Position numbers and translations under genes: made by a program | In this document: in pieces, positions 1 through 33,359 of the stretch | How the letters are laid out: every line of letters begins with the position of its first letter | Position numbering within the stretch: position 1 is the first letter of the stretch | Notes under the pieces: model-generated | What the model was told of the DNA's origin: nothing | What the model saw: the letters and a program-made list of their open reading frames with translations, nothing else | Database searches by the model: none | Virus record (IMG/VR): IMGVR_UViG_3300017777_001247 | Span: 1 to 33,359 of that record | Direction: 5' to 3' (one strand) | From: a virus | Lineage: Duplodnaviria > Caudoviricetes | DNA: 33,359 bases

Positions 1-642
1 GGTCAGCAAAGAGATTTGCTTGATAAACGTCTTGAGGAGCAAGGAAGAAGAAGAACTAATGAAGACCGTAAAAATGACAAAGAAGTAATGACAATGACTC
101 AAGGTGTAAGAAGCATTGAGAATTTGCAACGTCAATTACGTGACCCTGAAATTCGTACTGGATTAACTTCTAAGTTGGCTCCGTTGTTGCAAAAAATTAA
201 CTCTCTTCCAAATAAAGAAGATTTTGAATCGGCTATTTATAGAGAGCTTACCGGCAATGACAAGACAACACTGTTCTTAAAGGATGCGTTGTTAGAAACG
301 TATGCTATTGAGCGTGCGACTAAAGGTGGTCAACGCATAACTGTTCAAGATATGAAGATGGTTGGCCCTGTTCTTGACCCTACTAACTACAAGCCAGAGA
401 CTTACAACGCTTTGTTAGAGCAGCGCAGAAATGTTCTGTACAACAACTTGCAAGACATGGGATTAACTATTCCTGAAATTCAGGAAAGAGCCAAACAAAG
501 GGCATACGTTCCTTATGGCGGGGATACTTCTGCTCCAGCTAAAGAAATTAGTCCACAAGATAAGCAAGCATTAGATTGGGCAAACGCTAACCCTAAAGAC
601 CCAAGGTCAGCACAAATCAAAAAAAGGTTAGGAGTTCAATAA
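1..642 (+). CDS. C-terminal part of an internal virion (ejection) protein; probably continues the ORF starting at 32512
   Basis: Frame 1 is open from base 1 (GQQRDLLDKRLEEQ...), so the TTG at 16 is probably not the real start. The protein is helical and charged, and lies among ejection-type genes. Confidence 0.65.
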   Translation, partial: GQQRDLLDKRLEEQGRRRTNEDRKNDKEVMTMTQGVRSIENLQRQLRDPEIRTGLTSKLAPLLQKINSLPNKEDFESAIYRELTGNDKTTLFLKDALLETYAIERATKGGQRITVQDMKMVGPVLDPTNYKPETYNALLEQRRNVLYNNLQDMGLTIPEIQERAKQRAYVPYGGDTSAPAKEISPQDKQALDWANANPKDPRSAQIKKRLGVQ

Positions 643-2750
643 TGGCTTTCGACCCTGATAAATACTTAGCCGAGCCAGAACCATCAACGGGTTTTGACCC
701 TGATGCTTATTTGTCTAAAAAAGCAGCACCTACTACTAAAGCAGAGCCATCTCAGTTTGAACAAGTTGGTGAGTTTTTTAAAGGTGCAACATTACCGGTT
801 GCTGGCATGGTTCAATCCATTCCTTATGAGCCAATACAGCGTAAAGCTGCTGAGTATGTCAGAGGCGTTGAAGCTAAACCTGAGTACGTTGCTCCCGGTG
901 GAACGATTGGCGCACGAACATTAGGCAAAGGTATTGGTTCGCTAGGTTTAGGAACCGTTCCTCTTGGGAAGGCATTTGATATTACGGCAGCACTTCCTGC
1001 CATCCCTAAGATTTTATCTAGGACATTAGCTGGCACTGCTGGCGGTGCGTTGGCTGGTTCAGTTATGGAGGAATCTCCAACTGTTGAAGAAATAGGCCCA
1101 AGAAAACTACAGGCAGCAAAAACAGGTGCTATCACTGGAGCAATCATTACTCCTGCTTTATCTGGCATTGGAAGTCTTAGCAAGGGTGCCTATGACCTAG
1201 TAATGAGGGCAAAGGGTAAATCTGTTCAAGAAGCTATTGATGCGCTTAAAAATGTTGTTACTAAAGAAGCTAACGAAGCTAAACAATTTTTAACTCAAAA
1301 AAGTTATGAGGCTGAGAAAGCTGCTAGGTCAGAAGTTTCTACAGCCAGAGACATTACAGAAACAAGATATGCCACTCGTTCTAAATTAACCAAAGATTTG
1401 GATAACGCAAAAAAAGAAACTGAGACTTCTTTGAAAGGTTTAAGCAATAACCGTCAATCAGACGAAAACCTTGGAAAGTTTATTCAAAATTCTGGCAAAA
1501 AGAATATTGAATCTATTCGTGCAACAACAACAAAAGAAGCCATTAGAGATATTAAAGACCCTGCTTTTGAAAGAGCTAGAGGTCGTGCCGCTTCTGGCGA
1601 TACGCTATCAACTAATCCAGATAGCGCACCAATTTTAAAAGAAATTGTTTCTGATATTGAGCAGCAAATTGCTGACGTTCCGGGAAGATTTAGGGGTGAA
1701 TTAGAAGGTCGCATTGATGACATTATTGGAAAAAAGACTCCTTTGTCATCTAATGAATTGCGTGTTGAGCAATTAAGAGAATCTAGTATTCCGGGATACA
1801 TTGCTCAAAAATTCAAACGTGAGCCTTTAACGCTTCATCAAGCTGAATTTTTACGTCGATGGGCTAAAGACCCTATTTTGCGTAAAGACACCGGCTTTGG
1901 TTCTTTAGATGCTACTCGTATGGAGGGGACAGGTAATAGAATTGAACAGGCAATGACGGCTTATGAGCCTGACGTTGGTCGTTACATTCAAACTTACAAA
2001 GCAGGTAAAGAAGCTGAACGTGTTGCTTCCGGTGGACGTCGCGGTGAAGGTTTGACAGAGCAGGTAGCAAAGACAGAAGATGAAATTCTTTTTTCTAACA
2101 AACCTCAACAAGTTGCTTCCTACTACTTAGACGGAACCAGAGAGTCAGCTAATAAACTAATTCGTTTGGTTGGCGGCAAGACACCTGAATTGGTTAATAG
2201 AGTCAAGTCCAATGTCAGGGAAAAGATTGAAGGCATGACCGCAGAAAAGACTGCTGAGTTTGCGGCTAAAAACCAAGGTTTATTTCAAGCGTTTCCTGAA
2301 GTTGGTCAAGCTGTTAATAAAGTGGTTCAGTCTCGTCAAGCGCAGCAACGCTTAGAATCAATGTTAGGTAAAACGGCTGGCAAAGGTGAGCGTCTTGAGC
2401 AAGCCTTGGGAACTGAGATTACGTCTGCTGAAAAGCTAGCTAAACAAGTTGAGTCTGGAAAGAAAGCTGTCGCTCCTTATCAACAATTCCTTGAGAAATT
2501 TGAAGGTGCTAAAGGTGAAGAAGTATTTACTGAAAGCAAAAAAATTGTTGATAAATTAAGACAAGATGGAATTGTTGAACCTGCAAAATATCAAGAAATG
2601 CTTTCTCAAATCAGGGATATTGAACAAAAATACGGTGCAAGTGACGAAGCTAAAAAGCGGGTTAAAACAGTTCTGTATGTTGGTTTGGTTGGTTTTGGTG
2701 GGTACAAGGCTTACAGGGGGGCAACAGATTACCTTGGATTAGGACAGTAA
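642..2750 (+). CDS. Large internal virion / DNA-ejection protein (702 aa)
   Basis: N-terminal duplicated FDPDxYL motif, Gly/Ala-rich hydrophobic stretch, long helical body and hydrophobic C-terminal helix. Last large gene after the tail cluster, as in podovirus ejectosomes. Confidence 0.65.
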   Translation: MAFDPDKYLAEPEPSTGFDPDAYLSKKAAPTTKAEPSQFEQVGEFFKGATLPVAGMVQSIPYEPIQRKAAEYVRGVEAKPEYVAPGGTIGARTLGKGIGSLGLGTVPLGKAFDITAALPAIPKILSRTLAGTAGGALAGSVMEESPTVEEIGPRKLQAAKTGAITGAIITPALSGIGSLSKGAYDLVMRAKGKSVQEAIDALKNVVTKEANEAKQFLTQKSYEAEKAARSEVSTARDITETRYATRSKLTKDLDNAKKETETSLKGLSNNRQSDENLGKFIQNSGKKNIESIRATTTKEAIRDIKDPAFERARGRAASGDTLSTNPDSAPILKEIVSDIEQQIADVPGRFRGELEGRIDDIIGKKTPLSSNELRVEQLRESSIPGYIAQKFKREPLTLHQAEFLRRWAKDPILRKDTGFGSLDATRMEGTGNRIEQAMTAYEPDVGRYIQTYKAGKEAERVASGGRRGEGLTEQVAKTEDEILFSNKPQQVASYYLDGTRESANKLIRLVGGKTPELVNRVKSNVREKIEGMTAEKTAEFAAKNQGLFQAFPEVGQAVNKVVQSRQAQQRLESMLGKTAGKGERLEQALGTEITSAEKLAKQVESGKKAVAPYQQFLEKFEGAKGEEVFTESKKIVDKLRQDGIVEPAKYQEMLSQIRDIEQKYGASDEAKKRVKTVLYVGLVGFGGYKAYRGATDYLGLGQ

Positions 2751-2959
2751 TGGCTAAGAAAACAAAGGGGATAAATCCAGAACTTGAGAGTGCTATTGCT
2801 CAGATGTTGGTAGCTGTCATGAATGACCCAACAGCGTCCATTACAGACAAGACAAAGGTTTTGGATAGGGCGTTAAAGCTGGAGGCAATTAAACTCAAGC
2901 TGTCGGACGATGAGTGGGGTTCTGGCTTTGGTATGGACGATGAGGACGATAAGGATTAG
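2750..2959 (+). CDS. Hypothetical protein (69 aa, acidic tail)
   Basis: TAATG translational coupling to the upstream gene. Confidence 0.75.
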   Translation: MAKKTKGINPELESAIAQMLVAVMNDPTASITDKTKVLDRALKLEAIKLKLSDDEWGSGFGMDDEDDKD

Positions 2960-2990
2960 ACTGTGAATCTCTTTTATTTAGGGGATAAAT

Positions 2991-3218
2991 ATGGACGGAA
3001 TCCAAGTCGTTACTATTGCGCTCAGAGTCATCTCAGACCGCTTGATTACAATTTTGGCACTGATAGCGTCAAGCGTGATGTGTGGTTGGACAATGTGGAA
3101 CCCATTGTGGGAACGGGTATCAACTCTAGCGATATTCGTAATATTCAGTTACCTTTTGGTAAAAACGAAAGAAAGGAATAATGATGAAAGACCCAAAGGA
3201 CTTGGAACGCAAGAGTAG
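2991..3218 (+). CDS. Small 2-TM membrane protein (possibly holin/antiholin-like)
   Basis: GGGGATAAAT RBS before the ATG; two hydrophobic segments and a charged C-terminus; near the lysis genes. Confidence 0.7.
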   Translation: MDGIQVVTIALRVISDRLITILALIASSVMCGWTMWNPLWERVSTLAIFVIFSYLLVKTKERNNDERPKGLGTQE

Positions 3219-3432
3219 TGTTCCGCAAGGTGGTGACAATCTGAACTGGTCGCAAAAGTATTCTAAGCCAGTTCGTCCACAAAACCCATCTGACAACACG
3301 CAAGGCGGTCAACCTAAGTGGGAACTCGGCACTATGCCTAAAGGTGGCTACCGTTCTGTCTTCTGTTTTGAGGACGGAAACTATTCAACCAAAATCAGCA
3401 AGACGTCTGGTGGCGGTAAAAAGGTGTACTAA
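3181..3432 (+). CDS. Hypothetical protein (83 aa)
   Basis: AAGGAA RBS; stop overlaps the next ATG; weak similarity to 19900..20085. Confidence 0.7.
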   Translation: MMKDPKDLERKSSVPQGGDNLNWSQKYSKPVRPQNPSDNTQGGQPKWELGTMPKGGYRSVFCFEDGNYSTKISKTSGGGKKVY

Positions 3433-3773
3433 TGGCTAATAACATTCCGTTTCAACCGATGGGTAAAACTACTCGGATAAATGTTACAACATCAGCAAAT
3501 ACGGTTGCTATTCTGTCTGACAGCCCTGCTAATCAAGTAAGAATTCATAACGGAACGGCTGCTGAAGTATTTGTTCGTTTAGGAATTTCTAGTGCGGATG
3601 ATGCTGTTATTCCTGTGGCTGGAACGCCTGCTTATGGTTTTGTTTTGCATAACAATGCAACGAATATTTTTACTGCGCCTAAACAGTCAGCAAATACAGC
3701 GGTGTTGTATGTGTCAGCCATTTCCGCCTCTGGAAACGCAACTATTTACGTAACTCCGGGTGAGGGCTTGTAA
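3432..3773 (+). CDS. Small beta-rich probable virion protein, paralog of 27384..27713
   Basis: C-terminus SAISASGNATIYVTPGEGL versus SAISSSGTATIYITPGDGL in the paralog. Confidence 0.75.
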   Translation: MANNIPFQPMGKTTRINVTTSANTVAILSDSPANQVRIHNGTAAEVFVRLGISSADDAVIPVAGTPAYGFVLHNNATNIFTAPKQSANTAVLYVSAISASGNATIYVTPGEGL

Positions 3774-4180
3774 TGTCTTTAGACCCTATAACTGCTATCT
3801 TAAACATTGGCAGTAAGGTCATCGACCGTGTATGGCCTGACCCTACTCAAGCTGCGGCGGCTAAGTTAGAGTTATTTAAGCTACAACAGTCTGGTGAGTT
3901 GCAGCAAATCATGGGTCAGCTAGAAATTAACAAGACAGAGGCTGCTAATGCTTCTGTTTTTGTTTCTGGATGGCGTCCTTTTATTGGTTGGACTTGCGGA
4001 ATTGCGTGCGCTTGGAATTGGGTGGGCATATCAATAGCTAAAGTTGTTGCTGCGTTTTTGCAGTATTCAATAGTTTTAATTCCTGCTGACCTGTCTGAAA
4101 TGCTGCCTGTTTTGATGGGTATGTTGGGTCTTGGTGCATTAAGAACTGTTGAGAAGATTCAGGGTGTAGCAGCAAAATGA
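3773..4180 (+). CDS. Holin, 3TM gene-transfer-release family
   Basis: GWRPFIGW and MLGLGALRTVEK signatures; directly upstream of the endolysin. Confidence 0.85.
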   Translation: MSLDPITAILNIGSKVIDRVWPDPTQAAAAKLELFKLQQSGELQQIMGQLEINKTEAANASVFVSGWRPFIGWTCGIACAWNWVGISIAKVVAAFLQYSIVLIPADLSEMLPVLMGMLGLGALRTVEKIQGVAAK

Positions 4181-4599
4181 TAAGCAGTAGAAATCTGGAT
4201 GATTTACTTCCTGCTGTTAAAGAGCGTGTAGAGAGGTTTATAGCGTCTGCCAAGACTGAGGGAATTGATTTGCTAGTAACCAGTACCTACAGAGACAATG
4301 AGAGCCAGAACGCCCTTTACGCGCAGGGTAGAACAACTGCGGGAAGAATCGTCACCAATGCAAAGGCTGGTCAATCTTTCCATAATTACCGCTGCGCTGT
4401 TGACGTTGTTCCTCTTGTCAATGGTAAGCCAGCATGGAATGTCAAGGATGAGGTTTGGCAGACGATTGGCAAACTTGGCAAAGCACAGGGTTTAGAGTGG
4501 GCAGGGGATTGGAAACGGTTTAAGGAATACCCGCACTTTCAATACACAGGTGGTTTGACTTTAGCTCAGTTGCAGTCAGGGGAGAAAATTAATGGCTGA
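4177..4599 (+). CDS. Endolysin, M15 family L-Ala-D-Glu peptidase (CwlK/Ply500-like)
   Basis: R..Q..LYAQGRT, SFHNY..AVD and W.GDW..F.E.PHFQ zinc-peptidase motifs. Confidence 0.92.
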   Translation: MISSRNLDDLLPAVKERVERFIASAKTEGIDLLVTSTYRDNESQNALYAQGRTTAGRIVTNAKAGQSFHNYRCAVDVVPLVNGKPAWNVKDEVWQTIGKLGKAQGLEWAGDWKRFKEYPHFQYTGGLTLAQLQSGEKING

Positions 4600-4996
4600 T
4601 AAAGAAGTTCTTGACCCGCACGGCTATCCTATTGAGATGGATAGACCTGTTGTTTTTGATGAGGGAAAGCTAGACCCCCATACTGAACTTTCTATTACGG
4701 AAAGCGCGTCAGATTTAGGTTTGCCGGGAGAGGGTTTTTACAATGTTCCTTCTATTTATGAAGGAAAAATTTACAATCCTCAAGACCCAACTCACTACGA
4801 AACTATTAAAAATTACGCTCAGAAACAGGCGGCTCAAGGGTTTAGGTTTCCTAACTTTCCTTCCGTTGAAGAAGCTGAAAAAGCAGCACAGGCTAGAAGT
4901 GAATACTTTAATCAGGTCAAAGCAGAAATGCTTAGAGAAGCTGTTGAGAAACGTAGGCAAGAACTCATGCTTCAGATGATAAAGGGAACTAGGTAA
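4592..4996 (+). CDS. Hypothetical protein (134 aa)
   Basis: GGAGA RBS; overlaps or couples with both neighbours. Confidence 0.75.
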   Translation: MADKEVLDPHGYPIEMDRPVVFDEGKLDPHTELSITESASDLGLPGEGFYNVPSIYEGKIYNPQDPTHYETIKNYAQKQAAQGFRFPNFPSVEEAEKAAQARSEYFNQVKAEMLREAVEKRRQELMLQMIKGTR

Positions 4997-5220
4997 TGTC
5001 TAAAGACACTAACCTATCTGTCGGCAGGGGTGAGAAGCTGTCAGTTAAGGCTGGCGGTGGTCTGACCGCTAAAGGTCGTAAGAAGTACAATCGTGCTACC
5101 GGCAGTAAACTAAAAGCCCCGACTAAATCAGGACCAAGACACAAGTCTTTCTGTGCAAGGTCTAAGAGCTGGAAGGGTGTACGTGGTAAAGCAGCTAGAA
5201 GACGTTGGGGATGCAGATGA
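4996..5220 (+). CDS. Small basic phage protein (RxKSFCAR...RRWGC type)
   Basis: K/R-rich 74 aa; this motif type is common in aquatic phage genomes. Confidence 0.75.
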   Translation: MSKDTNLSVGRGEKLSVKAGGGLTAKGRKKYNRATGSKLKAPTKSGPRHKSFCARSKSWKGVRGKAARRRWGCR

Positions 5221-5369
5221 GTGACGGTCTATACGCAAACATTCACGCCAAGCGCAAACGCATCAAGCGCGGTTCTGGTGAGCGCATGAGAGCTATTGGT
5301 AGCAAGGGTGCGCCAACTGCAAAAGCATTTAAACGGTCAGCAAAGACAGCTAGAAAACGCCGTCGTTAA
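5217..5369 (+). CDS. Small basic protein, 50 aa (MSDGLYANIHAKRKRIKRGSGERMR...KRRR); not in the ORF track
   Basis: ATGA overlap at 5217-5220 and TAA at 5367-5369; GLYANIHAKRKR motif typical of aquatic phages. Confidence 0.8.
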   Translation: MSDGLYANIHAKRKRIKRGSGERMRAIGSKGAPTAKAFKRSAKTARKRRR

Positions 5370-5723
5370 TCAGTCAAAGTCAGCGACTAAGTACCATTCG
5401 GTGATGTAGTCTTTAAAGGCGATTAGACCTTTACCAGATTCGGCATAACTGCCGTTTGGCAAAACCCGCCAGAAACGCTCTACACGCATCCCGTTCTCAG
5501 TATCTCCAGAAACAACCAAGACAGTGGTCTTAGGTAGCCTTGAAAGGGCTTTTAAGAGGATTTCTTGGCCTTTGCTTATCTTCTCACCGTCTCGTTTCCA
5601 TTCGCCAAACAGGAAGTGTCCTCGACGTTCTAAAACCATATCCAAGTTTGACGGCAACACCTTCCCAAGTAAACCTGACAGCTCCCCAAAATCAACATGG
5701 GGAGCATATTTGTCGCGCATCAT
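5370..5723 (-). CDS. Putative PD-(D/E)xK (VRR-NUC-like) nuclease-fold protein
   Basis: PSNLD...FLFGEWK.DG...S.GQ pattern; coupled to the upstream GT gene. Confidence 0.5.
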   Translation of the reverse strand: MMRDKYAPHVDFGELSGLLGKVLPSNLDMVLERRGHFLFGEWKRDGEKISKGQEILLKALSRLPKTTVLVVSGDTENGMRVERFWRVLPNGSYAESGKGLIAFKDYITEWYLVADFD

Positions 5724-6457
5724 GGTGTTTGCAACAACTGGCCTTCAAAAGCATACGTGCCAACGTGAGCTAACTTCACCCAAGGTGCTGCCCATACCGT
5801 TTTACCTATTTTGCGTGCTTTCTTACAAAAGTCGTAATCCTCAGAAAGCAAGATATTGGATTCTGGCTCTATCTGCGTAGCAAAGAACTCATTGATGGTT
5901 TCACCGTTATTGGGATTGCTCAAATCCAATACGTTATTTTTGTATGTCGGTACGTTGCCAATCAAATCCTCAAATACCTGACGTTTAATCAGCATAAAAC
6001 CAGTTCCACCGTTCCAAATCTCTACTGGCTGGTTAATTGGCACTGTTACTTCATTCTTATAATCCACCAGATTGACTACAAACGCCCCTGTATGGTGTTT
6101 TAGCTGGTCATCCGGTACACCGGCATTGATTGCATTACGAACGGTCTGCCAGTTGATTTCTTTCTTTGGATAGATGCCACAAATAATGTCTTTATCGGCT
6201 TCTAACATTGGAATAATGTCATTAGGATTGAAGTGAATATCCGCATCAATAAACATCATATGCGTAGCGTCAGACTTCAAAAAGTGACTAGCCAGTAAGT
6301 TTCTAGCCCGTTGAATCAACGATTCATTAAACAGGTAAGAATAGCTAAGATTGATATTGGCTTCCTTGCATAGAATTTGCAGTTTTAAAGAAGATTGCGC
6401 GTAAAAGCCATAGCACAAGCCGCCGTACATCGGTGTTGCTACAAAAATATGTTTCAT
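5720..6457 (-). CDS. GT-A fold glycosyltransferase-like protein (245 aa)
   Basis: IFVATPMY, RARN, FIDADI (DxD), GTGFMLIKR, LSEDYDFC and HVG motifs. Start placed at ATG 6457, behind an AGGGGAT RBS. Confidence 0.8.
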   Translation of the reverse strand: MKHIFVATPMYGGLCYGFYAQSSLKLQILCKEANINLSYSYLFNESLIQRARNLLASHFLKSDATHMMFIDADIHFNPNDIIPMLEADKDIICGIYPKKEINWQTVRNAINAGVPDDQLKHHTGAFVVNLVDYKNEVTVPINQPVEIWNGGTGFMLIKRQVFEDLIGNVPTYKNNVLDLSNPNNGETINEFFATQIEPESNILLSEDYDFCKKARKIGKTVWAAPWVKLAHVGTYAFEGQLLQTP

Positions 6458-6484
6458 TAAATCCCCTTGTTGAATTAGTGGGCT

Positions 6485-6541
6485 GACCGAAACGTTGCCC
6501 AAGCGTTCCTAACCTGTCCTCAGAGGGACTCGCCTTCGGTC
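6485..6541 (-). ncRNA. Putative structured antisense sRNA presenting the seed AGGUUAGGAAC
   Basis: Closing stem 6485-6494/6531-6541 and inner hairpin 6516-6519/6526-6529. The unpaired seed at 6505-6515 is complementary to 8 early-gene leaders. Confidence 0.55.
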
Positions 6542-6909
6542 TGGCGGGGGTCTGGCAATTCTTCAATCAAAACCCGTATAAGGCCACCTTTGATTTGTTC
6601 TCCGCGAATCATCTCAATGTGGTCTACCTGAAAATCATCATCGAAAACCCCTGCGTCTTGAAGGCTGTCTAGGACTGCCTTAATCCGGTTGTCGATGTCA
6701 ATTTTCCTCTTATCTCTAGGGCGCAAAATCATTGTTATCTTCAACTTCTTGTCCCCAAATTTAGGAATGTTCTTTTCTATGATGTAGTCCTGAACGTCTG
6801 TTTTGAATTGCCGTCCATTTTTTGAGAGAACAGTTCTCCCTCGAAAGTTTCGCCAGTAGGTATTCATACTTGGCGGGAACGGCAACTCAAGCCATACGTG
6901 CATTACCAA
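6520..6909 (-). CDS. rusA: RusA-family Holliday junction resolvase
   Basis: LPFPPSMNTYWR, DIDNRIKAVLDSL and DDFQV catalytic Asp motifs. Confidence 0.93.
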   Translation of the reverse strand: MVMHVWLELPFPPSMNTYWRNFRGRTVLSKNGRQFKTDVQDYIIEKNIPKFGDKKLKITMILRPRDKRKIDIDNRIKAVLDSLQDAGVFDDDFQVDHIEMIRGEQIKGGLIRVLIEELPDPRQTEGESL

Positions 6910-7184
6910 GGAATATCGCCAGCCATCTTATTCTTTGGTGTTATCTCTTTCGGATACTGAGAATCCTTCTGCTTATCTTTCCAGTCGGGGTCAGTTACCT
7001 TGATGTTGAAATACTCACCATGAGGTCCGTCGTTCTTCCAGATACCGAAATTAACAATCTGGCCTTTGACGCATAGGGTTCCCTTTAAATCAGGGTCAGT
7101 ATCCTTTTGCTTGTATTTGTTGTGCGTGATTCTTCCCTTCAGTTCTTGGGGAATAAACTTTGTATACTCTTTTGCTTCACTCAT
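6903..7184 (-). CDS. Small ssDNA-binding-like protein (93 aa)
   Basis: PDLKG..W OB-like core and C-terminal DIPW tail resembling the SSB DIPF tail; lies between the annealase and RusA. Start at ATG 7184 behind AAGGAA. Confidence 0.6.
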   Translation of the reverse strand: MSEAKEYTKFIPQELKGRITHNKYKQKDTDPDLKGTLCVKGQIVNFGIWKNDGPHGEYFNIKVTDPDWKDKQKDSQYPKEITPKNKMAGDIPW

Positions 7185-7245
7185 TACAGGTTCCTTTATT
7201 TTGGGTAGAAATGCCCCGATGCTTTGGGGCGAGGTATGCCGGAAA

Positions 7246-8043
7246 TTATTCAATAGCGTCCTCCAAGTCTGCAAAGGTATCTACACCTTGTTTGGCTGCT
7301 ATAAATTGTGTCTTGGTCACAGCGTCCATGCGCTTAATTGCATCAGCGTTCCCCGCCTCCCAAGTTTTTCGCTTTTCTGACTTTTCTTCCTTCTTTAGCT
7401 TCGGCGAATTCTCGATAGCGTCCAGCATGGCTACATAACGCTCAATGTAGTCTTGCCAGTTCGTGCAATTAGCGTAAACGCTACCGTCAGGCAGGAATAG
7501 CTGATACTCGCTTACCGGTTCCTCAATAACGATTTCTGCTTCGCCCATGTCCTTGACTGTCTGGCTAGGCGTTTTGAACGTCTCAACTTCCTCTGGCGTG
7601 TAAACGCCAACGACGCACGACGGATAGACTGTTCTAACCCCTTCGCTGACGCATCTGGCTCTGAGCATAGCTCTGGCGTAATTCTTCCAGTTATCCTTAG
7701 ACGTAAGTCCAATTCTCTTTGCCATCTCGAATGTCCAAGTGACAGTAACAGACCCGCCATTGGGGTGAGAAAAAGTACCAATAACTCTTTCATCCGTGTA
7801 TTCCTCCCATTTGACTGAACCACCGGCTTGCTGGAAACGTCCAAGCATGGCATCAGCCTTCAAAGCAGGACGTCCTTGTATGACATGAAAATCCCTCATA
7901 GCAATAGCAGGGTGCATATTTTCAGCTTGACAGAGAAGCATAATTGCCATTGCTTCCTCAGTCGATTTAAAGCCGAACATCTTCGACTTGGCTGCTACTT
8001 CAGCCATCTCTCTTATTTCTGTAATCGGTACTAAGGCGGTCAT
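7246..8043 (-). CDS. ssDNA-annealing recombinase, RecT/Red-beta superfamily
   Basis: HVIQGRP, W..Y...ML.AR...R..YP and GVYTPEE motifs; downstream of a YqaJ exonuclease. Confidence 0.8.
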   Translation of the reverse strand: MTALVPITEIREMAEVAAKSKMFGFKSTEEAMAIMLLCQAENMHPAIAMRDFHVIQGRPALKADAMLGRFQQAGGSVKWEEYTDERVIGTFSHPNGGSVTVTWTFEMAKRIGLTSKDNWKNYARAMLRARCVSEGVRTVYPSCVVGVYTPEEVETFKTPSQTVKDMGEAEIVIEEPVSEYQLFLPDGSVYANCTNWQDYIERYVAMLDAIENSPKLKKEEKSEKRKTWEAGNADAIKRMDAVTKTQFIAAKQGVDTFADLEDAIE

Positions 8044-8252
8044 AAATTCCTCGCTTTCATCATTTCTTCTGCTTGTGCATAAGCGGCTAAAGCAACATTC
8101 ATCCTTCGCTCATTACTATCAGAAAAAGTTGGGTCAGTATCAAAAATAGGTATTAACGCTTTCATGGCTTCACCGGCAAAGTGGTCGCGCAACGTCATAC
8201 CGCTTTCTTGTGTGCCTGTCTTGGGATTGTGTCCAGAAGGATAAGCAAACAT
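8040..8252 (-). CDS. Conserved small phage protein (GMTLRDxFA family, 70 aa)
   Basis: GMTLRDHFAGEAM...AY..A..M..AR motif; start at ATG 8252 after GAGG. Confidence 0.8.
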   Translation of the reverse strand: MFAYPSGHNPKTGTQESGMTLRDHFAGEAMKALIPIFDTDPTFSDSNERRMNVALAAYAQAEEMMKARNL

Positions 8253-8259
8253 ATCGGCC

Positions 8260-9162
8260 TCACTTGAGTAAGAAGCGGCGAGAACCTGCCGTTTCCGAGA
8301 CAAACTTTTCGTAAAGGTCGGGTTGTTGGGCTTGGAATAACTTAGCGTCGAATCGTTTGCTGCCTTTGCTGTTTTTCCATGTTGCGAGAACTTTTCCATC
8401 GTAAGATACTAGCTCACTCGACCATTGCATATGGTTTTGCAAAGCTGTTAAAAGGTGTTCTTCCTTTTCTTCTAGCCGCTTGATTTCTTCCTTAATGAAC
8501 TTGAGTGCTTCGGCTGCTTTCTCAATGGGCTGTATGGCAACGATAGATGTCCCAGCGTCTTGAGAATAAATAAGTTTTGTCTGCTCCGTGTTCTCTGGCT
8601 CAAGTGGCTGTTTGGTAGCGACTGCACTCCAGAAACGTGCCATATCCTTAATAAGCGATTCCTTTTGGGCTTCAGAAATTGTAAATTCAAACGTCTCAAA
8701 ATTCTGGCCGCCAAAGAGGACAGCGAGTACAATTTTCTCAACATTGTGAACTGCCGCTTCGTGGATAATTTGCGCCATGTCTGCCGGAGGGATAATGTTC
8801 GCTTCCGAATCAAACTTGTTGCGAACCGCTGCGTTGTAGTTTTTGGCTTCCACCAGCGTTTTGCCGTCAGCAGAGATAAAATCGAAATGTGATTTGAGCC
8901 ACGTTTCTTTCGGATGTGTAAGTGCATAGTCAGCGTCCTTTAATTCAATCTGTAGCTTGTCCTGCGCCAGTCTGCCAATTGTTGGCTGCATTACATGACC
9001 CATTTGGACAGCTTCCACTTGAGACAGGTCTGGACGCTCTTTCAAGCCTAGCTTTTCAAGAACAGCTTCATTGCCCCTGCCGTTGGCTGCTTTCCTACTG
9101 TCACCGCTCCACCATGCGCTATTGCGTACCTCTGGCGCGAAATCGTTCTGGTCATTTGCCAT
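8260..9162 (-). CDS. YqaJ-like viral exonuclease (lambda Exo family)
   Basis: GH..Q, SHFD and LVEAKN nuclease motifs; C-terminal SKRFD...PDLYEKF...SRRF. Confidence 0.9.
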   Translation of the reverse strand: MANDQNDFAPEVRNSAWWSGDSRKAANGRGNEAVLEKLGLKERPDLSQVEAVQMGHVMQPTIGRLAQDKLQIELKDADYALTHPKETWLKSHFDFISADGKTLVEAKNYNAAVRNKFDSEANIIPPADMAQIIHEAAVHNVEKIVLAVLFGGQNFETFEFTISEAQKESLIKDMARFWSAVATKQPLEPENTEQTKLIYSQDAGTSIVAIQPIEKAAEALKFIKEEIKRLEEKEEHLLTALQNHMQWSSELVSYDGKVLATWKNSKGSKRFDAKLFQAQQPDLYEKFVSETAGSRRFLLK

Positions 9163-9374
9163 TATTTATCTCCACAAGTTAGGAATAGTAATTCTGCGAA
9201 TAATTTAATAATTTTGTCCTGCTTACCTACTTCTGCTTCCAACGTTGCTACTTGGTCACGCAACTGCATATTTTCACTAAATAAACTCTGTAAATTCTTG
9301 TTCTGTGTTGCTTCAAATGGCCTAAGTAGGTCTTCTACGCTTAGTGCCTTTAGGCTCTCTATTGGGGTGTTCAT
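9162..9374 (-). CDS. Hypothetical coiled-coil protein
   Basis: GGAGA RBS; heptad pattern; coupled to neighbours. Confidence 0.7.
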   Translation of the reverse strand: MNTPIESLKALSVEDLLRPFEATQNKNLQSLFSENMQLRDQVATLEAEVGKQDKIIKLFAELLFLTCGDK

Positions 9375-9616
9375 TGGGTTTCTCCACGGATGTTAGGAAA
9401 TAGTGTGTCTGGAAATAGCGCAGCAAGGTCATAGGTGACAGGCTCCATTGGTTCAAACAATAGTGCTTCGGTCTTACATAATTGGGAATCAAGACGCATA
9501 ACTGCTGCGGCTTCTGTGCGGACACCGCCTTCAACTAGGTCAATGCCAGTTATGGGGTTGTGACACTTACGGCCTTTGAGATACTTACAGTCAATGCAGA
9601 GCTTTGGTTCACTCAT
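9371..9616 (-). CDS. Hypothetical Cys-containing protein (CxxC)
   Basis: AAAGGGG RBS; first gene after the promoter at 9652-9680. Confidence 0.75.
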   Translation of the reverse strand: MSEPKLCIDCKYLKGRKCHNPITGIDLVEGGVRTEAAAVMRLDSQLCKTEALLFEPMEPVTYDLAALFPDTLFPNIRGETQ

Positions 9617-9651
9617 TGTTTACCCCTTTGATGGTTAGGAAATACAGTAGG

Positions 9652-9680
9652 ACTATATACATTATTTGGATTATGTTCAA
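9652..9680 (-). promoter_or_regulatory. Sigma70-type promoter for the recombination operon
   Basis: TTGAAC-17 nt-TATAGT on the minus strand. Confidence 0.7.
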
Positions 9681-9710
9681 TATCTTTTTTCACCTCACTT
9701 TCTTTTAGTC

Positions 9711-9964
9711 ATAGCAAGGGCTACGTATAGGGATGATGATGAGTCATGCCGATACTTCAACCCATTGGTTGTCCGCATTAGTAATGCGTTCCGCTGCTTT
9801 ATTTATCGGGCGATGTTTCTCGTCATCCCTGACGCTCTCAATCAGCCTATTAGCCCGTTTATCGCTTGTGGCGGCACACTCGCGTACCCGTCCCCCTTAA
9901 TCAAGGTAAACCGCTTTTATCCCGTGCTGGCACAGTCAGGCCACTTGCTATCGTGCGGGGTACG
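9711..9964 (-). ncRNA. Putative large structured non-coding RNA with pseudoknot
   Basis: At least 9 complementary segment pairs, nested plus one crossing; no credible ORF; downstream of the promoter at 10092-10120. Confidence 0.6.
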
Positions 9965-9982
9965 GTAAACGCTTTGGGCAAT

Positions 9983-10085
9983 AAAAAAAGCCAGTTACAA
10001 CTGAGTCCGGTGATGGTTCCCCTCAATCGATGGGGAGACAGACTCATGTGTAACTGGCTTCTATTTATCGACCATCACGTCAACA
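9983..10085 (-). ncRNA. Leader/attenuator RNA (C4/CI-like architecture) ending in an intrinsic terminator
   Basis: Perfect 12-bp stem 9988-9999/10049-10060 followed by U7, with inner stems. The bulge ACCAUCAC is complementary to the 5' hairpin loop GUGAUG(GU). Confidence 0.65.
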
Positions 10086-10091
10086 AATGCG

Positions 10092-10120
10092 AATCTACGT
10101 GCGCGGGGGTGAATTGTCAA
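10092..10120 (-). promoter_or_regulatory. Strong sigma70-type promoter driving the non-coding region
   Basis: TTGACA-17 nt-TAGATT on the minus strand. Confidence 0.8.
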
Positions 10121-10230
10121 TCAGGAGGCGTTAAAAAAGTCCACAGAATCCATGCAACTATCGTCAAAAGCATTACGCCCATACCCATAAATATCCCCCC
10201 GACTAAAATTGTGAATAAACTAGCAAGCAT
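10117..10230 (-). CDS. Small single-TM membrane protein (37 aa)
   Basis: ATG at 10230 overlaps the end of the upstream ORF; almost entirely hydrophobic. Confidence 0.55.
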   Translation of the reverse strand: MLASLFTILVGGIFMGMGVMLLTIVAWILWTFLTPPD

Positions 10231-10462
10231 TTTTAGCTTTTTCTGCTTTGATTTCAGCAATAGGACGCCAACCGAACTTTCTCCAAGTGCGCGTGACATC
10301 AGTATTATTGGCAGGAATCCACTCTCGACCTTCTAAAATGCCTAAAGACGGACTAACAGAGCTTGCCAGTAATTCTACGTCTCTTATCGTCTCTAATCGT
10401 TTAAATACCCGATTCTGAACTTCTAGTTCAATATCAATCATTGCGTTTTTTAATTTACCCAT
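10220..10462 (-). CDS. Hypothetical phage protein (TDVxxTWRKFGW motif)
   Basis: AAAGGGG RBS; motif recurrent in phage early regions. Confidence 0.75.
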   Translation of the reverse strand: MGKLKNAMIDIELEVQNRVFKRLETIRDVELLASSVSPSLGILEGREWIPANNTDVTRTWRKFGWRPIAEIKAEKAKNAC

Positions 10463-10491
10463 GTTTAAACCCCTTTAAACGGCGTATACGG

Positions 10492-10544
10492 CGATTAAAT
10501 AGGGTTACCCATAGTCAGGTAACCCTATACAGATTAAACGTCTC
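10492..10544 (-). repeat. Intergenic hairpin element, copy 1 (copy 2 at 10795-10846)
   Basis: Conserved flanks GAGACGTTTAATCTGT and CCTATTTAATCG around an 11-bp stem. Confidence 0.8.
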
Positions 10545-10758
10545 AGATTGGCATTTTGTCGGCCATACCTGCTATTTCATTCTTTTTAACGTCCCTGCCT
10601 AAAAAGCTAATAAAGGCATATTGAAGGGAACCTTTAACGTCATTAGACCAAACGCTAAACCATCGTTCATTACCTTTATTGTCAACAAGTTGCCAGTCGG
10701 TTGTGCCATGTAAATAGGCCTTTACACAATTTTTACCATCAGCGTGAAATGCAATCAT
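10543..10758 (-). CDS. Hypothetical early protein
   Basis: GGGGG RBS; 71 aa ORF between the two hairpin elements. Confidence 0.7.
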   Translation of the reverse strand: MIAFHADGKNCVKAYLHGTTDWQLVDNKGNERWFSVWSNDVKGSLQYAFISFLGRDVKKNEIAGMADKMPI

Positions 10759-10794
10759 AAAACCCCCATAAAACGATTAGGAACACCCATAGGC

Positions 10795-10846
10795 CGATTA
10801 AATAGGCTAGCCAGTAGTTGACTAGCCTAAACAGATTAAACGTCTC
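10795..10846 (-). repeat. Intergenic hairpin element, copy 2
   Basis: Same flanks as 10492-10544, with a different but fully pairing stem. Confidence 0.8.
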
Positions 10847-11031
10847 TAAACAGTTTTAAAATAATCAATCCATGCCCTAATAATGTCCCAATTAATGCCA
10901 ATGGTTGCATCATGGTTCTTTTTGATTAGCTGTAAAACTTGTCTAGCTTCATCATTGGTTAATGAATCGTCAACTTCTTGAACGTCAGTAAAGTGCCAAT
11001 GAATAGATATTTCATCAGATAATTGAATCAT
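10846..11031 (-). CDS. Conserved small phage protein (W...DV...L...EA..VL...HDA..GINW)
   Basis: Start at ATG 11031 behind GGGGATAACC. Confidence 0.75.
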   Translation of the reverse strand: MIQLSDEISIHWHFTDVQEVDDSLTNDEARQVLQLIKKNHDATIGINWDIIRAWIDYFKTV

Positions 11032-11046
11032 GGTTATCCCCAAAGG

Positions 11047-11133
11047 TTAGAAAGAAAGCAAAACAAAGAAAAACAAGTAAACAAGTGCAGCACCGATAAG
11101 ACCAGCAAAGTATTCAAAGAATGTTTCAGGCAT
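11047..11133 (-). CDS. 28-aa membrane peptide
   Basis: AAGGGG RBS; MPETFFEYFAGLIGAALVYLFFFVLLSF. Confidence 0.6.
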   Translation of the reverse strand: MPETFFEYFAGLIGAALVYLFFFVLLSF

Positions 11134-11143
11134 GATTAACCCC

Positions 11144-11359
11144 TTAAAAAGTACAGCAGCCACAACAAGGTGCATCCTCACACCGACCCCTTGCGTTTTG
11201 AATATATTCTTTGTTTCCAATAACGTATAAATCAGAGAAGTCAGAACCACGGGTTTTCTGAACCAGCACAAGTTTTTTACCGTTATATTCGACCTTGTCA
11301 CCGGGCAATATCGCTTGACCCGTACGCTGGCATTGACCCCTATATTTTGCTATGAACAT
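11144..11359 (-). CDS. Small Cys-rich protein ending RCEDAPCCGCCTF
   Basis: AAGGGG RBS before ATG 11359; Cys cluster at the C-terminus. Confidence 0.75.
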   Translation of the reverse strand: MFIAKYRGQCQRTGQAILPGDKVEYNGKKLVLVQKTRGSDFSDLYVIGNKEYIQNARGRCEDAPCCGCCTF

Positions 11360-11372
11360 AATCAACCCCTTA

Positions 11373-12023
11373 TCAATGAATTTTATAAGATACGTTTGCA
11401 ATCTCACGGTTCCAACAGTCTCGACAATCTAAGCACTTATTCTCTTGAGCTGGTGCTTTGCAAGTAAAGCTAACAGTACTGACAACAGTTGACGTATTGC
11501 CTGAATAGGCTGGTGCTTTACCGTCAACCATTGCACCTGACAAACGTACACATAAGTTTTTAGGAAAGTCTCCGAAAAGCTCTCGAAATTGATAAATAAG
11601 CTTTTTTTCTTTTGTTGGTAGCCAAAAGTTAACATCCGGCAATCTATCGGCAATTCGTGCAATGTCTAGCAAGTGCTGGAATGATTGCAAGTCACCGGCA
11701 TCATGCCAGCGAAAATAAGTCTCTTTTGAGCTTGAAATAAGCTTGACCATACTATCAACCCAAGAGATTGACGAAAGACCGTTAAATCGCTTTGTATGAG
11801 CTTGGGTGACACTTGGGTATTGATAGTTTGCTTTTAACGCATAACAACCAAAGCAAACCGAGCCTTCAATCTTTGCGAGCTTTGCGCCTACATTGCAGAG
11901 CTTTGCAGAAATACCATAAGACAAGCCCGGCATTTTTGAAGGTTTACCCAATGAACCTGCAATATCGTTGGCAAGCTTTTTGGATAGTTTTGAAGGTGGT
12001 ACTGCAAATAGAATAGTTTGCAC
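11373..12023 (-). CDS. GP88-family (radical-SAM-like, Fe-S) phage protein
   Basis: SKMPG, C-x13-CxxCYA, FRWHDAGD, FWLPTKE, P.NL.VRLS and C-terminal CxxCxxCW motifs. Confidence 0.8.
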   Translation of the reverse strand: MQTILFAVPPSKLSKKLANDIAGSLGKPSKMPGLSYGISAKLCNVGAKLAKIEGSVCFGCYALKANYQYPSVTQAHTKRFNGLSSISWVDSMVKLISSSKETYFRWHDAGDLQSFQHLLDIARIADRLPDVNFWLPTKEKKLIYQFRELFGDFPKNLCVRLSGAMVDGKAPAYSGNTSTVVSTVSFTCKAPAQENKCLDCRDCWNREIANVSYKIH

Positions 12024-12053
12024 AATAAACCCCTGTTAGGAAAGAGTAGGAAA

Positions 12054-12077
12054 GCCAGTTAAGCACTGGCAAGCTTT
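12054..12077. repeat. 24-bp direct repeat containing a hairpin (copy 2 at 12365-12388)
   Basis: GCCAGTTAAGCACTGGCAAGCTTT is identical in both copies; GCCAGT/ACTGGC stem. Confidence 0.9.
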
Positions 12078-12079
12078 GT

Positions 12080-12250
12080 TTAATTGTCGTTTGCTAAGTT
12101 GTAAAAACCGTATGCCATTAGAGTTAAACCTGAAATACATAATGCAAGACAAGCATGAATAGATGCAGAACTAAGACAGGCTACGATTGTGAGAATGAAA
12201 AACATCATTGAAATTAAAATCAGAGCGGTAGAATCTTTGAAGTGAATCAT
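12080..12250 (-). CDS. 56-aa 2-TM membrane protein; not in the ORF track
   Basis: AAGGAA RBS; MIHFKDSTALILISMMFFILTIVACL... Confidence 0.65.
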   Translation of the reverse strand: MIHFKDSTALILISMMFFILTIVACLSSASIHACLALCISGLTLMAYGFYNLANDN

Positions 12251-12261
12251 TTTGTTTTTCC

Positions 12262-12339
12262 TTAAATAAAAAGTGTTAAAACTTTAAGAAATGATAAAGA
12301 TAGAACTATTACGACAACAGTATCTATGATTGATTGCAT
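12262..12339 (-). CDS. 25-aa membrane peptide; not in the ORF track
   Basis: GGAGAG RBS; MQSIIDTVVVIVLSLSFLKVLTLFI. Confidence 0.6.
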   Translation of the reverse strand: MQSIIDTVVVIVLSLSFLKVLTLFI

Positions 12340-12364
12340 GGTGCTCTCCGAAAGGTTAGGAAAT

Positions 12365-12388
12365 GCCAGTTAAGCACTGGCAAGCTTT
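12365..12388. repeat. 24-bp direct repeat, copy 2
   Basis: Identical to 12054-12077. Confidence 0.9.
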
Positions 12389-12391
12389 TGA

Positions 12392-12544
12392 TTAGATACC
12401 AGCCCAACGATTAGCTTGAACCGTATCGACTAAGCGGTAAACAGTAGCGTGGAATTTTGTTTCACCGTGGCGGTATGACTTGCTGAAACGAAAGCCAGTT
12501 AATTTCAAGGCTGGAACTAGAACCGCTGCTGTAAGTTTTCTCAT
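12392..12544 (-). CDS. 50-aa basic protein, first early gene; not in the ORF track
   Basis: GGAG RBS; MRKLTAAVLVPALKLTGFRFSKSYRHG...; directly downstream of a consensus promoter. Confidence 0.7.
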   Translation of the reverse strand: MRKLTAAVLVPALKLTGFRFSKSYRHGETKFHATVYRLVDTVQANRWAGI

Positions 12545-12588
12545 GATTTACTCCGGTTAGGTTAGGAATTTCTGTGCTGCTGATTACT

Positions 12589-12616
12589 ATTATATAGATT
12601 AGATAGGTTATGTCAA
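12589..12616 (-). promoter_or_regulatory. Consensus sigma70 early promoter
   Basis: TTGACA-16 nt-TATAAT on the minus strand with AT-rich upstream DNA. Confidence 0.85.
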
Positions 12617-13110
12617 CGGTAAATTATATTGTATTTATTTATTGAATACGTATAAACCATAGTATCTACATATCATAGTTACTATATATATATATAGTAA
12701 GGATATATCTATACATAATCTACTTATACTGTAAATGATATATATTAAGCATGCCTATTCTTTAAGCGGATAGGGTCAGTGATTGTTAACTCTCTCCCCG
12801 CTTGGATTTAACAATTGGCTTGGGGCATTGGGGCAGCATCAACTCTACGCATACACACTACTACTGGCAGTCTACTGGTCTACCACTGGCACTCATTGGG
12901 TATTGGGTAGGGGTAGACAGCTTGCATCTGATACCCAGTTCCTAGCTGGCTTTTCAATTGGTCTTCAAGGGCTTGGAGTGCGTGCCCCTTTCATCTTCCA
13001 CCCCAAAAAAAATATGTGTTTTTCTGTAGTTCTGATAATCTTTACTTGAATCGTTGTGATTCTCCTTCGGTGTTGGCTGCACATTGTTTCTCGCTTAGTG
13101 CAGTCATTTG

Positions 13111-13138
13111 GCCCATCTCTTGTAGGTGGGCTTTTTTT
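13111..13138 (+). terminator. Rho-independent terminator
   Basis: GCCCATCT-cttgt-AGGTGGGC followed by T7. Confidence 0.8.
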
Positions 13139-13159
13139 GCCTGTAAAAATGAGCTACGG

Positions 13160-13188
13160 TTTACCGCTGGCTTTTTTTCGTCTATAGT
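13160..13188 (+). promoter_or_regulatory. Possible rightward promoter for the late arm
   Basis: TTTACC-17 nt-TATAGT upstream of the RBS of 13215. Confidence 0.4.
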
Positions 13189-13214
13189 GTGTATATTGAT
13201 TAGGGGGGATAAAC

Positions 13215-13874
13215 ATGAGAGTTCTGATTAGGTCTACATACTCAAGCAACATTCAGGGGTTGCATGACACCTGTTCTCCGAACCACAGGGCGTACTGTGA
13301 GAAGTGGGGCTATGACTACAAGGCTGTTTACTTTGACTATGAGAACTACAACGGTGTAGTGATTGATGAGTTGAGGGATTTGTTAGAGGAATTGAAGGCG
13401 TATGACGTAGTGATGAGTGTTGGCATGGACACGTTGTTTATGAACCATGACATTAGGGTTAAGGATGTGTTTGAGCTTTGGGACAATGTTGTGGTGGCTA
13501 GGGAAGAAACGGGCTGGTGGCCTTTGAATAACGATGTGATGATTTATCGGTCTGGTCCGGCTAGAGGTGAGGTGTTAATAAACCGTATGATTAATGACTT
13601 TGACGTATGGAAACAATACCCGTGGCGACAGCAGACGCATTTATGGAACTTGATTCAAGAGGACAAGGTAATTAATAAGTTGGTGAGGTTGGTGCCAGCC
13701 AAGGAAATGAACCAACATCCAACACATTGGCAGCTTGGCGATTGGATAGTTCATTTCTACAACATGAGTCTTGAGGATAAGTTAGCCAATGCTAAGAACA
13801 TGCTGGAGCTTTTCCCTGACGGCAAACCCGTATGGAAGCAAAAGATGGACGGCTTGCGTCCCGGTGTTATTTAA
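13215..13874 (+). CDS. GT34 (GMA12/MNN10)-like glycosyltransferase
   Basis: NH.AYC.K.GYDY, YD.V...GMDTLFMN, LN..VM, W.QQ and W..GDWIVHF pattern; DxD is degenerate (GMD). Confidence 0.7.
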   Translation: MRVLIRSTYSSNIQGLHDTCSPNHRAYCEKWGYDYKAVYFDYENYNGVVIDELRDLLEELKAYDVVMSVGMDTLFMNHDIRVKDVFELWDNVVVAREETGWWPLNNDVMIYRSGPARGEVLINRMINDFDVWKQYPWRQQTHLWNLIQEDKVINKLVRLVPAKEMNQHPTHWQLGDWIVHFYNMSLEDKLANAKNMLELFPDGKPVWKQKMDGLRPGVI

Positions 13875-13883
13875 GGGGATGCC

Positions 13884-14087
13884 ATGATAGTTGAAAAGTC
13901 AGTGCCGTTACCTGAAGGCAAGAAAAGGTATCCGTACAAAGAGATGGACATAGGTGACAGCTTCTTTGTTGGGGAAGGAAAGTTGCAGGTGGTGTGTAAC
14001 GCCAATTACAGGGCATCTAAACGGTTAGGGATGCAGTTCATAGCGAGGAAAGAAGTGGAGGGGGTAAGGGTATGGAGAACAGCGTAG
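13884..14087 (+). CDS. Conserved small phage protein, probably DNA-binding
   Basis: YPY..M.IGDSFFV...GVRVWR motif. Confidence 0.75.
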   Translation: MIVEKSVPLPEGKKRYPYKEMDIGDSFFVGEGKLQVVCNANYRASKRLGMQFIARKEVEGVRVWRTA

Positions 14088-14266
14088 AAGATTATGACAG
14101 TGGCGTATTGAAGTTTAACGTAGACATGACGGTCGATACATTCTTTGACCAATATATTTTCTGGCGGCTTAAAGACGTATTGAGGTATGAGGAAGACCCA
14201 AGGATTCGTCGTGCGTGCCATGAACTGATAGCCTATATGAAAACACCGGAGAGTAATGATGACTGA
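14072..14266 (+). CDS. Hypothetical protein
   Basis: Part of an overlapping chain of ORFs upstream of terL. Confidence 0.6.
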   Translation: MENSVEDYDSGVLKFNVDMTVDTFFDQYIFWRLKDVLRYEEDPRIRRACHELIAYMKTPESNDD

Positions 14267-14465
14267 AGCAATAAACTACTTAATGCCTCTAGCAATGGAG
14301 GATGTGAAGAAAGCCTATATGGAAAAGGTCTACACGATGAGCCATGCAGAGCTGTTCCATGAATTGATGCGTGTCCATACTGAGTCGGCTAAGTTGCTGC
14401 GGGATGCTAACGATGAGACAGCAAGACTAAAAGATGCTCTTGAGCGACTCAGTACCCTTAACTGA
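14256..14465 (+). CDS. Hypothetical coiled-coil protein
   Basis: GGAGAG RBS; overlapping ORF chain. Confidence 0.65.
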   Translation: MMTEAINYLMPLAMEDVKKAYMEKVYTMSHAELFHELMRVHTESAKLLRDANDETARLKDALERLSTLN

Positions 14466-14700
14466 TAGGTACGCAGAAGAACTTCTGCTCTCCCGTACCA
14501 TCTTAAAGAATGAGATGCTACGGGCTACTAAGGCTATTACCATTTTAGATAAGCGCAAGCTTTTGCAAACGTGGGAGAAAATGTACAAGCCTGAGATAGT
14601 TGAGGAACTGCTACGTGTCGCTAAAGACAAGGATGCGCGGTACCGTATCGCTAACTGGAACTTAGAACAGTTCAGCACTGACCGACGAAAGTTTAAATGA
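14434..14700 (+). CDS. Hypothetical helical protein immediately upstream of terL
   Basis: ATGA overlap with the terminase start. Confidence 0.65.
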   Translation: MLLSDSVPLTDRYAEELLLSRTILKNEMLRATKAITILDKRKLLQTWEKMYKPEIVEELLRVAKDKDARYRIANWNLEQFSTDRRKFK

Positions 14701-16457
14701 AGTTCAATCTCAAACAGTTCTACGCCTTCTGCTCTGAGTTAAAGATTGAAACCAAAGAGCAAGGCTTACGTAATCTGGACAGTCTCCTCGGAACTCAGAC
14801 CTATGTCATGGATGAGATTACTAGCGGCCTAGAGAACGGTATCCATTTCTTTGTCATCTTGAAAGGCCGTCAGCTCGGCATCACCACAATAAGCCTAGCC
14901 TTAGACCTTTACTGGCACTACATCAATGCGGGGTTAAATGGAACGCTTGTTACAGACACAGAAGAAAACCGAGACATGTTCCGAGGCACGCTCGGCAGCT
15001 ACATGGATGGTTTACCAAAAGAATTCAAGATACCCATACTTGCACACAATCGGAACTCTCTTTCCCTCAAAAACAGAAGTCGTATCTTTTATCAAGTCGC
15101 TGGGCTTAGAGCGAAAGGAAGTCTTGGTCGTGGCAAGGGCATTACATTCCTTCACGGAACGGAAACTTCGTCGTGGGGAGATGAAGAAGGTCTAGCCTCC
15201 TTACTGGCGTCGTTAGCTGAAACCAATCCAAAGCGTCTCTACATATTCGAGTCCACTGCTCGCGGGTTCAATATGTTTCACGATATGTACGTGACCGCTA
15301 AGAGAGCGCGAACTCAAAAGGCAATCTTCTGCGGCTGGTGGCGCAATGAGTTCTATTCTGCTGCTCCAGAGACAGATGTGTACAAAGTCTATTGGGACGG
15401 CAAACTTACTCCTGAAGAAAAAGAGTGGACGCGAGATATTAAGAAGCTCTACAACGTAGAGATTAACTCGCGCCAGATGGCGTGGTGGCGTTGGAAAATG
15501 TTGGAAGGCATTAAGGACGATTCCTTGATGTATCAAGAGTTCCCGCCGACCGAAGACTATGCGTTCGTCATGACAGGCACATCGTTCTTTTCTAACGCAC
15601 GGTGTACTGACGCCATGAAGATTGCAAAGAAGATTGACTGCGACCATTACCGTTACGCGATGGGTGTCAACTTCCAAGACACTGAGGTAATTAAATCAAC
15701 TGAACGCCTGTCAACATTGAAGGTATGGGAGGAACCCATTGATACGGCTTATTACGTTATCGGTGCAGACCCTGCTTATGGTTCTTCTGATTGGGCTGAT
15801 AGGTTCTGCATTCAAGTCTTCCGTTGCTACTCTGACGGAATGGAACAGGTGGCAGAGTTTGCGACCTCTGAACTTAATACGTACCAGTTTGCGTGGGTTA
15901 TTTCGCATCTTGCTGGAGCCTACAAGAACTCGACGCTTAATCTTGAAGTTAATGGGCCGGGACAGGCTGTTCTAAATGAGATTAAGAACCTGCGCCGTCA
16001 AGCGGCAAGCATGGGCAACGCAATGGGCAAGAGTTTGATGGACGTCTATGGGTCCATGTCAAACTACATCTGGCGGCGTAATGACACAATGGGTGGGTTA
16101 TCTAACTCTCTAGGCTGGCTAACTACAGCAGCAACCAAAGAGCGAATGATGAACTACACCAAAGACTTGTTTGAACGCCAAATGCTAGACGTTTATTCCG
16201 TTGATACGATTGAGGAGATGAAGACCATCATTCGTGATGGCGCATCTATTGAGGCATCTGGTCGCAATAAAGATGACCGAGTAATGGCAATGGCCTTGGC
16301 GTGCGCCGCTTTCTCAGAACAAGTCCAGCCGCAACTTATCCAGCGCAAGCTAAGTCGTAAGGTTTCTAGAGAACTAGAACAAAAGACACCTGAACAACTT
16401 TCCGTCGGGAAAGGTGTATCCAATTATTTGAAAGCTATCGGCATCTATGGAAACTAA
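14697..16457 (+). CDS. terL: Terminase large subunit
   Basis: Walker A ILKGRQLGITT, Walker B-like FLHGTE, motif III ESTA, and nuclease motifs IGADPA and DDRVMA. Confidence 0.95.
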   Translation: MKFNLKQFYAFCSELKIETKEQGLRNLDSLLGTQTYVMDEITSGLENGIHFFVILKGRQLGITTISLALDLYWHYINAGLNGTLVTDTEENRDMFRGTLGSYMDGLPKEFKIPILAHNRNSLSLKNRSRIFYQVAGLRAKGSLGRGKGITFLHGTETSSWGDEEGLASLLASLAETNPKRLYIFESTARGFNMFHDMYVTAKRARTQKAIFCGWWRNEFYSAAPETDVYKVYWDGKLTPEEKEWTRDIKKLYNVEINSRQMAWWRWKMLEGIKDDSLMYQEFPPTEDYAFVMTGTSFFSNARCTDAMKIAKKIDCDHYRYAMGVNFQDTEVIKSTERLSTLKVWEEPIDTAYYVIGADPAYGSSDWADRFCIQVFRCYSDGMEQVAEFATSELNTYQFAWVISHLAGAYKNSTLNLEVNGPGQAVLNEIKNLRRQAASMGNAMGKSLMDVYGSMSNYIWRRNDTMGGLSNSLGWLTTAATKERMMNYTKDLFERQMLDVYSVDTIEEMKTIIRDGASIEASGRNKDDRVMAMALACAAFSEQVQPQLIQRKLSRKVSRELEQKTPEQLSVGKGVSNYLKAIGIYGN

Positions 16458-16854
16458 CGTCCTAGCCAAGAAGGAATTGATAGCGCAAATGCGTCGGTTC
16501 ATCCGAGATAAGGAACGTGGCATTTCCATGAAACTCTTTGCCGACTTGTGCGGGGTCAACAAGGCTCACTTGCTAGACGTTTTTTGGTATCGTTCCGAAC
16601 CCTTGACCGAATATATTCAGCGCAGAGTCGATAAAGGCTACAAAGCATGGCAGCGAGGCGAGGTAGCTATCATGCAATTGCGTAACCGAAGCAAATACAT
16701 TGAATACCGCAGGGAAGCTAAACCGAGAATACTACCCACTACTGGCCTACAAATGATTAATGGCAAGATAGGGATTAGATTAGGTATGAGGAATATAGAC
16801 GATTATTCGCAACCACCATTATTTGAAGGGGATAACAATGGCAGTTCTACATGA
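16447..16854 (+). CDS. Hypothetical protein with possible N-terminal HTH
   Basis: GISMKLFADLCGVNKAHL resembles an XRE-type helix-turn-helix. Confidence 0.55.
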   Translation: METNVLAKKELIAQMRRFIRDKERGISMKLFADLCGVNKAHLLDVFWYRSEPLTEYIQRRVDKGYKAWQRGEVAIMQLRNRSKYIEYRREAKPRILPTTGLQMINGKIGIRLGMRNIDDYSQPPLFEGDNNGSST

Positions 16855-17335
16855 TTACAAATGCCCAAAGCACGGCTACTTTGAGAGCAGAAAGGGGCAA
16901 TGCCCCATGAAAGACTGTTCCGAGGAGGTAGCAATAGTCTACTTGCAAGCTGTAGGCGCCATGTCAGACGGCACAAAGAAGAACGACAAGACCATTAAGC
17001 AGTTGGCGATGGATTTTGATATGACAAACATCAAATCTACCCGTGAAGGCGAGAATCAAGCGGGATTCTTTACCAGAAAGAACAAAACCTCTAAGAAACA
17101 GCTTGAGAAGGAAGCAGCTATCGCATCTCAGCGTCCTAGAGAGCCAAGACCGGGGGATTCCGCTATTTGGGGCGGGGATAACCGTTATAGCTTGGGAAAT
17201 GTAATAAAAGGCGGTGCTGTACGGTCAGTTATGGGAGAATCGGTCGGAATGAACCCAAGAGACGCTGGAAACTTGACAGGACCCAAGGCTGCGTCGTACA
17301 TTGCCGACCATGAAAACCTACAAGTGAAGTCCTAA
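16838..17335 (+). CDS. Zinc-ribbon (FmdB-like) protein
   Basis: HDYKCPKHG.FE...CP..DC; start at ATG 16838 behind GGGGATAAC. Confidence 0.65.
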   Translation: MAVLHDYKCPKHGYFESRKGQCPMKDCSEEVAIVYLQAVGAMSDGTKKNDKTIKQLAMDFDMTNIKSTREGENQAGFFTRKNKTSKKQLEKEAAIASQRPREPRPGDSAIWGGDNRYSLGNVIKGGAVRSVMGESVGMNPRDAGNLTGPKAASYIADHENLQVKS

Positions 17336-18958
17336 ATGCGGATACCAACCAAAGACTTAGAGCGTGAGTTCTTCTACCGCGACTTAATCGAAAAGTGCAT
17401 GGTGTCGTTGATTGAGCGAAAAGGTGACTACGCTTCTCTGCGTGCTTGGTTTTTGTTCGGTGCCGGACCCGATGAAAACCCCGCCCTATTCAATAAGATT
17501 TATCCGCACATTGACCAACTAACATCGTTCTTATATTCCGCTGAGACAACACGTTTTTCTATTAACGTCGGCGCGTCAGTAGCTGGACAAGAACACACTA
17601 AAATTCCAAAGCTAACATCAGCCTTGAATGATGAGTGGCTAAATTCTAATTGCGACCAAGTATTCTCATCTGCACTAACGTGGTCCTTGGTATTTAACTC
17701 GACCTTTATCAAACTTGTTGTCAACAACGGTATCCATCCCTACATGGTAGAGCCTAGCTCGATAGGCGTTCTACGTGAAGACGTTACCTACACTGACAGG
17801 CAAGAAGCAATAGTTCAAACCTATTACATTACGAAATCCGATTTATACAATCGATTGTATAGTCACCCTAAACGGGAAGAAATCGTAAAGAAGATACAAG
17901 TAGCAATGCACACCAAGACCGAAAATATGCCAGAGGGTCTTGACCGCCTTATCATCTCTCAGTCAAACCCAACTATCTTTGGTAACGTCAACTTAGACTT
18001 GTACGGCACTAATCGTTACAAAGCCCGTGTTGCTGAAGACACCGTGAAGATGTATGAGTTGTGGATATGGAACGATGAGATTGAAGATTATCAAGTGGTC
18101 ACGATGGCTGACCCTGACATCTTTATCTATGACCGTCCGGGTGCCTCAGTATTTTTAAAAGGCGAATTGCCATTTATTCAAATTTGCCCTAACCCGCAGT
18201 TTGATTATTATTGGGGTCAAAGTGAAGTTGCCCGTCTAAACTTGCTGCAAGCTGTACGAAATAACCGAATGTCAGAGATATTGGATTTGTTATCCAAGCA
18301 AGTGTCTCCTCCAAAGGTGTTCTCTGGCTTTATGGGTATTACGGATGAGAAAGCCTTTGCGTTTAATCGTCCCGGCTCGTTTGTCTCCAGTGATATGCCA
18401 AATGCCAAGGTAGATTCAGTTGCACCAGAGATGCCATCGTCACTATTTGAGGTAATCCATGAAATTGATGCAATGTTTGCAGAAGCATCTGGAATATCAA
18501 GTGTTCTGTCTGGTCGTGGTGAGCAAGGTGTGCGCTCCGCTGGTCATGCTTCTCAGTTGGCCCGTCTTGGAAGTTCTCGCGCAAAGAAACGTGCCTTAAT
18601 TGTTGAAGACAGCTTAGAAAAAGTAGCTACGCTGTACTTGAAGTTGATTCAAGCCTACGACAACACTCATTTTACGGATGAAGAAGGCAATAAGTTTATT
18701 GCTGAACAATTTACCAAAGATTTTGTCGTGAAAGTGGACGCTCACTCCAATAGCCCGATATTTACAGAAGATATGCGTCAGTTAGCGTTTAACCTGTTTA
18801 AAGCTCAAGCTATTGATAAAGAATCTTTGCTTGACTTGCTAGAGCCGCCAATGAAACAATTGTTAATAGATAAATTAAAGAAGCGCGAAAAGACGCAAGC
18901 GCAACAGCCTCAAGCAAAACCTGAAGGTAAACCAGATTTAAAAGCAGTGGAGGGATAA
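17336..18958 (+). CDS. Portal protein (P22-like)
   Basis: 540 aa between terL and scaffold/capsid; N.I...ID, LPF...P...YWG and SGIS....G patterns. Confidence 0.85.
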   Translation: MRIPTKDLEREFFYRDLIEKCMVSLIERKGDYASLRAWFLFGAGPDENPALFNKIYPHIDQLTSFLYSAETTRFSINVGASVAGQEHTKIPKLTSALNDEWLNSNCDQVFSSALTWSLVFNSTFIKLVVNNGIHPYMVEPSSIGVLREDVTYTDRQEAIVQTYYITKSDLYNRLYSHPKREEIVKKIQVAMHTKTENMPEGLDRLIISQSNPTIFGNVNLDLYGTNRYKARVAEDTVKMYELWIWNDEIEDYQVVTMADPDIFIYDRPGASVFLKGELPFIQICPNPQFDYYWGQSEVARLNLLQAVRNNRMSEILDLLSKQVSPPKVFSGFMGITDEKAFAFNRPGSFVSSDMPNAKVDSVAPEMPSSLFEVIHEIDAMFAEASGISSVLSGRGEQGVRSAGHASQLARLGSSRAKKRALIVEDSLEKVATLYLKLIQAYDNTHFTDEEGNKFIAEQFTKDFVVKVDAHSNSPIFTEDMRQLAFNLFKAQAIDKESLLDLLEPPMKQLLIDKLKKREKTQAQQPQAKPEGKPDLKAVEG

Positions 18959-19122
18959 TGGCAACTAAACCTGATTACTCGCCAAAAGCAGACCAGCCGA
19001 GAGTACAGACCGGCGAATTAAAAAGGGCTGAGGCTGCGCCATCCATGCAGTATCGGGTGTCGGGCATAAAGTCTTTTAATCCCCGTCAAGCAAGAAAGAT
19101 GGGCCGTATGGGTGAACGATAG
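18958..19122 (+). CDS. 54-aa hypothetical protein; not in the ORF track
   Basis: TAATG coupling with the portal gene and GGAGG RBS; MATKPDYSPKADQPRV... Confidence 0.7.
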   Translation: MATKPDYSPKADQPRVQTGELKRAEAAPSMQYRVSGIKSFNPRQARKMGRMGER

Positions 19123-19131
19123 GAGTACATC

Positions 19132-19173
19132 ATGTACAAAAAAATGAAGCGCGGTCGTAAGACCCGTCGTTAA
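19132..19173 (+). CDS. 13-aa basic micropeptide MYKKMKRGRKTRR
   Basis: AGGAG RBS 6 nt before the ATG. Confidence 0.6.
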   Translation: MYKKMKRGRKTRR

Positions 19174-19241
19174 TTCCCGCAAGGGATGAGGTATGGCTGA
19201 CTTCCTCTCCTAAGTTGGCCGCGGCTAATTGGAGAAATCAC

Positions 19242-19283
19242 ATGGCACGCATGAAACGTAAAGGCCGTAAAGGTTGCAAGTAA
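19242..19283 (+). CDS. 13-aa basic micropeptide MARMKRKGRKGCK
   Basis: GGAGA RBS 6 nt before the ATG; similar to the preceding peptide. Confidence 0.6.
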   Translation: MARMKRKGRKGCK

Positions 19284-19332
19284 TTAGTCCCTTGTGGATT
19301 AAACCCAAGGGGGAGGGGAAATACTCCCCCAC

Positions 19333-19360
19333 TTGACATTTGCTGATAGTCTGTTCTAAT
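19333..19360 (+). promoter_or_regulatory. Sigma70-type promoter upstream of the scaffold/capsid genes
   Basis: TTGACA-16 nt-TCTAAT with an extended -10 TG. Confidence 0.6.
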
Positions 19361-19389
19361 CGCGTCTAGATTGACGATAGAGGTTATTT

Positions 19390-19890
19390 ATGAGCGTACC
19401 ACCCGATAAGTTAATGGAATTGATTGGCAAGCAGCAAGGTAATCCTGCTGAAACTCTTCCTCCTGATACCACCTCAATGTCTGACCCGTCTACGTCTCCT
19501 ATGTCGGCACCGATGTCTACGCCAGAACCAAAGATGGGGAATCGTGAAGGTGCGATGGTCAACATTTCAATGGCAATGGATTTGATTGAGCAAGCCTTGC
19601 CAAGTCTAGGAAGTCAATCCGTAGAAGGTCAAAAAGCGTTAGCCGCTATTCGTTCGTTGACAAGCGTAATTGGCCCTCGCAAGCAAAAAACAAATGAACT
19701 CCAGCAATCTGAGATTATCCAGATGCTACAGAACTTGCCGCAAGCCGGTGGCGGTACGCCTGAAGGCCGTGCAATGTCGCAAGCTCCTATGGTCCCGAAC
19801 CTCCCGCCAATGCCCGGAGCAGAACCTTCTCCGATGAGTATGCCCGGTGCTGGTGGTGGCGGTGCTTTACCCCAACCCACTCCAATGTAA
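19390..19890 (+). CDS. Pro/Met-rich head-morphogenesis-region protein
   Basis: GAGG RBS; disordered termini around a helical core. Confidence 0.75.
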   Translation: MSVPPDKLMELIGKQQGNPAETLPPDTTSMSDPSTSPMSAPMSTPEPKMGNREGAMVNISMAMDLIEQALPSLGSQSVEGQKALAAIRSLTSVIGPRKQKTNELQQSEIIQMLQNLPQAGGGTPEGRAMSQAPMVPNLPPMPGAEPSPMSMPGAGGGGALPQPTPM

Positions 19891-19899
19891 GGAATTATC

Positions 19900-20085
19900 A
19901 TGGACCTGTTTAAACCAAGAGGTGCCAATAGCCCTCGCCGCCCTACCGACAACAACCAGCAAAACGGTGTTGTAACGAACCCTCCCCGCTATGCAGACTT
20001 TGGTGGTCTTAATGCTGCTAACAAAATTGGTAGCAAAAATAAGATGGGTGTTCAAAAACCCGGTGACGGTAAAAAAGTAATCTAA
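19900..20085 (+). CDS. Hypothetical protein (61 aa)
   Basis: AAGGA RBS. Confidence 0.75.
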   Translation: MDLFKPRGANSPRRPTDNNQQNGVVTNPPRYADFGGLNAANKIGSKNKMGVQKPGDGKKVI

Positions 20086-20103
20086 CGTAGTTAGGGGATA
20101 AAA

Positions 20104-20634
20104 ATGAGTCTTGAAGATATGTCTTTTGAGCAACGCGACCAATTAGCGTTGTTAATGCGTGAACTTTCCGATAATCCAGCAACCAGAAAAGATGTTCTGC
20201 GTTTAACTAAGCAAATTAAACCAGACCTAGTTATTCCTGAACTGGATATTGAAAGTAACACTAAATCGCACATTGATAAGCTAGAACAGCGGCTTATGGA
20301 ACGTGATGCAAAAGAGAGAGAGCAAGATGCTGTACGCGACCTTGAATCACGCCGTAACAAGTTAATGAAAAAAGGTTTTGTTCAGAACGAAGACGATATT
20401 CACGAAGTTGAAAAGATTATGCTTGAAAAAGGCATAACTAATCACGAATCGGCAGCGGAATACTGGCAGTGGATGAAACAATCCGCTACACCAACGCCTA
20501 TAGGTTACAACCCGTCAGCCGTCAGTAAGTTCGATTTAGGTAAATACTACAAGAACCCTGTTGGTGCAGCTAGAGATGAAGCATCAAAAGCACTCCAAGA
20601 GTTGCGTCAAAATAAGCGACCCATTGGATTTTAA
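20104..20634 (+). CDS. Probable capsid scaffolding protein
   Basis: Charged coiled-coil protein directly upstream of the capsid gene. Confidence 0.65.
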   Translation: MSLEDMSFEQRDQLALLMRELSDNPATRKDVLRLTKQIKPDLVIPELDIESNTKSHIDKLEQRLMERDAKEREQDAVRDLESRRNKLMKKGFVQNEDDIHEVEKIMLEKGITNHESAAEYWQWMKQSATPTPIGYNPSAVSKFDLGKYYKNPVGAARDEASKALQELRQNKRPIGF

Positions 20635-20668
20635 TTTAGTAGGGGATAAAGTTTTTTAGGAGATAACC

Positions 20669-21670
20669 ATGCCTATTGGTGGCGGTATCATTCCAGCAAC
20701 AGGTAGTACGCAATATACCGAGTTGACTTACGTCACACGGCGTGCGTTCATTCCGAAGCTGGTAGTTCAACTATATAATTCGACTCCGCTAATGGCGGCT
20801 CTGATTGCTAACTCGCAACAGGCTTCCGGTGGTGTTTCTTCCGTAACCGTTCCCGTTCAAGGCGCACAGTTTGTGAACGCACAATGGTCTGATTACTCTG
20901 GTTCGTTTAACCAGCCATCAGTCCAGCAAGGTGCTTTCAACGCTGAATTCGACTTGAAGCTGATGATTGCTCCAGTACCGTTCCTCGGTATGGAAGGCGC
21001 AGTTCAACAGGACGCTGCAATCATTCCTTTGATTGAAGCTCGTATGAACGATGCGACTAACGTGATGATGGATGCAATGGCAACCGCCTTGTACACCAAC
21101 AGCACCAACACGCAACAGTTCACTGGCTTGCCAGCCGCTGTTTCTGCTTCTGGCACTTACGGCAATATTAGCCGTTCGGCGTTTACTTGGTGGCAGTCAA
21201 AGTCGTATACAGCCGGTAACGTAAACCCAACTCGTCAAAACATCCTGCAATACATTTCTGGTACCGTTAAAAACAGTGCTGAAGTGCCTTCGTTTGGTGT
21301 TTGCGGTTTTGGTACATGGACCCTGTTGGCTCAAGACTTTGTTGGTCAAGAGCAATATGTTATCACTCCGGGTTCCGGTTTTGACAGCGACTCCAACGGC
21401 CCACAAGCAGCGTTTCGTGCTTTGATGGTCGCTGGCGTACCTATTTATCCTGACCCCTACTGTCCAGAAGGTACGGTTTACTTCCTGAACACTAACTACC
21501 TGTCGCTTTACATCCATGAGCAAGGTTCGTTCGTGTTTACTGGTTTTGAATCGACTCTACCTAACTGGCAGATTGGTTACGTTGGTGCTGTATTGATGAT
21601 TGCTGAGTTGGTTTCAACTAAGCCTAAGTCAATGTCAGTGGTGTCGGGTTACAACTCTCTCAGCATATAA
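20669..21670 (+). CDS. Major capsid protein
   Basis: 333 aa; AGGAG RBS; strong codon bias; HK97-fold-like pattern (GL..AV, GVPIY.D..CP.G.VYFLNT). Confidence 0.88.
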   Translation: MPIGGGIIPATGSTQYTELTYVTRRAFIPKLVVQLYNSTPLMAALIANSQQASGGVSSVTVPVQGAQFVNAQWSDYSGSFNQPSVQQGAFNAEFDLKLMIAPVPFLGMEGAVQQDAAIIPLIEARMNDATNVMMDAMATALYTNSTNTQQFTGLPAAVSASGTYGNISRSAFTWWQSKSYTAGNVNPTRQNILQYISGTVKNSAEVPSFGVCGFGTWTLLAQDFVGQEQYVITPGSGFDSDSNGPQAAFRALMVAGVPIYPDPYCPEGTVYFLNTNYLSLYIHEQGSFVFTGFESTLPNWQIGYVGAVLMIAELVSTKPKSMSVVSGYNSLSI

Positions 21671-21680
21671 GGAGCTAACC

Positions 21681-22004
21681 ATGTCACTAAGTACCAATAA
21701 AATCATCCTTTCGGGCGCAGCAACCAACACCGCCGGTGCCTATTTTCTGACCACTACTATTAGCGCAGTTAGTACGGGTAATGGCACAGTTATTCCAGCG
21801 GGTGTTTATTTGATGTTTCCAACAGCAAATACATCTATTTTGGCTTTCAACGGTACGGCAAATGCAACATTGATGGTAGCAAACACAGGCGGCGTCATTA
21901 TTTCTGATGGCGTAAACGTGTATGCAAAATCAACTGGCACAGAAACCGTTACCCTGCTGGCTACTAATGGCGGTCAGAACGTCAGCAGCACCTACGTATC
22001 GTAA
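21681..22004 (+). CDS. Small beta-rich virion protein (possible capsid decoration)
   Basis: AAGGAG RBS before ATG 21681; follows the MCP gene. Confidence 0.65.
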   Translation: MSLSTNKIILSGAATNTAGAYFLTTTISAVSTGNGTVIPAGVYLMFPTANTSILAFNGTANATLMVANTGGVIISDGVNVYAKSTGTETVTLLATNGGQNVSSTYVS

Positions 22005-22013
22005 GGGGGAACT

Positions 22014-22460
22014 ATGGCAAATCCAGATTCAGTCTCGCAAAAATTACCCGACAGTTTTGGTAATTACGCAATTGCCGGAACTACTGCTGCGTCTTTGGCT
22101 GCCACTGGAAATGCTGTTGTTGCCCTTCCCATTCTTTCGGGTGGGTTGACTGCTGGTAATACTGTAGTTTCTTCCGGTGCTGTTATTGTTCGTCGCGTGA
22201 CTATTCAAAATCCTAGTGCTAACGTATCTACGGGCAACATTTCGATTTTGACTAGCAGCGACGGCAATGTAAGCAATGTGGTAGTGGCTAACGTAGTTCT
22301 TAGCAGTTTAACGGGTACTGGCACATTCCAAGACGTAACCATCTCTGGTGGTAACGTCATTGTGTCAGGTTACAACAGCCAAGCCTTATTCTTGAAAGTT
22401 AATACTGCCGTTGCTGGCACTATTGATATTCGGGTGTATGGCGACACAGTGAACTTTTAA
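22014..22460 (+). CDS. Beta-rich virion structural protein
   Basis: V/S/T/N/G-rich; lies in the head cluster. Confidence 0.65.
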   Translation: MANPDSVSQKLPDSFGNYAIAGTTAASLAATGNAVVALPILSGGLTAGNTVVSSGAVIVRRVTIQNPSANVSTGNISILTSSDGNVSNVVVANVVLSSLTGTGTFQDVTISGGNVIVSGYNSQALFLKVNTAVAGTIDIRVYGDTVNF

Positions 22461-22462
22461 TT

Positions 22463-22795
22463 ATGCAAAACGTCTATGTGACAAACAAATGGGAAAAATC
22501 CATAACCTTTAGTTTCAACTACATACCTTACACATTTCCTGTGGGTGAGAGTGTAGAGGTGCCGCTGGAGGCTGTTTGTCACATATTCGGGCATAACGAC
22601 CCTGATAAAGAACCGTATATGGCGCGGTTGGCTATGATTCAGACGAAGGCAGATATTCCTGCCGGATTAAAAATCCTTGAAAAGATTCTGATTACGGACC
22701 AGCCGCCAAAGAAAGTCCACTCGTTATCCCCGGTGGTTGAAAGAGTACCCCTGCCTTCTAAAGAGGCTGGGGGAAAAGTCAACGTAGCAGCTTAA
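22463..22795 (+). CDS. Hypothetical protein
   Basis: Fills the gap in the late operon. Confidence 0.7.
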   Translation: MQNVYVTNKWEKSITFSFNYIPYTFPVGESVEVPLEAVCHIFGHNDPDKEPYMARLAMIQTKADIPAGLKILEKILITDQPPKKVHSLSPVVERVPLPSKEAGGKVNVAA

Positions 22796-22807
22796 TATGG
22801 ACCGTAA

Positions 22808-23653
22808 ATGTCGCAGACACTGCAAAGCTACATTACTGCTGTCAGATACTTGTTGCACGATGCAAACGCAAACTTTTACACCAACAGTCAACTAACTGAC
22901 TACATCAACGGTGCTAGAGCGCGAGTTGTTCGTGACACAGGTTGTCTTCGCACGGTCCAAACAAGTCAAACGCCTTGTACCCCTGTAGCTGGTGGAAGAA
23001 AGCCTGTTATTTGGTCATCCGGCTTAGTTGTAACTGTGGGTGATTACGTATTTTCCAATATCTTTATTTATGCGGTAACTGTTGGTGGAACTTTGGGAGC
23101 AGCTCCCGATTATCCTTCTTCGTATGACATTTACCCGCCAAGCACACCGTTTACTAGCGGCATGGCTACTGTTCAGTACGCCGGTCCTTCAGAAATAATT
23201 AATTATTCTTGTTTGCCGTCTGGAGTTTTAACTTTGGACGTCATCAACATTAACCTCTATTGGGGAAATTCCAGAATACCGTTGCGCTATATGCCTTGGA
23301 CAGACTTTAACGCACAGTTGCGTTACTGGCAGAACCGCATCGGAACGCCGGTTGCTTTTAGTATATACGGGCAATCTCAAATCTATATTGGACCCGTTCC
23401 TGACATAGCTTACACAATTGATTTAGATACGGTTCTCCTGCCAACAGATTTAGTAAATCTGTCTGATGCGGATAATATTAACGAACCTTTTTCTTCTCCA
23501 GTTAAGTTTTATGCTGCTTACCTTGCTAAATACTACGAACAATCGTTCGGTGAATCTGAGATTTATTTAGGTCAGTACAAACAGCAAATTCAAGCGGTTC
23601 AGGCATCCATTTACACTCGGAGACTGCCTGACCCTTACTCAAGAGCGTACTAA
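22808..23653 (+). CDS. Head-tail adaptor protein with an inserted domain
   Basis: TL..YI..VR.LL.D...F.....L..YIN N-terminus, G.P..F...I.IGPVPD, and a helical C-terminus. Confidence 0.7.
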   Translation: MSQTLQSYITAVRYLLHDANANFYTNSQLTDYINGARARVVRDTGCLRTVQTSQTPCTPVAGGRKPVIWSSGLVVTVGDYVFSNIFIYAVTVGGTLGAAPDYPSSYDIYPPSTPFTSGMATVQYAGPSEIINYSCLPSGVLTLDVININLYWGNSRIPLRYMPWTDFNAQLRYWQNRIGTPVAFSIYGQSQIYIGPVPDIAYTIDLDTVLLPTDLVNLSDADNINEPFSSPVKFYAAYLAKYYEQSFGESEIYLGQYKQQIQAVQASIYTRRLPDPYSRAY

Positions 23654-23656
23654 GTC

Positions 23657-25633
23657 ATGGCTGCCGCAGAACAAAAAAAATCGTATGAAATTGTTAAAAA
23701 CTTTCGTGGCGTAAACACGAAAGCTAACCGCACAGCTATTGGCGACGATGAATTCTTCTGGCTTGAGAACGCAATGCCGGTGGGATACGCCAACTTAAAG
23801 ATTACTCCTACTTTTGATGCCGTTGGCAGTATTACGTTTTCAAATACGGTTGTTAATTTCTTTTCAGCCAATATTGGTTTAGATGATTATTTAATAGCTT
23901 TTCAAAGTAACGGAAGCTGCGAATACGTCAATCTAACAACTAATGTTAAGGCTACATTAGCTTCCGCTAACACATTTTCTACTAGCGGCATGAATGTTAG
24001 CCAATGGAAAAACGAACGTCTTTTAATTAGTGACCCAGCTAAAGGATATTTTACGTGGGACGGAACTAATTTAGTTTCGATTGGTTCTGTTGGGTCTATT
24101 GGAATTGTTAGCAAAGGTTCAGGTTATACGTCTGCTCCTGCTGTAATTATTTCTGCTCCTAATCAAACAGCAGGAATACAAGCAACGGCGGCAGCTACTA
24201 TATCTGCTAATGCTGTTTCTTCTATTTTTTTATTAGAGGCTGGTTCTGGATATACGTCTTCTCCAACAATAACATTTAACGGGGGCGGCGGCTCAGGAGC
24301 TAATGCGGTAGCGTCTATTACAACATTCGCTCAAAACACTGTATCCGTTTTTGTGACAAGTGGTGGAACAGGATATACGTCTAATCCGAATGTATCTATT
24401 TCAGGTGGTGGCGGTACCAATGCAGCAGGTCAAGCTATTACTAGCGGAAACATTGTGACGCAAGTCGTTATGACCAACAATGGAACTGGCTACACAAACA
24501 GCTCAAACATTACAGTATCTATTACTGGCGGCGGCGGTTCTAACGCTACGGCTAAAGCTATTATTAATAGCGAAACTAACTCAGGTATTCAGTCGTTTTC
24601 TGGACGGGTTTGGATTTCTAGCGGAAGAACTGTTTATTACTCAGCCGCTGGTTCGTACAGTGACTTTGTAACGGTGTCCGCTGGTACAGTAGTGCTTACT
24701 GACGCTACATTGCACGGAAACATTATTCAATTATTGTCGGCTAATAACTTTTTGTATATTTTTGGTGACGATAGCATTAACGTATTTTCTGATGTGCGCG
24801 TAACGTCAACTGGCGCAACATTGTTTACAAATACCAACGTCAGTGCTTCGGTAGGTACTAAATTGGCGTATGCCATTTTCCCGTATTTCCGTTCTGTGTT
24901 GTTTATGAATGATTACGGTGTGTATGCGTTAGTTGGCTCAACCACTTCTAAAATATCAGATTCGTTGGATGGAGTATTTCCAAATATAGATTTTGCAACA
25001 GGAAATGTTAATGGCGGTCAGGTTCTTTTAAATAACATTTTGTGTGCTGCGTTTAATTTTAAATATACAGGCGGTTTAGGAACATCAAGCAGTCCAAGAT
25101 ACATACAAGCCATCTTTTTTGAAAAGAAATGGTTTTTTACTAGCGCAGGAAACAATCTACAGTTTGTTGTTTCTGTGCCGGTAGGCGGCAAGATTACGTT
25201 GTACGGTACAGATGGAAATTCGTGCGTGAAGATGTATGCGAACACAACGGCAAGTATTAACAGTTATGTTCAAACGTCTTTAAATCCGATGAAAGACCCA
25301 ATTAGAACTAAACAAGCGTTGAAGGTTGGTATTGAAGCGACATTGACCAATTCTTCAATTATTACTGTTTCAGTTGATTCTGAAACTAGTTCTAGTCCTT
25401 CTGTTGAATTGGGTCAAACAGGAAATTGGATAAATAATTTTTCTAGCATTATTCCTTGGATTAACAATAGTTCAACAGTAATTAATTGGACTACTGGTTC
25501 TACAGGGTATACGTTGTACAAAACAGATGCCAAGCAGTATGGCAAATACTTAGGGATGACCGTGACATCAACCAATGCTGGCGTTGTGTACAACGGTTTT
25601 GAATATGAACATGAATTGAGAGTGAGGTTCTAA
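23657..25633 (+). CDS. Tail nozzle / tubular protein B (P22 gp10/T7 gp12-like) with repeat insertion
   Basis: N-terminal NF.G.N...EN.MP, beta-propeller-like body and GRVW...VYYS; follows the adaptor. Confidence 0.7.
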   Translation: MAAAEQKKSYEIVKNFRGVNTKANRTAIGDDEFFWLENAMPVGYANLKITPTFDAVGSITFSNTVVNFFSANIGLDDYLIAFQSNGSCEYVNLTTNVKATLASANTFSTSGMNVSQWKNERLLISDPAKGYFTWDGTNLVSIGSVGSIGIVSKGSGYTSAPAVIISAPNQTAGIQATAAATISANAVSSIFLLEAGSGYTSSPTITFNGGGGSGANAVASITTFAQNTVSVFVTSGGTGYTSNPNVSISGGGGTNAAGQAITSGNIVTQVVMTNNGTGYTNSSNITVSITGGGGSNATAKAIINSETNSGIQSFSGRVWISSGRTVYYSAAGSYSDFVTVSAGTVVLTDATLHGNIIQLLSANNFLYIFGDDSINVFSDVRVTSTGATLFTNTNVSASVGTKLAYAIFPYFRSVLFMNDYGVYALVGSTTSKISDSLDGVFPNIDFATGNVNGGQVLLNNILCAAFNFKYTGGLGTSSSPRYIQAIFFEKKWFFTSAGNNLQFVVSVPVGGKITLYGTDGNSCVKMYANTTASINSYVQTSLNPMKDPIRTKQALKVGIEATLTNSSIITVSVDSETSSSPSVELGQTGNWINNFSSIIPWINNSSTVINWTTGSTGYTLYKTDAKQYGKYLGMTVTSTNAGVVYNGFEYEHELRVRF

Positions 25634-25634
25634 A

Positions 25635-26108
25635 ATGGCTGTCCCATTTACTTTTGCTACGGCAACTACGTCTATTCCACTGTCTCAGTTGGATAATAAC
25701 TTTTCTACGGTTACTACACTTGGCAACACATCCGTTGTTTTAGGTAACACGGTAACAAGCGTTGGTAATTTAACCGTTACTAATGGCACGTACACAAACT
25801 ATACCGAGTCTGTTGTAAATATTGGTACGGTAACAACCACCAATACTTTGTCACTAACTAACGGTACAGTTCAAATAGTTACATTAACGGCGGCTAATAC
25901 GTGTACGTTTACGATGCCAACAGCAACCGATGGTAAGTCGTTTGTTTTAATTGTTACTGGTGCTGCTACTGCTAATGCTACGTTTACCGGCGTTAAGTTT
26001 GCTGGCAATACGGCTCCAACAATTACTACGACCGGCAATAAAGATATTCTAAGTTTTATTGCTTACGGTTCTGCTTGGTACGGAAACTATTCGCAGAACT
26101 ACCCATAA
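25635..26108 (+). CDS. Tail fibre-associated protein
   Basis: LDNNF N-terminal motif; Thr-rich beta body ending DILSF..G..WYG. Confidence 0.65.
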   Translation: MAVPFTFATATTSIPLSQLDNNFSTVTTLGNTSVVLGNTVTSVGNLTVTNGTYTNYTESVVNIGTVTTTNTLSLTNGTVQIVTLTAANTCTFTMPTATDGKSFVLIVTGAATANATFTGVKFAGNTAPTITTTGNKDILSFIAYGSAWYGNYSQNYP

Positions 26109-26117
26109 GAGGTTCCA

Positions 26118-27014
26118 ATGTTTTCTTTTTCAAAAATTACACAAGCAAGGTCTAGTGCTGCTGGAGGTGGAGCTGCTCCATCAAACGTAAGTTACCTCGT
26201 TGTTGCTGGCGGGGGCGGTGGCGGCGCGTCTAAAACCGGTGCTATAAGTGGCGCGGGTGGAGGTGCGGGTGGCTACAGAGAATCAACACTAGCTGTTGCT
26301 AACGCAACTAATTACACAGTTACTGTTGGCGGCGGCGGTGGCGGTGGCATCGGTGGCGCAACGCCTACTGTAGGAACCCCCGGTAGTAATTCTGTTTTTT
26401 CTTCACTTACTTCTACTGGTGGTGGTTACGGAGCCGTGTCAGGTAATGCAGGTGGTATTGGCGTTGATGGAGGGGCAGGCGGGTCTGGCGGTGGCTCTGG
26501 CAACCTTAATAATGCTGCTGGTACGGCTGGTCAAGGTAATGCTGGTGGTGCTTCTGCTGCAAGCAACTACGGCGCAAATATGGGCGGGGGTGGTGGTTCG
26601 GGTGCTGTGGGTAGTAATGGCGTTTCGATAGGAAGCGTTGGCGGTAACGGTGGTATTGGCAATGCAACTGCTATAAGCGGTACTACGACTTTCTACGCTG
26701 GCGGTGGTGGCGGCAATGGCGATACCGTGCAAGGTCTAGGAGGCTCAAGTATTGGCGGCAATGCTGGCTCTACTCCTACTTCTGGAGTAATTAATACAGG
26801 TTCTGGTGGCGGTGGCTCTAGTGCGTCTAGTAACAATGGCGGTAACGGTGGTGACGGTATTGTAATTATTAGCTATCCATCTACCTTTGCTAATTTAGCA
26901 AATGTGGCTGTTACTTTAACTTGTAACGGTACGACTGGAAATACTACCCCTACTATTTCAGGTGGAAATAAAATTTATAAATTTACTGCTGGCTCCGGCA
27001 ACATTACATGGTGA
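26118..27014 (+). CDS. Glycine-rich domain tail/receptor-binding protein
   Basis: YLVVAGGGGGG, YTVTVGGGG, YAGGGGG, NTGSGGGG and GIVIISYP motifs. Confidence 0.8.
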   Translation: MFSFSKITQARSSAAGGGAAPSNVSYLVVAGGGGGGASKTGAISGAGGGAGGYRESTLAVANATNYTVTVGGGGGGGIGGATPTVGTPGSNSVFSSLTSTGGGYGAVSGNAGGIGVDGGAGGSGGGSGNLNNAAGTAGQGNAGGASAASNYGANMGGGGGSGAVGSNGVSIGSVGGNGGIGNATAISGTTTFYAGGGGGNGDTVQGLGGSSIGGNAGSTPTSGVINTGSGGGGSSASSNNGGNGGDGIVIISYPSTFANLANVAVTLTCNGTTGNTTPTISGGNKIYKFTAGSGNITW

Positions 27015-27019
27015 TTGAT

Positions 27020-27394
27020 ATGGCTCACTACGCATTTTTAGATAGTAATAATGTAGTTACAGAAGTCATCCCCGGAAACAATGAAGGGGAAGGTGGCATT
27101 GACAATTGGGAACAACAATATAGTGATGTGCGTGGTCAAGTATGTAAACGCACTAGCTATAACACGGTAAAAAATGTTCACTTAAATGGCGGTATTCCGT
27201 TTCGTGGTAATTATGCTGGTATTGGCTACACTTATCGTGAAGATATTGATGCTTTTGTACCTCCGCAACCGTACCCAAGTTGGGTATTAGATTCTAATGT
27301 TACTTGGCAAGCTCCAGTTACTTATCCTTTAGATGAAAATGTTTATAACTGGAACGAAACTAATCAAGAATGGGAGGTGTTAAGTGGGACTTAA
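27020..27394 (+). CDS. Conserved partner of glycine-rich tail proteins
   Basis: MAHYA.LD.NN.V, TSYN, NYAGIGYTY and DAF.PPQPYPSW motifs. Confidence 0.75.
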   Translation: MAHYAFLDSNNVVTEVIPGNNEGEGGIDNWEQQYSDVRGQVCKRTSYNTVKNVHLNGGIPFRGNYAGIGYTYREDIDAFVPPQPYPSWVLDSNVTWQAPVTYPLDENVYNWNETNQEWEVLSGT

Positions 27395-27713
27395 TGCGTT
27401 TACTAAAACAGGCAACACCATCACGTTTACGGCTAACGTAGCAGCCCCTACGCCTGTCCAATGCCTCTCTACTACCTTGGGTGGCAACCAGTACCGTGTC
27501 ATCAATACAGGCACGATAACGGTGTTTCTAGGCTATGGAAGTACGTCAGCAGAAGCCGCAAACAATGCTGTTGTCGTGACAAGTTCACAAACAGCGTTTC
27601 CTCTGTTGCCTAGTACGGATGAAATTTTGACGTTTGTGCCAAATGCTTATTTCTCAGCTATCAGTTCTAGTGGAACAGCAACAATATACATTACTCCCGG
27701 CGATGGCTTGTAA
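27384..27713 (+). CDS. Small beta-rich probable virion protein, paralog of 3432..3773
   Basis: GGAGG RBS with GTG start; shared C-terminal motif. Confidence 0.75.
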   Translation: MGLNAFTKTGNTITFTANVAAPTPVQCLSTTLGGNQYRVINTGTITVFLGYGSTSAEAANNAVVVTSSQTAFPLLPSTDEILTFVPNAYFSAISSSGTATIYITPGDGL

Positions 27714-27741
27714 TCCGTCATCGTAGTTAAAAGGAACAATT

Positions 27742-28782
27742 ATGCTAAAGGTAGCTGGCGGTGGAGGGGGTGGAGGTAACGGTACAGGTACAGTAACCCA
27801 AGTTAGCACGGGTACTGGTCTTACTGGTGGCCCAATTACGACCAGTGGTACCGTTAGTTTGGCTAATACGGCTGTTACTGCGGGAACGTATGGTAACGCT
27901 ACAACGGTTTCTCAAATTACCATTGATGCCCAAGGTAGGATTACTTCTGCGTCCAATGTCGGCATTTCTTCTAATGGCGTAGGAACTGTTACTCAGGTTA
28001 GCACCGGCACAGGTTTAACTGGCGGTCCTATAACGTCTTCTGGAACTATTGCATTAGCCAATACAGCGGTTGTTGCTGCCGCTTATGGCTCTGCTACTCA
28101 GGTTGGTACGTTTACAGTTGACGCTCAAGGCCGACTTACTGCTGCTGCTAATGCGACTATAAACATCGCGGTTGCCAATGTCTCTGGTGCTGTACCCAAC
28201 ACGGTTAATGTAATTGCTGGCACAGGCTTGTCTGGTGGAGGCGCATTGACAGCAAACGTCACTGTCAACCTTGCTAACACGGCTGTAACGTCAGGAAGCT
28301 ATGGTAGCACTACTCAGGTAGCTGCTATTACGATTGACGCGCAGGGACGCATTACAGCGGCTGCTAACGTGGCTGTCAGCGGTGGAGGCGGCACAGGAAA
28401 CATAGTTTCTAATGTTGTGACGGTTACGGCTGGAACCAATGTTCCTTGGACAAATGCAACTAGCGTTGTTTTGTCGTGGATAAACAATGCAAGCAATGTT
28501 GTTACGTGGACCAATACGGTGTATGCGGTCAACAACAACAATGCAACGATATTAGTCAATCATCCTTCTGCTCCGTTTGGCGTTGTCTTACCGTCAGCTA
28601 ATACGGTGGTCGGACAGCAATACCAGATTAAGAAAATAGACAGTTCATCTAATGCGGTAACAGTTAGCACGACATCTTCACAAACCATTGATGGCAACTT
28701 AACGTATTCGTTAGCAACAATATACAAAAGCGTTACGTTGCAGTCAGACGGTTCCAATTACTATATTTTTGGGGCTGTATAA
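27742..28782 (+). CDS. Tail fibre protein with three internal repeats
   Basis: 3x (GTGLxGG...LANTAV..G.YG.....IT.DAQGR.T.A.N); C-terminal IKKID...TIDG...L.SDG domain. Confidence 0.8.
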   Translation: MLKVAGGGGGGGNGTGTVTQVSTGTGLTGGPITTSGTVSLANTAVTAGTYGNATTVSQITIDAQGRITSASNVGISSNGVGTVTQVSTGTGLTGGPITSSGTIALANTAVVAAAYGSATQVGTFTVDAQGRLTAAANATINIAVANVSGAVPNTVNVIAGTGLSGGGALTANVTVNLANTAVTSGSYGSTTQVAAITIDAQGRITAAANVAVSGGGGTGNIVSNVVTVTAGTNVPWTNATSVVLSWINNASNVVTWTNTVYAVNNNNATILVNHPSAPFGVVLPSANTVVGQQYQIKKIDSSSNAVTVSTTSSQTIDGNLTYSLATIYKSVTLQSDGSNYYIFGAV

Positions 28783-28783
28783 C

Positions 28784-29008
28784 ATGGATGGACAATTTTT
28801 ATTTAATTTTGTAGTTGGCATAGCGGCTTTCTTTGGTGGCTGGACGCTAAACAATATTACTCGAATGATTAATCGCATTGATGAGGATATTCGTGAGATA
28901 CCTTACCTATATGTAAGTAAAGATGATTACAAAACAGACATTGCTGAGATTAAAGGAATGTTAGGCAAGATATTTGACCGCTTAGAGAACAAGGCAGACA
29001 AATCGTGA
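28784..29008 (+). CDS. Small protein with N-terminal TM and coiled coil
   Basis: Hydrophobic N-terminus; YVSKDDY...IFDRLENKADK. Confidence 0.7.
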   Translation: MDGQFLFNFVVGIAAFFGGWTLNNITRMINRIDEDIREIPYLYVSKDDYKTDIAEIKGMLGKIFDRLENKADKS

Positions 29009-29355
29009 ACATGGAGACATTATCCATTGTTGAATTTGGGAATAATGATTCTCTAGGTGAGTTTTTGTTTGAAAACGGTCTACAACATAAGCTATTTCAA
29101 GAAATATTAATGGATGCTGGCATTTCGGTGCCTGTTTACCCATTAATTGATGCTGATACAAACAATTTAGATGATTGGTTATTGGCACATCAAGTCGAAC
29201 ATCAAGCGTTTGCTGGCTTCTTAGACTTAAATAATCCGTTCAATATGTTGGACGTTGACTTTAATAATGAGCCAGATTTCTATGATTGGATAGCTACCCA
29301 TTTGTATATTCATGAACAAATTGTTGCTGCCCTAGGAATTTCTGAGGTCAATTAA
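29005..29355 (+). CDS. Acidic helical protein with HxxxH motifs
   Basis: QH, HQVEH and HLYIH; GTGA overlap with the upstream gene. Confidence 0.7.
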   Translation: MNMETLSIVEFGNNDSLGEFLFENGLQHKLFQEILMDAGISVPVYPLIDADTNNLDDWLLAHQVEHQAFAGFLDLNNPFNMLDVDFNNEPDFYDWIATHLYIHEQIVAALGISEVN

Positions 29356-29358
29356 AAA

Positions 29359-29847
29359 ATGCTACCCACCCCCCAAAAAAAACCAGTTTCTGAGTTTCAA
29401 AAAAACCAACCTGTAATGGAGCAGGTCAATAAACAACGCTCTAAAGCAGCGCGTATGGACCCAATTGAAATTTTAGAACAATCGGCAGACGGAGATAGAG
29501 AATTAGCTATAAGGGTTTACAACAAATTAACTCAATTAGTTAATAGCGACCCTAATTTTAGAATAATGAGAGCTAACAACAGTCTATTTATATATAACAA
29601 TCTTAGAGACGGAAGCGTTTCTTTATCTTTAGAAACGGCTGATTCACCAAGAGTTTTAATTGAAAGTATTCAATTGTTTTGGAAAGCAATGAAAATCGCT
29701 GGATTTAAAAAAGCAATTTTTGGAATAGATAATCCGCAAATTATAAAAGCTGGAAAAATGGCTGGCATTGATATAAAAACTGAACCAAGCGGAGAGATGT
29801 TAGATGATGGCGTAACTCCGGGTTTAATTGGAATAGGAGAATTTTAA
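29359..29847 (+). CDS. Hypothetical protein (possible degenerate GNAT-like fold)
   Basis: Position before the ejection genes matches T7 gp13-like proteins; the fold call is positional and weak. Confidence 0.55.
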   Translation: MLPTPQKKPVSEFQKNQPVMEQVNKQRSKAARMDPIEILEQSADGDRELAIRVYNKLTQLVNSDPNFRIMRANNSLFIYNNLRDGSVSLSLETADSPRVLIESIQLFWKAMKIAGFKKAIFGIDNPQIIKAGKMAGIDIKTEPSGEMLDDGVTPGLIGIGEF

Positions 29848-31418
29848 TGCCGGGCGTAGTTAAAGCTGCTAAAAAAGTTATTTCTGGTGCTGGAAAAGTT
29901 ATATCCGGTGGAGCTAAAGTTGTTGGTGATGTTTTTAATGCTGCTGGAGATGTAATTTCTGGAGCAGGAAAAGTTGTCTCAGATGTTAATAGAGCCGTAG
30001 TTAAACCTGTTGTTAATTTTGGTGTAAAAACTGTTAAGTCTGTAGGTAAAGCTGCTGTAACTGTGGTTGAAAAAGTTACTGATAAAGTTATTGATGTTGC
30101 TACCAACATAATTCAAAACCCATTACCAGTGCTTGAGACAATTGCATTGACGTATGTGCTTGGACCTGCGGGTCTTGCAAAGGGGGCAGCAATTGGCATT
30201 ACTACGACAACGATGGCAGCGGCTGTATCCTCCGCAACTGTAACGGCAGCCAACGGGGGAGATGTAAAACAAGTGGCAACTGCTGCCTTGATAACGTATG
30301 TAGCTGCTAATCCGGGACTAAGTGGACAAGAAAAAATTGTAGCGTCTGGTGCTATTCAATTAGCTTCTGGAGTAAAACCAGAAGACGTTATTAAAAATGT
30401 TATTGCTAGTACGGTGTCTAATACAATACTTCCAACTGTATTAAAAGATTTAAACGCAACAATTGCTAAAGAGTTTCCAACGGTAATTCAAGATACTGTT
30501 AAGAGCGCATTGATTAATGCCGAAAGACAAGCTGTTGCAGCCGCTATTACTGGTCAAGATGTTTCACGGGCAGCGTTAGCTGGTTTTGCTGGCGGTGCTC
30601 TTTCTGACCTTGCCCAATGGGGTGCAGCAGTAGCTGCTCCAAAAATGGAAGATGTAAATACAAAGTCTATTGGTATAGCTGCTGGCGAATACGCTCAATA
30701 TAAAGTAGCTGGATATTCTGATGAGCAAGCATTAAACAAAGCTGTTCAAGGTGTTTTTTCTATTCAAACACAAGCGGCAGCAAAAGCAGAATTGGCAAAA
30801 CAAACTGCTGGATTAAGCGGAGAGCAAGTAATGGCTTCGTTAAAATATAGTCAAGTTGGACAAAATACAGGATTAGATACTGGAACAAAACAACTACCTT
30901 CAGTAACAGTATATGGAGAAGCACCCATTGGTGAAAGCCTAAGTGTTTTATCTACTCCAGACATTCCCGGTGCTAGGAAAAGGGACCCTACTGCGGCCCG
31001 TGATGTTGCCGGTAAGCTTCCTCCAATAACTGTTATAGGAACACCAAGACTTCCAGAAGTAACTGTATATGGAGACAAACCTATTGGTGAAGAATTATCT
31101 CTTACAGGAACAGATTTATTTGCCGAAGAAAATATTGCCCCTCCTCCAAGAGAAGATAAAACGCCAGAACAATTACGCAGAGATACAATTTTACTAACGT
31201 TGATAAACAAGAATTTTGATACAGGTGGTGGGGGTGGAACCAGAACAACAAGAACAGTTCCTACTACGACGGGACAAGGTTCCGTTGCAACATCAGCGTT
31301 AGCGCAAGCATTACGTATTGGTGATGTAGGCGCACCGATATTTGGCAGAGATGAAGAAGGTAAAAAGGCTGGCTGGAATCTTGAATCATTACGCTATATG
31401 GGCAACGCAGGAGAATAA
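29847..31418 (+). CDS. Probable internal virion / ejection protein (523 aa)
   Basis: Amphipathic N-terminal repeats, Ala/Gly hydrophobic helices and three LPxVTVxG motifs. Confidence 0.65.
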   Translation: MPGVVKAAKKVISGAGKVISGGAKVVGDVFNAAGDVISGAGKVVSDVNRAVVKPVVNFGVKTVKSVGKAAVTVVEKVTDKVIDVATNIIQNPLPVLETIALTYVLGPAGLAKGAAIGITTTTMAAAVSSATVTAANGGDVKQVATAALITYVAANPGLSGQEKIVASGAIQLASGVKPEDVIKNVIASTVSNTILPTVLKDLNATIAKEFPTVIQDTVKSALINAERQAVAAAITGQDVSRAALAGFAGGALSDLAQWGAAVAAPKMEDVNTKSIGIAAGEYAQYKVAGYSDEQALNKAVQGVFSIQTQAAAKAELAKQTAGLSGEQVMASLKYSQVGQNTGLDTGTKQLPSVTVYGEAPIGESLSVLSTPDIPGARKRDPTAARDVAGKLPPITVIGTPRLPEVTVYGDKPIGEELSLTGTDLFAEENIAPPPREDKTPEQLRRDTILLTLINKNFDTGGGGGTRTTRTVPTTTGQGSVATSALAQALRIGDVGAPIFGRDEEGKKAGWNLESLRYMGNAGE

Positions 31419-31420
31419 AG

Positions 31421-32509
31421 ATGACTAAAAAACTAGCACGGCTATTACGGGCCGACATTCAAGAAACCAGCGATTTAAAATCAATTGCTGCAATGCTTGC
31501 CGGTAAAGGGCGTGGTGGTGACACCTTGTTAGCTCACATAACACCTAAAGAAGTCGGCTTATTAAAAGAAGCTGGCGGTGCTGGAACGGTCAACCCTGAT
31601 ACGGGATTGCTAGAGTTCTACGATTGGTCTGGTGGCTACGGAACTACAGACCCTACGTCGTATTATTCTGCGCCAAGCTATACGCCCACTTTTGGCGATT
31701 ATTCAGTATCTTCGCAGCAAGATACTTCAAACTTTGTGCCAACTTTTGGTGATTACTCAGTACCTGCTCAATCGGTTTCTGCCCCTGCTGCTGCTGTTGA
31801 TACTTATACTAGCGGCTTTCCGGGTCTTGGAGCAGAAGTAATTGGAAGTCAAAATGTTGTTGCTCCCGCTGTTCAACAAGCATATGAAGAATTTCCTCCC
31901 GGAATGGCATCTTCATTAAGTTTAGGCGGCGGTCAATTGCCTCAACCGCCATCTAGTGATTCTTTACTTAAAAAGTATGTTGGCGACCCATTAAAAGATT
32001 TAAAAGCAACTACAGGATTAAGCCTTAATGACCTTCTTCGTCTTGGTGGTGCTGGTGCTGGCGCACTTGTTGGTAGAAGACAAAACAAAGAAGCTGCTAA
32101 ACAAATACAGCAAGCTACGCAAGAACAAAAGAATTTAGGTTTGCCATATCAAGAGCGCGGTAGAAACCTTATGCGTTCTGCTGAAAGCGGAGAACTAACT
32201 CCACAAGGACAGCAAGCACTTGAAGCTGCAAGAGCGCAAGCAGCTCAAAACATTTCTAAAACTGGTGGTGTTGGCGTTGCTCAAGCTCAAGCACAGATAG
32301 AAGCGTTGCGTCAAAACTTGTTGCAAAACCAGTATAACTTTGGTTTACAGGTTTCTCAGATTGGCGACCAAATTACCTTGGGTGCTATTAGAACGGGTAT
32401 GCAGCTAGACCAACAGCTTAATCAGTCTAGCCAACAGTTTTATACGCAATTGGCTCAAATTGCTGGCGGTGGTACGTATGGCTACAACCCTCAACAAGTT
32501 AGAGGTTAA
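31421..32509 (+). CDS. Probable internal virion / ejection protein (362 aa)
   Basis: GRGGDT.LAHI.P.E...GTVNPDTGL.EF N-terminal motif, PTFGDYSV duplication and a Gln-rich coiled coil. Confidence 0.65.
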   Translation: MTKKLARLLRADIQETSDLKSIAAMLAGKGRGGDTLLAHITPKEVGLLKEAGGAGTVNPDTGLLEFYDWSGGYGTTDPTSYYSAPSYTPTFGDYSVSSQQDTSNFVPTFGDYSVPAQSVSAPAAAVDTYTSGFPGLGAEVIGSQNVVAPAVQQAYEEFPPGMASSLSLGGGQLPQPPSSDSLLKKYVGDPLKDLKATTGLSLNDLLRLGGAGAGALVGRRQNKEAAKQIQQATQEQKNLGLPYQERGRNLMRSAESGELTPQGQQALEAARAQAAQNISKTGGVGVAQAQAQIEALRQNLLQNQYNFGLQVSQIGDQITLGAIRTGMQLDQQLNQSSQQFYTQLAQIAGGGTYGYNPQQVRG

Positions 32510-32511
32510 TA

Positions 32512-33359
32512 ATGGCTGACCCAAATACACCGGAAATACCGGAAATTAAACAACGTAAAACTTATTCGGTTCCTCCGACTCCTATTCTTTCTGGATTAAA
32601 AGGAGAAGTTGGAAATATTCCGGGAATGTCAGGTGCGCCAACGTATGAAGAACGTGCAAAACTTCTTCCAAAATCTACAGATGTTGCCGCTGAAGAAGCC
32701 CGTGTTTTAGGTTCTCAAAATCAATTAAGCGAAGATATTGGCCTTGCTCAACAAGCTGAAAAACAATATTTGTCTGAAGCTGAATATTCTATTGCGTCCC
32801 AAACCAGAGAACAAGCTCAAGACATTGAAGCAGGATTAAAACTTGTTCGAGAAAAATTTCCTTATCCAGAATTTAAGCCTACGCAAGAAAATATGCAAAG
32901 TCTTGCTACCTTGTTTAGTTTGGTTGGAGTGATTGGTGTTGCTATGGGTGGCGAAGGAAAGATGTCAGCAATGGGTTCATTAAACGCTATGACCGGCATG
33001 ATGAGGGGTTGGCAGCAAGGCCGCAAAGATTTGTGGGAAAAAGAAAAATTAACATTTGATAAAAATATGGCTAAAACCAAAGCCATTCTTGATGATGCTT
33101 ACAAAGATGCTGACCGTGCTTACAAGACAATGGCTTACAACCGTGAAGAAGCGATTGCTCTGGCTAATCAGTCAGCGGCTAAACTTGGTGGTCAAGTAGG
33201 AAAACAAATGTTACAAAAGCAAGGTCTTGGAAATTACCTTGAATTGCTTAAAAGTCTTAAAAAAGATTTAAAAGAAACCGAACATTTAGCTTCTCAAGAG
33301 CGAATGGTAGAAAAAAAATTAGAAGAAAACAGAACCATGATGGAGGCAAGATTTGCTCA
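32512..33359 (+). CDS. N-terminal part of an internal virion protein (runs off the window end); not in the ORF track
   Basis: GAGG RBS and ATG at 32512; open for 282 codons (MADPNTPEIPEIKQRK...MMEARFA); central hydrophobic Gly/Met segment. Confidence 0.8.
   Translation, partial: MADPNTPEIPEIKQRKTYSVPPTPILSGLKGEVGNIPGMSGAPTYEERAKLLPKSTDVAAEEARVLGSQNQLSEDIGLAQQAEKQYLSEAEYSIASQTREQAQDIEAGLKLVREKFPYPEFKPTQENMQSLATLFSLVGVIGVAMGGEGKMSAMGSLNAMTGMMRGWQQGRKDLWEKEKLTFDKNMAKTKAILDDAYKDADRAYKTMAYNREEAIALANQSAAKLGGQVGKQMLQKQGLGNYLELLKSLKKDLKETEHLASQERMVEKKLEENRTMMEARFA

Follow-up and report, generated by a model that had tools for sequence, protein, structure and literature searches.

On comparative grounds, the RNA element encoded at the end of rusA in this phage is a new RNA family with unusually strong evidence for pairing with early-gene leaders. 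In related phages the element and a short tag in these leaders vary in step, which makes it likely that the RNA pairs with the early-gene messages. Judging from sequence alone, it is probable that a two-armed antisense RNA, likely processed, pairs in trans with eight leaders and would block translation initiation as delayed feedback, where the sign (repression) and the purpose of the regulation would follow from geometry and analogy.

The window, which is the whole stretch of DNA analysed here, is a virus record of 33,359 bases that is 94% complete. Its rightward genes encode head, tail and lysis functions. A single leftward operon (~12,600 to 5,370) starts with small early ORFs and a Gp88-family gene, and also holds RecE-like, RecT-like, SSB-like, rusA and glycosyltransferase-like genes. 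This operon is headed by a sigma-70-type promoter (12616-12589, minus strand; 12/12, a consensus match only), and the first leader motif lies downstream of it. A weaker promoter-like site (9680-9652, minus strand) is found 5' of the gene starting at 9616, with a 9/12 consensus match, a class that is not commoner in the window than in shuffles. Between the divergent early and late regions there is a very AT-rich TA-repeat stretch (12620-12760), which recurs in relatives. Scans of 48 and 27 window proteins (PHROGs, Pfam) gave no match to an integrase, repressor, antirepressor or replication initiator, with unannotated small ORFs beyond the protein scan for repressor, antirepressor and integrase. 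The same scans (Pfam, PHROGs) also gave no DNA-binding regulator, and the annotation of the complete circular relative MW202753 contains no integrase, repressor, antirepressor or replication initiator.

Elsewhere in the early region (9690-10120, minus strand), a promoter-like site (10120-10092) is followed by a nearly perfect hairpin of ~100 nt (10074-9975) with a U-run at its end, and then by ~300 nt of structured, ORF-poor sequence (z = -4.8). This region has blastn matches in 80 fetched loci, which overlap. Since a replication initiator was not found, it could represent an origin/primer RNA or a second non-coding RNA. The early region of one relative (L078, 1769-1888, plus strand) includes a Betaproteobacteria-1 RNA (RF02932, 96 bits), a hint of a betaproteobacterial host.

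The element near rusA lies on the minus strand and is predicted to extend over ~80 nt, from about 6554 to 6473, longer than the 6485-6541 assigned to it in the first-pass annotation. A model whose training set included the window sequence matches it at 6553-6471 with 89 bits. The helices are ordered a-b-a'-c-seed-d-e-d'-b'-e'. A C-rich 5' arm (6554-6546), predicted to pair with the Shine-Dalgarno or spacer of the targets, leads into helix a (6546-6543 with 6534-6531; 99.1% of cells paired, both-side changes in 4/4 pairs), which forms the 5' pseudoknot, with the 5' strand of helix b sitting inside its loop. Helix b is a long-range stem (6541-6535 with 6491-6485; 97.1% paired, both-side changes in 7/7 pairs) on which RNAalifold agrees. 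Both this stem and the GUCC/GGAC hairpin c (6529-6516; 100% paired, both-side changes in 3/4 pairs) had been recognized in the first reading of the sequence, and the loop of hairpin c contains the rusA stop codon. The seed, AGGUUAGGA(AC) at 6515-6505, is complementary to the leader motif. It had been described as the unpaired stretch AGGUUAGGAAC; the seed is indeed at this position on the minus strand, and its last 2-3 nt form helix d, leaving ~9 nt free (6515-6507). Helix d (6506-6504 with 6494-6492; 81.0% paired, both-side changes in 3/4 pairs) and helix e (6500-6497 with 6483-6480; 91.7% paired, both-side changes in 3/5 pairs) make up the 3' pseudoknot, the helices of which are longer in divergent copies. 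The simple stem originally proposed gives way to this fold, as it lacked the two pseudoknot helices (6546-6543/6534-6531 and 6500-6497/6483-6480). There is no terminal stem at the 5' end of the element that closes both ends.

The fold was drawn by eye on 54 distinct copies, and 94.1% of 1278 cells are paired in its five helices, compared with 75.9% in shuffles and 30-45% with slid partners, a control that favours the drawn fold because the fold was derived from the same sequences. Compensatory (both-side) changes occur in 20 of the 24 pairs. Unaided, RNAalifold recovered 13 pairs of helices b, c and d, 12 of them compensatory. G-U cells outnumber A-C cells at paired positions (51 vs 5), indicating that the folded strand is the transcribed strand. 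A sequence-free descriptor, used throughout in its scored form (an earlier loose descriptor was discarded as too noisy), ranked the element as the best match in the window with a score of 63, and five shuffled windows contained no match at 50 or more. Single-sequence folding gave results that shift between windows and missed the pseudoknots. The window element had no Rfam match at gathering score or at E up to 10, nor did copies in the loci of seven relatives at E up to 1.

The location at the end of rusA, a Holliday junction resolvase gene (6520-6909, minus strand; phrog_34, PF05866), holds as first noted, and rusA reads into the element, its final codons overlapping the RNA and its stop lying at 6522-6520. 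The upstream frame stops inside the element in 74 of 76 distinct copies, 32 times in the 5' half and 42 times at the UAG of the seed (one with only a 23-codon frame), after removal of one false pattern match (L223) that was also left out of the leader-core counts. A ribosome terminating there would unfold the RNA, so that a 3' fragment released by processing is likely the active form. We found neither a promoter-like nor a terminator-like site of its own at the element; presumably the AU-rich stretches on both of its sides would suit RNase E, going by the consensus of that enzyme. The peptide tail that overlaps the element is not conserved. Peptide constraint as the cause of conservation was rejected, given that the overlapping tail varies and that one copy is in another frame.

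In seven of 80 loci an intact RNA lies 871-898 nt past rusA, behind an inserted ORF that we take to be methylase-like from its N-terminal motif. Such copies were considered as coding-free examples of the RNA and rejected, as the inserted ORF also reads into it. In L019 (3303-4226, plus strand) a second, 287-aa open frame overlaps nearly all of the inserted ORF and is also open at the start in L018 and L020-L024. The gene 3' of the element in the window, glycosyltransferase-like (5723-6457, minus strand), has a weak motif-like stretch in its leader (6478-6473). The identity of this downstream gene differs among relatives, and both neighbours vary while the element stays.

The window has eight exact matches to the motif TTCCTAAC, where 1.16 are expected and none of 100 shuffles reaches eight. 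Six are on the minus strand, in the leaders of genes starting at 12544, 12339, 12023, 9616, 9374 and 9162, and the two on the plus strand are the seed itself and a match at 4848. The leaders of 11031 and 10758 carry the motif with one C-to-U change. On the minus strand, the target motifs precede a 50-aa ORF starting at 12544 (12568-12559; seed duplex -14.7 kcal/mol), a 25-aa hydrophobic ORF starting at 12339 (12362-12353), the Gp88-family gene starting at 12023 (12042-12035) and ORFs starting at 11031 (11053-11044), 10758 (10784-10775), 9616 (9641-9633) and 9374 (9399-9392), as well as the RecE/YqaJ-like exonuclease gene starting at 9162 (9185-9176). All eight end 11-17 nt 5' of early-gene starts. 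The three variants singled out earlier (10775-10784, 11044-11053 and 9176-9185) do form 10 contiguous pairs with one G-U each. Pairing extends over 8 bp in the leaders of 12023 and 9374 and over 9 bp in that of 9616, and therefore 10 bp is not general. Seed duplexes with the eight tagged leaders range from -10.6 to -14.7 kcal/mol, and those with nine untagged operon leaders from -1.1 to -6.7; the nine include one misplaced start (8216; likely start 8198), and the leader of the likely start also has no tag.

A small hairpin occurs twice, each time directly 5' of a tagged leader (12054-12070 and 12364-12382). In the late region, a near copy of the seed (625-634, plus strand) serves as the Shine-Dalgarno of a 702-aa late gene at 642; the seed itself is accordingly Shine-Dalgarno-like.

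Among the 80 nearest RusA loci, 78 carry the element, 76 identified by pattern and two (L074 and L075) by the sequence-free descriptor; neither pattern nor descriptor found it in L073 and L080. Some copies with almost no sequence likeness keep the topology (L074, L318, L392, L401 and L438, by descriptor). The descriptor matched in 49 of 80 metagenome loci, one of which duplicates the window, and in one of 38 more distant RusA loci of other phage types; eight of these 38 were inspected and none has a repeated tag. Locus L377, which equals the window in length and RNA sequence, was not treated as an independent case. In isolated phages blastn found no copy of the RNA, and Methylophilales phage MEP301 and two other GenBank records gave no model match.

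The association of tag and RNA has exceptions. Two leaders are tagged in the complete genome L073, where an HNH gene occupies the place that the RNA has in relatives; the RNA was not found in this genome in a scan covering all but the last ~450 nt, with a model that also missed the divergent L074 copy. L389 is similar, with tagged leaders and no RNA found. In the L254 clade the RNA is present and the leader sites offer only 6-7 bp with a mismatched flank, and in L401 the seed GUUAUG has one mismatch with the single visible tag, a CCUAAC downstream. Another relative (L216, MW202825.1), with a capsid protein 89% identical, has neither RNA nor tag; several leaders of its early operon share a different motif, which is AU-rich and for which an antisense partner was looked for and not found. 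In the unrelated phage L080 a different structured element, with a long closing stem and a possible pseudoknot, lies 3' of rusA (10330-10430, plus strand).

The first-pass annotation had proposed covariation of seed and leader motif in relatives as a test, and the two do vary in step in several lineages, one case being a switch in the core from G-C to A-U. In the clade with a GAUUAGG seed (11 loci, RecE 61% identical), 14 of 15 leaders have CCUAAU, one has CCUAAA and none has CCUAAC. The leaders of 265 loci with a GUUAGG seed have CCUAAC (195), CCUAAU (23), CCUAAA (44) or CCUAAG (12). The 10758 leader of the window reads CCUAAUC, which is fixed in the GAUUAGG clade, and represents the G-U intermediate in the GUUAGG-to-GAUUAGG switch.

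The bases that flank the core follow the seed as well. At the 5' flank of CCUAAC, a seed A (GGA) goes with a target U in 72/74 and 52/55 distinct sites, and a seed U (GGU) with a target A in 17/19. Neither the flank nor the core counts are independent, as the informative switches amount to about five lineage events. One base further 5', a seed C (GGAC) is matched by a target G in 9/9 sites of the L078 clade and in 1/7 of the L047 clade. At the 3' flank, a seed G faces C or U in 57 of 74 sites, a seed A faces U in 31 of 55 and a seed U faces A or G in 10 of 13. Only 4/13 sites of the UGUUAGGAAG clade fit at the first 5' flank base, but the bases concerned are part of helix d. Nine changes are needed for the seed-flank classes on a quick RecE tree with 83 rows. 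A prediction set beforehand held in two loci: L370 (seed AGCGUUAGGA) has CCUAACGC and CCUAACGA, the latter leader having already been seen before the prediction, and L393 (seed UAGUUAGGAC) has UGUCCUAACUA.

The complement of each phage's own seed occurs up to 7 kb upstream in 134 distinct sense contexts vs three antisense, and elsewhere in 11 sense and seven antisense contexts. Transitions that are G-U-compatible fall 25:16 in leaders, and mismatch transitions 1:6 (p = 0.04, from contexts that are related). In 15 leaders there is a variant with an additional A, which a duplex would accommodate as a bulge. Covariation, G-U tolerance and the 134:3 orientation support the earlier suggestion of RNA-RNA rather than protein-DNA recognition.

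A second, 5' arm had been missed in the original pairing scheme, which had the seed right and overlooked pairing over the Shine-Dalgarno. Based on sequence comparison, this arm follows the Shine-Dalgarno or spacer of its targets in the majority of clades. Most clades have CCCCC, CCUCC or ACUCC 5' of helix a. A GGGG Shine-Dalgarno is found in 75 of 148 targets of C-only arms, whereas 27 of 127 late genes in these phages and two of 31 targets of U-containing arms have one. When arms and targets are crossed, the cognate arm is best for ACUCC and CCUCC targets, and the arms are about equal on CCCCC targets. In L250 the arm is UGUGUGCC / UGUUGUGUGCC, and its three best partners among 13 leaders are the three tagged ones (-16.1, -10.3 and -9.4); only one of 1841 background leaders reaches -14 and 39 reach -10. 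The arm of L279 places two tagged leaders first of 17, the best of which precedes an ArdC anti-restriction gene, and does not pair with two other tagged leaders. As the window's 5' arm pairs with four of eight targets and the L074/L392/L393/L401 group lacks it, we regard the arm as the helper and the seed as the constant part.

These features suggest the following sequence of events. The RNA would likely be transcribed within the leftward early operon. Ribosomes finishing rusA would, as seen from the sequence, enter its 5' half, and thus the RNA would fold only after release or when untranslated, release presumably being carried out by a host endonuclease. The two pseudoknots would then produce a compact RNA with both ends protected and a seed of 7-10 nt displayed. 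This seed would pair with (U)UCCUAAC directly 5' of the Shine-Dalgarno, as the covariation supports, and in most lineages the 5' arm would also pair with the Shine-Dalgarno or spacer, which would put a clamp on either side of the ribosome entry site. Encoded at the far end of the same operon and hence building up late, the RNA would accumulate after the early proteins and feed back negatively, with a delay, on the RecE-like gene as well as the small early genes. With a slight leaning in its favour, we further propose that the double-pseudoknot scaffold represents an undescribed family of re-programmable two-armed clamps, released from the end of a translated gene, that silence an early regulon without a phage regulatory protein and in which both arms are retargeted together with all targets.

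The same pairing could have immunity or superinfection exclusion as its main role, silencing the early genes of incoming kin or holding a carrier state. C4 and CI act like that in the available parts of PMC5320573 and PMC4825925, clades with different seeds could be heteroimmune groups, and the window protein scans found no protein repressor for the job. We consider this role unlikely, given that integrase and repressor were found neither in the window nor in the complete circular relative, that neither a RusA relative nor the RNA pattern was found in the species-genome collection, and that the seed core is the same in most lineages, where we would expect an arms race to diversify it. A little less likely again is an activating RNA, whose seed would free a Shine-Dalgarno that the UUCCU half of the tag weakly pairs. 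The tag is anti-Shine-Dalgarno-like, the eight leaders have a predicted Shine-Dalgarno accessibility of no more than 0.46-0.74, and clades without the 5' arm would have only the upstream site bound. However, untagged leaders are not more accessible (0.11-0.76), the 5' arm covaries with the Shine-Dalgarno/spacer itself, which would block the Shine-Dalgarno, and the RNA arises after its targets in the operon.

It seems very improbable that a protein binding DNA or RNA recognizes the motif and that the inverted copy of the motif in the element is an extra site or a coincidence. Drifting specificity of a protein would likewise shift all sites together, and L073 and L389 retain sites where the RNA was not found; yet the strand bias, the G-U tolerance and the extra-A variant argue against such a site, the only conserved inverted copy lies in the single-stranded linker of a covarying pseudoknotted RNA, and the protein scans gave no regulator to bind it. 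A structure acting only in cis, in processing, stability or translational coupling between rusA and the next gene, would fit the upstream frames that stop inside nearly all copies, the tag often carried by the next gene directly behind the element, and the lack of a promoter or terminator at the element. It would leave unexplained the covariation with leaders 2.6-6 kb upstream and the persistence of the element between neighbours that both vary, and we give it scarcely any weight.

The two-armed antisense RNA that we prefer is a candidate answer to how small phages without their own repressor, sigma factor or polymerase turn early genes off. It also makes unexplained start-associated repeats of other phages worth searching for antisense partners. 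Natural compensatory seed/leader pairs are at hand for rescue tests, with one RNA and eight tagged leaders, and a compact synthetic switch for translation could be built on the 80-nt scaffold, whose two arms are exchangeable. A description of this RNA was not found in the literature searched, which covers few subscription journals. It may be among the 10,006 unnamed candidates of PMC10690425, although the searchable part of the supplements contains none of the four seed strings tried.

Several known systems share features with the element. Host multi-target sRNAs such as GcvB repress many leaders with one conserved seed, bound upstream of the Shine-Dalgarno; they are host-encoded, have their own promoter and terminator, and need Hfq. 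Unlike these, the element is phage-encoded, overlaps the end of an ORF, is pseudoknotted and would target the phage's own genes, and, unlike Hfq-dependent sRNAs, no promoter-like or terminator-like site was found at it. It also differs from double-pseudoknot self-cleaving ribozymes (HDV-like and others) in having no Rfam match, and we take its helix order, a-b-a'-c-d-e-d'-b'-e', to be distinct from that of HDV.

The start-associated sequence (SAS) of cluster K mycobacteriophages is a repeat, oriented and asymmetric, found where a subset of genes begins, a 13-bp purine-rich motif that includes the Shine-Dalgarno and for which the available part of PMC3203893 leaves open an RNA or protein partner and mentions no complementary RNA. 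The leader motif resembles it as an oriented repeat at gene starts, but is pyrimidine-rich, lies 5' of the Shine-Dalgarno and is matched by an antisense partner that covaries with it. The CI RNA of P4, as far as PMC4825925 was available, is processed from the transcript that it controls and pairs with two flanking sites, leading to premature termination. Pairing with separate complementary sites of the phage's own operon would be common to both; in the element, the sites are many gene leaders up to 6 kb away (the next gene is often tagged too) and the fold differs.

The closest likeness in action is to C4 of P1/P7 (RF01695; also listed in the available part of PMC2864571), described in the part of PMC5320573 at hand as a ~77-nt RNA cut by RNase P from a longer transcript at the P1 stem, with three stem-loops, a b' region that partly covers the ribosome-binding site and an a' region that binds upstream for specificity. 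C4 blocks translation (PMC12197685, available part). Both RNAs have two arms, an upstream specificity seed and an arm at the ribosome-binding site, the latter missing in one group of the element's copies. In contrast to the three stem-loops (P1-P3) of C4, the element has five helices with two covarying pseudoknots, and it has no RF01695 match at gathering score or at E up to 10. Whereas C4 controls an antirepressor message for lysogenic immunity, the element has eight tagged leaders in a context where no repressor or integrase was found. The element would work like C4 but differs from it in fold, model match and context. With a fold that Rfam does not contain, it would widen the C4/CI principle from a single target to a regulon.

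Follow-up and report, generated by a model that had tools for sequence, protein, structure and literature searches.

An uncatalogued family of structured RNAs is present on freshwater phage contigs, and one member, which we refer to as the type A cassette RNA, lies on the minus strand of the virus record analyzed here (33,359 bases, with an estimated completeness of 94%, and referred to below as the window). Six or more RNA types, this one among them, substitute for one another at a single slot of an early leftward operon, and judging by the changes among its homologs type A likely works as a folded RNA. The reading that we favor, while holding it with somewhat less than even confidence, is that this is a self-contained folded RNA that putatively binds a protein or a small ligand, and not a replication primer.

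Genome Context

The plus strand of the window carries structural and lysis genes (a terminase-like gene, an SU10-type portal and adaptor, a holin, and a peptidase), and the minus strand carries a leftward early operon running from a promoter at 12616–12589, which is a perfect consensus match in the promoter scan, down to approximately position 5370. The operon contains a GP88-like gene, many small open reading frames (ORFs), and genes for a RecE/YqaJ-like exonuclease, RecT, an SSB-like protein, and RusA. The RNA element sits in a 500-base stretch of this operon without a credible ORF, upstream of the RecE and RecT genes. The main features of this region are:

9711–9966, minus strand: type A cassette RNA, about 256 nt, with boundaries from the alignment of 88 distinct homologs
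9613–9693, minus strand: first downstream ORF, 26 codons with a GTG start (ORF list)
9371–9616, minus strand: Cys-rich gene, 81 amino acids, its ATG overlapped by the stop codon of the 26-codon ORF (ORF list)
8260–9162, minus strand: RecE/YqaJ-like exonuclease (family match)
7246–8043, minus strand: RecT (family match)

The 81-residue Cys-rich protein and the small proteins adjoining the RNA belong to no Pfam or PHROG family, and ARAGORN finds no tRNA or tmRNA genes in the window. Family searches recognize no initiator, helicase, primase, polymerase, integration, or RT gene in the virus record. It is therefore true, as an earlier note on this DNA had it, that the phage lacks a recognizable replication gene; as an argument for an RNA-primed origin this is weak.

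A Family of Type A RNAs

The earlier note, made from the letters of the window, had proposed a highly structured, pseudoknotted non-coding RNA of about 255 nt at 9711–9964 and had advised an Rfam search. The proposal is borne out, with the alignment of homologs placing the RNA at 9711–9966 on the minus strand (positions within the RNA are indexed as i = 9993 – coordinate). No known family is matched: a search of the whole window with the 4227 models of Rfam 15 at their gathering scores gave no match, and at E ≤ 10 over positions 9500–10250 it returned only noise, with nothing above 14 bits across the element.

Relatives are found through a neighboring gene. Loci containing relatives of the RecE-like gene include a type A stretch at 74–100% identity, and alignments of these relatives display long invariant blocks together with visible compensatory changes. 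Two exact-motif patterns identify 17 and 33 stretches in IMG/VR, and the second of these also identifies 86 stretches in metagenome contigs; in a set of 185,579 species, each represented by a single genome, it identifies none. There are 153 type A copies in all of the loci fetched, 93 of which are distinct and full-length, and 88 of these 93 constitute the MAFFT alignment (A5) used below. Within the collected set 87 of the 256 positions are invariant, 24 of them fixed by the search pattern; because the copies were gathered with exact-match motifs, this conservation is overstated and the range of the family is understated. A diverged member missed by the motifs lies in locus L227, from 937 to approximately 1215 of GenBank MW202753.1, an uncultured 'Bacteriophage sp.'. 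A DNA match to the type A element, or to the type C element described below, is found in none of 50,697 phage records, and the only related deposited phage records, reached through the RecE-like gene, are two uncultured 'Bacteriophage sp.' entries.

The strand from which the RNA is read can be judged from its non-Watson-Crick pairs. In pair tables built from conserved anchors, which are independent of the aligner, there are 102 G-U cells for a single A-C cell, or 28 for one when an invariant U-G pair is set aside. This excess indicates an RNA read from the minus strand, as are the surrounding genes. Low-depth contigs of relatives cover parts of 9330–10250 in one RNA library and in several probable DNA libraries, and give no strand, ends, or level; those from the RNA library cover the element and likewise carry neither strand nor ends.

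Coding Potential

Some features of the element could be taken to mark a protein-coding gene. In the commonest subtype one sense frame runs open through the element, with 19 of the 93 copies lacking a stop codon and a median longest open stretch of 297 nt; the plus strand has a 100-codon ORF with a TTG start at 9666–9968; and a hypothetical CDS is annotated over the diverged L227 copy in MW202753.1. However, in the window type and four further subtypes the sense frame is interrupted by two to seven stops, the length differences among homologs are not multiples of three, and column entropies by codon position (0.60, 0.59, and 0.50) make the third position the least variable. A putative sense ORF would, moreover, traverse an 18 bp hairpin and a run of seven or eight U residues, and the putative protein has no family match. 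The broken frame, the non-triplet lengths, the least variable third position, and the hairpin with its U run show that this is not a protein gene; the earlier note had likewise seen no credible ORF, and would have counted a conserved coding signature against a structured RNA. Chance structure is favored by weak folding-energy z-scores and opposed by covariation far above controls (see below). The reading of the element as a protein-coding gene or as chance structure is thus already contradicted, and we regard it as extremely improbable.

Covariation and Folding Energy

The consensus fold pairs 93.2% of the cells of A5, compared with 81.4% after shuffling (none of 500 shuffles is as high) and 34.6–45.3% when the partners are slid by one to three columns. 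Both-sided changes occur at 30 of the 58 consensus pairs, and the covariation score of 0.332 compares with 0.131 for shuffles and 0.05–0.07 for slid partners, of which the slid controls are the fairer comparison and the shuffle statistics are inflated by kinship among the copies. Values for S1/S2 and H9 are lower on A5 (76–85%, with H9 at 76%) because MAFFT misaligns columns between subtypes. Covariation among homologs was a check that the earlier note had proposed, its absence to be counted against a structured RNA, and the covariation is strong.

The individual pairings suggested from the window fare unevenly. Hairpins 9758–9771 and 9774–9788 correspond to the covariation-supported H10 and H9, and the hairpin proposed at 9867–9878 is off the register of the H4/H5 hairpin by one base. 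The long-range pairs 9718–9723/9851–9856, 9729–9736/9823–9830, and 9749–9754/9804–9809, the local hairpin 9895–9906, the register of hairpin 9867–9878, and the stem 9883–9889/9958–9964 with the crossing pair 9711–9718/9944–9951 are complementary in the window and are not kept in the homologs. As a group these unsupported pairs are 64.5% paired on A5, identical to the shuffled mean of 64.5% (237 of 500 shuffles are as high), with a covariation score of 0.093 versus 0.087 for shuffles, and wherever they compete with H3, H7, pseudoknot a-d, or the lone pair of domain 1, covariation sides with the latter. The pairing of the domain 1 loop with the 3′ tail (9711–9718/9944–9951) was rejected, being incompatible with the covarying lone pair 9955/9948 and disrupted both in locus L094 and in the commonest subtype. 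The label of pseudoknot was nonetheless right, the supported pseudoknots being different ones (9894–9899/9715–9720, 9846–9850/9727–9731, and 9825–9827/9812–9814).

Folding energy tells a different story. Calculated with RNAfold, it is no better than that of shuffled sequence (z = –0.79 for the minus strand and –1.62 for the plus strand), a result that the earlier note would have counted against a structured RNA, yet it is a poor guide for this one: folding energy is uninformative for a pseudoknotted RNA, and the minimum free energy (MFE) fold disagrees with the fold supported by covariation. The evidence for structure beyond chance comes from covariation, not from folding energy.

Architecture of the Type A RNA

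The overall fold comprises domain 1, hairpins H3–H5, helix H7 enclosing an H-type pseudoknot, and hairpins H9 and H10, with the 3′ tail pairing onto two G-rich segments. The elements, in 5′ to 3′ order of their first strands with the exception of the long-range pairings, are:

9908–9966, minus strand: domain 1, the shared 5′ module (covariation; covariance model R1)
9956–9959 with 9921–9924, minus strand: H1, 99–100% paired
9955 with 9948, minus strand: lone pair closing the loop ACGAUA, covarying and 99–100% paired
9940–9943 with 9928–9931, minus strand: H2, with loop CUGACUGU, 99–100% paired
9904–9908 with 9885–9889, minus strand: H3, closing the loop that bears the G tract, 100% paired in 88 copies
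9882–9884 with 9863–9865, minus strand: H4, 100% paired
9877–9879 with 9868–9870, minus strand: H5, 100% paired
9853–9857 with 9807–9811, minus strand: H7, paired in 90 of 90 copies in the anchor-based tables and in 88 of 88 copies of A5
9831–9834 with 9821–9824, minus strand: S1, from the S1/S2 topology count
9825–9827 with 9812–9814, minus strand: S2, from the same count
9774–9788, minus strand: hairpin H9 (9783–9788 with 9774–9779), with many stem variants
9758–9771, minus strand: hairpin H10 (9767–9771 with 9758–9762), 96.8% paired, with GC/AU/CG covariation
9894–9899 with 9715–9720, minus strand: pseudoknot a-d, UAAGGG (part of the G tract) with CCCUUG, its two parts 94–95% paired
9846–9850 with 9727–9731, minus strand: pseudoknot b-c, AUAGG with CCUAU (covariation)
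9749–9755 with 9725–9731, minus strand: pairing e-c, a weakly supported candidate alternative that competes with b-c

The 5′ half of the RNA is the most uniformly paired. In the anchor-based tables (74 parsed copies) H1 through H5 and the lone pair are essentially 100% paired, each with covarying positions, and within domain 1 both-sided changes occur at six of the nine pairs of H1, the lone pair, and H2. H3 covaries at two positions (CG/UA and CG/GC), and the H4/H5 hairpin (9863–9884), in which a GA/AA internal loop separates the two stems, displays AU/GC and GC/UA covariation. The G tract AAGGGGGAC, which the earlier note had pointed out, is present at 9894–9902, and its pairing in pseudoknot a-d is accompanied by compensatory changes in L094, in the L129 type, and in the L061 type. 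The strands GAUAAAC and GAUAAAUAAAGCAG are conserved at junctions. A pairing of CGGGU with GCCCG, returned by RNAalifold with 14 sequences, is a mispairing that is replaced by H3 and H7 in the anchor-based tables.

The central region is bounded by H7, where four of the five positions covary on A5 and three covary freely in the anchor-based table, and the segment from 9807 to 9857 encloses both segment b and the H-type pseudoknot S1/S2. Eighteen of the 25 distinct variants, accounting for 84 of the 92 copies, have the S1/S2 topology, which is built from ten stem combinations; 53 of 1000 shuffles do as well. Segment b pairs with segment c in the 3′ tail, and among the 88 copies the variable pair of b-c is GC in 46, AU in 28, GU in 10, and CG in one, and is unpaired in two. 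The 3′ strand of b-c adjoins an invariant AUCAUCAU at 9732–9739; the diverged L227 copy retains b-c as AAGA/UCUU and lengthens it by GAUGAUGAU/AUCAUCAUC, which provides the invariant segment with a role. H9 is longer in most homologs than in the window. Pairing e-c may be an alternative conformation, for which it is a weak candidate: it reaches nine contiguous pairs in some subtypes and six of seven, with one mismatch, in the window, and e and c segments of the same copy form 5.6 bp on average, compared with 4.8 bp when the two are taken from different copies. Alternation between b-c and e-c, if real, would be typical of a switch.

The Upstream Promoter, Leader, and Terminator

Immediately upstream of the RNA is a compact unit with its own conserved anatomy:

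9983–10120, minus strand: upstream unit (promoter scan and comparison of homologs)
–35 at 10115–10120 and –10 at 10092–10097, minus strand: sigma-70-like promoter, TTGACA-17-TAGATT (promoter scan)
10067–10084, minus strand: small hairpin HP-A, carrying segment a in and beside its loop
10072–10078, minus strand: segment a, pairing with a′
10041–10058 and 9990–10007, minus strand: arms of the long hairpin of the conserved leader
10010–10016, minus strand: segment a′, in the internal loop of the long hairpin
9983–9989, minus strand: U7 run following the long hairpin

Promoter, leader, and U7 hairpin are found directly upstream of the slot in 68 of 70 distinct upstream sequences. Segments a and a′ are exact 7-nt reverse complements in all 68 leaders while using 20 different 7-mers, whereas a control 7-mer is complementary in none of the 68. 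The resulting loop-loop helix is hypervariable among near-identical phages, which suggests that it is a specificity determinant. Between the early promoter and the recombination genes there is no strong terminator-like structure apart from the U7 hairpin, so that the RNA and those genes are probably expressed by regulated read-through. The proposal of the earlier note, that polymerase can reach the RNA only by reading through the upstream terminator, fits this anatomy. After the RNA the minus strand has only weak terminator-like sites before 5135–5115. In L094 the RNA is present without the leader and terminator.

The suggestion that the element ends just before another promoter is doubtful. 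The promoter-like sequence at 9680–9652 lies inside the 26-codon ORF (9693–9613), and in most homologs the RNA is followed directly at its 3′ side by a ribosome binding site and start codon.

Interchangeable RNA Types at a Single Slot

The slot is bounded by the conserved promoter, leader, and terminator unit on one side and by the Cys-rich, RecE, and RecT genes on the other. Among 80 RecE-linked loci, the position after the U run is occupied by type A in 16, type C in 12, type D in 10, and type B in four; 28 have another occupant or nothing recognized, and in 10 there is too little upstream sequence. Types E and F, which have no Rfam match, were seen among the 'other' loci, and type C corresponds to the Rfam family Betaproteobacteria-1 (RF02932) plus a 3′ extension. 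RNA types are exchanged among near-identical phages without other changes.

Several of the types share a 5′ domain. A covariance model of domain 1 of type A (R1) has a single match in the window, at 9908–9966 with 78.6 bits, and exactly one match in each of 37 of the 80 RecE-linked loci, always on the RecE strand and in loci of types A, B, D, and E; there is no copy in type C or F loci among these 80. R1 also matches in 74 of the 86 metagenome loci, and one of these, L139, has two RNAs in tandem.

The genes that follow vary. The distance from the RNA to the next start codon ranges from 22 to 146 nt, and the gene found there differs (a DNA methyltransferase-like ORF in some, small ORFs in others), although a Cys-rich gene of 81–88 codons and a RecE-like gene are always downstream, within about 1.5 kb. 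RF02932 occupies the same slot in L013, L014, L029, L050, and L225/G001 contig 22, with sister loci scoring 88–97 bits. The same gene order with RF02932 is seen on a contig of a betaproteobacterial metagenome-assembled genome (MAG), from which we draw the weak inference that the hosts are probably Betaproteobacteria; RF02932 itself occurs in one of 151 genomes sampled from that class.

Is the RNA a Replication Primer?

The earlier note offered three possibilities for the element: an RNA-primed origin, a ribozyme, or some other large non-coding RNA of phages. The last of these is supported by the existence of a conserved family in which covariation is strong, G-U pairs fall on the sense strand, and a coding signal is absent. 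An RNA-primed origin, in which the folded transcript would hybridize persistently with its template and be processed into a primer as is RNA II of ColE1, draws on the lack of a recognizable initiator, helicase, primase, or polymerase, on the presence of a promoter-driven untranslated transcript with a G tract and hairpins, and on the hypervariable loop-loop pairing of the leader, which recalls incompatibility determinants. Several observations oppose it. First, the G tract at 9894–9899 is engaged within the same RNA, by the covarying pseudoknot with 9715–9720. Second, a simple consensus scan finds no antisense (plus-strand) promoter-like site in 9700–10100. Third, no DNA segment is conserved downstream, where different genes begin at variable distances. 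Fourth, unrelated RNAs fill the slot in near-identical sister phages, a tandem copy occurs in L139, and the L094 copy has no leader. Finally, the cumulative GC skew, which the earlier note had suggested as a check for an origin, has no turn at 9.7–10 kb in the stretch profiled. Exchange without other changes, tandem occurrence, independence from the next gene, and the intramolecular pairing of the G tract all argue against a primer or origin, as they do against a gene-specific riboswitch, and we consider an RNA-primed origin very unlikely.

A Self-Contained RNA or a Leader Element?

The swapping of types among near-identical phages, the tandem pair, and the independence from the next gene suggest an autonomous module, which is the basis for favoring a self-contained RNA with a binding partner. 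The RNA of about 256 nt would likely be made only when polymerase reads through the hairpin and U7 terminator, and the terminator might in this way gate its dose. Early in infection a partner from the host or the phage could then recognize the fold, which might serve as a decoy, a sponge, or a component of a ribonucleoprotein (RNP).

The main rival to this explanation has the RNA acting in cis, as a folded leader that controls the delayed-early (recombination) operon through the polymerase or the mRNA; it has this standing because the RNA carries neither a promoter nor a terminator and may alternate between b-c and e-c. Its variants include processive antitermination similar to that of HK022 put or Bacillus EAR, protection from Rho or RNase, and a ligand-driven exchange of b-c for e-c. 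The RNA is always on the strand of the downstream operon and directly before it, it follows the only strong terminator between the early promoter (12616–12589) and the RecE and RecT genes, and both of the competing partners of segment c have some matching changes. Because the RNA lacks its own terminator and occupies a 5′ UTR position before the next ORF in most of the phages, a cis-acting role fits equally well with these features. Against it, the RNA lies after the terminator rather than before it, with only the weak sites noted above following before 5135–5115; there is no fixed expression platform, the next start codon being 22–146 nt away and the downstream genes differing; the RNA is far larger than put or EAR; and, for an element acting on a conserved host polymerase, it would be odd to find two copies in tandem, as in L139, and so high a turnover of types. 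As to a riboswitch, a conserved fold with covariation is present, as the fold alone, and there is neither an adjoining expression platform at a fixed place nor a coherent set of regulated genes. We consider a cis-acting role possible, though doubtful.

A third explanation is that the RNA is a putative self-processing ribozyme that cleaves or ligates, cutting either itself or the downstream mRNA from the read-through transcript. The RNA is complex and conserved in the manner of a ribozyme, with three pseudoknots, 87 positions that do not vary, and junction strands kept among the homologs, and with neither promoter nor terminator of its own the RNA must acquire its ends by processing if it is released. 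Nevertheless, no known ribozyme family is matched in Rfam, no cleavage site is identified, and there is no sign of ends in the RNA-library contigs, which are of low depth and from relatives. A ribozyme seems to us improbable.

A more speculative extension of the self-contained reading, and one to which we would assign only a small likelihood, is that freshwater phages of Betaproteobacteria maintain an RNA cassette slot of RNA-only anti-host effectors, their dose set by an attenuator with a diversified loop-loop helix. The slot would hold at least six interchangeable ornate RNAs, several sharing one 5′ domain and sometimes arranged in tandem, which might act as aptamer sponges or decoys that neutralize defense signals or proteins; the specificities of the loop-loop helix, at least 20 in number, might then constitute an immunity-like or incompatibility-like determinant.

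Large RNAs with tertiary structure conserved to such an extent are rare, and have repeatedly proved to be ribozymes, riboswitches, or RNP cores. In type A there are 30 covarying pairs and three pseudoknots, and some 60 positions are invariant over and above the ones that the search pattern fixed; the family is uncatalogued, and its natural variants are numerous enough for structure determination. The genetic setting is well defined, a swappable early-operon slot gated by a covarying kissing-loop terminator, and through the shared slot the orphan Betaproteobacteria-1 RNA gains a context. Public annotation now covers such RNAs with spurious hypothetical proteins. Should these RNAs be host-directed effectors or a new regulatory device, they would open a class of RNA-based phage functions.

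Comparison with Known Systems

No description of the type A family was found in Rfam, in a literature search, or in the accessible portions of PMC5737381, PMC10690425, and the Minerva preprint. The structured-RNA candidates of Fremin et al. 2023 (PMC10690425) are, in the text accessible, 29–151 nt long (mean 67 nt), and share with type A both their source, the intergenic regions of IMG/VR, and their type of evidence, covariation; four type A motif words are absent from the six searchable supplementary files. The Minerva preprint, in the part available, concerns RT-linked RNAs only and does not mention type A. Fragments of type A may be listed under a serial name in the large supplements of two motif-discovery papers. 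With these comparisons, type A is an orphan ornate phage-associated RNA; the architecture of its slot, and a leader whose kissing loops covary, are apparently undescribed.

With Betaproteobacteria-1 (RF02932) the relationship is positional. This RNA is likewise structured, orphan, and seldom seen in genomes, and it occupies the same slot, with a similar promoter, kissing leader, and U-run hairpin, upstream of Cys-rich and RecE-like genes. Nonetheless, type A and RF02932 have no likeness in sequence or structure, the window falls below the 49.4-bit score, and RF02932 loci are without domain 1; the Rfam model of RF02932 spans only the first 120 nt of a slot RNA of about 250 nt. RF02932 reportedly belongs to the motif set of Weinberg et al. 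2017, its function being unknown. A literature search on Betaproteobacteria-1 found nothing relevant, and the main text of that paper (PMC5737381), in the portion accessible, is silent on RF02932.

Two systems of regulatory or primer RNAs have partial parallels. Like the primer precursor RNA II of ColE1, type A is long, folded, and untranslated, is transcribed from a promoter, and includes a G-rich segment; in both there are alternative pairings, putative ones in type A, and the loop-loop determinants close to the 5′ end vary. Type A differs in that no antisense RNA I gene was found, the G tract is held in a pseudoknot, no origin DNA is conserved, and the cassette is swapped and occurs in tandem. 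The put elements of HK022 (about 70 nt) and the EAR element of Bacillus (about 120 nt) are processive antitermination RNAs, and related lambdoid phages swap antitermination modules. Similarly to type A, these are structured RNAs encoded in cis within a long operon, with no dedicated gene, and the phage modules are exchanged. Type A is, however, two to four times larger, and it follows a strong terminator with no strong intrinsic terminators beyond.

In its general character type A resembles the GOLLD, ROOL, and raiA RNAs, which, from the accessible text of PMC5737381 (see also bioRxiv 10.1101/2024.12.08.627333), are also ornate, pseudoknotted, conserved, and orphan in function, and are found in phages or prophages and in lake metagenomes. 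Those RNAs are approximately 200–800 nt, compared with 256 nt for type A, which matches none of their Rfam models. The settings also differ: whereas GOLLD and ROOL are described as tRNA-proximal in the accessible text of PMC5737381, type A is located in an early operon, after a regulated terminator.

The Leader Upstream of the RNA and Its Flanking Small ORFs

Directly upstream of the type A RNA, the pseudoknotted RNA of about 256 nt, is a conserved leader of about 105 nt.

9983-10120, minus strand: leader, comprising a promoter, a small hairpin and a long hairpin with a U7 run

In a further helix a loop pairs with an internal loop; the two sides are an exact 7-nt complement in all 68 relatives, even as the helix itself is represented by 20 different sequences. 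The leader may be an attenuator of the kissing-loop kind, or else an sRNA, with a specificity that has diversified.

Small ORFs flank the leader and the RNA.

9613-9693, minus strand: 26-codon ORF with a GTG start, with a stop that overlaps the following gene's ATG (ATGA)
10117-10299 and 10220-10462, minus strand: overlapping candidate ORFs in different frames

A promoter-like site (9680-9652) falls within the 26-codon ORF. One member of the overlapping pair encodes 60 aa and is hydrophobic, the other 80 aa, and in the relatives a conserved membrane-like protein of about 60 aa (MIKFKP...PRTL..AFP) is located immediately 5′ of the leader. Directly 3′ of the RNA there is often a small conserved protein of about 47–70 aa (L108, L117, L110, L134 and L116) with the motif ..EA..LL...K.G...P..I..AL..TGD, which has no match in Pfam or PHROG and is absent from the window. 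The hypothetical-protein CDS annotated at 784-1215 of L227 (GenBank MW202753.1) extends over both the leader and a type A RNA of diverged sequence, and is probably a spurious ORF.

Probable Early Promoter and Replication Gene Content

12589-12616, minus strand: sigma-70 promoter, perfect consensus TTGACA-16-TATAAT
13110-13132, plus strand: hairpin with a T7 run

The first of these is probably the main early leftward promoter. No DNA polymerase, helicase, primase, initiator or integrase is recognisable in the whole 33-kb phage record (94% complete); only recombination genes (RecE, RecT, SSB-like and RusA) are recognised.

Other RNAs in the Same Location

In the relatives' loci, at least five further structured-looking RNAs of 250–330 nt occupy the slot following the U-run hairpin. 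Types B (L010, L018, L051), D (L006, L017) and E (L072-L081) have a 5′ domain in common with type A, and a single metagenome contig (L139) carries two domain-1 RNAs in tandem (1019-1076 and 1340-1399), an E-like RNA first and then type A. Neither type E nor type F (L063, L066) has a match in Rfam; type C (L013, L014, L029, L050, L225) starts with the Rfam RNA Betaproteobacteria-1 (RF02932).
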